Shown here one piece after another: positions 1 through 64,000 of a stretch of DNA of 64,000 bases (position 1 is the stretch's first letter; every line of letters starts with the position of its first letter). The position numbers were made by a program, and so were the translations under genes. The stretch is from a virus, in the IMG/VR virus record IMGVR_UViG_3300001041_000002, positions 1 through 64,000 of that record. One strand, written 5' to 3'. Under the pieces are notes generated by a model. The model saw only the letters and a list, made by a program, of their open reading frames with translations. It did no database searches and was not told the origin of the DNA.

Positions 1-522
1 AATGCCACCATAGTCAATTGAACTCACGTATGGCGATGAGAACGACACCTCTGGAACAGCATCAAATAAGGTAGCGTCTTGATCAGAATAACCATCTGAT
101 ATAATATTTATATGCCGAAGTTGATTAACTCCATCAACCCAATATACTTTTTGAATATCGTCGGACTCATAATACACTTCCGTTTCAATAAAATTATCAG
201 TACTGAAATTTAGAGATCCTGAGTATAACTCTACTCCTTCGTATGTTGTTAAATTAATTCTAGTTATAATATCTACACTATTATTATCTGTACTGAACGT
301 TATTAGATAATCATTCAGTACGGCATGACCAATGATAACCTGATCAACTGGTAGTGTATATACCAGAACATTACCGTTATCGTTTGATACAGATCCAGTA
401 GTGCCATTATCAGTGGCCATTATCCTGATGTTTCCAGCATCAAAATAAAACTCAGGAGATCTCTTTGATTTAGTTATATCCTGATTGATTCCTCTATATG
501 AAAGTTTTGCTTTTTTAAGCAT
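1..522 (-). CDS. Muzzle / tail stabilization protein, N-terminal part (runs off the window)
   Basis: Not in the ORF track. ATG at 522 reads MLKKAKLSYRGINQDITKSKRSPEFYFDAGNIRIMATDNG..., resembling crAss-like muzzle N-termini; follows the ring-protein gene as in crAss-like gene order. Confidence 0.75.
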   Translation of the reverse strand, partial: MLKKAKLSYRGINQDITKSKRSPEFYFDAGNIRIMATDNGTTGSVSNDNGNVLVYTLPVDQVIIGHAVLNDYLITFSTDNNSVDIITRINLTTYEGVELYSGSLNFSTDNFIETEVYYESDDIQKVYWVDGVNQLRHINIISDGYSDQDATLFDAVPEVSFSSPYVSSIDYGGI

Positions 523-765
523 AATTATATATGTCTCTTAAGTTTTCTTAGATACTTAATATTTTTGCGAATATCTTTTTTGCCAATAACGACACTTTTC
601 ACAATAATCGTATTCACAAGATCAGACTTACAATCACTTGGAGTCTCGAAATTTTGTGAAAACTCAACATTAGCATCTCTAAACATTTTATCAAATCTAC
701 TATTTTTAGAGAATGAGTTTGTACTTAGAGTTAATAAAAATAACAATATTATAAATTTAATCATA

Positions 766-1503
766 TTATCGTATATTACGAAGATACTCTTTATCACCAA
801 GATTTCTAAATCCATCCTGTTGAAAATCTTCATTCCACATCAACCTGTGAGCAGCGTTGCTAATAGATTGTCTTTCATCAAGACTGACATTCATAACTGA
901 ATTCTGAGCCTGTGCTATATACCACATATATTCAGCCTTAGACTCCTCAAAAACAGACTTTGATAACTTATCTATCTCATACAGCCCTCGAAAATGTTCT
1001 TGCTTTATATAGGCTAAAATGGCCTTATATAAGGATGTATTTGTTGGGAGCATAATGATACCATCATCATCTGTATATAATGTTTTAAATGCAACTTCTA
1101 GAAGGCCTTTTTCGAATGATGTATAAACCCAGTCACCCTGATTCTTCCAAGTATCCATCTGAGTATTTTTTGTGTAGCTTTCAGGATACTTGTTATATGA
1201 CGGATGGAATGTATCGGTAGCGTATGTCATAGATGAGTATTGTAAATTACCAAGACTACCACCACCAGATACTCTTCGGCATTGCTCTATTCTTATTATA
1301 CCATTAGGTAGCTTCCCTCTATGATTGCTGATTATAACAGTTTGCCTATCGTCTTTATATAAGTCGTAACTACCAACAAGGCCCATCACATCTACAGCCC
1401 ACCTTACAGCAGACTCGTACGATAGGTCTCTCATTGATGGATATTGCATCAATCCATCTACAACTTCTTTAACTGAAACGTAATTATTGATATTTGTTTC
1501 CAT
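766..1503 (-). CDS. Tail ring (tail tubular) protein
   Basis: 245 aa; sits between the IHF-like gene and the muzzle gene, the usual crAss-like position. Confidence 0.7.
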   Translation of the reverse strand: METNINNYVSVKEVVDGLMQYPSMRDLSYESAVRWAVDVMGLVGSYDLYKDDRQTVIISNHRGKLPNGIIRIEQCRRVSGGGSLGNLQYSSMTYATDTFHPSYNKYPESYTKNTQMDTWKNQGDWVYTSFEKGLLEVAFKTLYTDDDGIIMLPTNTSLYKAILAYIKQEHFRGLYEIDKLSKSVFEESKAEYMWYIAQAQNSVMNVSLDERQSISNAAHRLMWNEDFQQDGFRNLGDKEYLRNIR

Positions 1504-2014
1504 CTGAAAATTTAGGTTTTTCTACTAATGCATCTAATTCAAACCCTCCAAATATTTTCCTAGCCAGCTCCCTCTTAATCCATCTATTAACTTGAACGCT
1601 ATAGACAGATTTGTTTTTGAACGTAGCATAAAATCTATTAAAGGCAATCTTATAGATGTATCCATTAGAATGTTTATTGAGATATCTAACCAACTTCTTC
1701 TGCTCCTTAGCCTCTGGATACTCTGCCCACAAGTCCATCGTTGCTTTGAAATTTATTGGTCTATTTGTAACTGCCTTGCCATCCTTATAATCAACGAACT
1801 CCTTCTTTTTTGTTATAGATAAAACACCCATTCTTGACGGCATCTTAAATGAATAGCCATCTAATATCTTCTCACCAATAGCAAGATTGAGGTCTTTAAG
1901 TATGTTCCCAAAATCTGTCCGATTAAGAGTTCCACCATTCTTAACATAATAGGTATAATACTCATTGGCGCCAAAGTCACTATGTACCTTATGATTGCGA
2001 GTCTGTACTGTCAT
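1484..2014 (-). CDS. IHF/HU-like DNA-binding protein
   Basis: 'ILDGYSFKMPSRMGVLSITKK' HU-like arm; usual crAss-like position. Confidence 0.65.
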   Translation of the reverse strand: MTVQTRNHKVHSDFGANEYYTYYVKNGGTLNRTDFGNILKDLNLAIGEKILDGYSFKMPSRMGVLSITKKKEFVDYKDGKAVTNRPINFKATMDLWAEYPEAKEQKKLVRYLNKHSNGYIYKIAFNRFYATFKNKSVYSVQVNRWIKRELARKIFGGFELDALVEKPKFSDGNKYQ

Positions 2015-2666
2015 TTATTTTGTCTTCTGGTTGATTAATCATTCCCGAAAGCTTTTTAACTATTAAGTCCGTTAAAATAGTTATCATATCTTCCTCAATG
2101 TGATATGGAGCATCCCAATAGTCAACAGCAGCGTTATAATAAATTGTCTCTGGGTATGCTGCTTCGGGATCTTCAGTGACGTAACTTAATTTGACATTTT
2201 CAAGCAGTTTAACCGCAGGGTTATTTGATGTAAAGTATAGTCTAAAATCACTCCCGATAGTTACATAAATATGATTGGCGACCCACTTATTTTGACCTAC
2301 GAATGGGAATCTATCTGCTGATACTAATGTAAAATTAATGTCTGTATATGAACCACTATTAATCCTCAAGTTGGATTTAAAATTGAATGGTTCTAGTGGA
2401 TTAACTATCGGATCTGATGTGCGTAAGATAGTTCCTATACCATCGACAAACTCATTCTCCTTAGATAATTCTAGTGTTTTATAGAAATGTTGTCTAAGTT
2501 TCTGTGGAATTATATATGATCTATTTGAGAACTTCTGAGCCAATAACATTGCTCGTCCATTCTTTACCAAAAAGGCAATGTACTCCAACGACACATCTGC
2601 GTCATCAGAGTACAGTTTAAGATTTTCTTTGATCGAATAAACGATCTCCCTAAGTGTTGTTGCCAT
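1989..2666 (-). CDS. Tail ring protein
   Basis: 225 aa; 'TLREIVYSI' N-terminus and 'PEDKINDS' C-terminus resemble crAss-like ring proteins. Confidence 0.65.
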   Translation of the reverse strand: MATTLREIVYSIKENLKLYSDDADVSLEYIAFLVKNGRAMLLAQKFSNRSYIIPQKLRQHFYKTLELSKENEFVDGIGTILRTSDPIVNPLEPFNFKSNLRINSGSYTDINFTLVSADRFPFVGQNKWVANHIYVTIGSDFRLYFTSNNPAVKLLENVKLSYVTEDPEAAYPETIYYNAAVDYWDAPYHIEEDMITILTDLIVKKLSGMINQPEDKINDSTDSQS

Positions 2667-2668
2667 TA

Positions 2669-3625
2669 TTATCTACCTGTGCTTATTAAAAGATTTTTCT
2701 TTATTTCTTTGGGAACGATTGATGTCCTCATTCTATTAAGCGCACCACATTCACATCTATATGTTTCATATTTACCAGTCTGCGTATAATAGTTTCCAAC
2801 GTAAGATAAATGCGATCCACCACAATTTGCACATACTGGCTCAGTAGATTCGACGTATAAACCAACGTTTGGATGAGCTTTGATCCAAGGCCTAAGTCTC
2901 AAATAAACTTCCTCAAGTAGCTCAACATCATGACGATTGTATATTTCCATGTACTTAAGGGATTCATCATCACCCTTCATACACCTATCCCATAGGCTAA
3001 AATCAGTATCCAGTTTAACATCAAATCCAAAATATCCAGCAAGTGCATCCAGCTTATTTGAACTAAACCCAAATTGTTTTGAGGCAATCACCTTTGTGTC
3101 AATACTTTGGTATGGAGTTGTTGGTGGAAGTCCATTTAATAAAAATCTAGCATTAAGTTTCTTTTCGTCAAAAGCTAGACCATTGTGTGCAACTACTATG
3201 TCGGCTTCATTAATTAAATTCCATATTGAAGCAGTAATTCTTTTATCATCTTCTGCCAACGCTTCAGCACCAGTTAATCTATCAGACATAACGTCTGGCG
3301 AAAATAAAAATTTTGCACTCCACGAAAGCATGAACCATTCTGATATGGTTTGATCTAAATAAATATTTTGTTTCCATCTAGACCAGATATACGCACGAAG
3401 TGGGCTCGTTTCGATATCAAATATTAATATCTTGGGCAATCTTGGACTTGTAACCTTATTTATATAGCCATAAGCAATTGTTTTCCTGGCTATTTTCTTT
3501 GCAGTCACTACATCTTCTGCTGTTGCTGATAGGTACTTAGCTAGCTTGTTTCGACCCATATCAAGCATATACCGCCTATTTAAGAACTCTTCAACCAACC
3601 TTTGCACCTCTCTGTTATCTTCCAT
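2669..3625 (-). CDS. DnaQ/RNase H-like 3'-5' exonuclease with C-terminal zinc ribbon
   Basis: FDIET, HNGxxFD and YNRHD exonuclease motifs; CANC...CEC. Confidence 0.8.
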   Translation of the reverse strand: MEDNREVQRLVEEFLNRRYMLDMGRNKLAKYLSATAEDVVTAKKIARKTIAYGYINKVTSPRLPKILIFDIETSPLRAYIWSRWKQNIYLDQTISEWFMLSWSAKFLFSPDVMSDRLTGAEALAEDDKRITASIWNLINEADIVVAHNGLAFDEKKLNARFLLNGLPPTTPYQSIDTKVIASKQFGFSSNKLDALAGYFGFDVKLDTDFSLWDRCMKGDDESLKYMEIYNRHDVELLEEVYLRLRPWIKAHPNVGLYVESTEPVCANCGGSHLSYVGNYYTQTGKYETYRCECGALNRMRTSIVPKEIKKNLLISTGR

Positions 3626-3662
3626 AAATCATTTAATATTAATTAATAATAAATATATGTTA

Positions 3663-3670
3663 CAAAAGTA
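3663..3670 (-). promoter_or_regulatory. Bacteroidota-type -7 promoter element
   Basis: TACTTTTG (TAnnTTTG) just upstream of the exonuclease gene. Confidence 0.55.
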
Positions 3671-3677
3671 ATCAATA

Positions 3678-4562
3678 TTATTGATTATACAACATCTTAC
3701 ATCCCTTTTTAAAATTATCAATAGCCCACAATGGCTGTAGATTTGTATAATGACATAATTTCATTAATTCTTCTTCACTATTTGCTGATGATAGTGGTAT
3801 TATATGATCAATGTGCCACTTGCCATGATTTTCCCAATTCATTCCATCTGTAAATAGAGACCCAATATGATTAAGTGCGGTTTCATAATCGCATCCAAGC
3901 ATTTCTTTTGTTTTATTATTTTTATTCCATTTACTATGTTTAAATGCATCTATAGTTCTAATTCTTAAATTAACGGATAATTTAAATAATGGATCTAACT
4001 TTCTTCTAGTCCTAAAATATTTTCTCCTTTGAACCCTGATCATTTCAGAATTTTCCGACTTATATTCTTTAATTCTATCTGAATTGATTTTGTTGTACTT
4101 TCTAGATTTTTCATTTAACATTTCTTTATTCAATTTACGATATTCTTTAAAATATGCCGAGAGCTTATCTTTATTTAATTTCGCATATTCTTTTGCATAT
4201 TGCAATCTTTCTGCTTTATTTTTTAAATAATCGATTTTAGATCTATTATTAATTTTTTCTCTATTGTTGTTACAATAAATCTTAGACTTTTCAGATAAAA
4301 TTAATTTATTCTTCTCTCTATATATCCTATTGTTCTCAGCTATTCTATTTTTATTTTTTAAACAATATTCCTTATACTTAATCTTATCAATTTCTTTTTC
4401 CTCTTCTGTCTTGTTTCTATTTATAATAGAATGTTTTTGATTATAAACATTTGTACATGTTCTACATTGATAAGCCAACCCGTCTTTTGTTGACTTTCTT
4501 TTATTAAAATCAGAAACACTTTTGACCTCTCCACACTTTGAGCATTTTTTAACATCACTCAT
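3678..4562 (-). CDS. HNH homing endonuclease with N-terminal zinc finger
   Basis: CSKC...CRTC, Lys/Arg-rich helical repeats, 'WHIDHIIPL...HYTNLQPLWAIDN'. Confidence 0.85.
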   Translation of the reverse strand: MSDVKKCSKCGEVKSVSDFNKRKSTKDGLAYQCRTCTNVYNQKHSIINRNKTEEEKEIDKIKYKEYCLKNKNRIAENNRIYREKNKLILSEKSKIYCNNNREKINNRSKIDYLKNKAERLQYAKEYAKLNKDKLSAYFKEYRKLNKEMLNEKSRKYNKINSDRIKEYKSENSEMIRVQRRKYFRTRRKLDPLFKLSVNLRIRTIDAFKHSKWNKNNKTKEMLGCDYETALNHIGSLFTDGMNWENHGKWHIDHIIPLSSANSEEELMKLCHYTNLQPLWAIDNFKKGCKMLYNQ

Positions 4563-4584
4563 TTTTGTATTTTAATATTCTCTA

Positions 4585-4592
4585 CAAAAATA
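4585..4592 (-). promoter_or_regulatory. Bacteroidota-type -7 promoter element
   Basis: TATTTTTG upstream of the HNH gene. Confidence 0.5.
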
Positions 4593-4608
4593 AGCATTAT
4601 ATTTCAAT

Positions 4609-4643
4609 AAAAAAAGGGATGATACCAAAATGATACCATCCCT
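4609..4643 (-). terminator. Intrinsic terminator
   Basis: AGGGATGGTATCA-TTT-TGGTATCATCCCT followed by a T run, after the auxiliary capsid gene. Confidence 0.8.
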
Positions 4644-4678
4644 GAAATAATTATTGTATATGAGAGAGTAAGGTTAGA

Positions 4679-5995
4679 TTATACCCCAGAAGCTCCTGGT
4701 TCCCAATCTGTGTTAGCGTCAACGTAAGTCAACTGTTCTCCATCACTAACTCCAGTAAGATCGACATCGCTAAGATCTCCAAGAGCAATTGCTGGCAAGT
4801 CTCCAAGTACTAATGAGTGGCTATACAGTTCGTATAATGCATTATAAACACTTGTTGCTACACCACTAGTTGAACATGCAATCTGCAGTACTTTCTGAGA
4901 TGGATGTCCAGATACGGTATTAACATCTTCGACAGCCTGAGAAAATTCTACATTAACAATATAGTAGTTTGTGCTTGTAACTGAGTTATATACAGCGTCA
5001 AAGTTATTTGGATAACCCATGCCACGATAGAAATCTCCAGTATGACCTTTAGTGAAGTTCTCCAACCTGCGGATATTTTTACCTTCTCCTGGGCTAGATA
5101 CGCGACCAACATTAGTTACGGTTATTGCAGATTGTTGATCAAAAGATGTTCCATCAAGAACATTAATCCCAACTTTAAAGTTGATATCATAACCCTGAAG
5201 TTTCATGTCAGTCATAGACTGTTCTTTGGCTATAATATAAATTTTAGGAGTTGCACCATCAAGTTTAATGAAATCAAACCAAGGATTGCCATTCAAATAC
5301 TCTGCAGTTGTAGCAGTTATCTCTGTTGACCAATCTGTTTTAGGTGTTCCTGCGATGAGAACAAATGTTGCGGCAGTTTTATCTAAAACAGTATAAGCTG
5401 CGCCATTAGCGATAACCCAAATAATGTCTCCATTAGTTAGAGATGCTTTACCTGCAATAACAGCGGCCTCAGTTGTCCACACACTAGCATAACCAGTTTT
5501 GAAGTTTACATACTTAGATGAAGCTCCTTCGGCTTTACTGAATTCAAAACTTAAAGATTTAATTAACCCTTCAGTTACAGTGTCTACTGTATCTCCGGTG
5601 ACAAACGTATGAAAGAATGGAGCCGGATATTCATCATAAACAGATTGACTTCCGTAATTCTGAACACGAACCAACCCTTCGTAAACATCACCTGCAGCTA
5701 AACCAGAGACAGACACATCAAATGACGCATATGCTGGGACAACTGTTACTGGATCTGATTTGGTTACGGATTTAATTTGACCAGCTTTAAGCGTGTCAGA
5801 TGAGCGAAGGCGACCGTTAGCTTCCTTCCACAATACATATGCGTCTTCCCCGTAGGCAGCAGCAGCAGTACCATCTTTTTTCAAAACAGCAACTTCACTA
5901 GCAGACGCAGATGCAATAAATGTTGCAGCAGTTGTTTCGCTGGCGTAGCCTGTTGCGATAAACAAGTCCCTCACGGGAGTACTAAATGTTGACAT
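4679..5995 (-). CDS. Auxiliary capsid (structural) protein
   Basis: 'IRRLENFTKGHTGDFYRGMGYPNN' resembles crAss-like auxiliary capsid proteins; position downstream of the MCP. Confidence 0.65.
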   Translation of the reverse strand: MSTFSTPVRDLFIATGYASETTAATFIASASASEVAVLKKDGTAAAAYGEDAYVLWKEANGRLRSSDTLKAGQIKSVTKSDPVTVVPAYASFDVSVSGLAAGDVYEGLVRVQNYGSQSVYDEYPAPFFHTFVTGDTVDTVTEGLIKSLSFEFSKAEGASSKYVNFKTGYASVWTTEAAVIAGKASLTNGDIIWVIANGAAYTVLDKTAATFVLIAGTPKTDWSTEITATTAEYLNGNPWFDFIKLDGATPKIYIIAKEQSMTDMKLQGYDINFKVGINVLDGTSFDQQSAITVTNVGRVSSPGEGKNIRRLENFTKGHTGDFYRGMGYPNNFDAVYNSVTSTNYYIVNVEFSQAVEDVNTVSGHPSQKVLQIACSTSGVATSVYNALYELYSHSLVLGDLPAIALGDLSDVDLTGVSDGEQLTYVDANTDWEPGASGV

Positions 5996-6019
5996 AATTC
6001 TAGAGTTTAAAAATTAAAC

Positions 6020-6751
6020 TTAATTGTTTCTATTATTTAATTGGATATTATTTCCTAATGTATTTTCTTTGTAAGCCATTGTGGCTAATTCTACAGCTCT
6101 TTTTAATATTAATCTATGAGCCTCGCTGTTGAGAGCGCAATTTGTTGTTGTATTAATTCCATTTATTGAAAGGCCATATCCAGGAAATTCAGTATCAAAG
6201 TCTGATAAAATTATTGGAGTTGGCTCTACAAGATACCTGTATGTATAAGATGTCGGCGTGACTGTTGTTATAATTTCAACAACTTTATCAGTCGTCTCAG
6301 TATTTTTGACATCAATCCTCCAAGCCTTCTTACTGTTGGGTTCTTTAAATGGATTACCCTCATTCATACTATACTGATCAAGTGCAGTTGGCACTATATA
6401 TAGTCTCGACGTAGCAGTATTAATCCTTTCATAAGTTATATACCAAACATCGTCCTCGATCTTAAAAAACCTCGAATTACTTGATATTTTAATGTCAGAT
6501 AAAGAAGAATTTAGCACTGAATTATATTGAGATACTTGTGGAATAGAGAGCTCGTCTAAACGTCTCCTAATCATCTCAGATGACTCGAACGATGTCTTGC
6601 TCTTTTTATCTGAATATGCCTCTTTAATAATCTCCTCCTGAGCTTGAGTTAAAAATAAACTCTTCTCATATGAGTTAATCTCTGGAGCACTATTACTTAG
6701 AGCATTATTATATAGTAAATCAAATTCAGCGCTAAAATCTGTTGTTGTCAT
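6020..6751 (-). CDS. Tail ring protein
   Basis: 'EFDLLYNN...SYEKSLFLTQAQEE...HRLILKRAVELA', typical of crAss-like ring proteins. Confidence 0.75.
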   Translation of the reverse strand: MTTTDFSAEFDLLYNNALSNSAPEINSYEKSLFLTQAQEEIIKEAYSDKKSKTSFESSEMIRRRLDELSIPQVSQYNSVLNSSLSDIKISSNSRFFKIEDDVWYITYERINTATSRLYIVPTALDQYSMNEGNPFKEPNSKKAWRIDVKNTETTDKVVEIITTVTPTSYTYRYLVEPTPIILSDFDTEFPGYGLSINGINTTTNCALNSEAHRLILKRAVELATMAYKENTLGNNIQLNNRNN

Positions 6752-6753
6752 AA

Positions 6754-7593
6754 TTAGTCTTTCGCAATTTTAATTCTTGCTTCTAACTCTAGGCGTAAGT
6801 CCTGATTCATTGGACTAGCTAGATATTCAGCAGCAGTCTGTTCATTTGCTTTACCTTCATTACATAATTTTCTTCCAGTCTTAACATCGGTGTATTCACC
6901 AGACTTTTCTGTAATTATTCCAAGTTCAAATGCGGTGTTGATAATAACCTTTTCATCTAACAGTGGATCTTGAAGTAATAAATTAAACTTAGCGTGTTTC
7001 TTTCCAAGTATGTCTAAGAATTTTGTTTGTGCATCAACAAGACTGGTTTCTCTACTAATTATCCTACCCTCAATATTTCTGTAAAGATAAGCTAAGATAT
7101 CCCTACTATTCTGCACCCTACCAAAATTGATGTAAGCTTTCTGTTGTCCATCAAGTTGAGTCTTCTTAGAAGTAACTTCGTCATCAGAATTATAAATACA
7201 CCACTGATAAGTTGCTCTCTTTGTTAAGTCTGCTGGATTAGTACATATCTTCGCAGTGTAGTGATGAAGAGCTTTATATTGCAGCATTTGCATTGGGTCT
7301 GAAAGATCGAGAGTCATATCTTCTTTTGTTAAAGATATCCCGAAGTTTTCCCAATATTCTTTATTTGATGATGATATGTCTTCTCCTAACATTTTAGAGA
7401 AAGCCACTGATTCATCTTTAGTTAAAAAATCTTTTACCGTACCAGTACTATTCATGGGTGGGCCAAATCTAGTGTAAGTACCCTGCATTTTACCACCCTC
7501 TAAAACGTGTCCAGGTTGGTTATTAAATCCTCCTTTTCGTCCAACAAATTTAACAGTAACTTTTTTGTTCTGTAAATAATCTTTTTCTTCCAT
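6754..7593 (-). CDS. Conserved crAss-like protein immediately downstream of the MCP
   Basis: 279 aa; 'LDLSDPMQMLQYK' and 'AAEYLASPMNQD'; conserved position. Confidence 0.6.
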   Translation of the reverse strand: MEEKDYLQNKKVTVKFVGRKGGFNNQPGHVLEGGKMQGTYTRFGPPMNSTGTVKDFLTKDESVAFSKMLGEDISSSNKEYWENFGISLTKEDMTLDLSDPMQMLQYKALHHYTAKICTNPADLTKRATYQWCIYNSDDEVTSKKTQLDGQQKAYINFGRVQNSRDILAYLYRNIEGRIISRETSLVDAQTKFLDILGKKHAKFNLLLQDPLLDEKVIINTAFELGIITEKSGEYTDVKTGRKLCNEGKANEQTAAEYLASPMNQDLRLELEARIKIAKD

Positions 7594-7618
7594 AAAAAAA
7601 ATTTAAAATTAAAACTAA

Positions 7619-7650
7619 GTTGCCGGAGAGAATTGTATCTCCCCAGCAGC
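7619..7650 (-). terminator. Hairpin / probable terminator after the MCP
   Basis: GCTGCTGGGGAGA...TCTCTCCGGCAAC followed by T-rich sequence. Confidence 0.6.
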
Positions 7651-7667
7651 AAAGTTAGTAATTTTTA

Positions 7668-9203
7668 TTAAGATGCCAAATCGTATGGCAAAATAGTTAT
7701 AGTACGAGACGGATCGCGAACAATACAACCAAGAATAGCTTTCTTGTGAACTACTGCAGCATCCTCGTCTGTAGAAGCATACTGAATGTTTTCAGCTCCT
7801 GTGAATGGATTTGCAAATGGCCCTGATTGGTATCCACGGAAGTCCCCTTCGTATCCACGAATCTTAACGATCTGAATATTTGGAGCACCCATACCACCAT
7901 CAAGTTTACCTGCGTAGAAGATATCGTAACGATAAGACTCAGCTACACCCTTTGAAGGATCACCATCTTTGTATTGTTTGTTACGAACTTTATCATCATA
8001 CATTGGATCAACTTCAACTTTAATAACTACGCCATTAGGTGCTTTATATTCTGTGAATTGATATCCAAAGCTGAGAGCGTTATCGTGCAACGGACTCTGA
8101 GTTTTAGTGATGATAGCTGGGTTATTGGCATTACCACCAAGATAACCAAACGAATGCCATCCAGAAGCAATCTCCTGACAAGCTTTATTGAACTGAGCAG
8201 CTCCACGTTCACCAGTCTTCAAAATGAAAGTACGGTTGTCCATACCTAATTTTGATTCTGACAATTGATACAGAGCGTCTTCAATAACTTTTAGTTTGAA
8301 TGTAGAGTAGTAGTGAGTATATGAAACTTCCATTTGCTCACGAATACCGGCACCCTGTTTGATTACGTTTCCAGACTTACCAACATTCTGATATTGACCC
8401 CATTCGTCACGGTTGCTTTTGGCAAACATCAACAGACGATTTTTGTCAGCAGAAAATTCGGCTTCTAATTGATAATCCACATAGTGCATCCACATTGGGA
8501 ATAGTTTCGGTGCGCCACCATTAACTGGGGCTACTGGAATCGGAGTAACAACCTTACGTTTAAGCATCGAACCATAGACTTTATGCTGAATACGAAGATG
8601 TGAGAACTCATTACGCATAGCCAATGGAGATGCAAAATGCAAATCACCAACCTTACGAGATCCTTCAGATTCTACTGGAGAGAATTCTTTAGAGAAACGT
8701 TTACCAGACACCAACTCTTCACCAGGCATTCCATTAGGATTCACACCCATCAGTTCGACTGTGTAAACAGCATTGGTTCCTTCAAACCCAGGTTCACCTA
8801 AAATACGCAATGGGTAAACTTCGTTTTTTTCACCGACAATTACGTCGCCATCTGAAAACCAGTTTTCTCCAAATACTAATTTAAAACTTGAACCAGCAGC
8901 GCCTACATTAAATGTAGCAGCGGTTACAGTACTAGCACCAACGCGAGCCTCAACAAGCTGTAGGTTGCGAGCAGATGATCCAATAAGTTCCCATGTGAAT
9001 TCATCGTCTGACTCCAATACTAATGTTGGAAATTGAGATAATGTTTCTTCAAGAGATTTCCCACGATTGTAGGCCAACAGTTGAACCATATTGCCACCAA
9101 TTTTTTGTGGCTGACGCTGAAATATTGCACCAAGGTGATTCTCTGCTGAGATCAACCCCTTGAAATATTTGGCGTCGTACATCTGAAATTTTTGTAGTTT
9201 CAT
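7668..9203 (-). CDS. Major capsid protein
   Basis: 511 aa; 'GLISAENHLG', 'GAGIREQME' and 'KVEVDPMYDD' match crAss-like MCPs. Confidence 0.9.
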   Translation of the reverse strand: MKLQKFQMYDAKYFKGLISAENHLGAIFQRQPQKIGGNMVQLLAYNRGKSLEETLSQFPTLVLESDDEFTWELIGSSARNLQLVEARVGASTVTAATFNVGAAGSSFKLVFGENWFSDGDVIVGEKNEVYPLRILGEPGFEGTNAVYTVELMGVNPNGMPGEELVSGKRFSKEFSPVESEGSRKVGDLHFASPLAMRNEFSHLRIQHKVYGSMLKRKVVTPIPVAPVNGGAPKLFPMWMHYVDYQLEAEFSADKNRLLMFAKSNRDEWGQYQNVGKSGNVIKQGAGIREQMEVSYTHYYSTFKLKVIEDALYQLSESKLGMDNRTFILKTGERGAAQFNKACQEIASGWHSFGYLGGNANNPAIITKTQSPLHDNALSFGYQFTEYKAPNGVVIKVEVDPMYDDKVRNKQYKDGDPSKGVAESYRYDIFYAGKLDGGMGAPNIQIVKIRGYEGDFRGYQSGPFANPFTGAENIQYASTDEDAAVVHKKAILGCIVRDPSRTITILPYDLAS

Positions 9204-9221
9204 ATATTGAGCAAATTAATT

Positions 9222-10382
9222 TTATATAAATTGTATATCATCCATGTTCCATGTAGTACTTTCATCTTCATCACCGAATCCAACGGAGCCACCAGAATCT
9301 TTATGCCTCATGGCATTCTCCAAGTCTTTGAATGCATTATTCTTGGCTTTTTTATTTTCCAAAACGTCCATCTTTTTCATCCCATCAGTAACTGTAAGTA
9401 TATAAGCTAACTTAAACCTTCCATCAATTGGATTGTCGTATAGATATTTTGAGATTATATCCAGAGGTCGTTTATCTTCAGTAAAAGCTACTGGCTGTGT
9501 TAATCCTTTGACAATATTGTTTTTTAATGTTTGTGGAATTTGCATCCCTGGAATTAACTCTTTTGTTTCTTTAACAATTTTATTAAGTCTATCGATAGCA
9601 TCTTTATCGGCTTTTTCTTGAGCTTTCTTTGCTGCTATTCTATTCTGCTTATCTGCCTCAAACTGTTTCTTCTCAACTGTCTGAAGCTCTGCTAATGCCT
9701 CTGTGGCTTCACTAACATCTTCTCCTGCATCAAAAATCTTATCAACAAGCTTCTTGGCCCTAGCCTCGACAATGCCTTTTACAATAAAATTGTTTGTTAT
9801 AATTGTTCGACGAAGATCTTCTCCATCAGCAGACTCCTCTGTTAGTGCATCTTCTGTAATCGAATTGTATGCCTCGATATTCCTTTGATGAGCAGCTATC
9901 TCTTCGTGTGGAATTCCAGCTCTAAGAGCCTCTAGATATTCTTTTTGTGTATCGTCTAGATCCGCAAATTCCCTTGCTTTAATACTCTCTTCTAAAACAC
10001 TAAAAAAATCTTCCTGAGATTTTATATCCTTGTCTTCAACGTCTTCTAAAATACCCCCCTCTTTAAGAGCTTGAACTAAGGAAGAAAAAAACTTTGGACT
10101 GAGAGTAGAAGAATTCAAATCAGTATCTTTATCTGTCTTATCGCTCTTTCTAGAGGGGAGCAATACTTCTAGTTCATCTGAATCTTCAGCATCATCATCT
10201 TTATTGTCGTCGTCATCTTCGACCTCTAATTGGTCATTTTTAGGCGATTTAACAGACTTTTGTTTATCGTCTGCGCTATCGTCCACTATGTGGTCTTTCC
10301 CATCGTCTAACAGCGAATTTTCATCATACTCTAAAAAGTCTTCATCAGAGAATTCATCTGCATTAAAAATTTCCATTTTCAT
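9222..10382 (-). CDS. Putative scaffolding protein
   Basis: Highly acidic N-terminus with coiled coil, directly upstream of the MCP. Confidence 0.65.
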   Translation of the reverse strand: MKMEIFNADEFSDEDFLEYDENSLLDDGKDHIVDDSADDKQKSVKSPKNDQLEVEDDDDNKDDDAEDSDELEVLLPSRKSDKTDKDTDLNSSTLSPKFFSSLVQALKEGGILEDVEDKDIKSQEDFFSVLEESIKAREFADLDDTQKEYLEALRAGIPHEEIAAHQRNIEAYNSITEDALTEESADGEDLRRTIITNNFIVKGIVEARAKKLVDKIFDAGEDVSEATEALAELQTVEKKQFEADKQNRIAAKKAQEKADKDAIDRLNKIVKETKELIPGMQIPQTLKNNIVKGLTQPVAFTEDKRPLDIISKYLYDNPIDGRFKLAYILTVTDGMKKMDVLENKKAKNNAFKDLENAMRHKDSGGSVGFGDEDESTTWNMDDIQFI

Positions 10383-10392
10383 AATTCTTCTA

Positions 10393-10400
10393 CAAATTTA
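10393..10400 (-). promoter_or_regulatory. Bacteroidota-type -7 promoter element for the capsid operon
   Basis: TAAATTTG just upstream of the scaffold ATG. Confidence 0.6.
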
Positions 10401-10474
10401 TAACATTATAATTAATAAAAAATATATCATATACATTTTTGACATGAGTCAAGAGCTTCTATATGGCTATATTA

Positions 10475-10678
10475 TTATTCTGCGTATTTATTATTAATCT
10501 CTTCCTGACTAACAACATTGACTTTAGAGTTTAGAACATTTATCCAATAAAAATACTCATTGAACGCATTTTGATTTTCTTCGATTAGTTTGTTTATCTG
10601 CTTTACAACAAATTCTTTTGATACAGCACATAATTCAACTTCTTTCTCTTCAATTAATTTTTCTTCTTTAGCTTTCAT
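10475..10678 (-). CDS. Hypothetical protein
   Basis: 67-aa ORF in operon orientation. Confidence 0.5.
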   Translation of the reverse strand: MKAKEEKLIEEKEVELCAVSKEFVVKQINKLIEENQNAFNEYFYWINVLNSKVNVVSQEEINNKYAE

Positions 10679-10697
10679 AAAAATTTAATTTTAATAA

Positions 10698-11375
10698 TTA
10701 TTTAAATAAAAAATATCCACCCACTAGTCCTGCTCCAACATGAATATACCATTTGTTCCAGATGTACGACTTTTTCTTAATCGTTATTGCATTGGCGGTT
10801 GTAAATGTTGCATCCTTATCTGTTAGAGCTAGAGATATTGTTTTGTTTGTTTCTCCTATAACTTTAAAATCTACTGTGTATTTATATTTAAAATCAAGTT
10901 TGTTTAATACTACTTCTGGGTATAATGCTAAATATCCGTTTGACCATGTGCCAACCTGAGCTGTTATAGTGTCAGTCTTTGTTGTTTTAATAGTATCGTG
11001 AAGTATAACTGAACCCGAACCAATAGCCTCAAGTCTTGCGTTTAATGCAAAATTTATTTTACTTAACTTAACATTTCTATCTTTAAGCTCCTGTTTTTCA
11101 AATCCTGCTAGCTCAAGAGCTTTCTTGGCGTTACTAGACTCGATCTCTACAGCCTGAATTTTAGCGGTCAGTAAGCCACTTTTAGACTTATATATAGAAG
11201 TAGAATCTTTATACACACTAAGCTCAACTGATTTTAATTGATAATCATTTTTTAATTTATTGTTCTCAATCTTTAATAACAACAAAAATACTGCTATTAT
11301 AATTGACGCTAAAATAAAGATAGCTAACTTATAATTTGTTTTAAGCCATTTTATGGCTATTTTAATATTACTCAT
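10698..11375 (-). CDS. Membrane-anchored coiled-coil protein, spanin-like
   Basis: N-terminal TM segment, coiled coil, C-terminal hydrophobic tail; adjacent to the endolysin. Confidence 0.55.
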   Translation of the reverse strand: MSNIKIAIKWLKTNYKLAIFILASIIIAVFLLLLKIENNKLKNDYQLKSVELSVYKDSTSIYKSKSGLLTAKIQAVEIESSNAKKALELAGFEKQELKDRNVKLSKINFALNARLEAIGSGSVILHDTIKTTKTDTITAQVGTWSNGYLALYPEVVLNKLDFKYKYTVDFKVIGETNKTISLALTDKDATFTTANAITIKKKSYIWNKWYIHVGAGLVGGYFLFK

Positions 11376-11377
11376 AA

Positions 11378-11872
11378 TTATTTTACTAATGATTTTATGA
11401 TGTTACTTAGCCTAACTGCCCTATCGCCAACTTGCCTAGCCCACTTGCTATTAAGCATTTCAATAGAAGCCTCGCTCCACTTGAAGTTTTTTAATAAATC
11501 TAATGTAACTTTGAACCTAAGAAGCCTACCCATGCCAAGATTAAAACACATATTAGATATTACCAGAAGGACTTCATCTGGTACATTCTTCACCCATGGT
11601 AGTTTTTTATTTATATCTGCCATAACCTTAGATATATCGTTATCCAGTAGATACATTGCATCCTCCTTGCTTATTCCAATAGTTCTTATATGAGATATAA
11701 TCTGATCTTTACTACCCTTAAGTTTTAAGAAAAATAATTCTGAATCTGTAAACCAATTATCTCTAATATTTCTACCGACACCAATCGTTTCTATACCTTC
11801 GGTATCTTTGTATAGTTTCAACTTAAGACCCTCATCAATTATTAATTGTTTTTTAAGTTTTTCTCTATCCAT
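11378..11872 (-). CDS. Endolysin, GH24 (T4-like) lysozyme
   Basis: 'DEGLKLKLYKDTEGIETIGVG' E-D-T catalytic motif; 'NMCFNLG' and 'SKWARQVGDRA'. Confidence 0.92.
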   Translation of the reverse strand: MDREKLKKQLIIDEGLKLKLYKDTEGIETIGVGRNIRDNWFTDSELFFLKLKGSKDQIISHIRTIGISKEDAMYLLDNDISKVMADINKKLPWVKNVPDEVLLVISNMCFNLGMGRLLRFKVTLDLLKNFKWSEASIEMLNSKWARQVGDRAVRLSNIIKSLVK

Positions 11873-11937
11873 AGTACATAAATTTATTGATATATATTAA
11901 CCCTAAACTAATTTATTTATTGTTTTATGTGTTTTTA

Positions 11938-13578
11938 TTATGGATAACATTGAGTTATAGAATCAATCACCCCACTAACTACATGAACAATTTTTAAAAC
12001 AGATACAGTAGGATTAGGAAAATAAATAAAATAACCACTATCTGTTACAATATTACATGGAGAAGTATAATTATATAACTGTTCTCCTACCGTAACTGAT
12101 TCAGCTCTATATATGACTCCAAACATAGATTTATTTCCCCCTAAACCCGCTCCACAACTAATATTAGTGTATTCATCACACGCCTGACTGGCTAATGCTA
12201 AAGATCCATAAAAATCATAAATACCACAAGAACTGTTCATGGAATTGTAAAAAATAAAATAATCTTTATCGCAATTATTATCTAGCAAAGTGGTAAACTC
12301 AATTTGGTTACCATATTCAGTTCCACAGGAATTAACCGCAAAAGCTCTTGCATAGTATTTTGTTCCTTCAGTTAAAGATGCTGCATTGACCTGATATGAA
12401 CCTGTTCCACTTCCGTTAGTCAAGTAATCGTTGGCAGTAGTTGGATTTGTAGAAGTGCTCCAACAAACTCCACGAGAAGTCACGGAATGACCATTTTCTG
12501 ATATTAAATTACCGGATAATGTGGCAGATGTCCCGCCTATATTTGTAGCACTCGCAGTTGTAACCGTTGCAGTACATAGAGTTGTAAAAGTTATATCATT
12601 ACTATATGAAGTTCCAAAACTATTAGAAGCAAATGCCCTGACATGATACATTGTATTTGAACTTAAACCAGAAGCATAACAACTAAACGTACTGATACCT
12701 GAACCACATGATACTACATTATCCTCAATGTCGGGATTTACTGATGTTCCCCAACAAAAACCTCTCACAGTAACAGATGAACTACCAATTGATGTAACTT
12801 CACCTGTACAGTACGCCTGAGTATGTTGTATATCAGTTGTTGAAATATAAACTACAGATGGTGGATCAGAACCACCTAAGGCATCAGTTGTAAAGCTTAC
12901 ATCACTACCATATCCAGTTCTAATGGTATTAACTGCATATGCTCTTAAATGATAAGTTGTGCTTGGACTTAATCCAGTTGCAGCCCCTACAAAAGAAGTG
13001 TAATTACCTGAAAATGCTTGATTAGAATTATCATTAATTGTAGGATTTACTGATGTATCCCAACATACTCCAAAGTCAGTGGGAGTTATTCCACCATCAT
13101 CCGTAACTCCACCACCCCAATAAGCATATTCTGCCCCAATTTCAGTTTCGCTTGCTGCTGTTTGAACTGTTGGTGCATAAAAATTCGTACTTCCAGGGGT
13201 GTCATATGTCCACGAATCTCCATAATTTAAACCTACATTATTTATAACAAAAGTTCGAAAGTAATAATGATTGTTTGGAATTAAATAATTCACGTTAATT
13301 TGACCTTCAGTTTGTCCTAGTTGTAAGCTCGTCCAAGTATCTTGTGGATAAGTTGGGGTTGAATTATTGATACTATATAATACACCAACTAATCTATTTT
13401 TTGAAGCGGATTTTCCCCGTGTTGACGAAATATGAAATACATAAGTGGTAGAATCACTTGAAATTCCATAGTCACGTTGAACAGTTCCAAGTTTTCCTAA
13501 ATCATAAGATCGAAACCATTGTTGTGAATAGCCTTGAATTGTCAAAACTAAAAATAAGAATATTAATATTTTTTTCAT
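11938..13578 (-). CDS. FN3/Ig-like repeat protein with signal peptide
   Basis: Four repeats of 'G.CW.TS.NPT...L...T.Y..RA.A.N..G..YG....FTT'; likely start MKKILIFLFLVLTIQGYS|QQ at 13578 (ORF track start 13602). Confidence 0.8.
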   Translation of the reverse strand: MKKILIFLFLVLTIQGYSQQWFRSYDLGKLGTVQRDYGISSDSTTYVFHISSTRGKSASKNRLVGVLYSINNSTPTYPQDTWTSLQLGQTEGQINVNYLIPNNHYYFRTFVINNVGLNYGDSWTYDTPGSTNFYAPTVQTAASETEIGAEYAYWGGGVTDDGGITPTDFGVCWDTSVNPTINDNSNQAFSGNYTSFVGAATGLSPSTTYHLRAYAVNTIRTGYGSDVSFTTDALGGSDPPSVVYISTTDIQHTQAYCTGEVTSIGSSSVTVRGFCWGTSVNPDIEDNVVSCGSGISTFSCYASGLSSNTMYHVRAFASNSFGTSYSNDITFTTLCTATVTTASATNIGGTSATLSGNLISENGHSVTSRGVCWSTSTNPTTANDYLTNGSGTGSYQVNAASLTEGTKYYARAFAVNSCGTEYGNQIEFTTLLDNNCDKDYFIFYNSMNSSCGIYDFYGSLALASQACDEYTNISCGAGLGGNKSMFGVIYRAESVTVGEQLYNYTSPCNIVTDSGYFIYFPNPTVSVLKIVHVVSGVIDSITQCYP

Positions 13579-13580
13579 AA

Positions 13581-15257
13581 TTACCAAGATATTCGTGGAC
13601 AATCAAAATTACCATTAATATGTAGAATGCTTCCGTCATAAACGAATGAGAATGAATCAAATTTACTTGATCCGCTGCATAGCATGCCAGATGTATCGTA
13701 ATCTATGTTTGGGCCAAGCTCTACATCATAATTGTAGAACTTCAAGCCATAAATTGTAGCGGGATTTGTTATAAATATTGTCCCTACCGTACCAGTGTTT
13801 ACATTTAGCAACGTAATTACAGTATTGCCAGAAAGAGTGAGCGTGGCATACCTTCCGCTGTCAAGATTCCATGTTGTACTTGTCCCTGATAATGCTTGAA
13901 TAGAGTCATTGTATAATGATGTGTTAATCGTCAAAGTATCCCCACCTTTATACCATGCTGAATTATTGGTGACATAAATACTATCTTTTTCAAGATTATT
14001 ATTAAATTCACTCAAATTTATACTTGATTTTGAAACCCAATCAGGAGTGGTTGCAGTCCCATTCCCTTCATATAAATAACCGGCTGGGCCAAGCGCCCCT
14101 GATTTATGAGCATCTAATTTTAATTCAGTTCCATCTTTTTTATAGCCGGTTGAATTTACAGTTGAATGAAATGTAGCTGCTCCCGAACCTGCAAAAATTA
14201 GGGCATTTAATATTCCCAACCGTCTAATCGCAAGTTCGTTTGTGCTTGGATAATTACTGACAATACCCCACCCATCACCGGTATCGCTACCACCCTTCAT
14301 GTTTAACTGAACATATCCAGAAGAACTATTAATTGCCTGAAAAGAGTTGTTACCCGTTAAAAATGTATTTTGTGCATTAAGTTTTGCATAATTACTATCA
14401 GAAAAACCTAACCCTGCAAGCGTATAATTAGGTACATTCAAAACATTGCTAATCAATGTTGCTGCACCTGAACTGCCTGTCGTTGTGAGCGATGAAATGC
14501 GGTTTGAATAGGCACTATTCCAGTTTGTAGCAGAAGCAATTCTATTATCAGCCAATGTGCCAGTCCATCCCAATGTAAAACTAGCTGAATTAAGCAATGC
14601 GGTAGCATGAGAACCACCTAAAGTCAAAGTAACATTTGTGTCATCAGTTTTTGTAATGGCATTACCAGTAATAGTTGCCGCAGGTATTTTTTCCCAAATA
14701 GTACCGTTATAACTTACATCATCTCCAACAGCAAACGTAATATTTCCACTGCCAAAATCAGTTGTTCCCGCAGTAGTAACACGATAATACCATCCAGCAG
14801 TTCCACTGCCATCTGCTAGCGTTGGTATATTTGTAGTTGCATTCCACGTTCCTTTGTATACTGCCCCAGTAGTTGCAGAGGCCGCATATAACGAACCATC
14901 AGAATGTGTTCTTACTGCATATCCCTCATTTGTAAATCCTGTTATTTTTAAGTCTTGAGTAGCTAACTCTCCATTTATCCAAGCATTAGCTGTTTGCGCA
15001 CTAGTATTTTGATTTTGTATGTAATTATCGGGGCCACTATACCAACCAGACCACTGTCCATTTATATAGTGAAACCGAATTGAGTCTCCTTGCATTTGAA
15101 CATATACAATACTATCTTTTTGCATAATATTGCCTTTCCAAATAAAATCAGTGACTGCTATAAGTTTTTTAGTAGCTTCAACAGTAGCATTTTTAGTTTG
15201 ACCGTAAACTACAAATGACAAGACAGTTATAAATAGTGTAAATAATAATTTTTTCAT
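13581..15257 (-). CDS. Fibre-type protein with signal peptide
   Basis: Phage fibre motifs such as 'YKGTWNATTNIPTL'; N-terminus MKKLLFTLFITVLSFVVYG|Q. Confidence 0.65.
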   Translation of the reverse strand: MKKLLFTLFITVLSFVVYGQTKNATVEATKKLIAVTDFIWKGNIMQKDSIVYVQMQGDSIRFHYINGQWSGWYSGPDNYIQNQNTSAQTANAWINGELATQDLKITGFTNEGYAVRTHSDGSLYAASATTGAVYKGTWNATTNIPTLADGSGTAGWYYRVTTAGTTDFGSGNITFAVGDDVSYNGTIWEKIPAATITGNAITKTDDTNVTLTLGGSHATALLNSASFTLGWTGTLADNRIASATNWNSAYSNRISSLTTTGSSGAATLISNVLNVPNYTLAGLGFSDSNYAKLNAQNTFLTGNNSFQAINSSSGYVQLNMKGGSDTGDGWGIVSNYPSTNELAIRRLGILNALIFAGSGAATFHSTVNSTGYKKDGTELKLDAHKSGALGPAGYLYEGNGTATTPDWVSKSSINLSEFNNNLEKDSIYVTNNSAWYKGGDTLTINTSLYNDSIQALSGTSTTWNLDSGRYATLTLSGNTVITLLNVNTGTVGTIFITNPATIYGLKFYNYDVELGPNIDYDTSGMLCSGSSKFDSFSFVYDGSILHINGNFDCPRISW

Positions 15258-15260
15258 ATT

Positions 15261-18200
15261 TTAATTTGTTCTTTCTATAAAATGATAATCTATAATAACA
15301 CCAGTTAACGTTTCTCCTGAATCAATGACAAGTGAAAAACCTGTAGTTGTTAACCAATTAGAATCTACAAAATGATATTCAACATCCATTCTATTAACAT
15401 ATCCTGCACCTTCAAATGGTTCTCCATAACGATAAACCTGTAATGTTGAAACAACTGGTATAGCATTAAATGATTGTAAAAAAGTTACAGATACATTTGC
15501 ATTAGTAATTCCATCTATAATTCCAGCCTGAGGCCTAATTAGTGTTATTTGATTTTGAAGACTAGTTAAAATAGTAGTAATAGGTGTTTGTCCTCCGCCG
15601 TATGCTTCGTTATCATCGTAATAACACATTGCTTCGGTAGTCAATGCAGCCCAAGTTCCATCTGCTATTGGGGTATAAACTCCACCATCGTATCCTGTTA
15701 TCCACGAACCGTCGCGATATTTGGTCTCGTTAAGATTATCGGCTAACCATTCCTGAGTTCCAATACAAATAGTACGGTATATTTTGCCGTCGTTGCCTGT
15801 GTATGTACCTGATTGACCATTTGTAAGGGTTGTGGATGTTTTTTTTGGTCTGATACTTAGCGCGCTTTTTGTATTATCAGAATTCGTATTTCCTAAATAT
15901 GATATTCTTAGGGTGGTGTCGTTGTAAACCAATTGCGCAATATCGGCTGATATTCCATCAAATCTTAATGTTGATGTCCAAATGGAGTTAAAGTCAAGCA
16001 TGTTTGTAAATGCACCAGTAGAATAAACCCTTGATCCAGCAGCCCTTCCATTAAATTTAGTTATATTATCAGCTCCTGTATTTGGACTATTAAAGAAAAC
16101 AAATCCAGTTTCTTTTAATTTGCCTCCGGCTAAATTTGAGTATCCAAGTCCCGTTGAATCAAGATATAGCATCAGATCAGAAAAGTCTATTTTACTTGGT
16201 ATAACCCATTCATCAGAACTTAATATCTTCCTTGCGTCGGTTGCAGCGTACCAATTATAAAGGGCTCCATATTCAACTGGAGAGCCATCTAAAATGTTAT
16301 CGGTTGAGATATCGCCCAATTCATGCGTATGGCTTGTTGCTGTTAAAGCATTTTCAGTATTTGAATCAATTGTTGAAGGTAATCCTAATACAACTTCACC
16401 AGAAGCATCAATTTCAGCAAAGTCCATTCCATTTCCAGAGGTTATTGAGGATACAGTTCCACCACCAATAGCCTCAACCGTATAAAAACCCTTTATACCA
16501 TCAGAATCTGTTCCATAATATCTCAATGCTCCTGGAGTGGCCTGATCATTTACTAATCTAAGTGACGACGACAAACCAGTCCCTTCGATTGAATCCGCCA
16601 CTTCTACGTCCCAAACCCATGCAAGACCACCAAGATTTAAAGATACGGTATCCTCAACACCTACACCAAATTCATCTGTGATATGAAAGAGCGCAGCATC
16701 ATGATCTCTTTCAACGCTAGTTAATCTATAATCGGTCGGAGATCCTACGGACGTTACGCTTTTTAATGTGTTCGTTGACACATCATAAAATAACCCATCA
16801 CCAATATTTAACTTTGCAATTGACGCTGCAGCAGTTGTTGCTGACGTTCTTATATCAGAAGAAAAATCAGTTGTCCATTGGAGTTCACCATTACCAGGAG
16901 TTGACGGCGTCCACACTGGCGTTTCAATCCAACCAACGTATGGAATTTCTTTATTAACATCAATAAATATCTCATTGCCATTAGTATCAACAGTCGTTGC
17001 TATACCATCAATAAAAGTTCTTTGATTTAAAGAAAAACTATCTGCATCCTGATATGTTACAAATACGCCAGATCCAAGATCTGTTAGTGAAATATCATCA
17101 ACATCAATATTAATATGAAGACCGTCTCCATCAGAAACTACAGTATTATGTAATCCATCATTTATAGATTTAAATCTAAGATCTGCACCAGACTTATCTT
17201 TCCATAGTCCAATACCAGTACCAACATTAGATGCAGTATTGGCCTCTCCGCCACCAGCACCAGTAACCTCAATAAGAACTTGATCAGATGTTTCAGTAAT
17301 CTGTATTGTATCTGATATGAGTGGCTTAATCCATAATTTAGGATTTGCTGTAAGTGGATTTTGTATAGACCCTAATACACTCCCTGAGTATGTTGTCGAA
17401 GTAGATGGCGTTGTGTTTCCTGCAGTTGGATTTAAATCTAGATCAATATCGATAGTTTTATTGGTTCCATTATCTACAAGCAGAATTCTATCATCTATTG
17501 TGTCGATGTTTTTAAGCTGCAAATCTATTCCATCCTTTTGATAGAATAATCCAATTCCAGTTAACCCTATGTTTGTTATTGTATTATTTTGTCCAATTCC
17601 AGATGGGTCTGAATCAAGCTGATTCCACACAAAATTATCATCTGGATCTTTTGTGAACCCATAAATATGGCCATTACTATATCTTATAGCACCTTCTCCC
17701 GACCCAGTAAGATCCATCTCCCCAAGAACTATATCTCCATTGATTGATAAACGAGCGTTAACTTCATCCCATTGTAATGCAGATGAATGTGTGAATCCTC
17801 TATTACCATCATCAATATCTCCAGAAGATAATTGTATATACCCATATGTATCAACCGGTGATGCTAATGGAATAACATCTGAATTGAAAGCATTAGCTCC
17901 AAGCTGAAGAGTTATGTCTGGAACGCCATTCATATCAAAAGTCAACTTGTAATCATCAGACGTGGTGCCAACATCAACAGTGCCTTTGGTTACGTCATCT
18001 AAATAATAATTAGCTCCAGACGCAAAATCTTGCCAAACGGTTCCGTCGTAATACTGTGGTTTATATTCACCAGGAGTCAGTGTTTCAATAAATTGAAGCA
18101 TACCCCAAGACGGGCTATTTGCTACATCAAAGGTTCCAATTTTAATTTCCTGTGGAACCTCTAATCTATTATTAACCCTAAGCCAGCCAGTAGAAAAATC

Positions 18201-19031
18201 TCCATATAATAATGATCCATTTCTGAATTCAGCTTCAGTGCCATAATTTGAATTACCAACATAAAACTTATTATTAGCCGATTCTAGACGTCCAGAATAA
18301 TTTCCTATATAAACAGACCCCTCAATATTATTTGGCCCGCTAGAGCCAGAAAAATGCCCTATTCTGACGTTATTCTGAGCGGTTGTAGACCCACCATCAG
18401 TACTATCTCCAATAAACACGTTATTAACAAGATTAGCAGCGGATACTACAGATCTAGACAGACCGTTACCAATAAGAATATTTTTGTTGCCAAAATACTG
18501 CAGAACTGATTTCTTCGATACGTCAGCATTATTTCTAAACTGTATTCCAGTAAACCCAATTAGATCTATTGTTTTATTAAATCTATCAAAAGTTAGGCTT
18601 GAATCTCCACCGACAGTATCATCTTTATCAAACAATATCATGCCATTTCCAGGAAGAGCAATGTCTGCATCAATAGAGTCCTCCCAAGCCAAAGCTCCAA
18701 GTTGTAGAAACTTGGTTGTTCCACTATTCATTGTGAAAGCAACAGAGTTACCTCCTGGATACCTAGCTACAGATTTAAGATATTCCTCAACTCTCCAAGA
18801 TGGATTCTTATTGGCATCTAACTTCCAGATGTAATTGGCTCCACTAGAACTATCACCCATCGTGACATATCCATTATTTGTTTTGGAGTTTGCTAGTAAG
18901 CTTGTGTATGATACATATTTAACCTTACCAGTATTATTATCCCAAACCAACGCCTTGTCATGCTCGGTAGTACTGGGATTTCTATTAACTCCATCTATAT
19001 GAGACGTTTGTCTTATGCCCCTAAATTCCAT
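15261..19031 (-). CDS. Long tail fibre with a Fib_succ_major (FISUMP)-like domain near the C-terminus
   Basis: 1256 aa, G/T/D-rich, repeated 'N.G.GIGL...K.G.DL..K.I'; 'YGALYNW', 'GGKLKETG', 'IGTQEWLADNL'. Confidence 0.75.
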   Translation of the reverse strand: MEFRGIRQTSHIDGVNRNPSTTEHDKALVWDNNTGKVKYVSYTSLLANSKTNNGYVTMGDSSSGANYIWKLDANKNPSWRVEEYLKSVARYPGGNSVAFTMNSGTTKFLQLGALAWEDSIDADIALPGNGMILFDKDDTVGGDSSLTFDRFNKTIDLIGFTGIQFRNNADVSKKSVLQYFGNKNILIGNGLSRSVVSAANLVNNVFIGDSTDGGSTTAQNNVRIGHFSGSSGPNNIEGSVYIGNYSGRLESANNKFYVGNSNYGTEAEFRNGSLLYGDFSTGWLRVNNRLEVPQEIKIGTFDVANSPSWGMLQFIETLTPGEYKPQYYDGTVWQDFASGANYYLDDVTKGTVDVGTTSDDYKLTFDMNGVPDITLQLGANAFNSDVIPLASPVDTYGYIQLSSGDIDDGNRGFTHSSALQWDEVNARLSINGDIVLGEMDLTGSGEGAIRYSNGHIYGFTKDPDDNFVWNQLDSDPSGIGQNNTITNIGLTGIGLFYQKDGIDLQLKNIDTIDDRILLVDNGTNKTIDIDLDLNPTAGNTTPSTSTTYSGSVLGSIQNPLTANPKLWIKPLISDTIQITETSDQVLIEVTGAGGGEANTASNVGTGIGLWKDKSGADLRFKSINDGLHNTVVSDGDGLHINIDVDDISLTDLGSGVFVTYQDADSFSLNQRTFIDGIATTVDTNGNEIFIDVNKEIPYVGWIETPVWTPSTPGNGELQWTTDFSSDIRTSATTAAASIAKLNIGDGLFYDVSTNTLKSVTSVGSPTDYRLTSVERDHDAALFHITDEFGVGVEDTVSLNLGGLAWVWDVEVADSIEGTGLSSSLRLVNDQATPGALRYYGTDSDGIKGFYTVEAIGGGTVSSITSGNGMDFAEIDASGEVVLGLPSTIDSNTENALTATSHTHELGDISTDNILDGSPVEYGALYNWYAATDARKILSSDEWVIPSKIDFSDLMLYLDSTGLGYSNLAGGKLKETGFVFFNSPNTGADNITKFNGRAAGSRVYSTGAFTNMLDFNSIWTSTLRFDGISADIAQLVYNDTTLRISYLGNTNSDNTKSALSIRPKKTSTTLTNGQSGTYTGNDGKIYRTICIGTQEWLADNLNETKYRDGSWITGYDGGVYTPIADGTWAALTTEAMCYYDDNEAYGGGQTPITTILTSLQNQITLIRPQAGIIDGITNANVSVTFLQSFNAIPVVSTLQVYRYGEPFEGAGYVNRMDVEYHFVDSNWLTTTGFSLVIDSGETLTGVIIDYHFIERTN

Positions 19032-19036
19032 AGTTA

Positions 19037-19651
19037 TTAGTTATTGATCAAATATTGAATTTGAATTACATCATCTGTCTTTAAACTATAATATGTATGC
19101 CAATACATTATATTACCAACAAAATGAATACCTTCATCCTCTGGTGCTACAACTAAAACTGGATCATTATCGTTAACGGTAACTCTTATGGTGTCTGGAT
19201 CAACATCTGAAATATCAAATTCAACCTCAAACTCATCAAGATCATCTTCAGTAACAGTTATTAACTGTGATTCCCAGCTTTGATTAAATGTTTGGTATGA
19301 CACGATTATTGGTGGAACAAGTGGACTACTATAATCTTTAACTTTTTTATCTGAATCTAATTCTGCATATACAATTTCTCTGATGTCATAATTAACAAAT
19401 TCTCTAATTAAAGACGTCATTACATTCCAATCATTATCATCTATAACAACGCTACCAACATAGAGTTCATCGTCTTTTATATATACAGATTGCATAGCAT
19501 CTGAAATAAAATATAACTGACATAACTCCTTATACCACTTAATATTAGAACTACTTCCAATTGAAAGCATGTCTGCATACTTGTCTAAGTAGTATAAATA
19601 TATCCTTTTAGCTAAGTCAAGTTCTGAGCTTATGGTTTCCTGTGATATCAT
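19037..19651 (-). CDS. Putative tail hub / fibre-attachment protein
   Basis: Directly upstream of the tail fibre; assignment by position only. Confidence 0.4.
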   Translation of the reverse strand: MISQETISSELDLAKRIYLYYLDKYADMLSIGSSSNIKWYKELCQLYFISDAMQSVYIKDDELYVGSVVIDDNDWNVMTSLIREFVNYDIREIVYAELDSDKKVKDYSSPLVPPIIVSYQTFNQSWESQLITVTEDDLDEFEVEFDISDVDPDTIRVTVNDNDPVLVVAPEDEGIHFVGNIMYWHTYYSLKTDDVIQIQYLINN

Positions 19652-19652
19652 A

Positions 19653-20183
19653 TTAAATGTTTAGAATCATTTTTTGTAATGCCAGTAACCTCTTATTGAA
19701 TTTTATTTCCCTAGACGATACATTTGTGGTATCTAAATATCCAAGTCCTTTTAAAAACATTGCATATTGACAATACTTCTGTGCATCAAATTTATCCTCT
19801 TCTGGAACATGTAGTCCATTAATTTTACTCCACACTGCATATGTTATATCGGCGTATATCCCGAATCCAGAATAATTACTTACATAAGTACCAGTATTTG
19901 CTGAAATTCTTATAGTCCACCAACCATCATTAATATTTATCAACCCAACAAGATCCGTGAATAATATTTCCACAAACCCATCGGCAATAAAAGCAGCCTC
20001 CTGAAGTTCTGTCATGGTATATACTGGATATGAAGGAGTAGATAATGACGACCCATATACTGATATAGTTATATCATCTAGCACCGACCTGGAAACACCA
20101 AGTCCAGCCCAATCTGTTTGATCAGTAATCTCTATGCCAGTTTGATTTGAATTACTTGAAGCGTATATAGTTATTGTTGCCAT
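19653..20183 (-). CDS. Putative tail hub / structural protein
   Basis: Assignment by position only. Confidence 0.4.
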   Translation of the reverse strand: MATITIYASSNSNQTGIEITDQTDWAGLGVSRSVLDDITISVYGSSLSTPSYPVYTMTELQEAAFIADGFVEILFTDLVGLININDGWWTIRISANTGTYVSNYSGFGIYADITYAVWSKINGLHVPEEDKFDAQKYCQYAMFLKGLGYLDTTNVSSREIKFNKRLLALQKMILNI

Positions 20184-20184
20184 G

Positions 20185-20448
20185 TTATTTTTTTTTATTT
20201 CTATCCTTTAACCAAAGTAAAAACCTAATAAGAACAGTTACCCCAACCATTATTGATATTCCATAGGAAACCAATGTAAAAACCTCTAAAAGACTAGTCA
20301 TTGCTGATTGTTCTATTGATTTGTTTAAAATTTCTGGATTAACAGCGTTAGCCAATGTTCCAGTTATACTTAATGAAAACGTTGTTAAAACTCTTGTCTG
20401 GATGTCTTTCCAGAAATCAGAGGACATAAAATCTAGGATCATATTCAT
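20185..20448 (-). CDS. Holin-like small membrane protein
   Basis: 87 aa, hydrophobic segments, basic C-terminus KDRNKKK. Confidence 0.5.
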   Translation of the reverse strand: MNMILDFMSSDFWKDIQTRVLTTFSLSITGTLANAVNPEILNKSIEQSAMTSLLEVFTLVSYGISIMVGVTVLIRFLLWLKDRNKKK

Positions 20449-20466
20449 TTCTTAAAAAATTAATTA

Positions 20467-20474
20467 CAAAGTTA
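20467..20474 (-). promoter_or_regulatory. Bacteroidota-type -7 promoter element
   Basis: TAACTTTG upstream of the ORF starting at 20448. Confidence 0.55.
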
Positions 20475-20525
20475 AACTATTATTCTATTGCCTTAATATA
20501 AATTATTTATGTTTATATTTTCTAT

Positions 20526-20798
20526 TCAGTCATCAGTAGAATCCTTTTTGCCTAATTTAAACCCTATTATTTTATCAACCGATTCTTTTGTTATTGCACC
20601 GATAACGAAGGCAATAATTCCAACAATACCCCAAAATATTTGCATATGAATTGAATCGTTTGCCCACTTTCCATCACGGGCAGCAAAAACAATTACTACA
20701 AGTAAATATGATGCTACAAACCCAATTGCCCTCTTTGACGAAGCTACGCCAACGACATCTTCAAAGAATCCGGCGAACCATTTAATTATTGTTTTCAT
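20526..20798 (-). CDS. Holin-like two-TM protein
   Basis: 'SSKR' motif followed by two TM helices. Confidence 0.55.
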   Translation of the reverse strand: MKTIIKWFAGFFEDVVGVASSKRAIGFVASYLLVVIVFAARDGKWANDSIHMQIFWGIVGIIAFVIGAITKESVDKIIGFKLGKKDSTDD

Positions 20799-20809
20799 GA
20801 TATTAATTT

Positions 20810-22801
20810 TTAACGTAAATTATATACAGGAACATTCTTACCTGACCGTCTATTATGTGTTGCTCTTTTACCTGTTGTTGGAGGTGGAACTGGAATAGAA
20901 GTTGAAAACAATACTTTTGACGAATAAGCATCTAAAGTTATTGAGGGGTAATAAACAGTTCCCGACAGATCCTTCCATGCCCCCGTTAACAAAACTGGTT
21001 GAGAGGTTGACTCTGCATTATAGACTAGCAACAGTTCGTTTTCAGAAGCGATTGTATAAGGCGTACCCGTAGAATTTACATCTAATCCTGAAAAAGATTT
21101 CCAATCAGCCAAAGTTCGATAATCATGTATTACTGACATATTTGGCTGGTAATAAAAAAATGTAAGATTATCATCTATTGGTCTAGCATATATATTATTA
21201 TTAGCTTCAGATATAAACACTTCAATATCATCCTCATTAGCACTTTGAAATCTTGCGGCAGTTTGAGTTGATGTTTTTGCTATGAAAATATTGTTTCTAA
21301 CTATATTGTCATGAGTTGCTCCGTAAGCCTGAAATAAATTGTTAATTGAAATTTGAGCCCTCCCGTTATTGTAACAAGTATTATATTCAATCAAATTATT
21401 ATTTGTTCCAGAACTAAGATAGATTCCGTATGTAGTGTTACCAGAAGATGTGTTATTCCTAATTGTTACATTACTTGAATTACTATCTAGATAAATTCCT
21501 TCTCCACCTGCTGAATAGGTTGTAGTGTACCCGCTTAGATTACCAAGAGTATTTGTGACTATATTTCCTTCTATCAATACATTTGTTCTTGATCCACCAG
21601 AATATATACCACCACCATCACTTAAATTCTGAACGCAATGGTTGATAAAATTATACTTGATGGTTGAAACCATTGCTGGATTAGTTATTCCATTATAACC
21701 GGAATAATCAATAGCATTATTCTGACATAAAACATCTGTTCCTGTGAGTATTATTGCTGACCCTGAGTAGCTCGTTGCATGGACTCCTGGAAACATCGTT
21801 GTATAAGTAACTGTGTTGTTTGTTATAGTATCCCCAACTGAACCACTACCACCAAGTCCAATGCCAATATGATTACAGTGTGAAAATATATTATTGTCAA
21901 CAATTAAAGAATATGCATTATTTGTTCGAAGTCCATAAAGACCCATATAGTCAATTGTGCAATTCTTTATTTCTCCATAATTAGCAGTATTAAAAAACAA
22001 ACCATCTGCATTTCCACCCGTAAAGTGAATGCCATCGAAAACCACATAATGTTTTCCAAAAAAAGAAACCAACGCCGTTACAGAAGAAACTTTGACATCA
22101 GTCGGTTCACTTGTGCTGTAAACACTAATCTTCTTGGTAGTCGGATTATAGTACCATTCGTTTTGAGTGTCCAGTGTCCTTATGTCTGCCTGAAAGAAAA
22201 AACCACAATTATTTTGTTGCTGGCCAGGATAAGCATTGGCTTGTTTATCTGCATAAGTAACAGTACTACCCGACTGACTACTAACTACACCAGCCTGCCA
22301 TAACCAACCGGCCTTTCTGATTACTATATCAGCGCCAGTCCAGTTAGGTGTTCCACTCAAATCACTACTTGTAATTGAAGTGTTACCAGAAAATGTTTGG
22401 TAAGTATAATATGTTCCAAAGTTAGGTGTTCTTCCCATTGGGGTATTTACACCATTTACAAGAACAATATTACAAGTTGTTAGTGTAGATACTGCGCTAG
22501 TACTTTCCCAAATATTTGAACCTAAATTTGTCCATGCTGTTACATCCGTAAAACCAGTAATAACCGGATCATCACCTGTACCATAGGAACCAAAAAAAAT
22601 AGGATTACCAGCCGTTCCAGAATTACTAACAGTAATTGTACCATAGAAACTATTGGAACGCTGAAAAAGAACACTATCACCAGCGACAACACTTGAAAAA
22701 TTAAAAGCGTCTTTTGCTGTTTGATCTGCAATAAGATATGTAGCTGCCTGACTTGCTAAATTTGTAAGCAATATCAGGATTATAACCAATAGTTGTTTCA
22801 T
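20810..22801 (-). CDS. Right-handed beta-helix (pectin-lyase-like) protein with signal peptide; possible depolymerase
   Basis: 'DGGGIY', 'GIYLDSNSSNVTIRNN' Asn-ladder repeats; MKQLLVIILILLTNLASQA|A. Confidence 0.8.
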   Translation of the reverse strand: MKQLLVIILILLTNLASQAATYLIADQTAKDAFNFSSVVAGDSVLFQRSNSFYGTITVSNSGTAGNPIFFGSYGTGDDPVITGFTDVTAWTNLGSNIWESTSAVSTLTTCNIVLVNGVNTPMGRTPNFGTYYTYQTFSGNTSITSSDLSGTPNWTGADIVIRKAGWLWQAGVVSSQSGSTVTYADKQANAYPGQQQNNCGFFFQADIRTLDTQNEWYYNPTTKKISVYSTSEPTDVKVSSVTALVSFFGKHYVVFDGIHFTGGNADGLFFNTANYGEIKNCTIDYMGLYGLRTNNAYSLIVDNNIFSHCNHIGIGLGGSGSVGDTITNNTVTYTTMFPGVHATSYSGSAIILTGTDVLCQNNAIDYSGYNGITNPAMVSTIKYNFINHCVQNLSDGGGIYSGGSRTNVLIEGNIVTNTLGNLSGYTTTYSAGGEGIYLDSNSSNVTIRNNTSSGNTTYGIYLSSGTNNNLIEYNTCYNNGRAQISINNLFQAYGATHDNIVRNNIFIAKTSTQTAARFQSANEDDIEVFISEANNNIYARPIDDNLTFFYYQPNMSVIHDYRTLADWKSFSGLDVNSTGTPYTIASENELLLVYNAESTSQPVLLTGAWKDLSGTVYYPSITLDAYSSKVLFSTSIPVPPPTTGKRATHNRRSGKNVPVYNLR

Positions 22802-23634
22802 CCCCTTGCTGTTTTAAAAAATAACTTTACAACAAAAATCAAACTGGTTGTATTTGTCGCCCAATTTCGAGTTATAATTTTTACTTCAATTTTATCTCCC
22901 GCAACAAAATCTGTGTTTAAATTACTCGCATAATAAGTGTTTGGCACATTTGCAGATGCGTTAACTGCAAATGTAGTACCAAGAGGATAATCAGTAGTTG
23001 CATTTTTTCTGACGTACATTGGAAATTGCTCAGTTGATGATGCTGCACTGCCTATAATATAAACAGTATAACCAATTAAAGTACAATCTCTAAATATCAC
23101 AACTGGTCGTCCCCCATCTGATGTAGATGGTACTGTATTTTGTGCACCCATATAATAAATAGTACTATCCAAAGGAGTCGCAATTGCCGAGCCATTAAAA
23201 ATCATTGGAAAAATGTATTTAAAAGTATCTATTTCAGAATCGCTATACCAACTCATAGAATCAATAGTCGAAATAGGCACATATAAACTTTTGGCTAACG
23301 TTGTGTCTAATTTAGCATTGTGATATGTTATCAGGCTATCCAAAGTCTGGGAGCGAGCTAATACTGTATTGTAGATGGAATCTACTTGTGCTTGACGGGC
23401 TTTAAGTAATAATGCAGATTTAATAGAATCTGCCTGTGCTTGCAAAGGACTTTTAGCTCCTACAGCAGCCCTGTTAAGTTCTAGAGTTGTCCCAAGAAAT
23501 CCATGAAGAATGTTAACTTCAACGTAAGTTGCCGTTATATCAACTATTTTTTTCAATGTCATTTGAGTAGGGGGAACTGCGCCTATTAGTACAACTATCG
23601 CTGCTACTATTAATATTTTATACCATGTTTTCAT
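22798..23634 (-). CDS. Fibre-like protein with N-terminal signal/anchor
   Basis: Hydrophobic N-terminus, coiled coil, beta-rich C-terminal domain ('FVAGDKIEV'). Confidence 0.5.
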   Translation of the reverse strand: MKTWYKILIVAAIVVLIGAVPPTQMTLKKIVDITATYVEVNILHGFLGTTLELNRAAVGAKSPLQAQADSIKSALLLKARQAQVDSIYNTVLARSQTLDSLITYHNAKLDTTLAKSLYVPISTIDSMSWYSDSEIDTFKYIFPMIFNGSAIATPLDSTIYYMGAQNTVPSTSDGGRPVVIFRDCTLIGYTVYIIGSAASSTEQFPMYVRKNATTDYPLGTTFAVNASANVPNTYYASNLNTDFVAGDKIEVKIITRNWATNTTSLIFVVKLFFKTARG

Positions 23635-23754
23635 GTTTGTTATTTTTTAGTTAATATATAAATATTTGTTTTTTTTTAAAACCAGAAAACATTTCTTTTA
23701 AAGTTTTAGTTTCAGATTTAAAAACATAACCATGTCTTACTTTAGAAGTAGCCA

Positions 23755-24081
23755 TTAAGTTGCTATTTTCGTGTACACAACTAAAGGAAAGTCACCAGTA
23801 ATCGGAGCAGTTGTAAATATTATTTTATTTGTTTCTCCAACCAATGCGGCAGATACCTCTATCTCATATGGATTAAGGGCGAATAAAATATCTCCGGCAA
23901 TATCTAAGTCGGCGGGAGCATCAAAATCAGTTGTTACATCATCACCAGTTAATCTTATCATGCCAAGAGAAACGCCGGCTCCAGTTGATCCACTAATGTT
24001 TGTTTTTAAAATAGATAATTGTTCTAGTATTAGAACAAATACATCTAACGTTCTCCTCTGTAGAGCTGTTATATCACTCAT
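23755..24081 (-). CDS. Small putative head-fibre / decoration protein
   Basis: 'GDDVTTDF...IFTTAP' motif; downstream of the portal. Confidence 0.4.
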   Translation of the reverse strand: MSDITALQRRTLDVFVLILEQLSILKTNISGSTGAGVSLGMIRLTGDDVTTDFDAPADLDIAGDILFALNPYEIEVSAALVGETNKIIFTTAPITGDFPLVVYTKIAT

Positions 24082-24087
24082 AACTTT

Positions 24088-24183
24088 TTAAATAAATGAT
24101 TCATTAATTTCAATTAATATAGCTAATATTTGTTCAGCTAATTCCAGTTCTAATATCTGGTTTTTAGTAATTTGGCTTCCCAT
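24088..24183 (-). CDS. Unannotated 31-aa helical peptide
   Basis: MGSQITKNQILELELAEQILAILIEINESFI*; its ATG overlaps the portal stop codon. Confidence 0.45.
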   Translation of the reverse strand: MGSQITKNQILELELAEQILAILIEINESFI

Positions 24184-26570
24184 TATTTTGATGTTTTAGG
24201 TTTACTTCTTTGTATAGATTCGGTAGCTTGATTATGTCTTTCAGACTCGTTCAGTTGCCTCATTTTAAGTTGATAATCTTTCTCCATCTGTTCTCTCTGT
24301 AAGCTAATTTTCTCTATTTCCATAGAATTATCTTCAGCAAGTTCTCCTGAGTCTTCATTTGCTTTATTCTTATCAGCAACTTTTAATTTAGTTTCATTAT
24401 CTCTAAGATTTTTAAGATCGTCAAGCTGAAGCTTAAGCTGTTCTAATTTTTCCTGAGACGCTATCTGTGCCTGAGCAATTTTATTATTATCCTCACGTTC
24501 TGATTGTTTTGATTGTGCCATATTGGCCTCATCAGTTTCAATCCTTCTCATTATTGATGTTAATGATGGATCTGTAAATATTTTCATTACTGTAGAGAAC
24601 GATAACATCTGATTTTGAATGCCTGCTTGAGCTAATGATTCAAGTTTTTGTTTTAACTCAAGATCTCCCATATCATTATCAACAATAATATCATAATCCA
24701 TTTCTGAAAATTCATCACCATCAACATCAAGCATTGACATTATTCTGTCATCCGTCATATACTGAAGTTTCTTATTGCGTCCTTTAAGGGCAATTTTAGC
24801 CGTTTCTAGCAACGTTGTTAGGCAACGCTTACGAACATTGTCATGTATTAAAAAAAGCTCCTCAGTGATGTGTGATGACTGCGATACAGCCCTCTCTATT
24901 CCACCAACAGTTTCCCTATTTTCAATCTGTCCTTGTCTTTGCTTGGATACCCCAGAGATCTCATACATTTCTTCTTTGAGGTAATCCAATAGGCCGATGT
25001 ATAACTGTATTGAGTTACCAACCTCTAAATCTAGTGGCCGACCTGATGTTTGGAAATTACCGGCAAGTTTGCCCATTGCAACACCCTTTGTTCCCTCTTT
25101 AAATGAGTCGACAACAGATATGTTATCTTGCTGTATGAAATATAACCATTTTTCATAATCCCATCCCGAAGGCATTCTAGCCTTATCTAATTCAAGAATC
25201 TTTCCGTAGTTCTTTGCAATAGTCTTATTGAGCCTATCTTTAACAGCATCAAACATGTACTGATATGGTTTCATCCTATCCAGAATTGACACTGGCTTGG
25301 CCTGATTTGTGTTGTACACTTGGCCAATTATTCCAGCATGACATTCAGATATGTTATTCATTCTGAGGTACTGTATTGGTCTAGGTCTCATATTAACGTA
25401 AACTTCGGCTCCAATCTTAGTGCCTTCCCATATCTCATTAACCCACAAATCCTCAGATTCTTCTCCTGCAAATTTATTTATTCTATATGTCTCATCCTTA
25501 AATGAATGTAATTCTTCACCAGTCTTTGGATCATATGATTTTATCTTCTTAATTTTACGTTTTGACTTCCAGTAAACCCTAAGAACTCTTATGTTCCCCA
25601 TATTATCAACATACGAAGAGTTCGGTAGTCCAGCAAAATTATTTCCCATCCATACAAATGAATCCACAGAGTTTTCTAAATTATCTTCGGTAATCAATGG
25701 TGAGTATAAAAATGAATTCCTTTCATCAATATTACCCATCTCATCCGTTTGAATAAGATTGGCATTACTGATACTTTCAATATACTCTACATCTTTGTCC
25801 TTTAGTTCATTATAATAAATATCTATAATCTTACTTGGAGACCAATAGTCGTCAAGTATAATAATGTCTGAATCTTCTATTTTTGATGAATAACCACTTC
25901 TCAATGTATAAACCTTTCTTGGATTTAGAACATCCATAGTAGGCTCATTACTTCGAATGTCAAACTGGTATATTTCCTCTGATGCAATTAGAACATCTTT
26001 GAATCCAGTATTCATCTTATCATCAAAATACAACTCCTTAATATAGTGCTTTAGTAGCCAGTTGGCTCTCTTTTCACGAAGATCCTGCCATTTATAATTA
26101 AAGAATTGCTGTATGTTTTCAAGTTCTGATTTTGCTTGTTCTTCGGAAAAACTTTCATTAGTTATAATTTCAGTTATTCTCTGCTGTGCTTCCTGAACTT
26201 TCTGTCTTTCAACAGAAGAAACAGCGTCGTCATTACATACCTTAACTATGTAGTCATGCTTCCTTCTAGACTCTTCGCCTATAAGAACATTTAGTGGATT
26301 GTTTATTATTGAATAATGTTGTATATCTCTAGGTATGAGTCCAACCCGTTTATTCATTGGATTGAGGGTTTTTTTCATATCCTCTTCGTGGAGTATTCCA
26401 TTGAACAGATCGTAGTTTATCTTCTTACCACGCAACGATCTTCGCACGCTATTATTAAATAGATAACTATTCTTATCTGCCCAATCAAGATGAGCCTTGC
26501 GCCAATCTTTACCTTTTTGTGATGATGGTAATTTCTGTCGTGGAAATCCAGACGTTTGAACTGCTGACAT
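24183..26570 (-). CDS. Portal protein
   Basis: 795 aa; 'FPRQKLP', 'SGVSKQRQGQIENRETVGGIERAV' match crAss-like portals; next to TerL. Confidence 0.92.
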   Translation of the reverse strand: MSAVQTSGFPRQKLPSSQKGKDWRKAHLDWADKNSYLFNNSVRRSLRGKKINYDLFNGILHEEDMKKTLNPMNKRVGLIPRDIQHYSIINNPLNVLIGEESRRKHDYIVKVCNDDAVSSVERQKVQEAQQRITEIITNESFSEEQAKSELENIQQFFNYKWQDLREKRANWLLKHYIKELYFDDKMNTGFKDVLIASEEIYQFDIRSNEPTMDVLNPRKVYTLRSGYSSKIEDSDIIILDDYWSPSKIIDIYYNELKDKDVEYIESISNANLIQTDEMGNIDERNSFLYSPLITEDNLENSVDSFVWMGNNFAGLPNSSYVDNMGNIRVLRVYWKSKRKIKKIKSYDPKTGEELHSFKDETYRINKFAGEESEDLWVNEIWEGTKIGAEVYVNMRPRPIQYLRMNNISECHAGIIGQVYNTNQAKPVSILDRMKPYQYMFDAVKDRLNKTIAKNYGKILELDKARMPSGWDYEKWLYFIQQDNISVVDSFKEGTKGVAMGKLAGNFQTSGRPLDLEVGNSIQLYIGLLDYLKEEMYEISGVSKQRQGQIENRETVGGIERAVSQSSHITEELFLIHDNVRKRCLTTLLETAKIALKGRNKKLQYMTDDRIMSMLDVDGDEFSEMDYDIIVDNDMGDLELKQKLESLAQAGIQNQMLSFSTVMKIFTDPSLTSIMRRIETDEANMAQSKQSEREDNNKIAQAQIASQEKLEQLKLQLDDLKNLRDNETKLKVADKNKANEDSGELAEDNSMEIEKISLQREQMEKDYQLKMRQLNESERHNQATESIQRSKPKTSK

Positions 26571-26591
26571 ATTTTGACTTATATAAGTTTA

Positions 26592-26599
26592 CAAATTTA
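26592..26599 (-). promoter_or_regulatory. Bacteroidota-type -7 promoter element for the portal
   Basis: TAAATTTG in the TerL-portal gap. Confidence 0.55.
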
Positions 26600-26617
26600 C
26601 ACATTTACTTTTAGGCA

Positions 26618-28912
26618 TTAGGAGAACGTAACGTCTTCTCGCCATTTTACATAGCTATTTGGGTTATCTTGATACGCATTTTTAAAGTTTTCCTCTATAT
26701 ATGAATCAAACTCTTCCTCATTTGTATCTGAAGTTTTATTGGCTAAATATTTTAATCTATCTTCTCGATATATCATTAACATGCCCATGGCCGATACGCG
26801 GTCGGCATTTATATCAATATTCCATGATATAAGCTCTTCTATATACGCTATGTTGCGAATAGTATGCATATTTAGTTTTTCACCGATCTGATTACCCTCT
26901 GAGTCGAAATCCTGAATAGATGCTGGTGACATCATCCAATCTTTTTGCAATCGCCTGCCCCATGGGTTTATCATTTTACCAGAATTAGTTCCAAGGCTCT
27001 TGTTTCCATACGAACCACCCTTAGCATATTCCATATCCTTTAGGATCTGAGGAGTTTCACATAATAGATAAAGACTTCGTTTTTGATCAAAATATGCGAA
27101 GAGGCCTTTTTTGTCTTGTTCATAGTTGGCCTTTGCGTTATAAAATATTAACATTCGCCTACATATTTCGTAATAGTCATTGGCAAATTTTGGCCTTCCT
27201 GTGTACTCAGCTACGATTCGGTCAGTATATAGATCTAAAATCATTATTGAAGCCAGAGATGTTGTACCAGAATGGTCGTCATCTATAGGATCGCAGCCTC
27301 CAATATATCTCAATGGATCAATCTTTCCTTTATGGTCAGTCTTTGGCATCTCGAAGATTTCTATTGCTCCTTCTGGCTTATCTGTGCCAGTAGGGAATCT
27401 TCTTATTGGACTTAGATTAGGATCATTAGATGGCTTCCATTCAACACCTTTAGATGTGAGAATTAGATCTCCTACATAATGTGTGTCGAAATATCTCTGC
27501 CCTTGAATTCTGATTGAATCCCTATAATCCTTTAAGTCTGCTACTGGAAAGATCGTTCCACTAGTTCTCATCATAGCCTCACTTGGAACTATTGGTTCCT
27601 CAGCCATCTTTTGAGTAATAACTTGTGGATCTGATGAGTTGTATTTTACAGTAAATCTATCATTAAGAACTTCTATTAACGCCTTAATAACATCTGGTTC
27701 GCCATTTATATCGTCGTAACATCTAGCCCTATTAAGGTATGCTCCCCAGAAAAATCCACAAAGAGATTCTCCATTAGAATTCTTATCAAATACATTTGGA
27801 ATCCCATATATATTGTAAGCTAAGGGATTTCTAAATAACTTTTCAGAGCCCTCAAAATCAGCTCCTTCGACACCGCCTGTCCCTAAGGCGCACATCAATC
27901 CATAGACTATATCTCCATCCTCAACAGCCTTTCTATTCACAGACCAAGCTTTCTCTAAGTTTGGAAATAATCCATCCTCTTCATAATGAATCAGAGGGCC
28001 TCTCACACCACGGGCTTTATCAGGATTATCCTTAAGTGAAATTCCGTATACTGACGACTTGTAACCCTTACGTGAACCGTCCTCTTCGTATCCTAACTGA
28101 ATCTCTCTAGACCTTGGTGAGTTTACTAATCGAAGTCCACTAAATGGAGTACTATCCTTAATCCAATCTAATACGTCAATAACTTTACCATAAACACCCT
28201 TCTCTCCATCAAGGAATCCCTTGTCAGATGCTAAGTGAAAGTTTGGTAGTCCTGGCTCAACATACATATTCCGTGGCGACATCGATGCTAGTTTATAAGA
28301 CGCACCTACACCCCTGGTTTTTAATATCTTAGCATGAGCTCCGGCCTCTCTGGCCTGCTCTAGATAGTGGAAGAATAGATAGTCTCCTAGCCATACGTTT
28401 GGAAAATGTTTCTTTCTAATACCACGAACTTTCTTTCCATCAGATCCTTTAGACGCCTCGGTGTTTATCCAGATTGGACTATAGTTTAAATAAAAATAGA
28501 ATCCACCAGAGATCCACTCCCCATCAGATTCCCTAGTTAAACCATATTTCCAGCGGTACATCTCTTTCTTCCAAAACTGAGCATACTCAGATTTTGGGTT
28601 TGGATTAGGCCTTATATGCGTGTATTTACCATGCTTCTCAAAGAACAAAGCCCTCTCTCTAAAGAAGTCCATATTCTCCAAGATATGTGGCTTTGTAATA
28701 TCAACAATTATTCTTCCATGTTCATCCCTAGGTCTATTGGCTGCATATCCCCTAATATCCTCTGGTTGAATCAAATGTTGTATAAATTTTACAGATTCGA
28801 TAAAGTCGTTTAGGTCTTGCCACACTTCTTTGTGTAGTGATTTGCGCAACTCTTCTGTAAGTTTCGTTTGATAATTATTTGTCTTCCTAAACTCGTTAAT
28901 TATTTCTTCCAT
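26618..28912 (-). CDS. terL: Terminase large subunit
   Basis: 'KTRGVGASY' Walker A, 'YEEDG' Walker B, 'GTGG', 'GCDP' nuclease motif, 'AEYTGRP', 'NADRVSA'. Confidence 0.95.
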   Translation of the reverse strand: MEEIINEFRKTNNYQTKLTEELRKSLHKEVWQDLNDFIESVKFIQHLIQPEDIRGYAANRPRDEHGRIIVDITKPHILENMDFFRERALFFEKHGKYTHIRPNPNPKSEYAQFWKKEMYRWKYGLTRESDGEWISGGFYFYLNYSPIWINTEASKGSDGKKVRGIRKKHFPNVWLGDYLFFHYLEQAREAGAHAKILKTRGVGASYKLASMSPRNMYVEPGLPNFHLASDKGFLDGEKGVYGKVIDVLDWIKDSTPFSGLRLVNSPRSREIQLGYEEDGSRKGYKSSVYGISLKDNPDKARGVRGPLIHYEEDGLFPNLEKAWSVNRKAVEDGDIVYGLMCALGTGGVEGADFEGSEKLFRNPLAYNIYGIPNVFDKNSNGESLCGFFWGAYLNRARCYDDINGEPDVIKALIEVLNDRFTVKYNSSDPQVITQKMAEEPIVPSEAMMRTSGTIFPVADLKDYRDSIRIQGQRYFDTHYVGDLILTSKGVEWKPSNDPNLSPIRRFPTGTDKPEGAIEIFEMPKTDHKGKIDPLRYIGGCDPIDDDHSGTTSLASIMILDLYTDRIVAEYTGRPKFANDYYEICRRMLIFYNAKANYEQDKKGLFAYFDQKRSLYLLCETPQILKDMEYAKGGSYGNKSLGTNSGKMINPWGRRLQKDWMMSPASIQDFDSEGNQIGEKLNMHTIRNIAYIEELISWNIDINADRVSAMGMLMIYREDRLKYLANKTSDTNEEEFDSYIEENFKNAYQDNPNSYVKWREDVTFS

Positions 28913-29322
28913 TTTAATATCTGATCGTACACTCTACTAGCTATATATCCCTCTAAATATGTTAGAGCCTCGTGGTTATCTGCATCTATTTTTATCCCTA
29001 TATAATCCAATATAAACCATGCAGAATGTATTGATTCGTGATGTATCGTGTGGACAACATCCTTTAGTCCTAACGACCTTGGATCTAATGAGTTAACAAA
29101 AAAGAACATATTTATTTCTTTATGCTTACGTCCATGCTTCTCCATAATCGCAGTATACCCGTTACAATAATCATCAAATGTATCAAATTCAATATTAAAT
29201 TTTTCTGCAAGGTACTGCTTAACTTTTGATGGTTTTCCGTAATATAAATCTATAGGCCAATCGTACATTGGAACCATAAATTTCATATTATTAAAATCTT
29301 TTTCTTCCATAGTTCTATTCAA
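28900..29322 (-). CDS. HExxH-containing putative metallopeptidase-like protein
   Basis: 'IHHESIH...EALTYL'. Confidence 0.5.
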   Translation of the reverse strand: MNRTMEEKDFNNMKFMVPMYDWPIDLYYGKPSKVKQYLAEKFNIEFDTFDDYCNGYTAIMEKHGRKHKEINMFFFVNSLDPRSLGLKDVVHTIHHESIHSAWFILDYIGIKIDADNHEALTYLEGYIASRVYDQILKWKK

Positions 29323-29878
29323 ATTCTAATCCATCCTCGAATATATTCTTACTCTTACTACCAACTTTTTTACCCTCATTATCCTCAATCTGCCTAAGTA
29401 ATTCTTTCTCTGCTTCTTTAAGGTTAGCCATTACCTTAGGAACTTTCTCTAACGCCATAATAACTTTCTGAGTTGCAGCTATCTTATCGTCGCTCTCATT
29501 GATAAGGTTTTTAGCGTCTTTAAAGACATCATTTATAGCAGAGGCTGCGATCATAGCTGAATCATATAAACTATGTATAATCGTCTTAGAACGCTTCTTG
29601 TAGAATTCTATTGCTTCGTCAAGCTGCTTGTCAATCTTCCATGATTTAGGTAGGTCAATGTCTTTCTTGATCTCATCAAGTCTATCATCTAAATCTATAA
29701 TTGCTTGGTACGGGCTCGTTATATCTGCATAGAAGTAAATCATTGTGAGCTCTTTTAGCGCTATAGATTTATCTTTAGTGCGGTCTCTGTCTAGAATTTT
29801 CTTAAAGACAGTTATCATCACTATCTCCTCAGAGAATGTGACTTCGTATGAATCCTTTTTAAATTCAAATAAATTCAC
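29315..29878 (-). CDS. Conserved crAss-like protein upstream of TerL (possible small terminase)
   Basis: Helical protein, 'DRDRTKDK'; position-based inference. Confidence 0.45.
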   Translation of the reverse strand: MNLFEFKKDSYEVTFSEEIVMITVFKKILDRDRTKDKSIALKELTMIYFYADITSPYQAIIDLDDRLDEIKKDIDLPKSWKIDKQLDEAIEFYKKRSKTIIHSLYDSAMIAASAINDVFKDAKNLINESDDKIAATQKVIMALEKVPKVMANLKEAEKELLRQIEDNEGKKVGSKSKNIFEDGLEFE

Positions 29879-29881
29879 GAA

Positions 29882-30202
29882 TTATATTTTACGATTATGT
29901 TCCTTCATTAATTCAAATAGATCAAACAGTTCATCAACAGTCTCAAGCTCTCCATCAAATGACATCAGCCTCATATTAAAGTCTGTCTCTCTCTGTAGTG
30001 TTGACTTAAGTTCGAAATAGTCAGTATCAATTAAATGATCAAGCCTATATGAGTTTACTGTGTTCCTAGGCTTATCATATCTATTTACTATATATACATA
30101 AGAATCAACTATATCACTTGACCAGTTGTCAACCTTAGCGAATCCCAAATTTTCAATCTCCTCCTGGCTTACCATTACATTGTATATTAAATTATGATAC
30201 AA
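29882..30202 (-). CDS. Hypothetical protein
   Basis: ORF track; the true start is probably downstream of the promoter at 30200. Confidence 0.5.
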   Translation of the reverse strand: MYHNLIYNVMVSQEEIENLGFAKVDNWSSDIVDSYVYIVNRYDKPRNTVNSYRLDHLIDTDYFELKSTLQRETDFNMRLMSFDGELETVDELFDLFELMKEHNRKI

Positions 30203-30230
30203 ATGTAGTCATTATTTATTAAACAACAAA
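30200..30230 (-). promoter_or_regulatory. Bacteroidota promoter (-33/-7)
   Basis: TTTG-N19-TACATTTG. Confidence 0.75.
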
Positions 30231-30249
30231 AGCCCCCGCAGAGGCTTAA
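30227..30249 (-). terminator. Intrinsic terminator
   Basis: AAGCCTCTGCGGGGGCTTTTG. Confidence 0.65.
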
Positions 30250-30299
30250 GTTTAGAAACGCCGAAACGTCGATCCGGTGATACTCTCCAACCGGAGTGG

Positions 30300-30491
30300 T
30301 TATTTAAAAGTCACAGAATATTTCTTATTTAATTCTTCTACAAATGAATCTGCGCATTTGGGTATTGATGGCATATTGATTTTTGATTTATCTTTTGGAG
30401 TATTCTTATATACATCGAAGTAAGCATCAAATACTTTCCACTGTATATTCCATTCTCTAATATCATCAAATAAATTATTTAATTCTTCCAT
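30300..30491 (-). CDS. Hypothetical protein
   Basis: 63-aa ORF in operon orientation. Confidence 0.5.
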   Translation of the reverse strand: MEELNNLFDDIREWNIQWKVFDAYFDVYKNTPKDKSKINMPSIPKCADSFVEELNKKYSVTFK

Positions 30492-30495
30492 AATA

Positions 30496-30864
30496 TTATT
30501 CTAATCCATTTCTCCAACGTAATCTAACATGACTATCTGGAATTACCATTACTTCAACGCCATCAACATTCTCTACAGGCCAAGCTATAGATATCACATT
30601 CTTTCTTTCCATTTCTTCAACCAAACTGGGATTACTCTGATCCTTCCAATTCTTTACAAAGTATGGTCTAGGATCAATCTCTACAGTATAGCCAGGCTTA
30701 AGACCCCTAACTGAATCCCCAATCTTAATTACATCCTGCTTAACATCGTAAACATCATTAGCTGATGTGATAATTCCACTCTTGCTAATACTTGGCTTTT
30801 TATTACAAGTCAAGAACATAAAATTCCACATCGGCTCGGCACTAATTTTCTTCTGTTGTGTCAT
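30496..30864 (-). CDS. GroES-like co-chaperonin
   Basis: 'SKSGII...VIKIGDSVRGLKPG..VEI...VDGVEVMVI..SHV' follows the GroES pattern. Confidence 0.6.
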   Translation of the reverse strand: MTQQKKISAEPMWNFMFLTCNKKPSISKSGIITSANDVYDVKQDVIKIGDSVRGLKPGYTVEIDPRPYFVKNWKDQSNPSLVEEMERKNVISIAWPVENVDGVEVMVIPDSHVRLRWRNGLE

Positions 30865-31111
30865 TCTTCTCTAATTTTTTATTAATAGTATTTATTTTAA
30901 ATTCATTCACGTACATTTTAAACAATAGTGGCATGTTAAAATTTGTCTTTAGTGAACTAATATCGCTGTAAGACTTATCATGCAACTCTAGACCTTGAAT
31001 ACGTTCTCTCATCATCTTATATGGCAAGTTTAACACTCGCTCTACTTCCTGTATGTCAGACGAATGCTTATTGGCCACATCCTCTAAAATCTTGGTTAAA
31101 ACTTTATCCAT
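30842..31111 (-). CDS. HU/IHF-like small DNA-binding protein
   Basis: Two N-terminal helices followed by 'NFNMPLLFKMYV'. Confidence 0.4.
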   Translation of the reverse strand: MDKVLTKILEDVANKHSSDIQEVERVLNLPYKMMRERIQGLELHDKSYSDISSLKTNFNMPLLFKMYVNEFKINTINKKLEKNDTTEEN

Positions 31112-31500
31112 TAGTCGATCTTAAGTATAAATTCAATCTTGAAAAACTTAGACTCTCTGTTAATATTAGGGATAAAAGCTTTCGATATTTTATCACCATC
31201 ACCAAAGAATCCTTTCTTTCTCAATGCACTTAACATGTTCTGAAATACAGCCATGTTCTTGACGTTTGCAGCCTGCATAATCCCCAATCTAACTTTAGTG
31301 GACTGTAGATATTCATCAATCATTTCCTCGTCTAGAATCTTCTCTTTGAGCTCAATACGCTTGTCTAGAAATCTAGCGGCCAAGATAATCTCTGACTCGG
31401 ATAAGCCATGCAACTCTTTAGTTATCCTCAGCCACTGTTCGCATACGTTATCCTTAGTGCATGGAACTTTAGCTCTATTAGTGTTACTGGGCTGTGTCAT
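31111..31500 (-). CDS. Putative winged-helix protein
   Basis: 'LSESEIIL...FQNMLSALRKKG'. Confidence 0.4.
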   Translation of the reverse strand: MTQPSNTNRAKVPCTKDNVCEQWLRITKELHGLSESEIILAARFLDKRIELKEKILDEEMIDEYLQSTKVRLGIMQAANVKNMAVFQNMLSALRKKGFFGDGDKISKAFIPNINRESKFFKIEFILKID

Positions 31501-31702
31501 CCCTGGTTTTGTTTAGAAATTTATCCCCATGAGCCATTATATAATACTCCTCCCATAAACTGATATGTCCTTTACTAATTCTAATTCCACCGCATTCATG
31601 GCAATATGGAGTTCCGTCCTCATCCTCTCTGATGTCAATTGAACAACAAGTTGCCTTACTACAAAACTCTACCGGTGTGTCATTATATTCTTCCTTAGTC
31701 AT
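31484..31702 (-). CDS. Small zinc-finger protein
   Basis: FC...CC...YCHEC. Confidence 0.55.
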   Translation of the reverse strand: MTKEEYNDTPVEFCSKATCCSIDIREDEDGTPYCHECGGIRISKGHISLWEEYYIMAHGDKFLNKTRDDTAQ

Positions 31703-31703
31703 A

Positions 31704-31904
31704 TTAATTTGTTGTTGTTTTTAAAACATCACGATCTCTAGTTATCTCAAAATCCCAGTGCCAACTCTCAGTTGTCGCCTGATTTAGATTGTAGCAAATG
31801 CTATTTAGCTTAATACTAAATCCAGTAACTATCCTTTCAAGCTGATCGCTGTCTGTCTTTAAATAGACAATATCCCCAAGTTCATATTTAGTATTTATTA
31901 CCAT
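31704..31904 (-). CDS. Small hypothetical protein
   Basis: 'TKYELGDIVYL', an SH3-like start common in phage proteins. Confidence 0.55.
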   Translation of the reverse strand: MVINTKYELGDIVYLKTDSDQLERIVTGFSIKLNSICYNLNQATTESWHWDFEITRDRDVLKTTTN

Positions 31905-32116
31905 TGCTTAGCCATTCTATTTCGTTGATCATTAGTACCTGCAATATAAGTAGTTATACCGTCAGTTCTAACTACCTCTCTGTCTTTACCGCATCCAGGA
32001 CATTCTGTATTATTATCCACAGCTTTACCATCTTTAATCACAATTCTAGCACTGGCCACGCTGTAAACCTCGTCAAACAGTTCACACTCTTTGTTAACAC
32101 ATCTATACTTTGGCAT
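31898..32116 (-). CDS. FmdB-like zinc-ribbon protein
   Basis: MPKYRC...C...CPGCG. Confidence 0.6.
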   Translation of the reverse strand: MPKYRCVNKECELFDEVYSVASARIVIKDGKAVDNNTECPGCGKDREVVRTDGITTYIAGTNDQRNRMAKQW

Positions 32117-32384
32117 ATCTTTTATTTAAATTATTTAGTTCTTTTTGATATTCTTTATCGAGATCTTTTTTGAAATATTTTTTGCTTAAATATTCAATGT
32201 CTTCGTCATCTAGAGTTATTAGATGTCCAAGTCTACCCATTAGTTCGTATTTATAACTATATGCCAAACTAAAAACAACCTCTGGAAAACCATATAAATG
32301 AACCTCGTAGGGCTCCAACTTGCTGTTATGTGCGGCAGCCTTTTTATTGTCATCAATTAAATTCTTAAATCTTATTACACTCAT
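32103..32384 (-). CDS. Hypothetical protein
   Basis: 93-aa ORF in operon orientation. Confidence 0.5.
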   Translation of the reverse strand: MSVIRFKNLIDDNKKAAAHNSKLEPYEVHLYGFPEVVFSLAYSYKYELMGRLGHLITLDDEDIEYLSKKYFKKDLDKEYQKELNNLNKRYAKV

Positions 32385-32570
32385 GTCTTATAATTTATTA
32401 ATATAATAATTAGTTTGTAACCTATCAAATGCCTCCCAAAAACTCTTTAGTGCGTTATCAAAATCACGCTGATCTCCTCGCCTATAACATATTCTAATAT
32501 TAGCATAGTGATTTCTAAAACAAATAGCATTATGAGTATCGGTATCAAATTCTATTCTGCACATAATATA

Positions 32571-32816
32571 TTAATTATTATAATCTTTTTCTGATAACAT
32601 ATTCATCAATGAAAATAATTGGTGTTCAGACAAACATATATCAACCATTAACTTTATTTGCTTCCATCTAAAATTTGCATGTGGAATAAACCATTTATCA
32701 CAAAACGAAATCCACTCCCTAATATCAGATGTTTGCATTCCTTTAAACCCTGGCTCCCCAGTCGAACTTCCAAAGCTCATCTTTATTTTATGTCCAAACT
32801 TTTCAACTTCATTCAT
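32571..32816 (-). CDS. Hypothetical protein
   Basis: 81-aa ORF in operon orientation. Confidence 0.45.
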   Translation of the reverse strand: MNEVEKFGHKIKMSFGSSTGEPGFKGMQTSDIREWISFCDKWFIPHANFRWKQIKLMVDICLSEHQLFSLMNMLSEKDYNN

Positions 32817-33115
32817 ACATGTTTGTTTAAAACTTTCATTTTATTAGCTAACACCCAAGACCCACCCTGAGATTCAGGTCTATTATATTTACTATAATCT
32901 TCAACCTCAACTTTATACCAAGCGCGTCCTCTGATACTTAAATGTGGAGCGACTGGTTCTTCTGTACAATGCCACCCCGGTCTGTAAGCAAATCCTTTGG
33001 TCATGTGAGCTTCTGCATCCATACATTCATTAAGCTTAATCCTTAGCTTTTTATTAATAAATAATGGAGCTATCGAACCATCCTTCATCTCTCTAAATAA
33101 TTTATATGCAATCAT
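32813..33115 (-). CDS. Conserved phage hypothetical protein
   Basis: 'GFAYRPGWH...RPESQGGSWVLA'. Confidence 0.6.
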   Translation of the reverse strand: MIAYKLFREMKDGSIAPLFINKKLRIKLNECMDAEAHMTKGFAYRPGWHCTEEPVAPHLSIRGRAWYKVEVEDYSKYNRPESQGGSWVLANKMKVLNKHV

Positions 33116-33293
33116 ATTACCCTAAATAAAAAGTATACCTAACTATTTTTTCGTTATAATCAACAACGACTCCATCTCCATTTGCAAGAGTAGCACTAGC
33201 GACCATTTTATTATCCTCCTCACTCCAATAATATGGAGAAATATTTATTATTCTCTTCATGTCCACCATAACTATCACATTTTAATTACAATA

Positions 33294-33301
33294 CAAATGT
33301 A
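33294..33301 (-). promoter_or_regulatory. Bacteroidota-type -7 promoter element
   Basis: TACATTTG with TTG about 20 nt upstream. Confidence 0.55.
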
Positions 33302-33346
33302 CAAACTATAATTTTACTGTGCAAGAAAAACATCAATTATTTTCAT

Positions 33347-33382
33347 AAAAAAAATCCAGCCAAGCACTGAGCTCAACTGGAT
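33347..33382 (-). terminator. Intrinsic terminator
   Basis: ATCCAGTTGAGC...GCTTGGCTGGAT followed by T7. Confidence 0.7.
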
Positions 33383-33405
33383 CGCTATCTAGATAACTGG
33401 GAGGT

Positions 33406-33633
33406 CTAACTTTCTAGGTTATGTGGCATGACTTCTAGAATCATCTGGAACTTAAACTCATCACTATTTGTAATTATTTCAAAGTTCCTATCATAACCCT
33501 CGTCGGCTGTGGACTTCCACTTATTAAGCATCTCATCCATCTCGGCCAACCCTTCAATGTAATCATTAATGTTCTCAAACTTAAACCAACTCTTTGTCGT
33601 AATACTCTCAGTAATTTTCTTTGCCTCAGTCAT
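33406..33633 (-). CDS. Hypothetical protein
   Basis: 75 aa, flanked by its own promoter and terminator. Confidence 0.6.
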   Translation of the reverse strand: MTEAKKITESITTKSWFKFENINDYIEGLAEMDEMLNKWKSTADEGYDRNFEIITNSDEFKFQMILEVMPHNLES

Positions 33634-33706
33634 ATTTAATTATTTAAAGTTTCTCAATCGTACGGTTACGTTGCTTTCGCAAGAGGCTTGACCGTACATA
33701 ACGATA

Positions 33707-33738
33707 CAAAGATACAAACTACTTTCTGTATATCCAAA
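33707..33738 (-). promoter_or_regulatory. Bacteroidota promoter (-33/-7)
   Basis: TTTG-N20-TATCTTTG. Confidence 0.75.
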
Positions 33739-33749
33739 TAAAATGGAGG

Positions 33750-34010
33750 TTATTTTTTAGATATATTTGAGAACGTATTTCCGTCGCTTGTCATAATATA
33801 ATACTGGGAGTTGTTATACAAAGGCATAATTTTCTCACCATCATTATACACCACTACGCCATAGATATTCTTTAAATCATCATCAGACCATAACTTAGTA
33901 GTCTCAATAAATTCATTACCATTCTTTTCTTTCAAAATGAGAATATAATACTCATCTAGCATAGTATTAACCTCTCCGAAACCACAATCTAATCTTCTTA
34001 AAATAAACAT
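33750..34010 (-). CDS. Hypothetical protein
   Basis: 86 aa ending 'YYIMTSDGNTFSNI'. Confidence 0.55.
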   Translation of the reverse strand: MFILRRLDCGFGEVNTMLDEYYILILKEKNGNEFIETTKLWSDDDLKNIYGVVVYNDGEKIMPLYNNSQYYIMTSDGNTFSNISKK

Positions 34011-34254
34011 TTGTGTATGTATTTATATATCGGCTACTCTATTAGGTTTTCGCCATCCCCTTGTTAAATTAGCACATTTTTTTCTTAGGCTTTGGAGTCG
34101 CCTTCGTTTGTTTCTTTGCCATAATCGTCTTTATTAGTATACATAAATTTTGCAAACTTTAACTCTTGATTTTTTTCAAACTGTTGGCCAGCCTCCCAAT
34201 CTTCTTTTGTAATCCAAACCTTATTCCCGCCAATATCCAATGTTAAATATTCCA

Positions 34255-34863
34255 TTATTTTATGTCTAATTCTTTAAGTAACCTAGTCTTTACAAAAGTA
34301 TCGACAGTCAAATCTTTATTGTCAAATCGAATAACTCTTTTTACATTATGTAGATGAACTAAATTTTCAGTCCTCAACCTATCGTAAATCTTTGCATTGT
34401 AAGAATAGTGTTGTTGTCCATCAATCTCTACAACCACATTATGCTCTGGCAAATAGAAGTCCACTAAATAAAATGAGAATCCAACAAAATATATTTTCTG
34501 ATACTCATACTTAATACCCATCTCAGTCAACAGCAACTTCATCTTTAATTCAGCAGGAGTGGCATTGTTAATATTTTCATTCTGCAGAAACATAGCGTTT
34601 CTAGCTTTATCACAAGCATTAACTCTAAACCTAGCCAGCTCATCATGTGGCTTACTCACAATATTAGCCAAAATAAAATCATAAGCTTCCTTACTAATCC
34701 CCATATTAAGCAGTCCTCGGACTCCATTAGCATTTAACTCTAAGCACGCATCTGGGCCTACTACATAGGGCTTTCTATTCTCTTTCTTTTCAGAGTCTTT
34801 GTAAACTCTAACCTTAACTTTCTTTCTACTCATCTCTCTATAATTTACTTTGTTGATACTCAT
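34255..34863 (-). CDS. DUF559 / Vsr-like PD-(D/E)xK endonuclease
   Basis: 'TPAE...YEYQ...VDFY...VVEIDGQQH...DRLRT...VIRFDN'. Confidence 0.85.
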   Translation of the reverse strand: MSINKVNYREMSRKKVKVRVYKDSEKKENRKPYVVGPDACLELNANGVRGLLNMGISKEAYDFILANIVSKPHDELARFRVNACDKARNAMFLQNENINNATPAELKMKLLLTEMGIKYEYQKIYFVGFSFYLVDFYLPEHNVVVEIDGQQHYSYNAKIYDRLRTENLVHLHNVKRVIRFDNKDLTVDTFVKTRLLKELDIK

Positions 34864-34892
34864 GACAACATCTCGTACGCAAGTTTCCTACC

Positions 34893-35163
34893 GTATCAAA
34901 GAATCGTTACCGAAACTCTATTTTAACATTATGATGCCATTGGCGTCAGCGTAGTGCGATCTTTTGAATTCCCTGCTAGCTACTGTCATCTCCTCTGCCT
35001 CTGATTCTGGGCCGTAGTCCTATTGCAATACCAAATGATTTTACACCATAATGCCAGTTTGTCTCTACCGGGGATAACTTACCTCTATTTAAGGATTACA
35101 ACCCAATGTCTTTTGCCCTACTAGAATTAACGGTCGAGCCTGAACGCGAGAGTCTTTTGATAC
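34893..35163 (-). ncRNA. Candidate ~270-nt structured RNA upstream of the DUF559 nuclease
   Basis: ORF-free and GC-enriched; closed by GUAUCAAAAGA / UCUUUGAUAC; lies between a promoter and the nuclease ATG. Confidence 0.5.
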
Positions 35164-35187
35164 ATCAATAACTCAAGGGAGACGACA

Positions 35188-35219
35188 CAAATATACAACA
35201 TTATTTTATAACCACCAAA
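35188..35219 (-). promoter_or_regulatory. Bacteroidota promoter (-33/-7)
   Basis: TTTG-N20-TATATTTG. Confidence 0.75.
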
Positions 35220-35293
35220 CATTTCACAAACTATTTAATCAATCGCTAAACGACTATAAACATAGTCAATCAACTAAAGATTTAGTTTAAATA

Positions 35294-35539
35294 CTATTTT
35301 TTAAACTTCTTGTCAGCAAAGTAATCTTTATAATCAAAAAAACCAACTAAACACAAAGCCCCATTCATAACCAAGTCAAACCATGTATGATTAACGACAG
35401 TCACTAAATTCAACAACACAGCCAGAACTATAGCCCGTCTGATATTCAACCTGTAACAAACCCACTTGTAAAAACCACTGCCCCGAAACTTTGCAAAAAC
35501 ACCGGAAACCCACAACTTAAACTTTGATAAAATAACCAT
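35294..35539 (-). CDS. Small membrane protein
   Basis: 81 aa with two hydrophobic segments. Confidence 0.5.
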   Translation of the reverse strand: MVILSKFKLWVSGVFAKFRGSGFYKWVCYRLNIRRAIVLAVLLNLVTVVNHTWFDLVMNGALCLVGFFDYKDYFADKKFKK

Positions 35540-35579
35540 AATACATGTATTTACCTATCATACGGGAATAACTATAATA

Positions 35580-36470
35580 AGGTTACATAAATTTTTTGCG
35601 GTGAAAATTTTTCAGAAAAAATATTTTTTTTTGCAAAACTAAAATTATTGAATATCAATGAGTTCACTAACCAACAAGCATAAATCGCGGTGGCTTCGAT
35701 TGAGATTGGGTTCTTCCCCGGGGTCTTTCTCTCTCTGTTTGGTTTGTGGATTCCGTTGGGCGATTTTTCACCTTTACTAACTCTTGGCGTTGATGTTGCA
35801 GTTTCTGCGATGTCATAGCTATATTGTTGCAGCCTCGTTGACTGTATATAGTATTAAAATCCACGCATAGAACCTAACTATCGTGATCTTGTTATAGCCG
35901 TGTCGCTACAGCGTGTTGGGCTTATAATAAACATACTGCGGGCAGAGCGAGACTGCCATCATTAATAACCTTTCAGGCTATATACAGAAGTAGACTATCT
36001 ACAACTGTATCATACAGCAAGCGTTCAGTCCGTAAACTCTGTTTAATCCAAGATCGTGTGGAGGTGCACGTGCGTGAAGCCCAGAGGAAAGTTCGGTCAC
36101 TTCGTAGTTGTATAGCTCAATCCATTATGGTCAACCACTACTAGGCTAGGCAGGATATCAGCCAGATAGATAGATTAGGTTGGCCGTAATGTGTTGATTA
36201 ATTTGCCTCGAGGATGCCGCAGTATTGTGGCGCTATATATGTAGTCCGTCAGCCACCAAGCTTTTGGACAGTTTCACCGCGCGACACACTAGTTCTTTAA
36301 TTAAGACGTAAGTGCTCGCCAGATATATGCAGTTAGTGTAGCGGTGTTTATTAGCTAAGTAATTGAGGCAGAGAGCGTGAGAGGAGAGAACTAACCTTCC
36401 ATCCCCCTTAATCGCTCATATCCTAAATCACAATATTTCCTTACATATTAACAATCGCTAATTAACAATC
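35580..36470. other. Non-coding strand-switch region; possible packaging/terminus or origin region
   Basis: Separates divergent gene blocks; clustered A/T tracts at 35588-35645, CCCCGGGG at 35716-35723, then GC-richer ORF-free DNA. Confidence 0.55.
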
Positions 36471-36483
36471 TAAATTATAAGCT

Positions 36484-36639
36484 ATGGCTAAGATTCTACA
36501 ATTCTACGTGTATGACCGGAAGAATGTCAAGCATGTATACAAGATTAAGGCTGGGAAATATTATTATGATGATAAAGAGATTTCGGCTGATGATTACAAT
36601 GTAGCTCTCGAATGGTTCAATGCCAATCGCAAGAAATAA
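36484..36639 (+). CDS. First plus-strand gene, 51-aa hypothetical
   Basis: MAKILQFYVYDRKNVKHVYKIKAGKYYYDDKEISADDYNVALEWFNANRKK* with an A-rich leader. Confidence 0.65.
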   Translation: MAKILQFYVYDRKNVKHVYKIKAGKYYYDDKEISADDYNVALEWFNANRKK

Positions 36640-36700
36640 AATACTGTCCTAAGCATGACGTTAAAAGGCTCACTAATACTAACAATCTAATCCAATTATC

Positions 36701-36955
36701 ATGATACATAAACTCAACATCAGCCTCAACATTCAAAATGGAGAAAGCAGAAGTAATAATGGAGAACACACTTCGCAAGAAGTAATAAACATACTACTTG
36801 ATTATATAATGGACATAAAAATATGCATGTCTATTGAGGATCAAGAAAACGATGAAAAACAGTTAGCAGTTGATCAAGCTAGAGAATACGCAACCGCCGA
36901 AGAACTTTATATTATTGATCATGGCCAACCTAATCAACCTATCATTAAGTGTTAG
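36701..36955 (+). CDS. Hypothetical protein
   Basis: 84-aa ORF with an A-rich leader. Confidence 0.55.
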   Translation: MIHKLNISLNIQNGESRSNNGEHTSQEVINILLDYIMDIKICMSIEDQENDEKQLAVDQAREYATAEELYIIDHGQPNQPIIKC

Positions 36956-37078
36956 CACGTTTAATTGTACTCATGTTAATAGATCTAATTATTCTAGTGC
37001 AAGGCATGAAAGGATTTTGGCTAGATATAATTGGATTCAACAGTTAATAGTATTTAATCAATTAAAAAGCTTTACACA

Positions 37079-37171
37079 ATGAAAACATTAAAATATGCTG
37101 CAGCAATTGTCATCGGGGCTATCATCGTTGCCGGAGGAGTTTTCTTCGCTGACTGGTTCATGCCCTTGTGA
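37079..37171 (+). CDS. 30-aa single-TM peptide
   Basis: MKTLKYAAAIVIGAIIVAGGVFFADWFMPL*. Confidence 0.55.
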   Translation: MKTLKYAAAIVIGAIIVAGGVFFADWFMPL

Positions 37172-37187
37172 TATTAAAGAGAGCCTC

Positions 37188-37254
37188 AAGGATCGGTACT
37201 ATTACACGCCAACCGAGGTAGTAAGATGTATTTAGTGGCAAACAAGCCGATCTT
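37188..37254 (+). ncRNA. Candidate small structured RNA with pseudoknot
   Basis: GATCGG/CCGATC closing stem, internal TACTA/TAGTA, loop GCCA complementary to downstream TGGC. Confidence 0.4.
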
Positions 37255-37284
37255 ATCAATTAAACTAATTTAACAATTATAAGT

Positions 37285-37437
37285 ATGAGAAAATTAACCT
37301 ATTTAATAACTGGATTAGTATTACTTGGATTTCAAATTGCACATTTAATTCAAGGTAATAATACAGATTCAACGGTTTGTATGGTTGGCGCAATGATGTG
37401 TTTTGCGGAATCAATATCAACAGATAAAGACGAGTAA
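37285..37437 (+). CDS. 50-aa membrane peptide
   Basis: MRKLTYLITGLVLLGFQIAHL... Confidence 0.5.
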   Translation: MRKLTYLITGLVLLGFQIAHLIQGNNTDSTVCMVGAMMCFAESISTDKDE

Positions 37438-37463
37438 ATCTTAATAATTAACAACTATAATCA

Positions 37464-37610
37464 ATGGCACGAAAATTCCACAGTGTTGTCAGACTGTCAA
37501 ACAGGACGGCAATAGAATTCGATGTATTCGCTTCGAGTAAAATTGAAGCAAACAAAAGTATTGTAAGCCATTTCAATAATGGCAAGATTCAATCCATTAA
37601 AACCTATTAA
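37464..37610 (+). CDS. 48-aa hypothetical protein
   Basis: MARKFHSVVRLSNRTAIEFDVFASSKIEA... Confidence 0.55.
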   Translation: MARKFHSVVRLSNRTAIEFDVFASSKIEANKSIVSHFNNGKIQSIKTY

Positions 37611-37612
37611 TC

Positions 37613-37765
37613 ATGACAAGTAAATTAAAATTATCCGTCATAATAGGGTTATTTCTCTCTGTATGTAGTATAATTTCAATTTACCATGAGTCTTATGTGG
37701 CAGCTTTCGTGCTGTTAATTATTCTTGTAGTATCAGTCGACACAATTTACAGAAGAATCAAATGA
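37613..37765 (+). CDS. 50-aa two-TM peptide
   Basis: MTSKLKLSVIIGLFLSVCSII...AAFVLLIILVV. Confidence 0.5.
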   Translation: MTSKLKLSVIIGLFLSVCSIISIYHESYVAAFVLLIILVVSVDTIYRRIK

Positions 37766-37935
37766 CCCTATTAATCATCGTTATCAGTTGGATTGCCTTG
37801 GGTTGTTTCAATGTGTTCAAGCTCTATCAATCAGAGAAATGTGCTGACATAATTGAAACACTCTTTGCAATGCTATTAGCGCCTTTTTACACTATTTTAG
37901 CGTTTATAATTATCTTCATCATTAAAAAGTGGTAG
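37762..37935 (+). CDS. 57-aa two-TM peptide
   Basis: MTLLIIVISWIALGCF...LFAMLLAPFYTILAFIIIFII; ATGA overlap with the previous ORF. Confidence 0.5.
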   Translation: MTLLIIVISWIALGCFNVFKLYQSEKCADIIETLFAMLLAPFYTILAFIIIFIIKKW

Positions 37936-37971
37936 TTTATAAGTATTAACAAAAGCAAATAAATAAACAAA

Positions 37972-38442
37972 ATGAAAGCAAAATTAAGTAATTATTATCG
38001 TAAGCCAGGTGGAACTATGGTTTTCGTGTACATCGTTATTGGTACAGACGTTGAATTGGCAAATTTCAAAGCCGCTAAAGAAAAAGAAGTTACCGGCAGT
38101 GGTAAATCAGCTTATGTTGAAAACGAGGCCCGACAACCACTATTCTTCAGTACTCGTCCATTAAGCACCAATCGTGCAGAGTTAATACCATTGACCATCA
38201 CTACCACTGGTAGGGTTGTTGCCGACGATTTAACCAAAGTGTTGACGCAAGAGGCCAAGCTTGATGATTATATCATGCAAGAAAAAGCCAAAATTATGGC
38301 TAAAGCCGCATTGTCCGGTGGGTTGAACAACTTAACCGATCTTACTTCAACTCGTCCGGTTGCCACAGAGCAAGAGGTTGAAGAGGTATTAAACGGCGCA
38401 ATTGACACTCCGGTTGAGGTTGCTGACAATGTGCCATCATAA
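37972..38442 (+). CDS. Hypothetical protein with acidic C-terminal tail
   Basis: 156-aa ORF with an A-rich leader. Confidence 0.65.
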   Translation: MKAKLSNYYRKPGGTMVFVYIVIGTDVELANFKAAKEKEVTGSGKSAYVENEARQPLFFSTRPLSTNRAELIPLTITTTGRVVADDLTKVLTQEAKLDDYIMQEKAKIMAKAALSGGLNNLTDLTSTRPVATEQEVEEVLNGAIDTPVEVADNVPS

Positions 38443-38450
38443 GAAGTAAA

Positions 38451-38503
38451 ATAATATGGGTGCCGCAAAGGATTAAATGGACAGCAAATCCAGCCCATAT
38501 TAT
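38451..38503 (+). ncRNA. Stem-closed element just upstream of tRNA-Ile
   Basis: ATAATATGGG/CCCATATTAT enclosing GGATT...AATCC. Confidence 0.45.
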
Positions 38504-38509
38504 GATCAT

Positions 38510-38583
38510 TGCCAATTAACTCAGTTGGTCAGAGTTCTAAGCTTATACCTTAGCGGTCACTGGTTCAAGTCCAGTATTGGCAA
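38510..38583 (+). tRNA. tRNA-Ile (anticodon UAU)
   Basis: Cloverleaf: TGCCAAT/ATTGGCA acceptor, ACTC/GAGT D-arm, CTAAG-CTTATAC-CTTAG anticodon arm, ACTGG-TTCAAGT-CCAGT T-arm; CCA not encoded. Confidence 0.9.
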
Positions 38584-38611
38584 CAAATAATAACATTTTA
38601 AAACAATAACT

Positions 38612-38695
38612 ATGAATACAGAATTAATTGCATTTTTAATAGGTGTTGTTATAGGCATATTTATAGCAATATTATGGATATCGGAAAAAAAATAA
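38612..38695 (+). CDS. 27-aa single-TM peptide
   Basis: MNTELIAFLIGVVIGIFIAILWISEKK*. Confidence 0.5.
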   Translation: MNTELIAFLIGVVIGIFIAILWISEKK

Positions 38696-38707
38696 CACTC
38701 CAGCGGC

Positions 38708-38965
38708 ATGAAAGACTATGAAAAGAAAATTAATGATTTTTCATTTAGCTATGCATCATCATTTAAAGAAAATAATGATCAAAGATTAGTTAGAGATGCA
38801 GTAAGGGCTGGGGCCAAGTCAGAAGCAGCTAAAGAATTTCATCAGCAAGGTATGCATACTGAAGAAAATATGTATTTGAATATGCAATACTACATGGAAT
38901 ATTGTGAAAGAAATGGATATACAACTCCAATGGATTGGATTAAAAATCATAAACATTTTAAATGA
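38708..38965 (+). CDS. Hypothetical protein
   Basis: 85-aa ORF. Confidence 0.55.
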   Translation: MKDYEKKINDFSFSYASSFKENNDQRLVRDAVRAGAKSEAAKEFHQQGMHTEENMYLNMQYYMEYCERNGYTTPMDWIKNHKHFK

Positions 38966-39087
38966 AAAAACTCTTCACCATAATAATTATGACATTGATA
39001 TTATCATCATGTGCTAGTTTTAATAAAGCGGCTAAATACCCTAAAGGCACACAAGAAAACACGGATTGGAGGATTAATAAGTTATGA
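38962..39087 (+). CDS. 41-aa putative lipoprotein
   Basis: MKKLFTIIIMTLILSS|C lipobox. Confidence 0.55.
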   Translation: MKKLFTIIIMTLILSSCASFNKAAKYPKGTQENTDWRINKL

Positions 39088-39288
39088 GTAAATTCAATCC
39101 ATATTGCGGAGAAGAATATGAATATCACTCAATATCAGATGATGAATGGTGAAGTTCGTATTTAGAATGGTGTGATGAAAATCTTAATGATGATTAACCA
39201 TGAAATCATATACTTGCGCTATATGTAAATGTACATATACGGGGATAGTTTGTCCTAATTGCGGATCAATAGTAACATCAGAATAATT

Positions 39289-39936
39289 ATGAATAGAAAA
39301 CATAAAGTAATACTGCTTTCAGACAATAGAAATGCAAGATATAAAGACATTGTAACATCTCCTAGATACAAGAATAAAATACAGCTATTTGGGACATTTG
39401 AAAATAGTTATGAAAACGAATGTAAAACTCAACATCTTTACATTATTTCTGATAAAGAAATTAAAGAAGGTAATTGGTTTGTTTCAAGCAAAACAATACA
39501 TAAATGTACATACATTATTGAAGATACTAACGAAATAATGTGTAATATATGTGATGGAACTGGTTTTATTCAACTTGGAATAAAAACGAATAAATGTCAT
39601 AAAATTATAGCCTCGACCAACACCTCACTTAACCTTCCACAACTTTCTCAATCATTTATTACTAAATATATTGAAGAATATAACAAAAGTAATATTATTA
39701 CCGAAGTTATGGTTGAATATGATGAAGAACCAACTATTGATGGTGATTCTGACAAGTACGCCGAGTTACATATCAACTCTAAAGACAATACTATAATCAT
39801 TAAAGATGCCAAGACTAATTGGAGTAAAGACGAAATAATTGTTTTAATTAACAAGTTTGCAGAAAGATTTATGCCACACACAGACAAGGTGTTTGTTAAA
39901 GAAGCAATAAATAATTGGATTAATAGAAATACATAA
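39289..39936 (+). CDS. Conserved Bacteroidota-phage hypothetical protein
   Basis: 'QHLYIISDKEIKEG.W...KIIAST...LPQ.SQSFI.KY...VMVEY'; likely start at MNRK. Confidence 0.6.
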   Translation: MNRKHKVILLSDNRNARYKDIVTSPRYKNKIQLFGTFENSYENECKTQHLYIISDKEIKEGNWFVSSKTIHKCTYIIEDTNEIMCNICDGTGFIQLGIKTNKCHKIIASTNTSLNLPQLSQSFITKYIEEYNKSNIITEVMVEYDEEPTIDGDSDKYAELHINSKDNTIIIKDAKTNWSKDEIIVLINKFAERFMPHTDKVFVKEAINNWINRNT

Positions 39937-39939
39937 CAT

Positions 39940-40048
39940 AACTATCAGGAGCCTAGATTTTGAATTTTTACGGTTAGTTTTAGGTTTTTTAAGGTTTGTT
40001 CATAGATGTCAATAAGTACTTCATGTGTTTTATTGGCTCCTGGTAGTT
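39940..40048 (+). ncRNA. Stem-closed RNA with an 81-nt U-rich loop
   Basis: 14-bp AACTATCAGGAGCC/GGCTCCTGGTAGTT stem. Confidence 0.55.
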
Positions 40049-40060
40049 TTTAAAAACATA

Positions 40061-40232
40061 AGACATAAATATCTGCATAAGACTCAAATGCGAGTTGAAA
40101 GGAGTTGCATAATGATTAGAATTGATCACTATTTGAGGCTGCAAATTTTATGCGCAGAATCCTGCTCTAAGTTGCAAATTAACAGGTTGGCTTAAGTAAC
40201 CATCTAAAATTCTCGCTTAGATATTTATGTTT
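40061..40232 (+). ncRNA. Structured RNA, motif copy 1
   Basis: 14-bp terminal stem; GCAT-AAGACTCAA-ATGC hairpin; GGTT...AGTAACC hairpin. Confidence 0.55.
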
Positions 40233-40242
40233 TTAATAATAC

Positions 40243-40345
40243 AACAACTAATACTACTTAGTCTGTTTTTATTGAAGCTATCAATCTAAACTTAAAGTAC
40301 TGTCTGGTAACTCAGTGATCCTGTATAGTCAGACTATTAGTTGTT
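40243..40345 (+). ncRNA. Stem-closed RNA element
   Basis: AACAACTAA..TAGTCTG / CAGACTA-TTAGTTGTT. Confidence 0.45.
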
Positions 40346-40353
40346 TATAAGAT

Positions 40354-40470
40354 AATAACAATAACACTGTTTACGTATGGTTCGATTCCACGGGGCTCAA
40401 AATAGTGAAATAGTAATAAAGTAACTATAAAAGGGCAGCGCAATAGCTAAGAGGATAGCTTATTGTTATT
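40354..40470 (+). ncRNA. Stem-closed element containing a T-loop (tRNA-like fragment)
   Basis: AATAACAATAA/TTATTGTTATT stem; TGG-TTCGATT-CCA at 40378-40390. Confidence 0.45.
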
Positions 40471-40635
40471 TTTAAAGATAATAACGCTCGAAATCACGAG
40501 TGTTTCTGTAATAAAGATATAAACCGGTCAGCATCTAGTATGGATTTATCCAGAAGTTTCAATCCCGTCAGATATTGTATAAAAGCAGTTTTGGAGTGAT
40601 TAAATGACTTAATTTAACAATTAAAATAAAACATC

Positions 40636-40908
40636 ATGAGAGTAAATCAAGAATTAAGAATTCGTTGGAATCACAGTAGAAGTACTCGTGAAACAGTGTG
40701 TCAGATTTTAGATAACGATGATAATGTCGTTGCAGCCGGTATTGCAAGAGCGTTCGTTAAAGACCCATTTTGTAAGGCCAAAGGCAGAAATGCTTCATTA
40801 ACTAAAGCCTTAAAAGCTGAGAATGCTCATGGAGTAAAAAAGCTTAATAAAGAGGCCAGAACTCAGGTGTGGGCTGTTTGCCGTGAAAACCGTGTAAAAC
40901 TATACTAA
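40636..40908 (+). CDS. Conserved phage hypothetical protein
   Basis: 'T.C......G.A.....D.F.K.KGR..SL..AL' pattern. Confidence 0.65.
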   Translation: MRVNQELRIRWNHSRSTRETVCQILDNDDNVVAAGIARAFVKDPFCKAKGRNASLTKALKAENAHGVKKLNKEARTQVWAVCRENRVKLY

Positions 40909-41167
40909 TGTCACAGAGAATTCAAAACATATTATCAGCTCCAGCCAAGGTGCCAGTAATGATAAAGAAAGGTCGCAAAATGGTTCAGTTGACTAAGACT
41001 ACTAAGAGCGGTCAGGTTAAGAACGTGTGGGAAGATAACCCAGACAGTAAAATCGTTAAACAAGTTAAACATTGGAAAGTCTAATCATGTACACAAAAGA
41101 AGAATTAACTAAAATTATAGATGCCAGGATCAGAGATGATCAGAGTATTTTATACACAGAATAATTA

Positions 41168-41287
41168 AATAAATATAGCAAGTAGGATTAGACTCAAATC
41201 CAATACACATCGCTGCACAACAACACTGAAAAGTGGCGGATCGGTTGAGTAACCACCGTAAACCTATGTGTTCTTGCTATATTTATT
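41168..41287 (+). ncRNA. Structured RNA, motif copy 2
   Basis: 15-bp terminal stem; GGAT-TAGACTCAA-ATCC; ACACAT/ATGTGT; GGTT-GAGT-AACC. Confidence 0.6.
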
Positions 41288-41427
41288 AATATAAAATAAT
41301 TACAATTGCCAGAGAGTTGGAATGGCTGAAGCCCGCTAGTACCGAAACGGGGCTGTAACAATAGAGCTAGCTTGAGAGATTGAGCTAGCTTGTTTTAAAA
41401 ACATTAGCAAATTATAAAATAATAAAA

Positions 41428-41616
41428 ATGGGATCAAACAGTAACAGATCTTTCTCAAAAGAAGAGAAAATTGGATATTATGCCCAAAAAATTTCATCAA
41501 CAAGAGATACATCAAGCTCATCTTTTCAATTGTCTACTGGGGCTAAAATTCGTGGAGAAATGGGTGTTAAAAAAGGCAATGCATTCATAGCTGCAATAAA
41601 AAATGCAAGTAGATAA
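41428..41616 (+). CDS. Small basic protein
   Basis: 62-aa ORF with an A-rich leader. Confidence 0.5.
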   Translation: MGSNSNRSFSKEEKIGYYAQKISSTRDTSSSSFQLSTGAKIRGEMGVKKGNAFIAAIKNASR

Positions 41617-41648
41617 AACAATCATTAACAAATTATAAAACAAAACAA

Positions 41649-42128
41649 ATGAAAAAACTAATTATTGGGTTATTATTTCTCACAATATCTTAAGTAGGAT
41701 ATACAGAGAATAAAGTGGACGATGCAATTACCGCTGTAGATAACACTACAGAGATAGTGAATAAATCCACAAAAGAAGTGAATGCAACAGTTGTTTATTT
41801 CACAGAGAAGCTTGAAGAACTCGCTAAGTCACTAAAAGTGCCAGCAGAACATGTTTATCAAATATTAGTTAAACAACAAATAGTGCAAGCATATACATCA
41901 TTATTTGCTTTCTTTGGATTATTATTATTTTGTTTAATTATAACCTATTTTTTTATAAAAGCCGATGGATTTGAAGATGATTCTTTTATAAATATTAGTG
42001 GATTTATATTAATATTAATATCAGGGATATTGGTATTAACTTGTGGAGCCAATTTTATTTTTAATGGATTTAGCGGTATTATCAACCCAGAATATGGTGC
42101 TATTAAAGAGATAATGTCGTTGTTTTAA
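41649..42128 (+). pseudogene. Membrane protein whose signal peptide contains an in-frame TAA
   Basis: MKKLIIGLLFLTIS*VGYTENKVDD... is in frame with ORF 41715..42128 (two TM segments, 'INPEYGAIKEI'). Confidence 0.5.
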
Positions 42129-42136
42129 TAATAACA

Positions 42137-42327
42137 TAAAATACCCGATGAAGATAAACAATAGGGAAGATCGGTGAATTAACACCCATACGGCGGAGGA
42201 TACGAACAAACGCAACCTATAGTCATGCTAAGATGACGATGTTTATTGTAATACAGCCAAGGAGATAGTTAAAACTTCCCATTATTGTCAATTAAGCTGT
42301 TCCACTTAGAAATGGACGGGTATTTTA
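42137..42327 (+). ncRNA. Multi-stem ~190-nt RNA directly upstream of tRNA-Tyr
   Basis: TAAAATACCCG/CGGGTATTTTA; GGGAAG/CTTCCC; hairpins with complementary CTAAG and CTTAG loops. Confidence 0.55.
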
Positions 42328-42334
42328 AATAAAT

Positions 42335-42415
42335 GGATAGACTGGTAAGTGGGTGAAATCAGCAGACTGTAAATCTGTCGCTTCGGCTATGGGCGTTCAA
42401 ATCGCTCTCTATCCA
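42335..42415 (+). tRNA. tRNA-Tyr (GUA)
   Basis: GGATAGA/TCTATCC acceptor, GCAGA-CTGTAAA-TCTGT anticodon arm, long variable arm, GGGCG-TTCAAAT-CGCTC T-arm. Confidence 0.9.
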
Positions 42416-42438
42416 CAAATCAAATTTTATGTAATATA

Positions 42439-42855
42439 ATGATATTAAAAACGAAAAACCCAGCATATATGTGTTGGAAGATGATGAAAAATAGATGCTC
42501 TAATCCAAATGATCCAAAATTTAAAAACCATGGAGGCAGAGGAATAACTGTATGTAAAGAGTGGGTTGAATCATTTGATAGATTTATCCAAGACATAGGA
42601 GAAAGACCCGAAGGATATACTATAGACAGAATTGACAATAACTTAGGATATTGCAAGGAAAATTGTAAATGGTCATCATATACAGAACAAAACAATAATA
42701 AAAACAACAATATACGATTAACATATAACGGTGAATGTAAAACTGTTTCTGAGTGGGCAAAACACTTAAATATGAATGTACAAACACTATTTTGGAGGAT
42801 AAATAATAATAAAACGGTCTCTGAAATATTATTTAATCATACCCAGAAACAATAA
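42439..42855 (+). CDS. HNH-like homing endonuclease
   Basis: 'GGRGITVCKEW...TIDRIDNNLGY..ENCKW' followed by an HTH-like tail. Confidence 0.8.
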   Translation: MILKTKNPAYMCWKMMKNRCSNPNDPKFKNHGGRGITVCKEWVESFDRFIQDIGERPEGYTIDRIDNNLGYCKENCKWSSYTEQNNNKNNNIRLTYNGECKTVSEWAKHLNMNVQTLFWRINNNKTVSEILFNHTQKQ

Positions 42856-42879
42856 TAATATTAAAATATACAATTTTTG

Positions 42880-43152
42880 TTGACGCTTATCGAAAGACCG
42901 AGTGAGACTCGATGGCAGTAATCGACTCCTCCACTTACGCACACCAATTGAACGCTAACCGGTCGCGTTAGAACCGTTCGATGGCAACTATTGAGTTGTA
43001 AAATAAGGGGGAGAAATAGTATTGATCAGCGGAATGATTAAATAAGAAGAGAAAATTGTAGCTCTCAAAGGGCAAAACTGTTGAACTTTACCGTGAAGTT
43101 GCTATTGCAGCTTAATTAGGTACGTTTCCTAGGGTGTACGAAAACACCCTAA
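42880..43152 (+). ncRNA. ssrA: Circularly permuted (two-piece) tmRNA
   Basis: Acceptor piece GAC-TCGAT-GGCAGTA-ATCGA-CTCCTCCA (ends 42933) precedes the coding piece GGGGGAG...ATTGAT (starts 43007); G3-U70 pair; tag GKTVELYREVAIAA* at 43071-43115. Outer boundaries are approximate. Confidence 0.88.
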
Positions 43153-43170
43153 TCTTTGAATTCATATATT

Positions 43171-43557
43171 ATGAAATATACAGAATCCGAAATCAGTCTG
43201 ACTGTGCAAACAGAGGGCTGTCTTGCTTTACGAGGCAAGTACGAATCACACCCAAAACTTGATGATCAGGGTAATCCAGTGTTCTCAATTGAGCGTAATG
43301 CTAAAAATGAGATCGAAAGAAACCCAGTATTTCAAGTAAAAACAGTTCAATTACCCAAGTATCACAACTGTTCTATCGGAACCAAACTGAACAATCATTT
43401 TGTGCAGTGGGCTTTAAGCAATGAAAGTAAGCCGAAGACTTTGTCTGCCGGTTATTGGAATAAGATGTCTGATCGTCAGAGGCTACATTTTCACGTGACC
43501 AAATATGTGTCAGATTTGTATGGTGATGCAAAATTCAATTACACAATCTTGGAATAA
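43171..43557 (+). CDS. Hypothetical protein
   Basis: Likely start MKYTESEISL. Confidence 0.6.
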   Translation: MKYTESEISLTVQTEGCLALRGKYESHPKLDDQGNPVFSIERNAKNEIERNPVFQVKTVQLPKYHNCSIGTKLNNHFVQWALSNESKPKTLSAGYWNKMSDRQRLHFHVTKYVSDLYGDAKFNYTILE

Positions 43558-43558
43558 T

Positions 43559-43774
43559 ATGAATCGAATTTGGAAAACTAAGGTTGAAATTCAGGTTGAT
43601 AAAATTGTTTATCCAATAAACAGCCTTTTAATAGCAGAAGATGTTGAAGTTTTTTATTTATTACATAAAGATGATCAGCTCGAAGATGTAACTTATATTG
43701 ATCTTCAGGATTTTTCTGATGTAATGGATGAACTTGGTATTGACGGAATTGACTTAATCTATTCTAATGAATAA
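43559..43774 (+). CDS. Small acidic hypothetical protein
   Basis: Likely start MNRIWK within ORF 43505..43774. Confidence 0.5.
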   Translation: MNRIWKTKVEIQVDKIVYPINSLLIAEDVEVFYLLHKDDQLEDVTYIDLQDFSDVMDELGIDGIDLIYSNE

Positions 43775-44435
43775 AAATTACACTCATGATTTTAGCTCGG
43801 CTTCGATTAAACACTTAATTGAGGCTGAGTTTTATCAAAAAGCTGGGGAGATGCTTGGCAATGCTGCATCAACAGTCACAATAGTTACAGGGCCGGATTA
43901 TCAAAGACATCTTGACAATGTTAATAAATATATTAAATGTAATAAAACTCGTATTTGTGAGATTAATACTGATATATTTATACACATATATACAGGGTGT
44001 AAAGATAAACCTAAAGTATCTGTTGTTAATAATTCAGTTGAGTTGTATGGCTCCAGATTCATTGATTGTGATCTAACATGCACTTCTGATCTAGCAGTAA
44101 TTAGGAATACTTTGTTTAAACAAATTGATGTCCAAGCTGGATTTTCATGTGTAAATAAGGCTTTTATATTAAGCATTGGACTCAGGGGTTCTGAAAAAAT
44201 GAAATACACTGAAATATTTAATAATATAATTGGATTACTTGGTGCATCTATACAGTCGCCAACTCCGCTATCTCAAAAGCAAATCATTAAATGCGATTTT
44301 GCCAACACGAAAAGTCCTGTTTATCAAAATAGACTTAAATTTCAGATGCTTAAGGGTAGGATTAAAGAATATATTTGTTATTCTTATAATGCTGGAGGAG
44401 GCCCAATGTTAACATGTTTAATTATTTACAAATAA
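43767..44435 (+). CDS. Hypothetical protein, possible Rossmann-fold methyltransferase-like
   Basis: 'IVTGP...ICEIN...RFIDCDLTC' is only a loose match. Confidence 0.35.
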   Translation: MNKNYTHDFSSASIKHLIEAEFYQKAGEMLGNAASTVTIVTGPDYQRHLDNVNKYIKCNKTRICEINTDIFIHIYTGCKDKPKVSVVNNSVELYGSRFIDCDLTCTSDLAVIRNTLFKQIDVQAGFSCVNKAFILSIGLRGSEKMKYTEIFNNIIGLLGASIQSPTPLSQKQIIKCDFANTKSPVYQNRLKFQMLKGRIKEYICYSYNAGGGPMLTCLIIYK

Positions 44436-44438
44436 CAT

Positions 44439-44645
44439 ATGAGAACACGTAAATCACCAACAGTTATACAAGGACAGATAGTATGTGGTCAGAAAGTGAT
44501 TAATTTCATTAATAAACCACTACATATCGTTAGCCTTGAACTTATCAGAACAGTTATGCCAAATGTTGGTAAAGTTACTGTTCGCAAAGAAGAGGAAGTT
44601 ATCTATCACACAAGGGCTAGAAGGCCACAATTAGCAACAGTATGA
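44439..44645 (+). CDS. Hypothetical protein
   Basis: 68-aa ORF. Confidence 0.5.
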   Translation: MRTRKSPTVIQGQIVCGQKVINFINKPLHIVSLELIRTVMPNVGKVTVRKEEEVIYHTRARRPQLATV

Positions 44646-44956
44646 TAATACAAGTGTGTGGTCATTTAATTGAAACCAAGTACATTTATACAATATCTGA
44701 AGTTTATTCTGATACTGGTTATAATGCTATTATGGTTTATTTTGATGTAAAATTTCTTAATGACAAATCAACGCAAATATCAGTAGAAAAAGAAACTAAT
44801 AATGTATATTACTGCGAAGAATATCAACAAGAAAAAGCTTTGATGATCAAAGAAATGCAGAAGATTAGAGATTGGCTTATTTGTAAATGGAAAGCTAGTC
44901 AATTAGTAATACCTAAAATTGAATTTAATGAAAGCCAAACTACTAAAGAAATGTAG
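44642..44956 (+). CDS. Hypothetical protein
   Basis: 104-aa ORF, coupled to the previous gene. Confidence 0.55.
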   Translation: MIIQVCGHLIETKYIYTISEVYSDTGYNAIMVYFDVKFLNDKSTQISVEKETNNVYYCEEYQQEKALMIKEMQKIRDWLICKWKASQLVIPKIEFNESQTTKEM

Positions 44957-45179
44957 GTCGGTTATAGTTGTAATCAACATCTATGATCGACCTATTGAGC
45001 CTAATGATAAGAAGATAATGGTTGCGAGAAAGAATGGTAATAGTTGTGATAAATTCATTAACTCTTGGAGGGGAGTTTATTATACTCCAGAGACAGCTAT
45101 CGTTAAACGACGTAAGGAAATTCTTAATCTAGCTCATGAAATATCAAATAAATGGTGGTATAAATTATTAACAATATAA
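44928..45179 (+). CDS. Hypothetical protein
   Basis: Likely start MKAKLLKK. Confidence 0.5.
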   Translation: MKAKLLKKCRSVIVVINIYDRPIEPNDKKIMVARKNGNSCDKFINSWRGVYYTPETAIVKRRKEILNLAHEISNKWWYKLLTI

Positions 45180-45724
45180 TGAAAACAATTATAAACAACA
45201 AATTAATACGATCTTTTGGTTCATGTTATGACCCTAAATCAATTGGAATTCCGGATAGTGAATCATTATCAGTCAGAGAATGGATTGAAAAATATCGAAA
45301 TAAAGTTAAATCAAAAAATGACATTATTTGGCTAATCTGTAGAAATAATTTTCTATCAGATAGAGATTTAAGGTTATTTGCTGTATGGTGTGCCAGAGAA
45401 TCTTTTAAGCTTCAATCTAATGTCGATCCAAGAAGTATTAATGCAGTAAATGTTTCAGAACAGTTTGCAAACGGTAGTTCTACTAAAGAAGATTTACGGT
45501 CAGCAAAGTCAGCAGCAGAGTCAGCAGCAGAGTCAGCAGCATGGTCAGCAGCAGAGTCAGCAGCATGGTCAGCAGCAAAGTCAGCAGCAGAGTCAGCAGC
45601 ATGGTCAGCAGCATGGTCAGCAGCAGAGTCAGCAGCAAAGTCAGCAGCAAAGTCAGCAGCAGAGTCAGCAGCAGAGTCAGCAAGGTTAGCTCAAATAGAT
45701 AAACTTCTAACCTACTTTCTTTAA
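45179..45724 (+). CDS. Phage protein with SAA(E/W/K) helical repeats
   Basis: 'LRLFAVWCAR...DPRSINAV' domain followed by an Ala-rich repeat. Confidence 0.75.
   Translation: MKTIINNKLIRSFGSCYDPKSIGIPDSESLSVREWIEKYRNKVKSKNDIIWLICRNNFLSDRDLRLFAVWCARESFKLQSNVDPRSINAVNVSEQFANGSSTKEDLRSAKSAAESAAESAAWSAAESAAWSAAKSAAESAAWSAAWSAAESAAKSAAKSAAESAAESARLAQIDKLLTYFL
45499..45682 (+). repeat. 12-bp tandem repeat TCAGCAGCA(GAG/TGG/AAG), about 15 units
   Basis: Directly visible; encodes SAAE/SAAW/SAAK. Confidence 0.95.
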
Positions 45725-45948
45725 TGTACTTCACTAAAATAAAGAAAACCAAAGATCAACTTGAAGTGATGATAGGTATTCTAACTAAAGAATATGGTGC
45801 GGTTGATGATGATAAATTGTCAGAATTAATAGCTAAGTATTTTGAGGTAAATATAGAAGATGCTGAATCATCGCTTAAAGCCTATAGGGCATTAGCTGGA
45901 GAAGATTATGAACAACAATCTAAGAAAATAGAATATGCAGGATTATAA
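45724..45948 (+). CDS. Hypothetical protein
   Basis: 74-aa ORF. Confidence 0.55.
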   Translation: MYFTKIKKTKDQLEVMIGILTKEYGAVDDDKLSELIAKYFEVNIEDAESSLKAYRALAGEDYEQQSKKIEYAGL

Positions 45949-46840
45949 AATTGTAATACCAAGCGATATTATATCAAGGCAAGTTCAAGAAAAAGCTTTT
46001 ACGCTTGGATATAAATGGGCTTCCGATGACAATATTATTAGATACACAGAGAGGAGATGGCTGGTTATTGGCAATGCTTGGGGTATTTATGCTCCAGACG
46101 AGTCGGTATTTAATAATGCTCCTGGAACATTAATATCATACCAAGATTTCCTTGCAATTGGAGAAGAAATAAACCTTAATAACAACAATATGCCAGATCA
46201 AAACGAAATTGAATTAAAACTGATTAAACAGCCTAGAAGAGCTAAGAATTTAACAGTTGGTAACACCTATAAGGGAATTTTTGTTAATTCAGATGACAAT
46301 CAGGTTGATTCTTATGACGATGCAGAATATTTCCTTTGTACAAATAATAATGACAAAGAGGCTCGTTATGCCATTGAGCTTTTCGATAAACAAGATCTAC
46401 CGGCACCAGTAATAACATATGCAGAAGTAATTGGATCTCTTGAAGTTCAGGAAAATTGCGTTACAAGTGATATTATCAATGAAGATATTGTAAACCTTGG
46501 ATGGGAGAACTTAAATCAGTGTAACAGTCCAATTTCATGCGGAATAGATGAGATAGATTGTCTTGAAGATTTATATGCAGACCTACAAGGCCAAATTGCC
46601 GCCAGTGAATTTCCATTTGCATTTGACCGTGAAACATTTGTAAAAGATTTGTTTAAGGCAATAGTAGAAAAAGCTATTGATGAATGTAGTGCGGCTTTTG
46701 TACTATTATCAACCAAAACTTCAAGTAGAAATATCTGCAATTATGTCGATGAAATTACAGAATCTCGCGGTGGAGTATCTCGTAACAGAGTAAACCCAAA
46801 TTCTCACAACGAAATTTGCTTGTGGGTAATTGATAAGTAA
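45935..46840 (+). CDS. Multi-domain hypothetical protein
   Basis: 301 aa; C-terminal 'SCG...NPNSHNEICLW'. Confidence 0.6.
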   Translation: MQDYKIVIPSDIISRQVQEKAFTLGYKWASDDNIIRYTERRWLVIGNAWGIYAPDESVFNNAPGTLISYQDFLAIGEEINLNNNNMPDQNEIELKLIKQPRRAKNLTVGNTYKGIFVNSDDNQVDSYDDAEYFLCTNNNDKEARYAIELFDKQDLPAPVITYAEVIGSLEVQENCVTSDIINEDIVNLGWENLNQCNSPISCGIDEIDCLEDLYADLQGQIAASEFPFAFDRETFVKDLFKAIVEKAIDECSAAFVLLSTKTSSRNICNYVDEITESRGGVSRNRVNPNSHNEICLWVIDK

Positions 46841-46841
46841 T

Positions 46842-47390
46842 ATGCAGATAATTATTGACTTAGATAAGCTCAATAAAAACAAAATATCCATCAATGAATA
46901 TATAACACTACTATCAGTTTATTACAAGACTAAGGATATTCAAATTGACTATACAGATAGAAAATCTGACTACTTCACTCTTAGAGATAAGGGATTTCTT
47001 GAAATAAATGGTAGTAGTGTTATTTTAACACCTCAATCTATAACTCTATTAGAAGGCCGTGGACGTGATTATGTTCAATTAGCAATATCTATTAGAGAAT
47101 TATTTCCTAAAGGCTCTAAAGCCGGTAAATACCCATGGAAAGGCACAATAAAGTCTATCGTCGAGAAGCTTAAAAAACTTGATAAATCGCATGGGTTAAA
47201 CGACTTCTCTGACGAAGAAATTATTAGTGCTGTTGATAAATATATCAATAGGTTTTCGTTAGCTGATATGGATAGGGGAATGCAGATAGCACCGTTTTTT
47301 ATTGAAAAGGAAGGCAACAGTAGTCTTATGGCATGGTTGTCTATGGAAGAGCAGAGTTTTGAAACTAAAAGTATGGAGATAAAATTATGA
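46842..47390 (+). CDS. Putative replication initiation / helicase-loader-like protein
   Basis: wHTH-like N-terminus, 'IRELFPKG...IISAVDKYI'; upstream of the helicase. Confidence 0.4.
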   Translation: MQIIIDLDKLNKNKISINEYITLLSVYYKTKDIQIDYTDRKSDYFTLRDKGFLEINGSSVILTPQSITLLEGRGRDYVQLAISIRELFPKGSKAGKYPWKGTIKSIVEKLKKLDKSHGLNDFSDEEIISAVDKYINRFSLADMDRGMQIAPFFIEKEGNSSLMAWLSMEEQSFETKSMEIKL

Positions 47391-47620
47391 AGCCAAGATG
47401 GTATTTTGTCAAATCATCCATATGGTCAGATTTACGAAATCCAACACAACAATTATTATACTTAACTTTTGAAGAATTAAATTCAAAAATTAAAAGTTGT
47501 AATATAATAATGTTAATTCCACTGTAATGATACAGTTTTTAGTTGCATTTGGAATAGTATTATGTGCTGCTTGTTTAGGAGTTGGATTGGGTTATCTGAT
47601 TTGGATTACATTTTTCGAGG

Positions 47621-47830
47621 ATGATTAAACTAATCTTTGCAATACTAGCTATTACTGGATATATAACCAATATATCAGATCGTAAAACTTTATCCTACTT
47701 TATCTGGCTAGTATCAAATTCAGGATGGGCTATATTGAGTTATTTAAATAATGAGTATGAACTAATGACTATGTTTATAGTCTATAATGCATTTTGCATA
47801 TATGGAATTATCAGTGAAAGAAAAAAGTGA
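47621..47830 (+). CDS. Small multi-TM (PnuC-like fragment) membrane protein
   Basis: 'FIWLVSNSGW...FIVY..FCIYG'. Confidence 0.5.
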   Translation: MIKLIFAILAITGYITNISDRKTLSYFIWLVSNSGWAILSYLNNEYELMTMFIVYNAFCIYGIISERKK

Positions 47831-48278
47831 TATAGAGGGAGATACTATATATTTAAAAGAACAAAAGTCTCTATATAAAGATGTATCTGAATTATTATCA
47901 GATTATTCAAACAGAGAACATCCGTCAACTTACTGGAGATCAGACGACTCGTTGCAGTGTACTGAAGACAGAAATAGATCTTTTGATGATTTATTATTAC
48001 TATGTAAAAATTACTTTCCAAATACAACAGTAAATGAAATTGTTAAATTTTATGTTAATGAATCAAAATCAGCTAAAAACGAAGACAAAATTGCATATTG
48101 TTCTTATTGTAGTGGGGTTCGGAAACCAGTAGTTCATCCTAAAAATGCAATTAAAAAAAACGTTAAGAACGTAAGTGCTATAAATGATTTCTTCTACTTT
48201 CCATCAATAAGATACGATATTAAAGAAAATTCACAATTCTCTCCACAAGAACTAATTGATATGGTCGATGATGATTAA
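47787..48278 (+). CDS. Hypothetical protein, paralog of 50655..51104
   Basis: Shared 'C...R.RSF.DL..LC.NY.P...YCS.VRK.V'. Confidence 0.6.
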   Translation: MHFAYMELSVKEKSDIEGDTIYLKEQKSLYKDVSELLSDYSNREHPSTYWRSDDSLQCTEDRNRSFDDLLLLCKNYFPNTTVNEIVKFYVNESKSAKNEDKIAYCSYCSGVRKPVVHPKNAIKKNVKNVSAINDFFYFPSIRYDIKENSQFSPQELIDMVDDD

Positions 48279-49389
48279 TAGGGTAATAAAGCGGTTAGAA
48301 GAGAATAGAGAGCGCAGGTTAAATGGAGATATAATCGCTATACCTTGGAGTTTACCAAGATTATCTAGAGTATTACCTGGGATTATCCAAGGTCGCTTCA
48401 ACTTAATATCGGCTAATGCAAAAGTTGGGAAAACTCAAATTACGGACTTTCTCTATGTATATCAGCCAATCGAGTGGTATATGAATAATCGCACTAAGGG
48501 TGTTAGTTTAAAGATACTCTATTTTTCCTTAGAAATGTCAAAAGAAGAGAAGATTATGGCTGTAATAAGCTATAAGTTATTTAAAGACCATGGTGTTATT
48601 ATATCTCCAGAAAATTTACAATCAATGTTTAATGGATATATTCTTGATGAAAAGATTTTACATATAATAAAATCAGCCACATTCCAAACTTGGCTTGCAG
48701 AATTTGAAAGTATTGTTACATACCATGATTCAACTAGGAATCCATTTGGTATTTACAACGCTGTAAAAACATATGCAGAGAATAATGGTCACTATGAGTA
48801 TAAAGAAATGGATTGGCAAGATCCCACTACTGGAGTAGTTTCTAAAAAAAAAGTTATTGACTATTATGTGCCAAATGATCCAAATGAATACGTTATCATC
48901 ATAGTTGATCATATATCATTATTGGCCCCAGAGAAGGGCGAATCCTTGCGTGAGGCTATGGGTAGATTCAGTAGTGAATACTGTCTTAAAATGCGTGATA
49001 GATGGCGTTATATACCAACTATAGTTCAACAGCAAGCTGCTGATTCTGAGAAGCAAGAGTTTACTAAATCTGGTGGAACTATTATTGATAAAATTAAACC
49101 TAGCGCTGATGGATTGGGAGACAACAAAGCTGTTGGTAGAGATGTAAACCTAATGCTTAGCTTATTTTGGCCTGCAAGATATAGTATTAAGGAGTATAAT
49201 AATTGGGATTTATGTCGAATTGGTCATAATCACCGAGAACTACTCATTAACCTTAATCGTAATGGTATTTCATCAGCATCTATTGATCTACTGTTCTTAG
49301 GCGCCTGTAATTATTTTGAAGAACTACCACGTGAGCCTGATGAAAAAACATATCAAAGAATACAATATTTGAACAATTTGACGGTATAG
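48256..49389 (+). CDS. DnaB-like replicative helicase
   Basis: 'ANAKVGKT' Walker A, 'YFSLEM', 'IIVDH' Walker B, 'VQQ', 'NRNG'. Confidence 0.85.
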   Translation: MIWSMMINRVIKRLEENRERRLNGDIIAIPWSLPRLSRVLPGIIQGRFNLISANAKVGKTQITDFLYVYQPIEWYMNNRTKGVSLKILYFSLEMSKEEKIMAVISYKLFKDHGVIISPENLQSMFNGYILDEKILHIIKSATFQTWLAEFESIVTYHDSTRNPFGIYNAVKTYAENNGHYEYKEMDWQDPTTGVVSKKKVIDYYVPNDPNEYVIIIVDHISLLAPEKGESLREAMGRFSSEYCLKMRDRWRYIPTIVQQQAADSEKQEFTKSGGTIIDKIKPSADGLGDNKAVGRDVNLMLSLFWPARYSIKEYNNWDLCRIGHNHRELLINLNRNGISSASIDLLFLGACNYFEELPREPDEKTYQRIQYLNNLTV

Positions 49390-49959
49390 ATGGAAGGAAT
49401 AGAGTTAATAGAATTAGTGGACGATATAGAAGAAGAGTGGAGGGCTATTCCTGGATTTGAAATGTATTTAGTTAGTAATTATGGAAGAGTTTATACAAAA
49501 CATCGCAATAAACTTCTTTCCCCTGCAGATAATGGTCGTGGATACAAAATGGTGTCAATTAGTAAAAATAACATAGCAAAGTTGCATTTAGTACATAGAT
49601 TAGTTGCAATGTTATTTATACCAAATCCATTAAATCTTCCAGAAGTTAATCATAAAGAAGGATTAAAATATAAAAATAGAGTTTTTGATCTGGAGTGGAT
49701 GACAAAATCCGAGAATATGCAGCACGCTGTAGATAATAAATTGCTTTTGCCACACTGGAAGGGAGTATTTGGTAAAAACCATCATAATAGCATAAAAGTG
49801 GATCAGTTTTCTAAATCTGGAGAATTAATTGCTACTTATGATTGTGGAAAAGAAGCAGAAAGAAAAACTGGTATTTTACAGTCTAATACAAGCTCATGTT
49901 GTACTGGCAAATTAAAGTCTGCTGGAGGATTTATATGGAAACATTCTGTAATTAAATAA
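49390..49959 (+). CDS. NUMOD4-HNH-NUMOD1 homing endonuclease
   Basis: 'EEWRAIPG...VSNYGRV', 'VHRLVA.LFIPN...VNH...N...LEW....N..H', 'SAGGFIWK'. Confidence 0.9.
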   Translation: MEGIELIELVDDIEEEWRAIPGFEMYLVSNYGRVYTKHRNKLLSPADNGRGYKMVSISKNNIAKLHLVHRLVAMLFIPNPLNLPEVNHKEGLKYKNRVFDLEWMTKSENMQHAVDNKLLLPHWKGVFGKNHHNSIKVDQFSKSGELIATYDCGKEAERKTGILQSNTSSCCTGKLKSAGGFIWKHSVIK

Positions 49960-49974
49960 AAAAACGATAACTAT

Positions 49975-50649
49975 ATGAACGAATTAGTTGATTTAACAAA
50001 AATATTAAAAGTTGGGGATAAAGTTTATTCTGTGATTTTCGGTAAAAATATTGAAATACTTAAGATATCTAAAAATGGATCTTATTGTATTGATTCAACA
50101 GAAGGATTATTTACTGAATTTGGCCAATATAAACCATTAGGAGAATGCTTAATTTTCCCATCCAAAACACAGCGTGACTGGAAAAAATATATCAAAGATC
50201 TTGAGAATGAAAAGAGGAGATCTGAATTATTAGATAAGGCAATAAAAGATTATCCTATTGGAACTAAAATTAATACAATTACGTTTGTAGGGAAGGCAGA
50301 GGTAACAGGAATACCCGAATTTTCCTATTCTGATGATAACAGTATTATTGAGGTCAAGTGCATTGGTGGGGTAAATAGATATCTTTATCATAACGAAAAA
50401 TGGGCTGAAATCATTAAAGAACCGATGTTTATAACGGAGGATAGAGTTGAAATCTACGATATAATGACATTTGTATTTTATATTGACGGAGGCAAGGCAA
50501 AAGCACAACGAGCTAAATTATGTGTCGATGGAGGACTTTATTTTTCATCCGAATCTGCCGCTGAAGACTATGTTTCTAAAAACAAGAAATTATCACTTAC
50601 CCCAGAACAAAAGGCGGAGATAATTGAATTAATAAAATTACATCGTTAA
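49975..50649 (+). CDS. Hypothetical protein
   Basis: 224 aa, 'ECLIFPSKTQRDW'. Confidence 0.6.
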   Translation: MNELVDLTKILKVGDKVYSVIFGKNIEILKISKNGSYCIDSTEGLFTEFGQYKPLGECLIFPSKTQRDWKKYIKDLENEKRRSELLDKAIKDYPIGTKINTITFVGKAEVTGIPEFSYSDDNSIIEVKCIGGVNRYLYHNEKWAEIIKEPMFITEDRVEIYDIMTFVFYIDGGKAKAQRAKLCVDGGLYFSSESAAEDYVSKNKKLSLTPEQKAEIIELIKLHR

Positions 50650-50654
50650 TCTAT

Positions 50655-51104
50655 ATGAAATTAAAGCATTCAAATAAAAAGATAGAAAACTCTAAATCAT
50701 TAGTTGAATTTATTGAGAATTATCTTAACGAAGGAAGCCCAGCTACTGTTGAGATAGAGTCTAAATTAGAATGTTCTGATGGTAAAAGACGTTCGTTCTC
50801 TGATCTAAAAATGTTGTGTAATAATTATTTACCAGAACTAAATGTTGAAATGGATGACATCATTAAGTGTCTTCCTGAGATAAAGGTTGAGAATGGAAAA
50901 ATAATTGCAATAAGATATTGTAGTCAGGTTCGAAAATGTGTTGTAACGTTATTTCCGGTAAATCAATGGCATTGGGTTTATCTTGATGATTTTAATATAA
51001 TACTTTGTGGTCTCAAATATAACGAAAGAACAACAGATATAGGTTCAGATGGAATATCAGAGCAGTATATTATTGATTTATTGAGAGAAGAAAGAGTTAA
51101 ATAG
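50655..51104 (+). CDS. Hypothetical protein, paralog of 47787..48278
   Basis: Shared Cys/RSF motif set. Confidence 0.6.
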   Translation: MKLKHSNKKIENSKSLVEFIENYLNEGSPATVEIESKLECSDGKRRSFSDLKMLCNNYLPELNVEMDDIIKCLPEIKVENGKIIAIRYCSQVRKCVVTLFPVNQWHWVYLDDFNIILCGLKYNERTTDIGSDGISEQYIIDLLREERVK

Positions 51105-51128
51105 TAACTAAATATAGGAGGAAGATAA

Positions 51129-51905
51129 GTGAGTGAAGAAAAGATTGTGTTACCTACAGAAATTAGAAAGGCTACTGCCATAAACCCATCAGTACAGATG
51201 ATCTATTCCGTAATTAAAGCGGGAAAGACTACAATTTGTGCTCAACTGCCAAATGCATTGCTGGTCGAGATTGGCCCAGAAAAGGCTGATTTTGTTGATG
51301 CAATGACAATTAAAGCCAAGAGTCCAAAAGAATTCGAGGACATTTGTAATGCCATAATCGCACAGGGATGTCCGTATGAATATGTTGTATACGATAGTGT
51401 TACTATTTTAGACGACTGGTCAGAAATAGTGGGTACATTTGATTATATGGATAAAACCCAAGGCAAACGATTTAATCGTGATGCTGCTGGCACTAAATTT
51501 ACGGTTAAAGATCCAAGGTTTGAGACAGTTCACTCTTTTCGCGAAGGATATCAATATTCTCGCAATAAGATGAATGACTGGTATAATTTAATGGCAAGAA
51601 CTGCTAAGCATGTCATCCTATTGGCTCATGTTAAGGATAAATACATTGAGACTAAGACTGGAGATTCAGTTGAGGCTTTGGACATAAATCTTACAGGAAA
51701 AGTCAAGGCCAATTATTGCATTAGAGTTGATGCTGTTGGACATTTTTACCGTAAGGGTAACCAAGGATTCATTAAGTATGACAATGAAAATTCTGTTGTG
51801 TGTGGTGGTAGATGTGATCATTTAACTGGAGATATCTTAATTTCAGAAAAGAATGAAGATAAATCTATCTCTACATATTGGGATAAGATCTATTTAAAAG
51901 AATAG
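51129..51905 (+). CDS. AAA_24 / Sak4-like ATPase
   Basis: 'KAGKTT', 'VVYDSVT', 'VILLAH', 'VDAVG'. Confidence 0.8.
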   Translation: MSEEKIVLPTEIRKATAINPSVQMIYSVIKAGKTTICAQLPNALLVEIGPEKADFVDAMTIKAKSPKEFEDICNAIIAQGCPYEYVVYDSVTILDDWSEIVGTFDYMDKTQGKRFNRDAAGTKFTVKDPRFETVHSFREGYQYSRNKMNDWYNLMARTAKHVILLAHVKDKYIETKTGDSVEALDINLTGKVKANYCIRVDAVGHFYRKGNQGFIKYDNENSVVCGGRCDHLTGDILISEKNEDKSISTYWDKIYLKE

Positions 51906-51907
51906 TT

Positions 51908-52159
51908 ATGATATTTGGACTAATAAAACCTAATGATTGGATTGTTGTTTATAAAAATGGAGGAGGATATACTACCGCTGAAACCAGAAAGTATAACGCT
52001 CCATCAAAAAAATGGTACTGCTATTTGAATTACTCAAAAAGTAGAAATAAATATAAAATAAGTCATTCTTTAGATTATAATTACGATTGGATAAATGCAT
52101 CTAATCCGTATCAAGCTTGTATGGATAGAATGATTAAATTACAAAGGAAAAATAATTAG
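51908..52159 (+). CDS. Hypothetical protein
   Basis: 83-aa ORF. Confidence 0.5.
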   Translation: MIFGLIKPNDWIVVYKNGGGYTTAETRKYNAPSKKWYCYLNYSKSRNKYKISHSLDYNYDWINASNPYQACMDRMIKLQRKNN

Positions 52160-52182
52160 TAATAATTTAAATTTAAATATAT

Positions 52183-52827
52183 ATGGGATTTTCAACTAGA
52201 GGTGTGGTAGCAAATGATGGTAATGGTGGTGGTAGTAAATACCTTACCTATGGTGTACAGAAAGCTGCTATTATTGGATATGAGCTCAAAGAAGCTAAGT
52301 CTGGTAAGCAGCAGGTGGTTTTGTTAATGGAGTCTCCAAAAGTTACTGATGCTGGTTTTGAACCAGATGAGTCAGCTAAACTTGGTGGTCGTGTAGGTCG
52401 TGTTCAGTTTACAATTTATTTTGGGCCTGCTGATAAAGAGCAGAATGACACTTTCATTGAGAGAGTTGCCCTGATTGCCAAGAAACTTAATGTTTCAGAA
52501 AAAGTTGATGCCGTTGAGGCTTCTGATCTAAAAGAATACTTGGATAAATTAATTCCAGTTGTTCGTGGTAAGTTCGCATGGTGGGCTATTAATGCCGAAG
52601 AGTATCAGAAGACTGATTCTGACAAAGTTGGTTATAGTCTTGGGTTGCGCCGCTATGGCTTCGTGGCATCATTGGATGAGATGGAAGCCAATCCTAATCA
52701 TATCAAACCGTTTGACAAGACGAATAAATATGATTACAAAGCCTTGGCTATTCCAAGTAAAGATCCTGATGTAGATCCAATTACTGAAGCTTTCGGTAGT
52801 GGAGACGAACTTCCTTGGGATGTATAA
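52183..52827 (+). CDS. Putative single-stranded DNA-binding protein
   Basis: Follows the Sak4-like ATPase; acidic C-terminal tail 'GDELPWDV'. Confidence 0.6.
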   Translation: MGFSTRGVVANDGNGGGSKYLTYGVQKAAIIGYELKEAKSGKQQVVLLMESPKVTDAGFEPDESAKLGGRVGRVQFTIYFGPADKEQNDTFIERVALIAKKLNVSEKVDAVEASDLKEYLDKLIPVVRGKFAWWAINAEEYQKTDSDKVGYSLGLRRYGFVASLDEMEANPNHIKPFDKTNKYDYKALAIPSKDPDVDPITEAFGSGDELPWDV

Positions 52828-52858
52828 TATTGTTGTTTTATAGTTGTTAAATTTGACT

Positions 52859-52882
52859 GGGCTGCCTACGGGTGGCCCTTTC
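52859..52882 (+). terminator. Intrinsic terminator
   Basis: GGGCTGCC-TACG-GGTGGCCC-TTT. Confidence 0.8.
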
Positions 52883-53254
52883 TATTATCTTTATATAATA
52901 ATGAATTTCTATAATTACAAAATAGTTCTATGTAGAAAATTTAAAATTGGTGATTTAATTTGTCACAAACACAATTTAGATCGTGGGTTTGTATTCTTTT
53001 CAATAGCAACCGATTATGATGTGGATAATTATTCTGGACGAAATGGTTATTATTACAGAATGACAAAAACTCAAATTAAAAAATAATGAGAGAACCTGGA
53101 TATTACTTTGTAAAATGGTTCAAAGATGACGAATGGGAAATTGCATTTAATGATGGGCATAAAATATTTCCATGGTCAATGATTGGATCAGATGAGTCAT
53201 TCAAAGAAGATGCTGTTAGGATAGTTGGAGATAAAATAGAAATACCAAAATAAT

Positions 53255-54280
53255 ATGTTTTCAACACGACTTATTCTTAACAAACAAAATCTTCTAGATA
53301 AAGTATCTACTTATCAAATATTTAGTACTTACGCTAGGAATTTTAAGCAGGTGGGTATAGCGTTCAAATCAGAGTTTAGAGATGAAAAGTCTCCTTCGTG
53401 CATGATAGAAATGATCGGTGGAGACCTTTTATACACAGATTTTGGGGAAGGCTCCTTCCGCGCAATAGAATTCGTCATGAGGAAGTTTGGTTATACGTTT
53501 AGAGATGCTATTAGGAAGATAAACAGTGATTTTAATGTTGGACTAATTGACAACGGAGATTCAGTCATTACATCTTCAGAGGGATATATAGCTAATAGAC
53601 TGTTTCAAAAGCAGGATTTTGTAGAAAAGTCAACAACCGAAATAGAAGTGAGATACGCTCCATATAGAGATGAAGATCTTGAATACTGGGGTCAGTTCGG
53701 TTGGACTGAAGAAATGCTTCAGAAGGCTTCTATTAGGCCAATAGACTTTTACTGGTTGACTATGGAACATAAGGATATTAATAGAATGCCATTTGCTGTA
53801 CCACATGAATTGGCATATACTTACGATTACTATCGTCACTCTGGTATTTACAGGAGGAAGTTATACTTCCCATTACGAGACGGCAAGCACAAGTGGATTT
53901 CTAACGTAGATAATACTGTAATACAAAACTGGGATTTACTTCCCAAAAATGGAGGAGATCTACTGTTTATAACTAGTAGCAAGAAGGATACTGGTGGATT
54001 CTTTAGAATATATAATCAATGGAATGCTTGTGCACCAAATAATGAAGGTACGTTTATTCCGGAAAAAATATTTCTAACCAAAATTAAGCCACGATGGAAG
54101 AGAATTATTATTTGGTATGACAATGATAATACTGGAATAATAAACTCGCTTAAATGGGCTAAAAAGCACCAAATTGAGGCCGTATGGAATCCATTAAGAT
54201 GTCCTTATAAAGACCAGAGTGATTTAATCAAAGCTGATGGGCTTAGGGAATTTAATTATCAACTACAAAAACTAATATAA
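53255..54280 (+). CDS. DNA primase (TOPRIM), crAss-like
   Basis: 'FRDEKSPSC...YTDFG', 'ITSSKKD', 'WYDNDNTG', 'KDQSD'. Confidence 0.8.
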   Translation: MFSTRLILNKQNLLDKVSTYQIFSTYARNFKQVGIAFKSEFRDEKSPSCMIEMIGGDLLYTDFGEGSFRAIEFVMRKFGYTFRDAIRKINSDFNVGLIDNGDSVITSSEGYIANRLFQKQDFVEKSTTEIEVRYAPYRDEDLEYWGQFGWTEEMLQKASIRPIDFYWLTMEHKDINRMPFAVPHELAYTYDYYRHSGIYRRKLYFPLRDGKHKWISNVDNTVIQNWDLLPKNGGDLLFITSSKKDTGGFFRIYNQWNACAPNNEGTFIPEKIFLTKIKPRWKRIIIWYDNDNTGIINSLKWAKKHQIEAVWNPLRCPYKDQSDLIKADGLREFNYQLQKLI

Positions 54281-54292
54281 TAATTAATTATT

Positions 54293-54490
54293 ATGGCGGT
54301 AGAGGCTAAAAACTTATTGAGAATTGGTGATCTTTATTTTCGTGGAAAGGCTAAGAACTCATCAATGCTAATTGGGACATGGGATGATCCATATCAAGAG
54401 ATAGTAAAACTATCTGATTTAAAAATACTAAGGAAATTTATTAACGATTTAATAATGGATATTGAATCCACAACAAAACAAACAAAATGA
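54293..54490 (+). CDS. Hypothetical protein
   Basis: 65-aa ORF. Confidence 0.5.
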   Translation: MAVEAKNLLRIGDLYFRGKAKNSSMLIGTWDDPYQEIVKLSDLKILRKFINDLIMDIESTTKQTK

Positions 54491-54720
54491 AATCTAAAAA
54501 ACTTTCTGATTTAAAAGTTGGAGATAATGTGTGGCATGGCGGAGATTCTGGTTTTTGCCACAGTAGCATTGAAACAATTGTTAAAATTGAAACTAAATTT
54601 GACGAAAACACTGGAGTTTCATACAATATTGGAACAATTAATTCTGGACAAAAATTCGACATGCGAACAGGAAGACCAAAAACAACTCCATGGGCATATT
54701 ATATTAAAACATTAAATTAA
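54487..54720 (+). CDS. Hypothetical protein
   Basis: 77-aa ORF, 'LKVGDNV'. Confidence 0.5.
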   Translation: MKSKKLSDLKVGDNVWHGGDSGFCHSSIETIVKIETKFDENTGVSYNIGTINSGQKFDMRTGRPKTTPWAYYIKTLN

Positions 54721-54725
54721 TAACT

Positions 54726-55421
54726 ATGACAACTAAAAAAATAGGAATTTGTGCGTGGAAGACTGGAGAAAACTCTGTTGGAGTAACTCTATCTTACATA
54801 TTATTCGCAGAACAGTTTGGTGAAGTAATAATGCTTATGCCAAATCATGAGTTTAGACCAGATCTAGATCTATTATTGCTCCCAGGTGGAGTTGATTGTG
54901 ATCCTAGAACATATGGCGAAAAACCATCATTCATGACGCAAAAACCAGATATTCAAAAGGAATATTTCGATAGAGTGCATTTGCCTAAATACATTAATAA
55001 TCAAACTCCTATTTACGGGATTTGCCGCGGACAACAATCTGTGGCAATCGCCCTAGGAGGAAAACTAATTCAACATATGTATCATGAAACTAATAAACCT
55101 GATGATCCAAGTAAAGCTGTTCATAAAATAAGTATCGATACCACTAATTTCCCTAATTATAGGGATTTCTGTGATAATAATGTTGTTATGGAAGTTAACT
55201 CAAGACACCATCAGGCTGTTAGGGAAAAGTCATTACCAGATGATTTGGTTGTTATAGCTAGGCATAATAAAGATAATCATGTTGAAGCATTAGCTCACAG
55301 AACTCTTCCAATTGTTACAGTTCAGTTTCATTCTGAAGATCTCTATGAACCAGAGCCCTTTGACTTTGCCTATCGGACAATTATGCATTTGATAAATACT
55401 AGAACTTCAATATTAGGGTAA
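54726..55421 (+). CDS. Class I glutamine amidotransferase / peptidase C26 (PuuD-like)
   Basis: 'LPGG.D', 'GICRG.Q', 'VNSRHHQ', 'QFHSE'. Confidence 0.88.
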   Translation: MTTKKIGICAWKTGENSVGVTLSYILFAEQFGEVIMLMPNHEFRPDLDLLLLPGGVDCDPRTYGEKPSFMTQKPDIQKEYFDRVHLPKYINNQTPIYGICRGQQSVAIALGGKLIQHMYHETNKPDDPSKAVHKISIDTTNFPNYRDFCDNNVVMEVNSRHHQAVREKSLPDDLVVIARHNKDNHVEALAHRTLPIVTVQFHSEDLYEPEPFDFAYRTIMHLINTRTSILG

Positions 55422-55422
55422 T

Positions 55423-56115
55423 ATGGAATATTTAGCAGACTATGAATATGTTGTTAATGGTATTGTAAAAAAATGTAAATCAATATGTTTTAGTGAAATT
55501 TTTTATCGAAATAATAATACAGACAAATTACCAATAGAGAGTCTCAAAATCAAAATGTATAGAAAATCATACACAGATCAACATAAATTAGAGTTTGATA
55601 AAGATGAGATTAAGTACGTTTTTGAGAGACTTAGCCATATAATAAATCCACCAACTATATCAGATAATTTACTAGAAGAAGATCCTGGGTTAACGTTAGA
55701 TTTTGTATTTAACAAAAACACAGATGCTTACGTTAAGGTGGTGTGTACTATTTCTAGATATTTCTACGAAAGACAAAAGAATAGAAATAAAACATACGCA
55801 GGAATGATGAAGGATTCTATTGAGTGTTCAAAATTAAATCCAGATGTACCTTTTATTGAAATACTTCAATTTATGCATTTCGATGTAGATAGTGGAGGCG
55901 GTCATTCTTTGGTTAATGTGTGTGACGATTGCTGTCTACAGATGATAACGTCTGATGAAACATTTAGGAAAAATATGTTTGACAAAAATGTCCTTAATGT
56001 TTACTCTACTTCATCTGGATCAACAAGTAGTGTGTTTAATAATGGGAATTTAGTCAAAATAACAAATACCAACGAAGAGTATTTAAAAACAATTAACGAA
56101 ATAACACGAATATGA
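55423..56115 (+). CDS. Hypothetical protein within the amidoligase module
   Basis: 230 aa, 'RYFYE...GGGHSL'. Confidence 0.6.
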   Translation: MEYLADYEYVVNGIVKKCKSICFSEIFYRNNNTDKLPIESLKIKMYRKSYTDQHKLEFDKDEIKYVFERLSHIINPPTISDNLLEEDPGLTLDFVFNKNTDAYVKVVCTISRYFYERQKNRNKTYAGMMKDSIECSKLNPDVPFIEILQFMHFDVDSGGGHSLVNVCDDCCLQMITSDETFRKNMFDKNVLNVYSTSSGSTSSVFNNGNLVKITNTNEEYLKTINEITRI

Positions 56116-56753
56116 AAATATTAGTAGTAGGCGGAGATGTGCATTATGCTTCATGGATAGATAGAGAAATTGAATTCTTAGATTCAAAGATTAAGAATGT
56201 GCAACAAGCCGACTTGGTACTCCTAACAGGAGGCGCTGATTTTAGTCCTAAATATTATGGATGCACAGCAAATAAAAAAACACACTCAGATCCAACCAGA
56301 GATTCAGTAGAAATGGAGTTTTTTAGTGTAGCTAAGGGCTACGGTATACCGATGCTTGGGATTTGTAAAGGTGCTCAGGTTTTAACCGCCTTACAGCCTA
56401 ATGGGTACTTAGTCCAACATGTGAATGGGCACGCTGTTTTTTCTCCACATGAGATACAGTTTAATAATGGTAAAAAAATGCTAGCTACATCAACTCATCA
56501 TCAGATGATGTATCCATGGAATACTAAAAATTATGAAATCATTGCGTGGGCTGCAACAAATTTATCGGATATTTATGAATTTTCAAGCGAAAAAGACAGC
56601 GTGCTTAGACTTCCTGATGGAATAGAGCCAGAGATAGTATATTACAATAATACCAGATGTCTAGCTATACAGCCACATCCTGAGAATATGTCCAAGAGTT
56701 CTCCATTAGTTAGGGAGCTTAATGAATTACTTAAAGAAAAGTTTAATCTATAA
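56112..56753 (+). CDS. Second class I GATase / peptidase C26
   Basis: 'TGGAD', 'GICKGAQ', 'STHHQMM', 'QPHPE'. Confidence 0.88.
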   Translation: MKILVVGGDVHYASWIDREIEFLDSKIKNVQQADLVLLTGGADFSPKYYGCTANKKTHSDPTRDSVEMEFFSVAKGYGIPMLGICKGAQVLTALQPNGYLVQHVNGHAVFSPHEIQFNNGKKMLATSTHHQMMYPWNTKNYEIIAWAATNLSDIYEFSSEKDSVLRLPDGIEPEIVYYNNTRCLAIQPHPENMSKSSPLVRELNELLKEKFNL

Positions 56754-56762
56754 AATACAACT

Positions 56763-57134
56763 ATGAGAAAGATAATTGTTTACGGTAGTCTTAGAAAAGG
56801 CCATGGTAACCACAGATATTTGCTTAGTGACAGCCAGTTGTTATCTACTGAGGTAATTAATATACCATTCGCTATGATTTCGTTGGGCGGATTTCCTGGT
56901 TTGATTCCGTCGGAAGAACATCATGATATAACCGTAGAGGTGTATGAAGTGACAGATGAGGTTTACCGCAGCGTGGAATCACTGGAGGGCTATCCCCGCT
57001 TCTATCAAAAAGCTATAGTACCAACATCTCTGGGAGACTATGAGATTTATGTATTGGAAGATCAGAGATATCAAACTGACGACATAATAGAACACGGCGA
57101 TTGGAATAAACACTATACTCCTAGATATGCCTAA
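56763..57134 (+). CDS. Gamma-glutamylcyclotransferase (AIG2-like)
   Basis: 'VYGSLRKG..NH', 'EVYEV', 'LEGYP.FY'. Confidence 0.9.
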   Translation: MRKIIVYGSLRKGHGNHRYLLSDSQLLSTEVINIPFAMISLGGFPGLIPSEEHHDITVEVYEVTDEVYRSVESLEGYPRFYQKAIVPTSLGDYEIYVLEDQRYQTDDIIEHGDWNKHYTPRYA

Positions 57135-57498
57135 ATATAATGATATTTCTGTTAAGGCTAAACCTGGATTTGCTAGATTCACATATACAGTAAGAGTATC
57201 TAATAAGATAATTACTAAGTGGTTTTCTGAAAATAGTAGAGAAGGCGGGGAATATAAACTTAGAAAAGGTGAATTCCCAGAAGAAAGGTTAGCTAGTATA
57301 TATTTATCATGCACTAAAAGCGATGGATTAAATTTTCTCGAAGAAGTTTGTTCTAAAACCAACATAAGACTTTTGGACATCAAGAGTATTATAAATAAAA
57401 GATATAGTGATGAACTCAAAAAGGTTAAAAATCAAGTTAATCGCATGAATACTATTTTTAAGAATAAAATAACACAACTTGAGAATGAGACTATTTAA
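57127..57498 (+). CDS. Hypothetical protein
   Basis: 123-aa ORF overlapping both neighbours. Confidence 0.55.
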   Translation: MPKYNDISVKAKPGFARFTYTVRVSNKIITKWFSENSREGGEYKLRKGEFPEERLASIYLSCTKSDGLNFLEEVCSKTNIRLLDIKSIINKRYSDELKKVKNQVNRMNTIFKNKITQLENETI

Positions 57499-58312
57499 GC
57501 CCCAGATTAGAACCAAAAATTTCAGTGCTGATGATTTAAAAGCAAGAAATGCTGGTATTGGTGAATTTCCAATGAGAGCTATAGTTAGGTTTGGCAGTAG
57601 GACAACTACTGCTGAAGCCTATCCGAATGCTTACGGAGTCCGACCAATTATTGAAGTAAATACACCAGAGGCTTGTCATAATAGTGGGGATAAAATCCTC
57701 ATGAAAGAATGTTTTGATAGAGCTGGAGTTAAGACTGCAAAATGGAAATTACTTATTTCAACAATAGGCAATATTGATGAATGGGATATCTATCCTGCAA
57801 TAGTAAAGCACAAAAATTCATGTAAGGGTAAGGGAATTTATCTTATTGAAAATAGAGAAGATTTGGTTGAGTTCAATAGGCTTAACAGACTTTCTGATTA
57901 TATCATCGAGCAATATTTACCTTATACTAAGGAGTATAGGCTGCATGTAACTAAAAATGGTTGTTTCTACACTTGCCGTAAAATGCTTAAATCTGATGCA
58001 GAAGAACGCTGGCATCGTCATGACACTAATTCAGTTTGGATCATGGAAGAAAATCAAGCCTTTGATAAGCCGAAGAATTGGGATGATGTAGTCTCTGAAT
58101 GTGTCAAGGCACTGAATGCAGTTGGATTGACAGTAGGTGCTTGTGATATTAAGATTCAGTCTGAGAAGGGTAAGCGTGCTGATTATGTTCCTGATTTTGT
58201 GATACTTGAGATCAACTCAGCACCCAGTTTTGGCACTGTAACATTAGAAAAATATCGTCAAGAATTACCTAAAATTATTAATGACAAAATAGCTAATTAT
58301 GGGAAAGAGTAA
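57485..58312 (+). CDS. ATP-grasp (RimK-like) ligase
   Basis: 'DKILMK', 'YPAIVK...GKGIYL', 'EYRLHV', 'GACD', 'LEINSAP'. Confidence 0.9.
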   Translation: MRLFKPQIRTKNFSADDLKARNAGIGEFPMRAIVRFGSRTTTAEAYPNAYGVRPIIEVNTPEACHNSGDKILMKECFDRAGVKTAKWKLLISTIGNIDEWDIYPAIVKHKNSCKGKGIYLIENREDLVEFNRLNRLSDYIIEQYLPYTKEYRLHVTKNGCFYTCRKMLKSDAEERWHRHDTNSVWIMEENQAFDKPKNWDDVVSECVKALNAVGLTVGACDIKIQSEKGKRADYVPDFVILEINSAPSFGTVTLEKYRQELPKIINDKIANYGKE

Positions 58313-59468
58313 TTTCACTATATGGGAATTAATTAAAGATAAAAATCCAAAATACATGATTCAAGAGTGCATGATGCACATAGCAAATTGCACTTCAGAT
58401 TTTAAAATAATCATACCACATGAATGGCTTAACGACAAATTAATAAAGGAAGATGTTTATAGGTGGCTAGAAATTGGCAATAAGACACTATTCCCAGCCA
58501 AAATAAGGGAAATAACAATTTCAGAGAAAGACACGAAATTGTCTGTAGGAGCTTGTAGAATGAATGGAATTTACTATGGATTAAACGTTGAACCCAGAAA
58601 ACTGAACCAAAGAGAAAAATATAGATCTTCAGATGTTTTAAGTATGCCATTGGGGGCAATAAGATCTTTTAGTGTTTCAATAGAAGAACTAAAGAGTAGT
58701 TCTTATAGAAGCATAGGATTTAATGTTTCATCTAACAGGCTAAAAGTTAGGTCTATTGGTGGATTAATAGACTTAAACAACTCAAGTGATACGTGGGGAG
58801 CACATGTCGATGATTTATGTGTGTATGGTACAGATGAATTACTTAAAGACTATGTACTTAGAACTTATGATGAACTATCGAACAGAGGGTGGAGGGCTCT
58901 TCCTGCATATGAAGTTACTATTGACTGTAAAAATGTCATAAGTAAAACTCATAGGTTATCAATACTATCTTTCTACAGATATTTATATAGTAGCAGGTAT
59001 CCAGATGTTGTATATAATGCATTAAGGTTGGTATCTATTGGTATCGATCCATGGGAGGCACTGTACGCATCATTAAGCAAAATCAATGGTAATTATTATA
59101 ATTATTATTCACTACTTTCTGCTCCAGGATTCAAATCTATAGAAAAAGTTTCCAAAGATCTTAAAATATATGATTCAGTAAACAAATCTTTTTCAATAGA
59201 TCGACATGATAAGCATTTGTATGTAGATTTAAGTGGATCGGAGGAGAATATTATTGAGAATGTTAATAATTTTGTTGAAAAGTCATTAACAGGAGCTAAA
59301 GCAGAAGATAAATTCAGGTTTATATGTATAAATGCATCCAAAACATTGACTAATAATAAAGTTTATACATCGGCGTGTTTATCATATGATAAGAAAAAAA
59401 ATTTTTTGTGTGGTGATGATTATAAATATAGATACTACTCATCAAGTAGATTTAAGCAAGTAAAATAA
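58299..59468 (+). CDS. Hypothetical protein within the amidoligase module
   Basis: 389-aa ORF, 'YRYLY' motif. Confidence 0.6.
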   Translation: MGKSNFTIWELIKDKNPKYMIQECMMHIANCTSDFKIIIPHEWLNDKLIKEDVYRWLEIGNKTLFPAKIREITISEKDTKLSVGACRMNGIYYGLNVEPRKLNQREKYRSSDVLSMPLGAIRSFSVSIEELKSSSYRSIGFNVSSNRLKVRSIGGLIDLNNSSDTWGAHVDDLCVYGTDELLKDYVLRTYDELSNRGWRALPAYEVTIDCKNVISKTHRLSILSFYRYLYSSRYPDVVYNALRLVSIGIDPWEALYASLSKINGNYYNYYSLLSAPGFKSIEKVSKDLKIYDSVNKSFSIDRHDKHLYVDLSGSEENIIENVNNFVEKSLTGAKAEDKFRFICINASKTLTNNKVYTSACLSYDKKKNFLCGDDYKYRYYSSSRFKQVK

Positions 59469-59483
59469 CAAAAGTTTAACAAA

Positions 59484-60332
59484 ATGAATTTAATTAACAT
59501 AAACAACATTACGATTGGATCTGATCCAGAGTTTTTTATTGTTACAAAAGATGGAGAAGCATATCCATCAACGGAGTTATTTAAGGGGACTAAAGAGAAT
59601 CCTGAAGATCAAGGTGGCGGATATGCTTTACTTACTGATAATGTTCTTGTAGAAGGTAATATTCCACCAGCTAATAATGAGGCTGAATATGTTGAATATA
59701 TGATTAATCTTCAGAATATGATCAATAGTGTTCTAGAAATTCGTGGCATGAAACTATTCGCATCAGATTCAATGAAATATAAACCAAGATTTCTTGAGCA
59801 TCCAGAAGCTAACGTTTTTGGCTGTAGTTCATACAAAAACGCTTGGGAGTACGGTTCATTTTCTGCTGAAAATATGAGTCATTTGCCTATTCGGGTAGCT
59901 GGTGATCACCAACATGTAGGATACCAATTACTTACAGATAAATACTCCAAGAAAGAAATGAATCGTTATATCGCAAGAGCTTTCGATTATTTCTGCGTAT
60001 GGCCTTCAAGACAGCACTATAATGATGACTTCAGGGCTAAGTATTACGGGCCATATGGGGTATACAGAGATTGTGACTACGGGCTCGAAGTTAGGGCTCT
60101 AGGTGGTCATTTTACGGCTCCTGAGCATCTGTCTTGGGTATATCAGCAAACTATTAAGGCCGTAGAATTTTGTTCTGTAGAGTCTAATTTGATGCTTTTA
60201 GAACGAGTTAATAATCCGATAACTGAAGATATTGAGTCAACTGAACAATACTACAAAATACTAGGTATTGATTATAAAGAATTATTAATAACCGAAGAAT
60301 TATGCAAGACGAGCTCATTGGTTTCGAAGTAG
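59484..60332 (+). CDS. phiEco32-like COOH-NH2 ligase type 2
   Basis: 'IGSDPEFF', 'GTKENP', 'DNVLVE', 'FGCS', 'GDHQHVG', 'YGLEVRAL'. Confidence 0.88.
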   Translation: MNLININNITIGSDPEFFIVTKDGEAYPSTELFKGTKENPEDQGGGYALLTDNVLVEGNIPPANNEAEYVEYMINLQNMINSVLEIRGMKLFASDSMKYKPRFLEHPEANVFGCSSYKNAWEYGSFSAENMSHLPIRVAGDHQHVGYQLLTDKYSKKEMNRYIARAFDYFCVWPSRQHYNDDFRAKYYGPYGVYRDCDYGLEVRALGGHFTAPEHLSWVYQQTIKAVEFCSVESNLMLLERVNNPITEDIESTEQYYKILGIDYKELLITEELCKTSSLVSK

Positions 60333-60772
60333 CTAAACTAGCTAAGGAAAAAGGATTTAATGAAGAATGTATTTCTGGATATAGAAAGAAAAAAGATTTA
60401 ATGACTATTGATAGAAGTGAAGAATCTTATTTTGCTGGAGCATCAAGGAAATTTAAAAATTCTGAATTAGAATCTTATAATAAAGATTTTCACGATGACT
60501 GGGTTGTTATATATACAGCACCAACGCAATCCCTTCTTCAGAAATGGCTCAGAGAAGTTCATAAAATTTATATTGAAATAAGAAATTACCAAGAATACAA
60601 AAAGGATAATTATGCTCATACCTTAAATTTTACATATGATTCAAATTACAATGATGATAGTGGAAATAAAATTGGGCAGATTATATCTAGAAAGTATTAT
60701 GATTATTACGAGCTTGCTCTTGAAGCTGGACTTTTAGATGCACTAAAATTAATTAAAACTAAAGAATGTTAG
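60302..60772 (+). CDS. Conserved phage hypothetical protein
   Basis: 'FEVAKLAKEKGF...APTQSLLQKWLRE...YE.ALE.GL..AL'. Confidence 0.7.
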   Translation: MQDELIGFEVAKLAKEKGFNEECISGYRKKKDLMTIDRSEESYFAGASRKFKNSELESYNKDFHDDWVVIYTAPTQSLLQKWLREVHKIYIEIRNYQEYKKDNYAHTLNFTYDSNYNDDSGNKIGQIISRKYYDYYELALEAGLLDALKLIKTKEC

Positions 60773-62739
60773 AATTATTCAATTCAATAATATTAATACT
60801 AATAATTCATACGGCTATATATAGAACACTAGGATATAAAACACCTGGAATACTATTTTGTGGCCTTTTTGGATATATCGGAAAGCGTAATAATCATAAT
60901 TTTAACTGGGATAAATTTAATCATCTCGGCTTAGATAATGATGAGCGCGGCGGAGACTCCGTGGGAAGAGCTGTTGGAGATAATATTGTTAAGTTTGTAA
61001 ATAACAATAAAGTTAAGACAACATATCAAGAGTATGTTATAAATCATAAAAATGATGAGCCATCACACATAGCTATTGGACACACCAGAAAGGCTAGCGT
61101 TGGAGTTGTTAATGTTACTAATGCTCAACCCATAGTAATAGATCTTCCAAATAATCAAAAGTTTGTAATGGTTCATAATGGGACTATATATAACTGGGAG
61201 GATTTAGCTAAAAGTCATGGTGTAGAGAGCGAAGGTAAAACTGATAGCATGGTTCTCGCTGAGATAATAGTAAAAGATGGATATGATGTACTTAGAGAAT
61301 ACAATGGAGCTGCAGCTTTAATAATAAAAGACGATAGAGACGCAGATACATTAAAGGTGTTTAAGGGACAGTCAAAAAACTATTCGTCAAAACTTGAAGA
61401 AGAGAGACCATTGTTTTATTATCAAGAGAACGAAACCAGTATGTATATTTCATCAAAAGAAGATGGACTATATTTTATTGGAGGACTTCCAGATAATATC
61501 GTTGACTTCAATTCAAATATGCTATATACAATCTTTGAAGGACAAATAATCAATCAAGAAGAATACGATAGATCTGATTGTTCTTCATGTAGGATATGGC
61601 CTAAAACCAGTAACACGAACTTCTACGGAACAAGATATAGCGCGTACGATGATTATGAAGATTTGAGAGGTCGTAACGAAGCCGTGCCATATACAAATAA
61701 GCCGAACATGAGGAAAGATACTATTCCGACATCAAGTGATGTTAGAAAGATCATTCAGGCTAAGCTTAGGTATTGGTTTTGTAAATCTGGAAGTAGCCCA
61801 TACTATGCAAATGGTATAATAACTCTCGATGAAGAAGGTCAGCTTTGGGGAAAAACCAGTAAATCTCTGGGTAAAGAATATTATTTTTACGCTGGGATAA
61901 TGCTTAAAGACTCCAAATCATATTATGAAGTAAAGGAGAAGTTTGGCAAGGCAAGGCACTTTATAGACAATGATGTTAATATCTCTGAAATGTGTAAGTA
62001 TTCTGTATATCCAGTATGTACGATTGACTCACAATTACCAGCATATGGGAATATTAAAAGTCACGAATACAAGCTTGGTATCAATGGACAAAAACCGTAT
62101 TGGATAACATCTTTCTATACTGGAACAATTGAACCATTATTTTCTTATAAACGATACCACGTGTATTCAGGGGATCTGGCTAGCACTTTTTTTAATAAAG
62201 ATGCAAAGACACCAAACCATTCAATAATTTCAACTCAAACACCGGCACTACAATCAGAGTTTAAGCCAATTGACATAAATTTAAAAGATGGTATTAGTTC
62301 TGATGTTTCAAGAGAACTAGCAGAAAAAGCAGTAAACAGTGCAATTGAAGTTGTAGGGTTTGCTGGGAATAACGATAAGTCCCCATTTAAAACTCCATAC
62401 AAAAAAGCATTAGAGGAGATCTATGAGGATATCGAAGATGCTGATTACGACTTGAAAAATGATTTCCCAGTAGAAGACGACGACACTATTGACGATGATG
62501 ATATCGATGATTATGATGATTGGGAATCATCAGATTATGTCAGTAAAGTAATCAGCCTTGGTATAGATCAAATATTAAAAAGTATCGATGAAGTAATTCA
62601 GGAGATCGAAATGCTTGGTGTTAGTGGAGAAAATGTTAGTAATGCGTTGTCTAACTTTTATAAACTTCAAGATCCATTTATGAATATAAAAGAATTTAAG
62701 AAAAAACCACTTATAATATCTTACGATGATCAATTCTAA
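60766..62739 (+). CDS. Class II (Ntn) glutamine amidotransferase with hydrophobic leader and acidic C-terminal extension
   Basis: 'CGLFG' at residue 32, 'RGGDS.G', 'GHTRKAS', 'HNGTI.N', 'TDS', 'ERPL'. Confidence 0.85.
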   Translation: MLELFNSIILILIIHTAIYRTLGYKTPGILFCGLFGYIGKRNNHNFNWDKFNHLGLDNDERGGDSVGRAVGDNIVKFVNNNKVKTTYQEYVINHKNDEPSHIAIGHTRKASVGVVNVTNAQPIVIDLPNNQKFVMVHNGTIYNWEDLAKSHGVESEGKTDSMVLAEIIVKDGYDVLREYNGAAALIIKDDRDADTLKVFKGQSKNYSSKLEEERPLFYYQENETSMYISSKEDGLYFIGGLPDNIVDFNSNMLYTIFEGQIINQEEYDRSDCSSCRIWPKTSNTNFYGTRYSAYDDYEDLRGRNEAVPYTNKPNMRKDTIPTSSDVRKIIQAKLRYWFCKSGSSPYYANGIITLDEEGQLWGKTSKSLGKEYYFYAGIMLKDSKSYYEVKEKFGKARHFIDNDVNISEMCKYSVYPVCTIDSQLPAYGNIKSHEYKLGINGQKPYWITSFYTGTIEPLFSYKRYHVYSGDLASTFFNKDAKTPNHSIISTQTPALQSEFKPIDINLKDGISSDVSRELAEKAVNSAIEVVGFAGNNDKSPFKTPYKKALEEIYEDIEDADYDLKNDFPVEDDDTIDDDDIDDYDDWESSDYVSKVISLGIDQILKSIDEVIQEIEMLGVSGENVSNALSNFYKLQDPFMNIKEFKKKPLIISYDDQF

Positions 62740-63292
62740 AGATTTTACTGTTACAAGTGTATCTGGAAAGCAACTTCCAAGAAACAGATGTAGATATATA
62801 AAAAAAGAATACTACGAAATAAACGTAGATTGTTTTCTGATGCCAGATAATTGTTGGCACAGGGTCAATAATGGGAAGATAGCTTTTGATAATGAAATCA
62901 AACAGTATGTCATGATCGAAGGCTCTTCTTTAAGAGAGGGTATTATAGGCATTAAAGAAAATGGCGAATTTTTGTTTGGAATGTTTTCTAGTAATCCTGC
63001 TAAAAATACAGAAATAGATAATATTCCATGTATTTCATATGAAATAGCAGAATCTTTAGGAGCGAAAGAAAGGATCGCCACCGGAACATTTTATACTGAA
63101 GAAAAAGCTAAAACTATCGCTGGATTTAATAATAGGGCCATTCTTAAAAAGTATTCCTTTCCACTAGATTATTCTGCTGGGCCAAGGATAAGAATGTTCT
63201 CGGAAGCATATAATCAACTCTATAAACCAAAAGATTACTATGGTTTAAAACCAGTTTTTGGTAAAGAGCTGGGTAATACTACTTTTGGTTAA
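62726..63292 (+). CDS. Probable 5' part of an interrupted amidoligase
   Basis: Ends at 'GNTTFG*', where a 'TFG.E.E' amidoligase motif would begin; module context. Confidence 0.55.
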   Translation: MINSKDFTVTSVSGKQLPRNRCRYIKKEYYEINVDCFLMPDNCWHRVNNGKIAFDNEIKQYVMIEGSSLREGIIGIKENGEFLFGMFSSNPAKNTEIDNIPCISYEIAESLGAKERIATGTFYTEEKAKTIAGFNNRAILKKYSFPLDYSAGPRIRMFSEAYNQLYKPKDYYGLKPVFGKELGNTTFG

Positions 63293-63314
63293 AATAAAAA
63301 ACACTGCAATATAT

Positions 63315-63345
63315 TTTGTTTTCTGGGTTTAATATAGTATCTTTG
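63315..63345 (+). promoter_or_regulatory. Bacteroidota promoter (-33/-7)
   Basis: TTTG-N19-TATCTTTG upstream of the ATG at 63374. Confidence 0.75.
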
Positions 63346-63373
63346 ATACTTATTAATTCATAAACCAGATTAC

Positions 63374-64000
63374 ATGACTTTAAAATTAAAAGAATTACGT
63401 GAATTTACCAATGATGTGTTATTAGATTTTAATGATGGACTTTTAAAAAAGGACATGGCAAAGAAACATAATACATCTATTGACATTATCTCAAAGTTAA
63501 TAACAGAAAACGATCTGTCTTTTGCAAAAAGAAGGCAAATGGTCGACTGGAATCCATTCGAAAATCTGTCAGATCCTAATGTTATGTATTGGCTTGGAAT
63601 ATTGGCTTCAGATGGAGCTATATTTGAAGATAGAGTTACTCTTCAGCTTGCAGAAGTTGATCGTGAGTTGGTAATAAAATACCATAAGTTCTTAAAAGAA
63701 AAGCCAACACTAAGACAAGTTGTCTGGAAGGTTGGTGGAAAAAATTTCAATGGATACATGGTTAGCTTTAGAAATAAAGATGTAGTCGAGTTTCTTGATA
63801 AGTTAGGAATAACTACAAGAAAGTCAAATACAATTAGCATGTCATTCCCAGTAAATTCCCATTTTCTTAGAGGACTAATAGATGGAGATGGAACTTTAGA
63901 GATTAGAAATATTGAAAATAGATTGTTTTCTAGAATAAGATTTGCTACTGCATCTACAGAGATGGCATTAAGTGTAATGAAATTTTATTTGGATAATGAT
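63374..64000 (+). CDS. LAGLIDADG homing endonuclease (3'-truncated)
   Basis: Not in the ORF track. MTLKLKEL...YWLGILASDG...FLRGLIDGDG: two LAGLIDADG motifs. Confidence 0.9.
   Translation, partial: MTLKLKELREFTNDVLLDFNDGLLKKDMAKKHNTSIDIISKLITENDLSFAKRRQMVDWNPFENLSDPNVMYWLGILASDGAIFEDRVTLQLAEVDRELVIKYHKFLKEKPTLRQVVWKVGGKNFNGYMVSFRNKDVVEFLDKLGITTRKSNTISMSFPVNSHFLRGLIDGDGTLEIRNIENRLFSRIRFATASTEMALSVMKFYLDND

What the first reader, a model, noticed from the sequence alone, without database searches (positions are those of the whole stretch)
37188..43152. Dense cluster of stem-closed small RNAs around the tRNAs and tmRNA
Seen: at least eight intergenic elements (37188, 38451, 39940, 40061, 40243, 40354, 41168, 42137), each closed by a terminal helix (6 bp in the first, 10-15 bp and mostly AT-rich in the rest) with different structured interiors. 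Four are back to back in the ORF-free 39940-40470 block. They are not terminators (large interiors) and not CRISPR (no shared repeat). Inference: a cassette of phage sRNAs released from one early transcript by processing at the closing stems, acting with the tRNAs and tmRNA on translation or defence.
Basis: partly seen in the sequence, partly recalled or inferred. Interest (0 to 1): 0.75.

Follow-up and report, generated by a model that had tools for sequence, protein, structure and literature searches.

The report
Stem-closed RNA genes, crAss-like phage
The start of the early region of this uncultured crAss-like phage carries, next to two tRNA genes and a two-piece tmRNA gene, a string of unrelated folded non-coding RNA modules; five are kept folded by compensating mutations, one belongs to a widespread uncatalogued RNA family, and what they do is untested.

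Summary
The window is part of a 101-kb circular crAss-like phage contig from groundwater. Between 38.4 and 43.1 kb there are 8 perfect long-range inverted repeats of at least 11 bp, against 0.5-0.7 expected. The two tRNAs are real. The tmRNA is real but is a permuted, two-piece form.

Four listed elements (E1, E3, E5, E8) and one unlisted element (X2, 41290-41400) have homologues in related phages with compensatory base changes. Their order differs between phages. E2, E4, E6 and E7 have no homologue in the data I could reach, so they rest on folding alone.

E8 (42137-42327) belongs to a family of at least 19 members in uncultured phage contigs. It folds as a four-way junction. In 16 aligned members, 17 of 28 pairs change on both sides, and a loop-loop kissing contact also covaries. 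The family is absent from Rfam 15, from GenBank phages by blastn, and from 185,579 prokaryote genomes by exact pattern.

The block lies just downstream of a homologue of Cellulophaga phage phi14:2 g004. In phi14:2, abundant and stable early RNAs of unknown function were reported at that position.

This scan has already reported the same kind of array on other crAss-like genomes.

The parts
37189..37254 (+). E1: conserved irregular hairpin. Outer helix AGGAUCGG/CCGAUCUU, inner helix UACUAU/AUAGU, conserved internal loop GGCAAnCAAG, hypervariable tip.
   Evidence: Fold. Five homologues (window, L091, L092, L093, L094) with 2 compensatory pairs and invariant G-U pairs that fit the plus strand only. 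Minus-strand z-score is +0.23 against -1.45 for the plus strand.
38451..38503 (+). E2: 53-nt hairpin that ends 6 nt before tRNA-Ile.
   Evidence: Fold (z -1.7). No homologue found. Untested.
38510..38584 (+). tRNA-Ile (anticodon tat)
   Evidence: ARAGORN. Rfam 65.7 bits.
39259..39936 (+). Protein gene of the phrog_15656 family, homologous to phi14:2 g004. It marks the conserved position of the non-coding block.
   Evidence: PHROG hit at 5.5e-16. tblastn to NC_021806 2359-2898: 29% identity, E 7e-8.
39940..40048 (+). E3: 14-bp closing stem around an 81-nt U/G-rich interior, followed by UUUUUAAAAA.
   Evidence: Fold z -3.5. The homologue in G001 (L091:4988-5092) has 2 compensatory and 1 one-sided change in the stem.
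40060..40233 (+). E4: 174-nt multi-hairpin module. Its 3' half (40151-40209) resembles the freshwater-1 motif.
   Evidence: Fold z -2.2. RF02979 scores 29.8 bits against a gathering score of 72, E 3e-4. No homologue found. Untested.
40243..40345 (+). E5: 103-nt module with an 11-bp closing stem and two inner arms.
   Evidence: Fold z -2.1. 83% identical copy in G001, there placed next to E1. Three compensatory pairs in an inner hairpin.
40354..40470 (+). E6: 117-nt module with an 11-bp closing stem. The interior contains a T-loop-like GGUUCGAUUCC.
   Evidence: Closing stem. Fold z -1.1 with a poorly defined interior. No clear homologue. Untested.
41168..41287 (+). E7: 120-nt module with a 15-bp perfect closing stem. 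Hairpin loops ACUCAA and UUGAGU are complementary and may kiss.
   Evidence: Fold z -4.6. CM R2 finds no homologue in 642 kb of related loci. Loop complementarity was read from the sequence.
41290..41400 (+).
   Evidence: Homologues in L091 and L092 at 71-74% identity. 4 compensatory pairs. Fold z -3.0.
42137..42327 (+). E8: member of a widespread four-way-junction RNA family. It has P1 (the closing stem), P2 (GAUAAACA/UGUUUAUU), a P3 hairpin with loop GCUAAG, a variable P4 domain, and a P5 hairpin with loop CUUAGAAA. The P3 and P5 loops kiss.
   Evidence: Pattern scan. Alignment A3 and CM R1. 19 family members. Pair counts. Loop covariation.
42335..42416 (+). tRNA-Tyr (anticodon gta), starting 7 nt after E8
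   Evidence: ARAGORN. Rfam 45.2 bits.
42439..42855 (+). HNH homing-type endonuclease gene between tRNA-Tyr and the tmRNA
   Evidence: phrog_3377 at 1.8e-48.
42873..43115 (+). Circularly permuted (two-piece) tmRNA gene with tag GKTVELYREVAIAA*. A conserved hairpin follows, up to about 43152.
   Evidence: RF04321 scores 52.4 bits against a gathering score of 47. Translation. In the relative L091, ARAGORN calls a permuted tmRNA with tag GKTINLFREVAIAA* and RF04321 scores 70.3 bits.

Best explanation
The block is an island of separate genes for compact, stable, non-coding RNAs at the head of the early (replication) arm of a crAss-like phage. tRNA genes, a tmRNA gene and small protein genes are mixed in among them.

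Each module folds on its own, and a long terminal helix brings its 5' and 3' ends together. Inferred: as in tRNA, tmRNA, 6S RNA or rRNA precursors, that helix defines and protects the mature ends. The ends could be made in three ways: RNase III-type cuts in the stem, cuts in the AU-rich linkers, or termination at the stem plus U-run.

The modules behave as independent cassettes. Related phages carry overlapping but reshuffled sets.

E8 is the clearest case. It is a four-way-junction RNA of about 200 nt with a near-invariant junction core and a covarying loop-loop contact, which implies a precise 3-D fold that binds or acts on something.

Most likely role (inferred, not shown): trans-acting RNAs made early and kept through infection. 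They would engage host RNA-handling or translation machinery, or act as decoys for it, alongside the phage's own tRNAs and tmRNA.

Shown: the structures, their conservation, the strand, the cassette-like reshuffling, and synteny with the phi14:2 early RNA region.

Inferred: expression, the positions of the ends, and function.
For: - Enrichment of long-range helices: 8 observed against about 0.5-0.7 expected.
- Compensatory changes in E1, E3, E5 and X2.
- E8 family, 16 aligned members: 97% of cells paired, 17 of 28 pairs changed on both sides, all 11 P1 pairs covary, 0 of 500 shuffles reach this, and slid controls collapse to 34-56% paired.
- The P3 and P5 loops stay complementary in at least five forms: CUAAG:CUUAG, CCAAG:CUUGG, UUCAG:CUGAA, GCUAA:UUAGC, CUAG:CUAG.
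- Invariant G-U pairs in E1, E8 P2 and X2 fit the plus strand only.
- The order differs in relative G001: E5 lies beside E1, and E3 beside E8.
- In L101, E8 fills a slot in a tRNA array, with the flanking tRNAs within 4 nt on each side.
- The non-coding block starts 4 nt after a g004 homologue. In phi14:2 the g004-g005 and g005-g006 junctions are reported as transcribed above most genes, early and persistently (bioRxiv 10.1101/2020.03.07.982082). That region also holds a tmRNA (RF00023, 46 bits against a gathering score of 47, E 3e-15).
- No host-type -7 box on the plus strand between 33762 and 44370.
Against: - There are no RNA data for this phage or its relatives, so expression, ends and stability are all unproven.
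- E2, E4, E6 and E7 have no homologue. The folds of E6 and E2 are not better than many shuffles.
- E1 and E2 are small hairpins that could equally be cis-acting mRNA signals.
- None of these RNAs is alignable to the phi14:2 non-coding region (R1, R2), so the link to the measured RNAs is by position only.
- Nothing points to a particular target or partner.
Confidence: 0.6

Rival explanations
1. The elements act in cis on the early transcripts. They would be RNase III sites, terminators or insulators, or 5'/3' stabilising structures that punctuate a polycistronic early RNA, as the R1-R5 sites do in the phage T7 early region. On this view the RNAs have no function of their own.
For: - E1 and E2 are simple irregular hairpins lying between small genes.
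- The closing stems of E3, E4, E6, E8 and X2 are followed by U4-5 and then an A-run (sequence).
- 3' flanks in the E8 family show the same pattern.
- Each module sits in a gene boundary.
Against: - E8 keeps a near-invariant junction core and a covarying kissing loop across phages whose terminase large subunit (TerL) is only about 57-60% identical. A cleavage or termination signal does not need this.
- Four modules lie back to back with no gene between them (39940-40470).
- The modules move independently of the neighbouring genes.
- The consensus terminator scan finds none at these sites.
Confidence: 0.2
2. The modules are tRNA-derived or tRNA-mimicking RNAs. They would be processed by RNase P and RNase Z like tRNAs, and would serve as decoys or substrates for enzymes that act on tRNA, such as host anticodon nucleases or modification and repair enzymes.
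For: - The E8 outline is cloverleaf-like: four helices, with the loops of the first and last arms touching like the D and T loops.
- E8 abuts tRNA genes in the window (7 nt) and in L101 (within 4 nt on both sides).
- T-loop-like GGUUCGAUUCC occurs in E6, in the E8 copy of L103, and in the relatives L091 and L092, where the stems covary (read by eye).
- A g004-family gene lies two genes downstream of an RtcB RNA ligase gene in Cellulophaga phage Calle_1.
Against: - The Rfam tRNA model and ARAGORN do not score any module.
- There is no CCA or discriminator-like 3' end.
- The closing stems are 10-15 bp, not 7 bp.
- 17 of 19 E8 members have no tRNA within 600 nt.
- The resemblance is in outline only.
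Confidence: 0.12
3. The inverted repeats are DNA-level features. They could be the ends of miniature mobile elements, recombination cassettes, or hairpin or cruciform signals for replication or for the virion RNA polymerase.
For: - The modules are reshuffled between related phages as units bounded by their inverted repeats.
- An HNH endonuclease gene lies in the block.
- No early promoter motif is known for crAss-like virion RNA polymerases.
Against: - Each module has its own arm sequence and there is no repeated terminal repeat.
- The arms change by compensation rather than being conserved.
- G-U pairs make the helices strand-specific.
- Internal helices and loop-loop contacts covary, which has no meaning for duplex DNA.
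- Loops of 80-170 nt are unfavourable for cruciform extrusion (established knowledge).
Confidence: 0.05
4. The helices are chance inverted repeats in AT-rich intergenic DNA.
For: - The stems are AT-rich.
- E2 and E6 do not fold better than 5-16% of shuffles.
- In 51 related early-region loci, 10-bp inverted repeats are also common inside ORF-covered DNA (1.2 per kb).
Against: - 0 of 300 shuffles reach the observed count.
- Five elements are conserved with compensatory changes.
Confidence: 0.03

Closest known systems
Abundant early 'long non-coding RNAs' of Cellulophaga crAss-like phage phi14:2 (g004-g005 and g005-g006 junctions; Drobysheva et al., bioRxiv 10.1101/2020.03.07.982082)
   Same: - Same phage order (Crassvirales).
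- Same position: directly downstream of the g004-family gene at the head of the rightward early arm.
- The region also holds a tmRNA.
- Function unknown.
- The paper reports high, early and persistent transcription.
   Different: - No sequence or CM similarity between the phi14:2 region and E1-E8.
- The phi14:2 tmRNA is one-piece; here it is permuted.
- The paper does not resolve modules or structures.
Phage T4 stable RNAs rnaC and rnaD (species 1 and 2) in the tRNA gene cluster
   Same: Small structured phage RNAs of unknown function, encoded among tRNA genes, with paired termini. In T4 they are matured from the same precursors as the tRNAs (established knowledge, not tested here).
   Different: - No sequence relation.
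- There are many more modules here and they are more diverse.
- Most E8 members are not next to tRNAs.
- The host phylum and the transcription system (virion RNA polymerase) differ.
Large ornate phage-associated RNAs GOLLD and ROOL (Rfam)
   Same: Elaborate, covariation-supported RNAs of unknown function, carried by phages and often near tRNA genes. Kissing-loop contacts are important in their solved structures (knowledge; bioRxiv 10.1101/2024.12.08.627333 appeared in the results but was not read).
   Different: - E8 is about 160-260 nt, against about 580-800 nt.
- No Rfam hit to either family, even at E 10.
- Nothing here indicates multimer formation.
RNase III processing stems (T7 early-region sites R1-R5; rRNA precursor stalks)
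   Same: Long-range or hairpin duplexes of about one helical turn or more that bracket functional RNAs in a polycistronic transcript. E1 and E2 resemble T7-type sites in size.
   Different: - Cleavage is untested.
- The stems here are perfect 10-15 bp AU-rich helices, many followed by U-runs.
- The interiors are conserved structured RNAs, not mRNAs or rRNA.
freshwater-1 RNA motif (Rfam RF02979)
   Same: The 3' half of E4 (40151-40209) matches the motif's conserved CCUGCUCU...UGCA...AACAGG hairpin, its second hairpin and the UAAAA tail over the full model length.
   Different: - It scores 29.8 bits against a gathering score of 72.
- The motif is not found in 50 related phage records.
- E4 is three times longer than the motif.

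Membership tests
tmRNA, circularly permuted (Rfam RF04321) | Score at or above the family's gathering threshold over the full model | tested here: met
   52.4 bits against 47, model positions 1-213, at 42873-43115. It appears only with the sensitive filters and was not listed in the default gathering scan.
tmRNA, circularly permuted (Rfam RF04321) | Tag reading frame ending in a hydrophobic ..AA tail and a stop codon | tested here: met
   43071-43115 translates to GKTVELYREVAIAA*. In relative L091, ARAGORN reports tag GKTINLFREVAIAA*.
tmRNA, circularly permuted (Rfam RF04321) | The 3' tRNA-like half (T arm, acceptor 3' strand) lies upstream of the 5' half, and the pieces are joined by pairing | tested here: met
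   The CM alignment places the T arm and the CUCCUCCAC strand at about 42910-42935, and the GGGGGAG strand at about 43007.
tRNA | Cloverleaf scored by ARAGORN or Rfam RF00005 | tested here: met
   Met for 38510-38584 and 42335-42416 only. None of E1-E8 scores as tRNA.
freshwater-1 RNA (RF02979), for E4 | Score at or above the gathering threshold (72 bits) | tested here: not met
   29.8 bits, E 3e-4. No hits in 50 related records. This is a resemblance only.
Any catalogued RNA family, including self-cleaving ribozymes, riboswitches, 6S RNA, Y RNA-like, GOLLD and ROOL, for E1-E8 | Rfam 15 covariance-model match | tested here: not met
   cmscan of 36800-43400 at E up to 10 lists only the tRNAs, the tmRNA, the weak freshwater-1 hit and chance-level hits.
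CRISPR array | Direct repeats shared by successive units | tested here: not met
   No multi-copy repeat family among the modules.
Intrinsic terminators | Short G+C-rich hairpin with a 3-8 nt loop, followed by a U-run | tested here: not met
   The consensus scan finds no site at any module. Only the 3' hairpin of X2, and the closing stems with their U-runs, resemble terminators loosely.
E8 RNA family (defined here by CM R1) | P1, P2, P3 and P5 helices with the conserved junctions CUGAAG and UGUAAGAUA, and complementary P3 and P5 loops | tested here: met
   Window 42137-42327 scores 157.5 bits, but it is one of the seed sequences. Independent members score 43-124 bits.
phi14:2-type early non-coding RNAs | Location just downstream of the g004-family gene in the early arm | tested here: met
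   The g004 homologue ends at 39936 and the ORF-free block starts at 39940.
phi14:2-type early non-coding RNAs | High, early, persistent transcription | not testable with these tools
   No RNA run holds this sequence.
T4 rnaC/rnaD-type stable RNAs | Co-transcription with tRNAs and maturation by tRNA-processing enzymes | not testable with these tools
   Adjacency only: E8 lies 7 nt before tRNA-Tyr and E2 lies 6 nt before tRNA-Ile. In L101, E8 sits between two tRNAs.

The most novel reading that the evidence does not exclude
The E8 family is a new class of functional RNA with a biochemical activity of its own: a ribozyme, a specific ligand or protein trap, or a true tRNA mimic that enters a tRNA-handling pathway. 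More broadly, crAss-like phages would run an RNA-based host-takeover programme through a changeable toolkit of such modules. The near-invariant junction strands and the covarying kissing loop are the kind of constraint seen in catalytic or ligand-binding RNAs.
Probability: 0.2. Interest if true: 0.85.

Novelty: new variant of a known kind. Interest (0 to 1): 0.6.

Why it matters
crAss-like phages are among the most abundant phages known. Their early transcription by an injected RNA polymerase is poorly understood, and the abundant early RNAs seen in phi14:2 have no assigned function.

This window shows that the equivalent region is not one long RNA. It is a set of separate, exchangeable, precisely folded modules. 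One family (E8) has strong enough comparative support to be tested directly, for example by structure probing, pull-downs, expression in a Bacteroidota host, or cryo-EM.

The finding also adds a permuted tmRNA in a phage whose relatives and gene content point to a Bacteroidota host. Relatives such as phi14:2 carry one-piece tmRNAs.

The novelty is limited in three ways. The general phenomenon has a published precedent. This scan has already reported it on several other crAss-like genomes. And the function remains unknown.

Tried and rejected
- **RNA expression:** no RNA holder listed. All holders are DNA runs from groundwater metagenomes, probably the source sample.
- **Close relatives through neighbouring proteins:** the 90-aa and 156-aa proteins gave no relatives in viral contigs. 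The g004 homologue in metagenome contigs gave only relatives at 42% identity or less. E2, E4, E6 and E7 could therefore not be tested for covariation.
- **blastn and nhmmer of all elements against about 1.9 Mb of related loci:** only E8 reaches beyond the closest clade.
- **CM of E7 (R2):** no hit apart from itself, and not E4. The idea that E4 and E7 are paralogues rests only on two short shared motifs (AGACUCAA loop, GGUU..AGUAACC hairpin), and I do not adopt it.
- **freshwater-1 (RF02979) in 50 related records:** nothing.
- **E8 in prokaryote genomes:** two exact-pattern scans gave 0 hits.
- **E8 in GenBank phages:** blastn gave no match. R1 on phi14:2, phi4:1, Calle_1, DAC19 and DAC16 gave no match.
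- **Hammerhead-like reading of CUGAAGA...GAAA in E8:** rejected. The order and number of helices do not fit, and Rfam ribozyme models do not score.
- **Density of 10-bp inverted repeats in 51 g004 loci:** this did not separate ORF-free DNA from ORF-covered DNA (1.5 against 1.2 per kb), so it is not used as evidence that the arrays are general.
- **Minus-strand folds of single elements:** not decisive for strand in E5 and E6.

Full report
**What the window is**

The window is bases 1-64000 of a 101,419-bp contig whose ends overlap by 83 bp, so it assembles as a circle. The major head, portal and large terminase proteins match the crAss-type PHROG families. The terminase large subunit (TerL) is about 44% identical to those of cr85_1, IAS virus and crAss001, and 57-91% identical to those of many uncultured IMG/VR contigs.

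GC skew and gene direction switch near 36 kb. Virion genes run leftward. Rightward come the region of interest and then the helicase and primase genes. The DNA is held by groundwater metagenome runs only.

**Check of the observation**

All eight closing helices exist at the stated coordinates. Counting perfect inverted repeats of at least 11 bp that enclose 30-260 nt gives these figures:
- 8 in 38.4-43.1 kb.
- 0.68 expected from the rest of the genome (Poisson P about 6e-7).
- Mean 0.48 in 300 dinucleotide shuffles, and none reaches 8.
- This is the densest such window in the genome.

The modules share no repeat, so the block is not CRISPR. The consensus terminator scan finds nothing at the modules.

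ARAGORN and Rfam confirm tRNA-Ile(tat) and tRNA-Tyr(gta). ARAGORN misses the tmRNA here. Rfam's permuted-tmRNA model scores 52.4 bits against a gathering score of 47 at 42873-43115. The tag reads GKTVELYREVAIAA*. The homologue in a relative is called a permuted tmRNA by ARAGORN and scores 70.3 bits.

E1 and E2 are small irregular hairpins rather than modules with large interiors. One more conserved element, X2 at 41290-41400, was overlooked.

**Comparative evidence in the closest clade**

Whole-record BLAST against 54 terminase relatives found homologues of the non-coding elements only in the closest clade: G001, G002, G003 and G005, whose TerL is 70-75% identical. The one exception was the E8 core.

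| Element | Sequences | Result |
|---|---|---|
| E1 | 5 | 2 compensatory pairs, invariant G-U pairs, conserved internal loop, hypervariable tip |
| E3 | 2 | 2 compensatory changes and 1 one-sided change in the 13-14 bp stem; the U/G-rich interior drifts |
| E5 | 2 | 83% identity; 3 compensatory pairs in an inner hairpin |
| X2 | 3 | 4 compensatory pairs, plus a terminator-like 3' hairpin |

The order is not conserved. In G001, E5 lies directly upstream of E1, and E3 lies directly upstream of E8. G001 and G003 also carry other stem-closed or T-loop-bearing elements that this phage lacks. So the modules behave as independent cassettes.

E2, E4, E6 and E7 have no detectable homologue by blastn, by nhmmer, or (for E7) by a covariance model (CM). 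A metagenome scan for close relatives found none. These four rest on single-sequence folding only. That support is good for E7 (z -4.6), moderate for E4, and weak for E2 and E6.

**The E8 family**

A 33-nt core of E8 is 91-94% identical in phages whose terminases are only about 59% identical. An exact-pattern scan of IMG/VR gave 7 loci. Trimmed from stem to stem, they align with three conserved blocks. Each sequence folds on its own to the same plan:
- P1, the closing stem.
- P2 (GAUAAACA/UGUUUAUU), which carries a variable arm and the P3 hairpin (RUCAU-GCUAAG-AUGAY).
- P4, a variable domain.
- P5, a hairpin (UCCA-CUUAGAAA-UGGA) that abuts the 3' strand of P1.

On the 7 seed sequences every cell pairs, and 8 pairs change on both sides.

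The CM R1 then found more members:
- A second subtype, tandem to the first copy in G021.
- Further members near the g004-family gene in many contigs. These include contigs of 143-172 kb that are not crAss-sized.
- 19 members in all.

On 16 aligned members:
- 97% of cells pair.
- 17 of 28 pairs change on both sides, including all 11 pairs of P1.
- No shuffle reaches this.
- Slid controls fall to 34-56% paired.
- Caveat: this alignment was fitted to the model.

The loops of P3 and P5 are complementary and change together: CUAAG:CUUAG, CCAAG:CUUGG, UUCAG:CUGAA, GCUAA:UUAGC and CUAG:CUAG. This supports a kissing contact that folds a four-way junction into a compact body.

The junction strands (CUGAAG, UGUAAGAUA, AUAUU) are nearly invariant.

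Rfam 15 has no match, even at E 10. Neither exact pattern occurs in 185,579 prokaryote species genomes. GenBank phages give no blastn hit. Five cultured Bacteroidota phages give no R1 hit.

**Context and likely production**

The gene just upstream of the ORF-free block (39259-39936, phrog_15656) is a homologue of phi14:2 g004. For phi14:2, the paper states that the g004-g005 and g005-g006 junctions are transcribed rightward above the level of most genes. These RNAs are present from the first time point, do not decline, and have unknown functions. The paper also states that early transcripts made by the virion RNA polymerase have no common upstream motif.

That phi14:2 region contains a one-piece tmRNA. 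No sequence there is alignable to E1-E8.

In the window, the plus strand lacks the Bacteroidota -7 box (TAnnTTTG) from 33762 to 44370, while the late arm has many. This fits early transcription by the phage polymerase.

How the ends are made is open:
- E8 lies 7 nt before tRNA-Tyr. In L101 it sits between two tRNA genes with 4 nt or less on each side, so tRNA processing alone would release it there.
- However, 17 of 19 family members have no tRNA within 600 nt.
- Most P1 3' strands run into U4-8 followed by an A-run. E3, E4, E6 and X2 do the same. Termination at the closing stem, or cuts in the AU-rich linkers, are therefore equally possible.

**Interpretation**

The best reading (confidence about 0.6) is an island of separate genes for stable, compact, trans-acting RNAs. 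Their terminal helices define and protect the ends. They are produced early, alongside the phage's tRNAs and tmRNA.

The structures, strand, conservation, cassette behaviour and synteny are shown. Expression, end positions and function are inferred.

The rival readings, in order of weight:
- Purely cis-acting processing or termination signals. This is likeliest for E1 and E2.
- tRNA-derived mimics.
- DNA-level repeats.
- Chance.

The last two are contradicted by strand-specific G-U pairs, compensatory changes and the shuffle test.

**Relation to earlier notes of this scan**

Word search of the scan's notes shows that follow-up agents have already reported arrays of stem-closed RNA modules in the early regions of other crAss-like genomes. 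They named the same closest precedent (phi14:2), and one note describes a 'new pseudoknotted RNA' found only in such phages. I reached the structure and the phi14:2 link independently before reading them. They add generality but are not independent evidence. No look-alike stretch of this region is indexed from another genome.

**Verdict**

This is a real and fairly rich example of a recently noticed but uncharacterised feature of crAss-like phages. E8 is a well-supported, uncatalogued RNA family that is worth experimental work.

Noticed in passing
window 42873-43152: The phage tmRNA is circularly permuted (two-piece). phi14:2 (L100:4031-4502) and other relatives (L097, L141, L151) carry one-piece tmRNAs, so the permutation appears to have arisen within this phage lineage. 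The RF01849 (alphaproteobacterial tmRNA) model also gives a partial hit of 43.4 bits.
   Followed up: partly
window 37255-37282, 40599-40626, 41399-41430, 41620-41651: A repeated leader, about AATTTAACAAnTATAAAA...ATG, precedes several small ORFs of the early arm. It could be a translation-start leader or an early promoter element.
   Followed up: no
L091:5095-5200 (minus strand) and L092:6540-6660 (minus strand): Relatives G001 and G003 share an element that ends in a perfect T-arm-like hairpin (GUUGG-UUCGAUU-CCAAC / GUUCG-UUCGAUU-CGAAC, with covarying stems) followed by an acceptor-like strand. ARAGORN and Rfam call no tRNA there. It may be a tRNA-like RNA or a degenerate tRNA.
   Followed up: no
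L092:6100-6190 (minus strand): Directly after tRNA-Cys, G003 has its own stem-closed module (AACCGCUAUC ... GAUAGCGGUU) that this window lacks. This is further evidence that each phage has a partly different module set.
   Followed up: no
L091:3810-3890 (minus strand): Upstream of the G001 tmRNA lies a tRNA-shaped sequence with an oversized 14-nt anticodon loop (possibly an intron). ARAGORN folds it into its tmRNA call.
   Followed up: no
L193 (Cellulophaga phage Calle_1, NC_062744 49463-52430): The g004-family gene lies two genes downstream of an annotated RtcB tRNA-splicing ligase. The g004 family also occurs in 145-kb Cellulophaga and 178-kb Bacteroides phages, which fits a Bacteroidota host for this phage.
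   Followed up: no
window 39940-40048 and L091:4988-5092: The E3 interior is U/G-rich and largely unpaired. In G001 it holds two copies of AGAGUUUUAGnGGUUAA. It could be a single-strand binding platform for a protein or for A-rich mRNA leaders.
   Followed up: no
window 35870-36480: About 600 bp at the switch between the leftward and rightward arms have almost no ORFs. This is a candidate origin or promoter region.
   Followed up: no

Follow-up and report, generated by a model that had tools for sequence, protein, structure and literature searches.

A probable full-length freshwater-1-type RNA gene and an orphan RNA cassette in the RNA island of a groundwater crAss-like phage

We identified in a groundwater crAss-like phage an RNA gene that is very probably a divergent, full-length representative of the freshwater-1 type (RF02979) of phage RNAs, an assignment that rests on comparative sequence analysis. 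It is one of two elements, here called copy 1 and copy 2, which the initial annotation of this DNA had described as two covarying copies of one unrecognised RNA motif. Both elements are indeed present where they had been placed, with long, AU-rich terminal stems (12 bp, 40063-74/40219-30, in copy 1 and 15 bp, 41168-82/41273-87, in copy 2), and both are structured non-coding RNAs rather than ribozymes of a known class, Rfam giving no hammerhead, twister, pistol or HDV match. They are, however, not two covarying copies of a single unrecognised motif: copy 1 belongs to a family whose 3' third corresponds to RF02979, and copy 2 is an orphan. The complete reading, in which copy 1 is a family member acting by the mechanism proposed below and copy 2 is a separate cassette, has in our estimate a probability of about 0.65.

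The window, i.e. the whole 64,000-nt stretch that was analysed, comes from an IMG/VR virus record of 101,419 bp that has direct terminal repeats. PHROGs recognised the portal, terminase and head protein, and the major head protein shares ~55% identity with its counterparts in crAss-like phages. Copy 1 is one of a series of stem-closed RNA modules arranged head to tail from a tRNA-Ile to a tRNA-Tyr gene (Table 1). Several inverted repeats (9-15 bp, 50-260 nt apart) were found in this island, consistent with stem-closed units; modules 42137-42327 and 40243-40345 are each closed by an 11-bp stem, and the adjoining module 40344-40469 contains a T-arm-like GGUUCGAUUCC. The nearest tRNA genes are 1.5 kb and 2.1 kb from copy 1 and are separated from it by other stem-closed modules and by small ORFs. 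A scan for promoters and terminators did no better than on shuffled sequences. Searches of the small ORFs of the island against Pfam and PHROGs detected no family of known function: a 225-aa ORF (39259-39936) matched only phrog_15656, whose function is unknown, and a 90-aa ORF (40636-40908, + strand) had no Pfam or PHROG family. The latter is probably a real gene, because most differences from a related contig fall at third codon positions.

Rfam entry RF02979 presumably stems from the 224-motif survey that Weinberg and colleagues published in 2017. The main text of Weinberg et al. 2017 (PMC5737381) does not contain the name freshwater-1, nor was it found in any paper of the literature searched. 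When IMG/VR was scanned for the RF02979 core, conservation in all genuine loci extended beyond the Rfam motif, by ~130 bases on its upstream side and ~40 on its downstream side. A typical member (L030) scored 84.7 bits with RF02979, above the threshold, and divergent members scored 61, 60, 43.6 and 37.8 bits, followed by the window with 29.8 bits. The passing score of the typical member and the gradation below it indicate, on comparative grounds, that the 62-nt Rfam model covers only the 3' third of an RNA of ~190 nt (175-200 nt), starting with the 3' strand of P2, continuing over P6-P7 and ending with the A-rich linker that follows P7. Family loci were located between or beside tRNA genes, often at a distance of 5-15 nt. 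No match to the window region or to a typical family member was detected by blastn among GenBank phages, and the family model found nothing in five whole crAss-like relatives. In bacterial and archaeal genomes, nhmmer found no family member among the pattern loci listed (at least 120), and the positive control worked.

A clean alignment of 18 distinct sequences (A2) gave with RNAalifold a multi-helix fold in which 36 of 48 pairs showed compensatory changes. A metagenome scan added further members, including divergent ones, and the enlarged alignment (A3) contained 34 sequences; fold statistics were computed on the 33 that are distinct. Ten helices make up the family fold: the whole molecule is closed by P1, P3 and P4-P5 lie inside P2, P6/P6a and P7 lie inside Px, and P8 is optional. 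Overall, 95.7% of the cells were paired and 44 of 52 pairs had changed on both sides. The covariation score was 0.62; shuffles gave 0.19, and sliding the partners never gave more than 0.084. P2 was paired in 100% of cases, with compensatory changes in four of its five pairs. Px emerged from A3 as the closing helix of a three-way junction with P6 and P7, and alone stood out in a permissive column-pair screen for pseudoknots that was otherwise too noisy. The most conserved feature was the internal loop CUCU/AA of P6, whose columns are invariant in the 33 sequences; the junction UGAAAG was likewise invariant in A2.

Several family loci had additional features. L053 (1992-2140, - strand) contains a natural mini-variant of 149 nt (40.6 bits) from which the whole P4-P5 arm is gone. 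In L117, a metagenome contig that also has tRNA genes, a GC-rich family member has a Pistol ribozyme match (1842-1902, + strand; 45.5 bits, above the gathering score of 34.5) ~1.1 kb upstream of it. L158 had a weak permuted-tmRNA match (2104-2528, + strand; 37.5 bits, below the gathering score of 47) that spans the family RNA at 2147-2333.

Copy 1 was detected by R1, a covariance model of 18 distinct, unrelated IMG/VR phage RNAs from which copy 1 itself had been left out, with 57.1 bits and an E-value of 9e-15 over model positions 1-202. This was the only match in the window, and the whole 101-kb genome contains no further copy. The only Rfam signal of copy 1, to RF02979, was sub-threshold (29.8 bits, the gathering score being 72), but the alignment extends over all 62 model positions with every conserved unpaired letter in place. 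The CCUG/CAGG helix with its CUCU/AA internal loop, the inner hairpin, the abutting second hairpin and the A-rich tail are all present, and the scores of other family members grade down to that of copy 1, which argues that copy 1 belongs to the family. An Rfam match was what the initial annotation had said would remove the novelty of the motif. P1, P2, P3, P4, Px, P6, P6a and P7 are kept by compensatory changes together with the invariant UGAAAG, the model alignment of P4/P5 being of low confidence. The P5 loop of copy 1, AAUUGAUCA, is identical in L097. P8 is missing, as it is from L040, L074, L141 and L051. Copy 1 differs from the catalogued freshwater-1 motif in its lack of P8, its 12-bp P1, its crAss-like phage host and the absence of directly flanking tRNA genes. 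An alternative register of the terminal stem was also noted (40050-40061 with 40225-40236, UUAAAAACAUAA / UUAUGUUUUUAA); the two 12-bp registers arise because ACAUAA is repeated, and are mutually exclusive.

Table 1. Positions of the RNA features of the island, with the helices assigned to copy 1
Feature	Position	Strand	Remarks
tRNA-Ile	38510	+	Same strand as both elements
Copy 1	40060..40234	+	175 nt; P1-P7 and Px, without P8; R1 match
P1	40063..40073 with 40220-40230	+	ACAUAAAUAUC; model alignment and pair check
P2	40074..40078 with 40150-40154	+	UGCAU with AUGCG; model alignment, pair check
P3 hairpin	40081..40096	+	GACUC-AAAUGC-GAGUU (GACUC 40081-85, GAGUU 40092-96); holds the AGACUCAA box of the initial annotation
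Junction UGAAAG	40096..40101	+	Invariant in A2, present in copy 1
P5 apical loop	40123..40128	+	Palindrome UGAUCA
Freshwater-1-like part of copy 1	40151..40209	+	RF02979, 29.8 bits, E 2.8e-4
Px	40156..40160 with 40209-40213	+	AGAAU with AUUCU; closes the P6/P7 three-way junction
P6	40161..40186	+	CCUG/CAGG with invariant internal loop CUCU/AA
P6a hairpin	40169-40180	+	Palindromic tip UUGCAA, 40172-40177
P7 hairpin and A-rich linker	40187..40208	+	UUGG, loop CUUAAGUAA, CCAU; linker CUAAAA
Direct repeat AATAATTA, left copy	41160..41167	+	Flanks copy 2
Copy 2	41168..41287	+	120 nt, stem-closed RNA cassette; MFE -32.4 kcal/mol, z -4.57
Direct repeat AATAATTA, right copy	41295..41302	+
tRNA-Tyr	42335	+	Same strand as both elements
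Permuted (two-piece) tmRNA-like gene	42873-43115	+	RF04321, 52.4 bits, above the gathering score of 47
Stem-closed units	Copy 1, 40243-40345, 40354-40470, copy 2, 42137-42327		Inverted-repeat search

The family fold of copy 1 differs from that first drawn for it. The initial annotation had described hairpins with a AGACUCAA loop, and the strings GCAU-AAGACUCAA-AUGC in copy 1 and GGAU-UAGACUCAA-AUCC in copy 2 are present; in copy 1, however, these bases belong to P2 and P3. The inner helices GCGAG/CUCGC and ACACAU/AUGUGU can likewise be written down, but in copy 1 the former overlaps the GCAU/AUGC hairpin by two bases (the GC of AUGC/GCGAG), and the helices proposed for this element clash with P2, P3 and Px, which covariation supports. 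A further relative, L310 (96 bits with a second family model, R2), has a P3 (AAGACUCAAAUGCGAGUUGAAAGG) identical letter for letter to that of copy 1, and its 5' flank is unable to form the GCAU/AUGC hairpin. The complementarity between loops holds for copy 2 (ACUCAA/UUGAGU) and for five of six positions in copy 1, where in the family fold ACUC pairs instead with GAGU of P3. The strings GGUU..AACC and the A-rich linkers exist in both elements, and the word AGUAACCA common to them (40195-40202) falls within P7. The exchange of GCAT/ATGC for GGAT/ATCC, which had been called compensatory, rests on two sequences and was not supported. Nearest-neighbour energies of copy 1 favoured neither fold, which counts against our reading (-42.1 kcal/mol without constraint, -34.8 when constrained to the earlier helices and -31.0 when constrained to the family helices), and the z-score of the whole-stretch fold against shuffles was -2.3. 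We gave the comparative evidence more weight than energy, and the family fold is the one we predict for copy 1.

A recurrent property of the family is the self-complementarity of its hairpin tips. In P6a, the four apical bases were self-complementary in all 18 distinct hairpins (18/18) and came in five versions (UGCA, GGCC, UCGA, GCGC and AGCU), the commonest tip being GUGCAC; the P6a apex of copy 1 is UGCA, itself self-complementary. The P5 tips are palindromic in most members (UAAUUA, UAGCUA, UGGCCA, UGAUCA and UCGCGA), but seven members have the non-palindromic loop UCGCAA, which counts against self-pairing. The palindromes of P5 and P6a differ within each RNA, e.g., UGAUCA and UUGCAA in copy 1. 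In OLE and GOLLD, switching from one palindrome to another was read as a sign of intermolecular kissing loops, which cryo-EM confirmed (Kretsch et al., PMC12286853 / bioRxiv 10.1101/2024.12.08.627333). By the same reasoning, and because adjacent loop bases are unable to pair within one molecule, pairing between molecules offers an explanation of the P6a tips; that copies of the family RNA pair loop to loop with each other is a possibility to which we give somewhat less than, or at best, even odds.

The mechanism we propose would begin with transcription of the RNA along with the island, followed by its excision as a stable small RNA. As family genes lie beside tRNA genes, tRNA-processing enzymes would be a likely route of release. 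Among the sequencing runs listed as containing this DNA, none is an RNA run. The invariant CUCU/AA internal loop of P6 may form the functional core, and the self-complementary tips of P6a and P5 would allow at least two copies to pair loop to loop, the outcome being an RNA-only dimer or a larger assembly. We tentatively suggest, as an idea with a good deal less than an even chance, that the full-length freshwater-1 RNA, including the minimal version in the crAss-like phage, is a small self-assembling RNA in which orthogonal P5 and P6a palindromes make symmetric kissing contacts, so that copies assemble into dimers, rings or cages with no protein involved; in that case the RNA island would consist of a series of exchangeable cassettes, with copy 2 as a truncated derivative.

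In copy 2, a perfect terminal stem encloses the GGAU/AUCC hairpin and the helix ACACAU/AUGUGU, which in turn contains two abutting hairpins, CACU-GAAA-AGUG and GCGG..GGUU-GAGU-AACC..CCGU. This topology, a helix closing two abutting hairpins and then an A-rich linker, is that of Px-P6-P7, with a GAAA loop in the hairpin at the place equivalent to P6a. The fold of copy 2 was much more stable than those of shuffled sequences. Four colinear words at similar offsets are common to the two elements (ATAAATAT, AGACTCAAAT, AGTAACCA and ATATTTAT); they correspond to a stem word, AUAAAUAU, with its complement, to the 5' half and loop of P3 (AGACUCAAAU), and to the loop and 3' strand of P7 (the word within P7 noted above). 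A shared 10-mer with one colinear 8-mer occurred in 49 of 20000 dinucleotide shuffles. Based on these words and the topology, copy 2 might be a rearranged derivative of a copy-1-like RNA which lost the family core and would retain no more than the terminal-stem word and one half each of P3 (5') and P7 (3'). We regard this descent as plausible, a little short of an even chance; that the case consists of four short words in AT-rich sequence counts against it.

The same colinear words and shared topology, along with the loop complementarity, are what speaks for the explanation originally offered, that copies 1 and 2 represent one new RNA family (terminal stem, AGACUCAA-loop hairpin, inner helix and GGUU..AACC hairpin with a loop-loop tertiary contact) acting as a ribozyme, aptamer or decoy. 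Similarity searches gave a different picture. The single-sequence model of copy 2 (R3) did not report copy 1, the family models scored copy 2 at 1.5 bits and E 6 (R1) and 2.0 bits (R2), below the score of its own reverse strand, and nhmmer detected no similarity between the two elements, whose best local alignment score was reached by 5% of shuffles. RF02979 and all of Rfam had no match to copy 2 at E-values up to 10. Copy 2 lacks every invariant nucleotide of the family (CCUGCUCU, AACAGG and UGAAAG) as well as the CCUG/CAGG-CUCU/AA columns. The MAFFT alignment of the two copies had their 5' halves out of register and could not serve for the joint covariance model that the initial annotation had suggested, and a third instance was found neither in IMG/VR pattern scans nor in 620 kb of loci nor in the rest of the genome: the pattern AGACTCAAAT..GGTT..AGTAACC gave 10 IMG/VR loci, all of them chance matches in coding-like sequence, no further AGACUCAA-loop hairpin was present in the genome, in crAss-like relatives or in the 620 kb, the pattern of copy 2 had no homologue in IMG/VR or in the rest of the genome, and R3 gave one weak match only (L097, 17.8 bits, E 0.33) in loci totalling 512 kb that were family-bearing or crAss-like. 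Together with the mutually overlapping copy 1 helices that clash with covariation-supported ones, and with a relative that keeps the box and is unable to form the hairpin, these results make a common new family very improbable. A different account would treat copy 2 as a miniature inverted-repeat element at the DNA level, its stem being terminal inverted repeats, AATAATTA a target-site duplication and the RNA fold incidental. Its perfect 15-bp inverted ends fit such an element, as does a related contig that joins 41159 directly to 41295, so that copy 2 is absent and the junction lies exactly at the 8-nt repeat AATAATTA; relatives likewise differ in whether they have other modules of the island. 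Nevertheless, copy 2 is single in the genome and was not found elsewhere, 7 nt separate the right inverted repeat from the direct repeat, and a second related contig skips copy 2 from a different left junction (41080 joined to 41296). In addition, AATAATTA occurs 36 times in the 64-kb window compared to 16.6 times expected from shuffles, and because it is so common in this genome, a target-site duplication and a microhomology deletion look alike at the junction and explain the joint equally well. The interior of copy 2 has well-formed hairpins, one with a GNRA loop, and we consider the mobile-element account distinctly unlikely.

The tips themselves could reflect a DNA-level site. If they were recognition sites for a protein, on DNA or RNA, or processing signals, the RNA would be a protein-bound monomer, an interpretation to which the invariant CUCU/AA loop beside P6a, resembling a specific binding site, and the small conserved ORFs of no known family inside the island lend some weight. 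What argues against it is that the tip varies freely among five unrelated palindromes, so that self-complementarity alone is kept, and that P5 and P6a of each RNA carry different palindromes. We therefore regard protein recognition as unlikely, and retain the reading of copy 1 as a freshwater-1-type RNA whose tips may pair between molecules, with copy 2 as a separate cassette.

The related contigs, which come from other metagenomes, also bear on the modular nature of the island. One of them omits 40344-40469 (joint 40343 to 40470), from which it follows that this module, too, is a separate cassette, and similarity to relatives starts right after copy 1, at 40235 or 40243.

Other known RNAs were compared. 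The closest in sequence is RF02979 itself, with which copy 1 shares the CCUG-CUCU..AA-CAGG helix, P6a, an abutting P7 and an A-rich tail, and to which relatives bridge the scores. ROOL (RF03087) and GOLLD (RF02032) are likewise phage or prophage RNAs near tRNA islands; they and OLE form RNA-only homo-oligomers, and palindrome-switching loops mark symmetric intermolecular kissing contacts (Kretsch et al., PMC12286853), but there is no sequence or model similarity, the Rfam models of ROOL and GOLLD had no match in the window, and at 500-800 nt versus 175 nt, the freshwater-1 RNA is 3 to 5 times smaller. The likeness to ROOL, GOLLD and OLE may be one of mode of action and is not one of membership. 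Species 1 and 2 RNAs of phage T4 (rnaC and rnaD) are also small stable RNAs among phage tRNA genes, freed by tRNA processing (NC_000866 annotation); the family model found nothing in the T4 locus, rnaC and rnaD included. Kissing-loop dimerisation hairpins are known from RNA viruses, and the dimerization initiation site (DIS) of HIV-1 has the palindrome GUGCAC or GCGCGC. Both this hairpin and the coronavirus s2m (PMC12291111) resemble the freshwater-1 RNA in having a palindrome of 4-6 nt at a hairpin tip, but their context is unrelated, and dimerisation of the freshwater-1 RNA is inferred. Self-cleaving ribozymes (hammerhead, twister, twister-sister, pistol, hatchet and HDV-like) had no Rfam match at E-values up to 10 in 39950-41450 or 37500-43500; for a hammerhead, GAAA and CUGUGAUGG also occur in the wrong order and context. 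A tRNA-like cloverleaf was dismissed as its topology does not fit.

With these results, the supposedly unrecognised motif is placed in a catalogued family, and the catalogue entry RF02979 would amount to one third of the real molecule. In divergence and in small size, copy 1 stands near the extreme of the family, and together with the L053 variant, which has no P4/P5, it defines a minimal core of P1-P3, UGAAAG, Px, the P6 loop, the palindromic P6a tip and P7. The window contributes three things: a crAss-like phage member that is very divergent and has no P8, evidence of cassette behaviour, and the orphan copy 2. The presence or absence of single modules among related phages shows that RNA islands of this kind evolve by gain and loss of cassettes. 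If the proposed mechanism is true, the freshwater-1 RNA would correspond to ROOL and GOLLD at a size of 175-200 nt, and copy 2, in which two boxes of copy 1 are preserved, could cap the assembly or interfere with it. If palindromic loops drive self-pairing, these RNAs would provide a small, tractable system for natural RNA-only assemblies of phages.

Follow-up and report, generated by a model that had tools for sequence, protein, structure and literature searches.

A two-piece tmRNA was reportedly described in Caulobacter by Keiler et al. in 2000. Genes of the alphaproteobacterial type, including those of marine phages (Rfam model RF01849, alpha_tmRNA), are permuted, carry the T-loop GGCAGUA and the motif GAAAUAG after the acceptor strand, and are expected to give two base-paired pieces. 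Their viral representatives scored 128-141 bits over the full length of RF01849, and the combination of GGCAGUA and GAAAUAG was found in 75 alpha-type viral tmRNAs. The two-piece tmRNA of phage Melnitz has been published (PMC9004378), and in Table S1 of that paper 14 crAssphages have the entry 'Permuted' and cr106_1 has the entry 'linear'. The Rfam model tmRNA_permuted (RF04321) was built in PMC11915505. We searched the literature on permuted tmRNA in Crassvirales, crAss-like phages and Bacteroidetes and found no paper that discussed the family in its text.

The gene described below lies in a window by which we mean the whole stretch of DNA analysed, 64,000 nucleotides long. Permutation, T-loop, GAAAUAG and the expectation of two base-paired pieces are common to this gene and to those of the alpha type. 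However, in alpha-type genes the CCA is encoded, the model is matched over all its 355 positions and the tags start with ANDN, whereas the window gene had no CCA and a GK tag start and matched the model only in its tRNA-like domain.

Permuted tmRNA genes of the Suoliviridae in RefSeq (cr60_1, NC_055891.1; cr114_1, NC_055897.1; cr50_1, NC_055868.1; cr10_1, NC_055875.1) belong to the same virus order as the window, Crassvirales. An earlier sequence-only reading of this DNA had proposed a check of database entries from that order, and permuted tmRNAs were indeed carried by cr60_1, cr114_1 and cr50_1, where the annotated features were called permuted by ARAGORN with the tags GNTSYVMDYTRLAA, GNFYVTDYTRIAA and GNNFVTDYTAIGA; a tmRNA feature was also annotated in cr10_1. 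In these genes the parts are arranged as in the window gene: first the T-arm with the 3' acceptor strand, then the intervening segment, the 5' acceptor strand, the P2 strands, a short spacer and the tag. The CCA is likewise not encoded, GGC is the resume codon, and most of the tags end in AA. These genes differed from that of the window in that their T-loops are canonical, their D-loop analogue contains GG (UAGGCAUUUGAC, UAUGGAUUUGAC) and ARAGORN calls them. Moreover, their intervening segments were about 170-230 nt long, sometimes enclosing a tRNA, and their tags started with GN, compared with 73 nt and GK in the window. Our own model R1 did not reach the Suoliviridae permuted genes at E 0.001.

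Several side observations were made on crAss-like tmRNA genes. In cr114_1 (L210:766-838, NC_055897.1), ARAGORN called a tRNA-His within the intervening segment of this permuted gene, and a tRNA-like T-arm was similarly located inside that of cr50_1 (L211, about 860-890); in such cases tRNA processing alone would free the two pieces. In cr53_1 (NC_055889.1, L212, about 690-930) there was a homologue of the permuted cr60_1 tmRNA, with the tag GNTSYVMDYTGIAA, the stop codon UGA and the T-loop UUUGAUC; RefSeq does not annotate it, and ARAGORN did not call it. In the crAss-like record G019 (L168:1133-1675, minus strand), a group I intron (RF00028, 76.1 bits) adjoined a standard tmRNA match shortened to 46.6 bits. 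The intron appeared to be in the 3' (T-loop) part of the tmRNA, and the sister genomes G020 and G016 had the uninterrupted gene.

Compact permuted tmRNAs of other phages (L186-L206 and the cultured Chryseobacterium phage MA9V-3, PV245944.1, whose annotated tmRNA was called permuted by ARAGORN) shared with the window gene the covarying P2a-d helices, the short spacer before GGC, the lack of pseudoknot 1 (PK1), the GK tag start and the 3' hairpin. Unlike the window gene, they had a canonical elbow identical to the Flavobacteriaceae ACUGGUUUUGAC, and mostly came from non-crAss-like phages. The one-piece tmRNAs of Bacteroidota (L217-L220; RF00023) and of the Steigviridae-like cr106_1 (NC_055871.1) resembled the window gene in G3-U70, the discriminator A, the absence of an encoded CCA, GGC and the AA tag end. 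However, the Bacteroidota RNAs were 392-399 nt long and matched RF00023 in full, including the pseudoknots, whereas the window gene was permuted, would give about 215 nt of RNA in two pieces and lacked PK1-PK4. The novelty proposed in the sequence-only reading was not upheld, since permuted tmRNAs were already present in the RefSeq annotation of crAss-like phages and the 14 'Permuted' crAssphages in Table S1 of PMC9004378. Thus, the phage two-piece tmRNA is a known kind of gene, and the window gene is an unusually divergent member of it.

Layout and detection of the candidate gene

The window covers the first 64 kb of an IMG/VR virus record that is complete at 101,419 bp and has direct terminal repeats. 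The sequencing runs that contained its DNA were groundwater metagenomes, none of them recorded as RNA. The major capsid protein was 54-56% identical to those of the crAss-like phages cr108_1, cr106_1 and the PhiCrAssBcn phages, and capsid, portal and terminase matched the corresponding PHROG families. The nearest classified relatives were Steigviridae (capsid 55% identical), which carry one-piece tmRNAs. With a probability of roughly 0.85, the region from 42871 to about 43151 on the plus strand would be a tmRNA (ssrA) gene that is circularly permuted and functional in this groundwater crAss-like phage, a divergent member of a phage-borne compact two-piece family descended from the Bacteroidota one-piece tmRNA.

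The sequence-only reading had placed a permuted two-piece tmRNA at 42880-43152. The T-arm, CTCCTCC-A, the 73-nt segment, GGGGGAG, the tag frame and the hairpin were recovered base for base at the positions it gave, but its start was too late, as the RNA begins about 10 nt earlier, with P2a at 42871. The permuted two-piece architecture itself was borne out by an RF04321 score above the cut-off, by covariation and by family comparison.

All parts of the gene lie on the plus strand. The acceptor piece starts approximately with the 5' strand of P2a, CAAUUUU (42871-42877), which pairs with 43052-43058. Between P2a and P2b lies the internal-loop motif GUUGACG (42879-42885), conserved in family members: (G)UUGA recurred at the same site in L179, L181, L186, L188, L206, L209 and L213, and was not seen in the four Flavobacteriaceae one-piece tmRNAs that were read. 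The next 5' strands occupy 42886-42905, namely P2b (42886-42890), P2c (42898-42900) and P2d (42903-42905), and pair with 43042-43046, 43030-43032 and 43026-43028, respectively. The T-arm follows at 42909-42925, with the stem UCGAU/AUCGA (42909-42913 and 42921-42925) and the non-canonical loop GGCAGUA (42914-42920). The 3' acceptor strand CUCCUCC (42926-42932) and the discriminator A (42933) close this piece at 42926-42933. The CCA was not encoded, CUU being found instead, and the phage's own tRNA-Ile and tRNA-Tyr also had no encoded CCA.

The intervening segment of 73 nt (42934-43006) is presumed to be removed. It showed little conservation between relatives except for CCAAUUGA and folded into two small hairpins. 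The 5' acceptor strand GGGGGAG (43007-43013) and the D-loop analogue AAAUAGUAUUGA together occupy 43007-43025. All seven pairs of the acceptor helix formed between 42926-42932 and 43007-43013, including G43009-U42930, which corresponds to G3-U70, so the alanine determinant in a 7-bp acceptor helix noted earlier was confirmed. This pair was invariant in the nine aligned sequences, and the discriminator A42933 was present in the window. The 3' strands of P2d, P2c, P2b and P2a are located at 43026-43058, followed by a single-stranded spacer of 12 nt (43059-43070), which is too short for pseudoknot 1. The tag reading frame (43071-43115) runs from the resume codon GGC to GCU and the stop codon UAA and encodes GKTVELYREVAIAA, with an AA end. 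Downstream, the nearly invariant ACGUUUCC precedes an 8-bp 3' hairpin, UAGGGUGU-ACGAAA-ACACCCUA, with the whole element at 43122-43151 and the hairpin strands at 43130-43137 and 43144-43151. This hairpin, which was related to those in L200 and in a microbial-mat contig, probably marks the 3' end of the coding piece.

Pseudoknot 1 matters in E. coli tmRNA. Pseudoknots 1 to 4 were all absent from the window gene because only 12 nt separate P2a from the resume codon GGC and only the hairpin follows the stop codon. In the RF04321 match, the model's PK1 hairpin positions stayed empty. Processing would yield some 215 nt of mature RNA in two pieces, an acceptor piece of about 66 nt and a coding piece of about 145 nt, and the gene is about half the usual size. 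The tmRNA region had a fold z-score of -2.96, and its minimum-energy fold gave the T-arm, acceptor and P2a helices and did not reproduce P2b-d. An alternative tag frame, shifted by +1 and starting from GCA, was open in the window, L179 and L181 and was rejected, its ends being neither conserved nor degron-like.

The permuted Rfam model and ARAGORN gave different answers at this locus. RF04321 matched 42873-43115 over its full length (model positions 1-213) with 52.4 bits against a gathering score of 47 (E 2e-9; E 8e-11 on the whole 101-kb genome). ARAGORN called no tmRNA for the window gene at default settings, with -ps or with -ps80, and gave only spurious calls in other registers with -ps60. 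Thus, of the two tool checks suggested beforehand, the one with a permuted model succeeded and the one with ARAGORN did not. The default-filter Rfam run at gathering thresholds on the whole 64-kb window missed the RF04321 match, which was recovered on 600 bases. At E values up to 10, the window gave no entry for RF01850 or RF01851 (the beta and cyano types); one overlapping match from the same clan, with a lower score, was suppressed. A blastn search of the tmRNA region against 50,697 phage records gave no match. Moreover, the genome-wide profile search of G036 with RF04321 missed the L179 homologue, which a local cmscan found at 31.9 bits; because of this, RF04321 negatives in the genome tally of crAss-like relatives say little about divergent forms.

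Upstream of the gene, an HNH endonuclease ORF (42439-42855, plus strand; phrog_3377, E 1.8e-48) is located between tRNA-Tyr (42335-42416) and the tmRNA. It had no counterpart in the syntenic contig L179, where tRNA-Asn abuts the tmRNA, and this free-standing HNH gene looks like a mobile insertion in a tRNA/tmRNA island. The neighbouring 128-aa protein had no relatives in IMG/VR. A scan for sigma-70 promoters and T-run terminators found nothing convincing beside the tmRNA gene, and no T-run terminator was called. The Bacteroidota -7 motif TAnnTTTG was absent before the window tmRNA and was present, by eye, before several canonical family members. An SmpB gene had been reported as missing from the window, and none was found in the whole phage genome either.

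Close relatives and the compact phage family

A contig syntenic with the window (L179; helicase 80% and portal 81% identical at the amino-acid level) carried a homologous RNA at the same place, right after tRNA-Asn. A third copy (L181), located directly after tRNA-Ile, was found by a core sequence pattern. Contigs with more than 90% capsid identity (G001, G002) did not reach the tmRNA region. A near-identical contig from brine (96% identity) had seven differences; of the six listed, five were in the intervening segment and one was in an internal loop. The tag-based DNA pattern search returned the L179 contig only, and the sole addition from the metagenome pattern scan, L182, had no T-arm or tag and was taken as a chance match.

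A covariance model was built from the window sequence alone, with 30 specified pairs. With this model, L181 scored 73.5 bits and L179 scored 71.2 bits, and neither had a mismatched pair. In the alignment of the window with these two sequences, 90/90 cells paired and 12 of the 30 pairs had changed on both sides, compared with 0 or 1 double-changed pairs in control structures slid by 1-3 columns. When six more distant members were included, 98.1% of the 265 cells paired and 23/30 pairs covaried across the nine sequences. These alignments were fitted to the structure of the model, which favours that structure, but a bias of this kind falls far short of accounting for the double changes counted and for the outcome of the slid controls.

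The changes were spread over the individual helices. The four segments P2a-d, which join 42871-42905 to 43026-43058 by 18 pairs, had none of them broken in the three close sequences, and 16 covaried across the nine. In P2a, 7/7 pairs held in the window, L179 and L181, four of them with double changes, and 7/7 covaried across the nine sequences; in P2b, P2c and P2d, every pair was kept and compensatory changes were present. The T-stem was GCGCU/GGCGC in L179 and L181 and GNGGG/CCCNC in the canonical members, and acceptor pair 6:67 was A-U in the window and U-A in L179 and L181.

The tag frame was open in the window (GKTVELYREVAIAA), in L179 (GKTVNFSQELLIAA) and in L181 (GKTINLFREVAIAA), with a conserved IAA end, an invariant start GGCAAAACU and synonymous changes (GAA/GAG, AUU/AUA and GCU/GCG). 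Together with the family comparison, the covariation supported the other features first read from the letters, namely a tag of the RNA's own, here starting at GGC, a terminal hairpin and a small size. As a separate observation, ACGUUUCC and the 3' hairpin were almost invariant in these three sequences although their tags and helices had diverged, which exceeds what a terminator would need.

The microbial-mat contig prompted a family pattern in which a canonical T-arm and the 3' acceptor strand are separated by 35-65 nt from GGGGNNNANTGGTTTTGA. This pattern matched 21 IMG/VR stretches. The members found in this way had complementary acceptor strands, no encoded CCA and tags that started at GGC and mostly ended in AA. 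All 13 family contigs searched passed the RF04321 cut-off (48.8-68 bits), and the alpha, beta and cyano models were not listed for any of the 13 loci at gathering thresholds. ARAGORN called most family members 'tmRNA*' (permuted), starting the tags at the homologous GGC, with tags including GKTIEMKMAA, GKQINVNFAASRKLAA and GNNYEMRAAA. In L188, the tag started about 9-12 nt after the end of the R1 match, and other compact members also left a short gap with no room for PK1, so that its absence characterises a variant form of the two-piece tmRNA.

A crAss-type portal was present in 2 of 23 family records; the others included complete phages of 48 kb and 124 kb and a 62-kb provirus. Among prokaryotes, sampled at one genome per species, the single occurrence of the pattern was in an Aequorivita MAG, on a contig of 5.8 kb; no standard tmRNA was found in this MAG. 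The compact permuted family is essentially phage-borne, because prokaryote genomes gave this single occurrence and most records were phages.

Six other genomes of the same family as Aequorivita, the Flavobacteriaceae, had one-piece tmRNAs (RF00023, 140-155 bits). The four that were read (L217-L220) were 392-399 nt long, began with GGGGNCGACUGGUUUUGACAGCGAG and ended with UUGUUUGGAC, the T-arm, the acceptor strand and A, without CCA; the Flavobacteriaceae tags were GENNYALAA or GEDNYALAA, starting at GGC. The motifs of the phage family were equal to those of this one-piece tmRNA: GGGGNCGACUGGUUUUGACAGC, UUGUUUGGAC before the T-arm, no CCA and the GGC resume codon. For example, L186 and L203 began with GGGGNCGACUGGUUUUGACAGCAAG, and L203 had UUGUUUGGAC before its T-arm. 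Judging from these shared motifs, the compact phage family is of Bacteroidota-type descent and became permuted independently of the alpha, beta and cyano lineages. The independent permutation proposed for the single gene could therefore be maintained at the level of the family, whose motifs are Bacteroidota one-piece motifs and not the ones typical of alpha, beta or cyano tmRNAs.

The elbow and competing explanations

The window gene departed from its family in the elbow. The T-loop was GGCAGUA in the window, TTCGTC in L179 and L181, and TTCGANT in the other members, and the 5-bp stem covaried throughout. GGCAGUA was confined to the window; the near-identical brine contig covers the T-arm, and no change was listed there. 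The D-loop analogue was AAAUAGUAUUGA in the window, with no GG, AGUAGUAAUUGA in L179 and L181, and ACUGGUUUUGAC in the canonical members and the hosts. Thus, the elbow contact usual in tmRNA may have been lost in the window RNA. The novelty of the window gene is this degenerate elbow and not the kind of gene.

The microbial-mat contig, which shared the window's intervening segment and tag, had a canonical T-arm with the T-loop TTCGATT, and ACUGGUUUUGAC / GGGGCUGACUGGUUUUGAC. In it, a canonical T-arm and 5' end were joined to a window-like intervening segment and tag (window 42929-43127), with 186 other letters between them, and related phages seem to exchange modules of their tmRNAs.

As far as these sequences go, the alpha-like T-loop is a local state within a Bacteroidota-type lineage, because the relatives carried TTCGTC and the microbial-mat contig a canonical T-arm. 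We read GGCAGUA as a putative case of convergence or drift rather than of alphaproteobacterial ancestry. It is conceivable, although we regard it as doubtful, that the sub-lineage rebuilt its elbow from the canonical Bacteroidota form, losing the GG of the D-loop, and that the window branch reached GGCAGUA and GAAAUAG, otherwise a hallmark of alphaproteobacterial and mitochondrial tmRNA.

The altered elbow also bears on whether the gene still works. It could block normal trans-translation, and the RNA would then be a tmRNA-derived decoy that titrates host SmpB or AlaRS, or a decaying relic that does nothing. Such a role would fit a T-loop that is non-canonical and varies within the sub-lineage (GGCAGUA, TTCGTC, canonical) and a D-loop analogue without the GG of hosts and canonical members, and there is a precedent in mycobacteriophage DS6A, whose CDS-less tmRNA reportedly acts in E. 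coli as an inhibitor of the endogenous tmRNA (PMC11915505). However, 30/30 pairs were kept, together with G3-U70 and the motif GAC that precedes the T-arm, as were the tag frame and AA end, with synonymous changes, in three diverged sequences. The 12 compensatory pair changes would not be expected of a relic, and conservation of the reading frame would be unnecessary for a decoy. We consider both forms of this explanation unlikely, and the window tmRNA gene is real and, from its pattern of conservation, probably functional.

Acquisition from an alphaproteobacterial-type permuted tmRNA of a bacterium or phage, with GGCAGUA and GAAAUAG inherited rather than convergent, is highly improbable: both motifs are those of the 75 alpha-type viral tmRNAs and RF01849 matched the tRNA-like domain locally at 43.4 bits, but that score was below the cut-off of 50 and covered only positions 82-172 of 355, L179 had no alpha match and shared the T-loop TTCGTC with L181, the microbial-mat contig with the window-like segment and tag had a canonical T-arm and ACUGGUUUUGAC, alpha genes have a GGGGGCG/GGGGGTG-type acceptor besides their CCA and ANDN tags while the window has no CCA and a GGC/GK start like the Bacteroidota type, and the P2 helices aligned with the Bacteroidota-phage family. 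The alphaproteobacterial kinship hinted at by the T-loop in the sequence-only reading was not supported, as the nearest relatives have TTCGTC and the related metagenome contig the canonical TTCGATT.

Proposed mechanism and implications

From the sequence, the secondary structure, the alanine identity pair, the reading frame and their conservation, we infer each step of the following route. A single precursor would be transcribed, probably together with the upstream tRNA island. RNase P would cut before G43007, a 3' tRNA-processing activity would trim after A42933, and the host CCA-adding enzyme would add the CCA. The acceptor stem and P2a-d would keep the two pieces together, the acceptor piece having about 66 nt and the coding piece about 145 nt. 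Host AlaRS would charge the RNA through G3-U70, and host SmpB and EF-Tu would deliver it to ribosomes stalled on broken mRNAs. Translation would resume at GGC 43071 and stop at UAA 43113, adding A-GKTVELYREVAIAA, an AA-ended degron for host proteases; the protease-resistant variant of this tag, with its AA end changed to DD, would be A-GKTVELYREVAIDD. The phage would probably gain from ribosome recycling during mRNA decay and the takeover of host RNA synthesis. More specific uses, to counter host RNases or toxins or to redirect tagging, had been suggested in the sequence-only reading as possible roles.

The window gene was a concrete example of a tmRNA that scores above a curated threshold and is still missed by ARAGORN and by the default Rfam filters. 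Its elbow belongs to a series (canonical, TTCGTC, GGCAGUA) on an otherwise constant scaffold, which can be used to ask what the minimal requirements of a tmRNA are. If the convergence is true, two-piece tmRNAs would repeatedly settle on the same non-canonical elbow; in this case, either permutation and elbow geometry would be structurally coupled or the SmpB binding mode would have changed.

With the window gene, the range of the family reaches past gut phages into a crAss-like lineage from groundwater, and one-piece and permuted forms both circulate in Crassvirales. A standard tmRNA was found in 6/13 complete, more distant crAss-like genomes, in one of them beside a group I intron. The recurrence of tmRNA, standard or permuted, as cargo of crAss-like phages suggests a general benefit, namely that ribosomes are kept free during infection.
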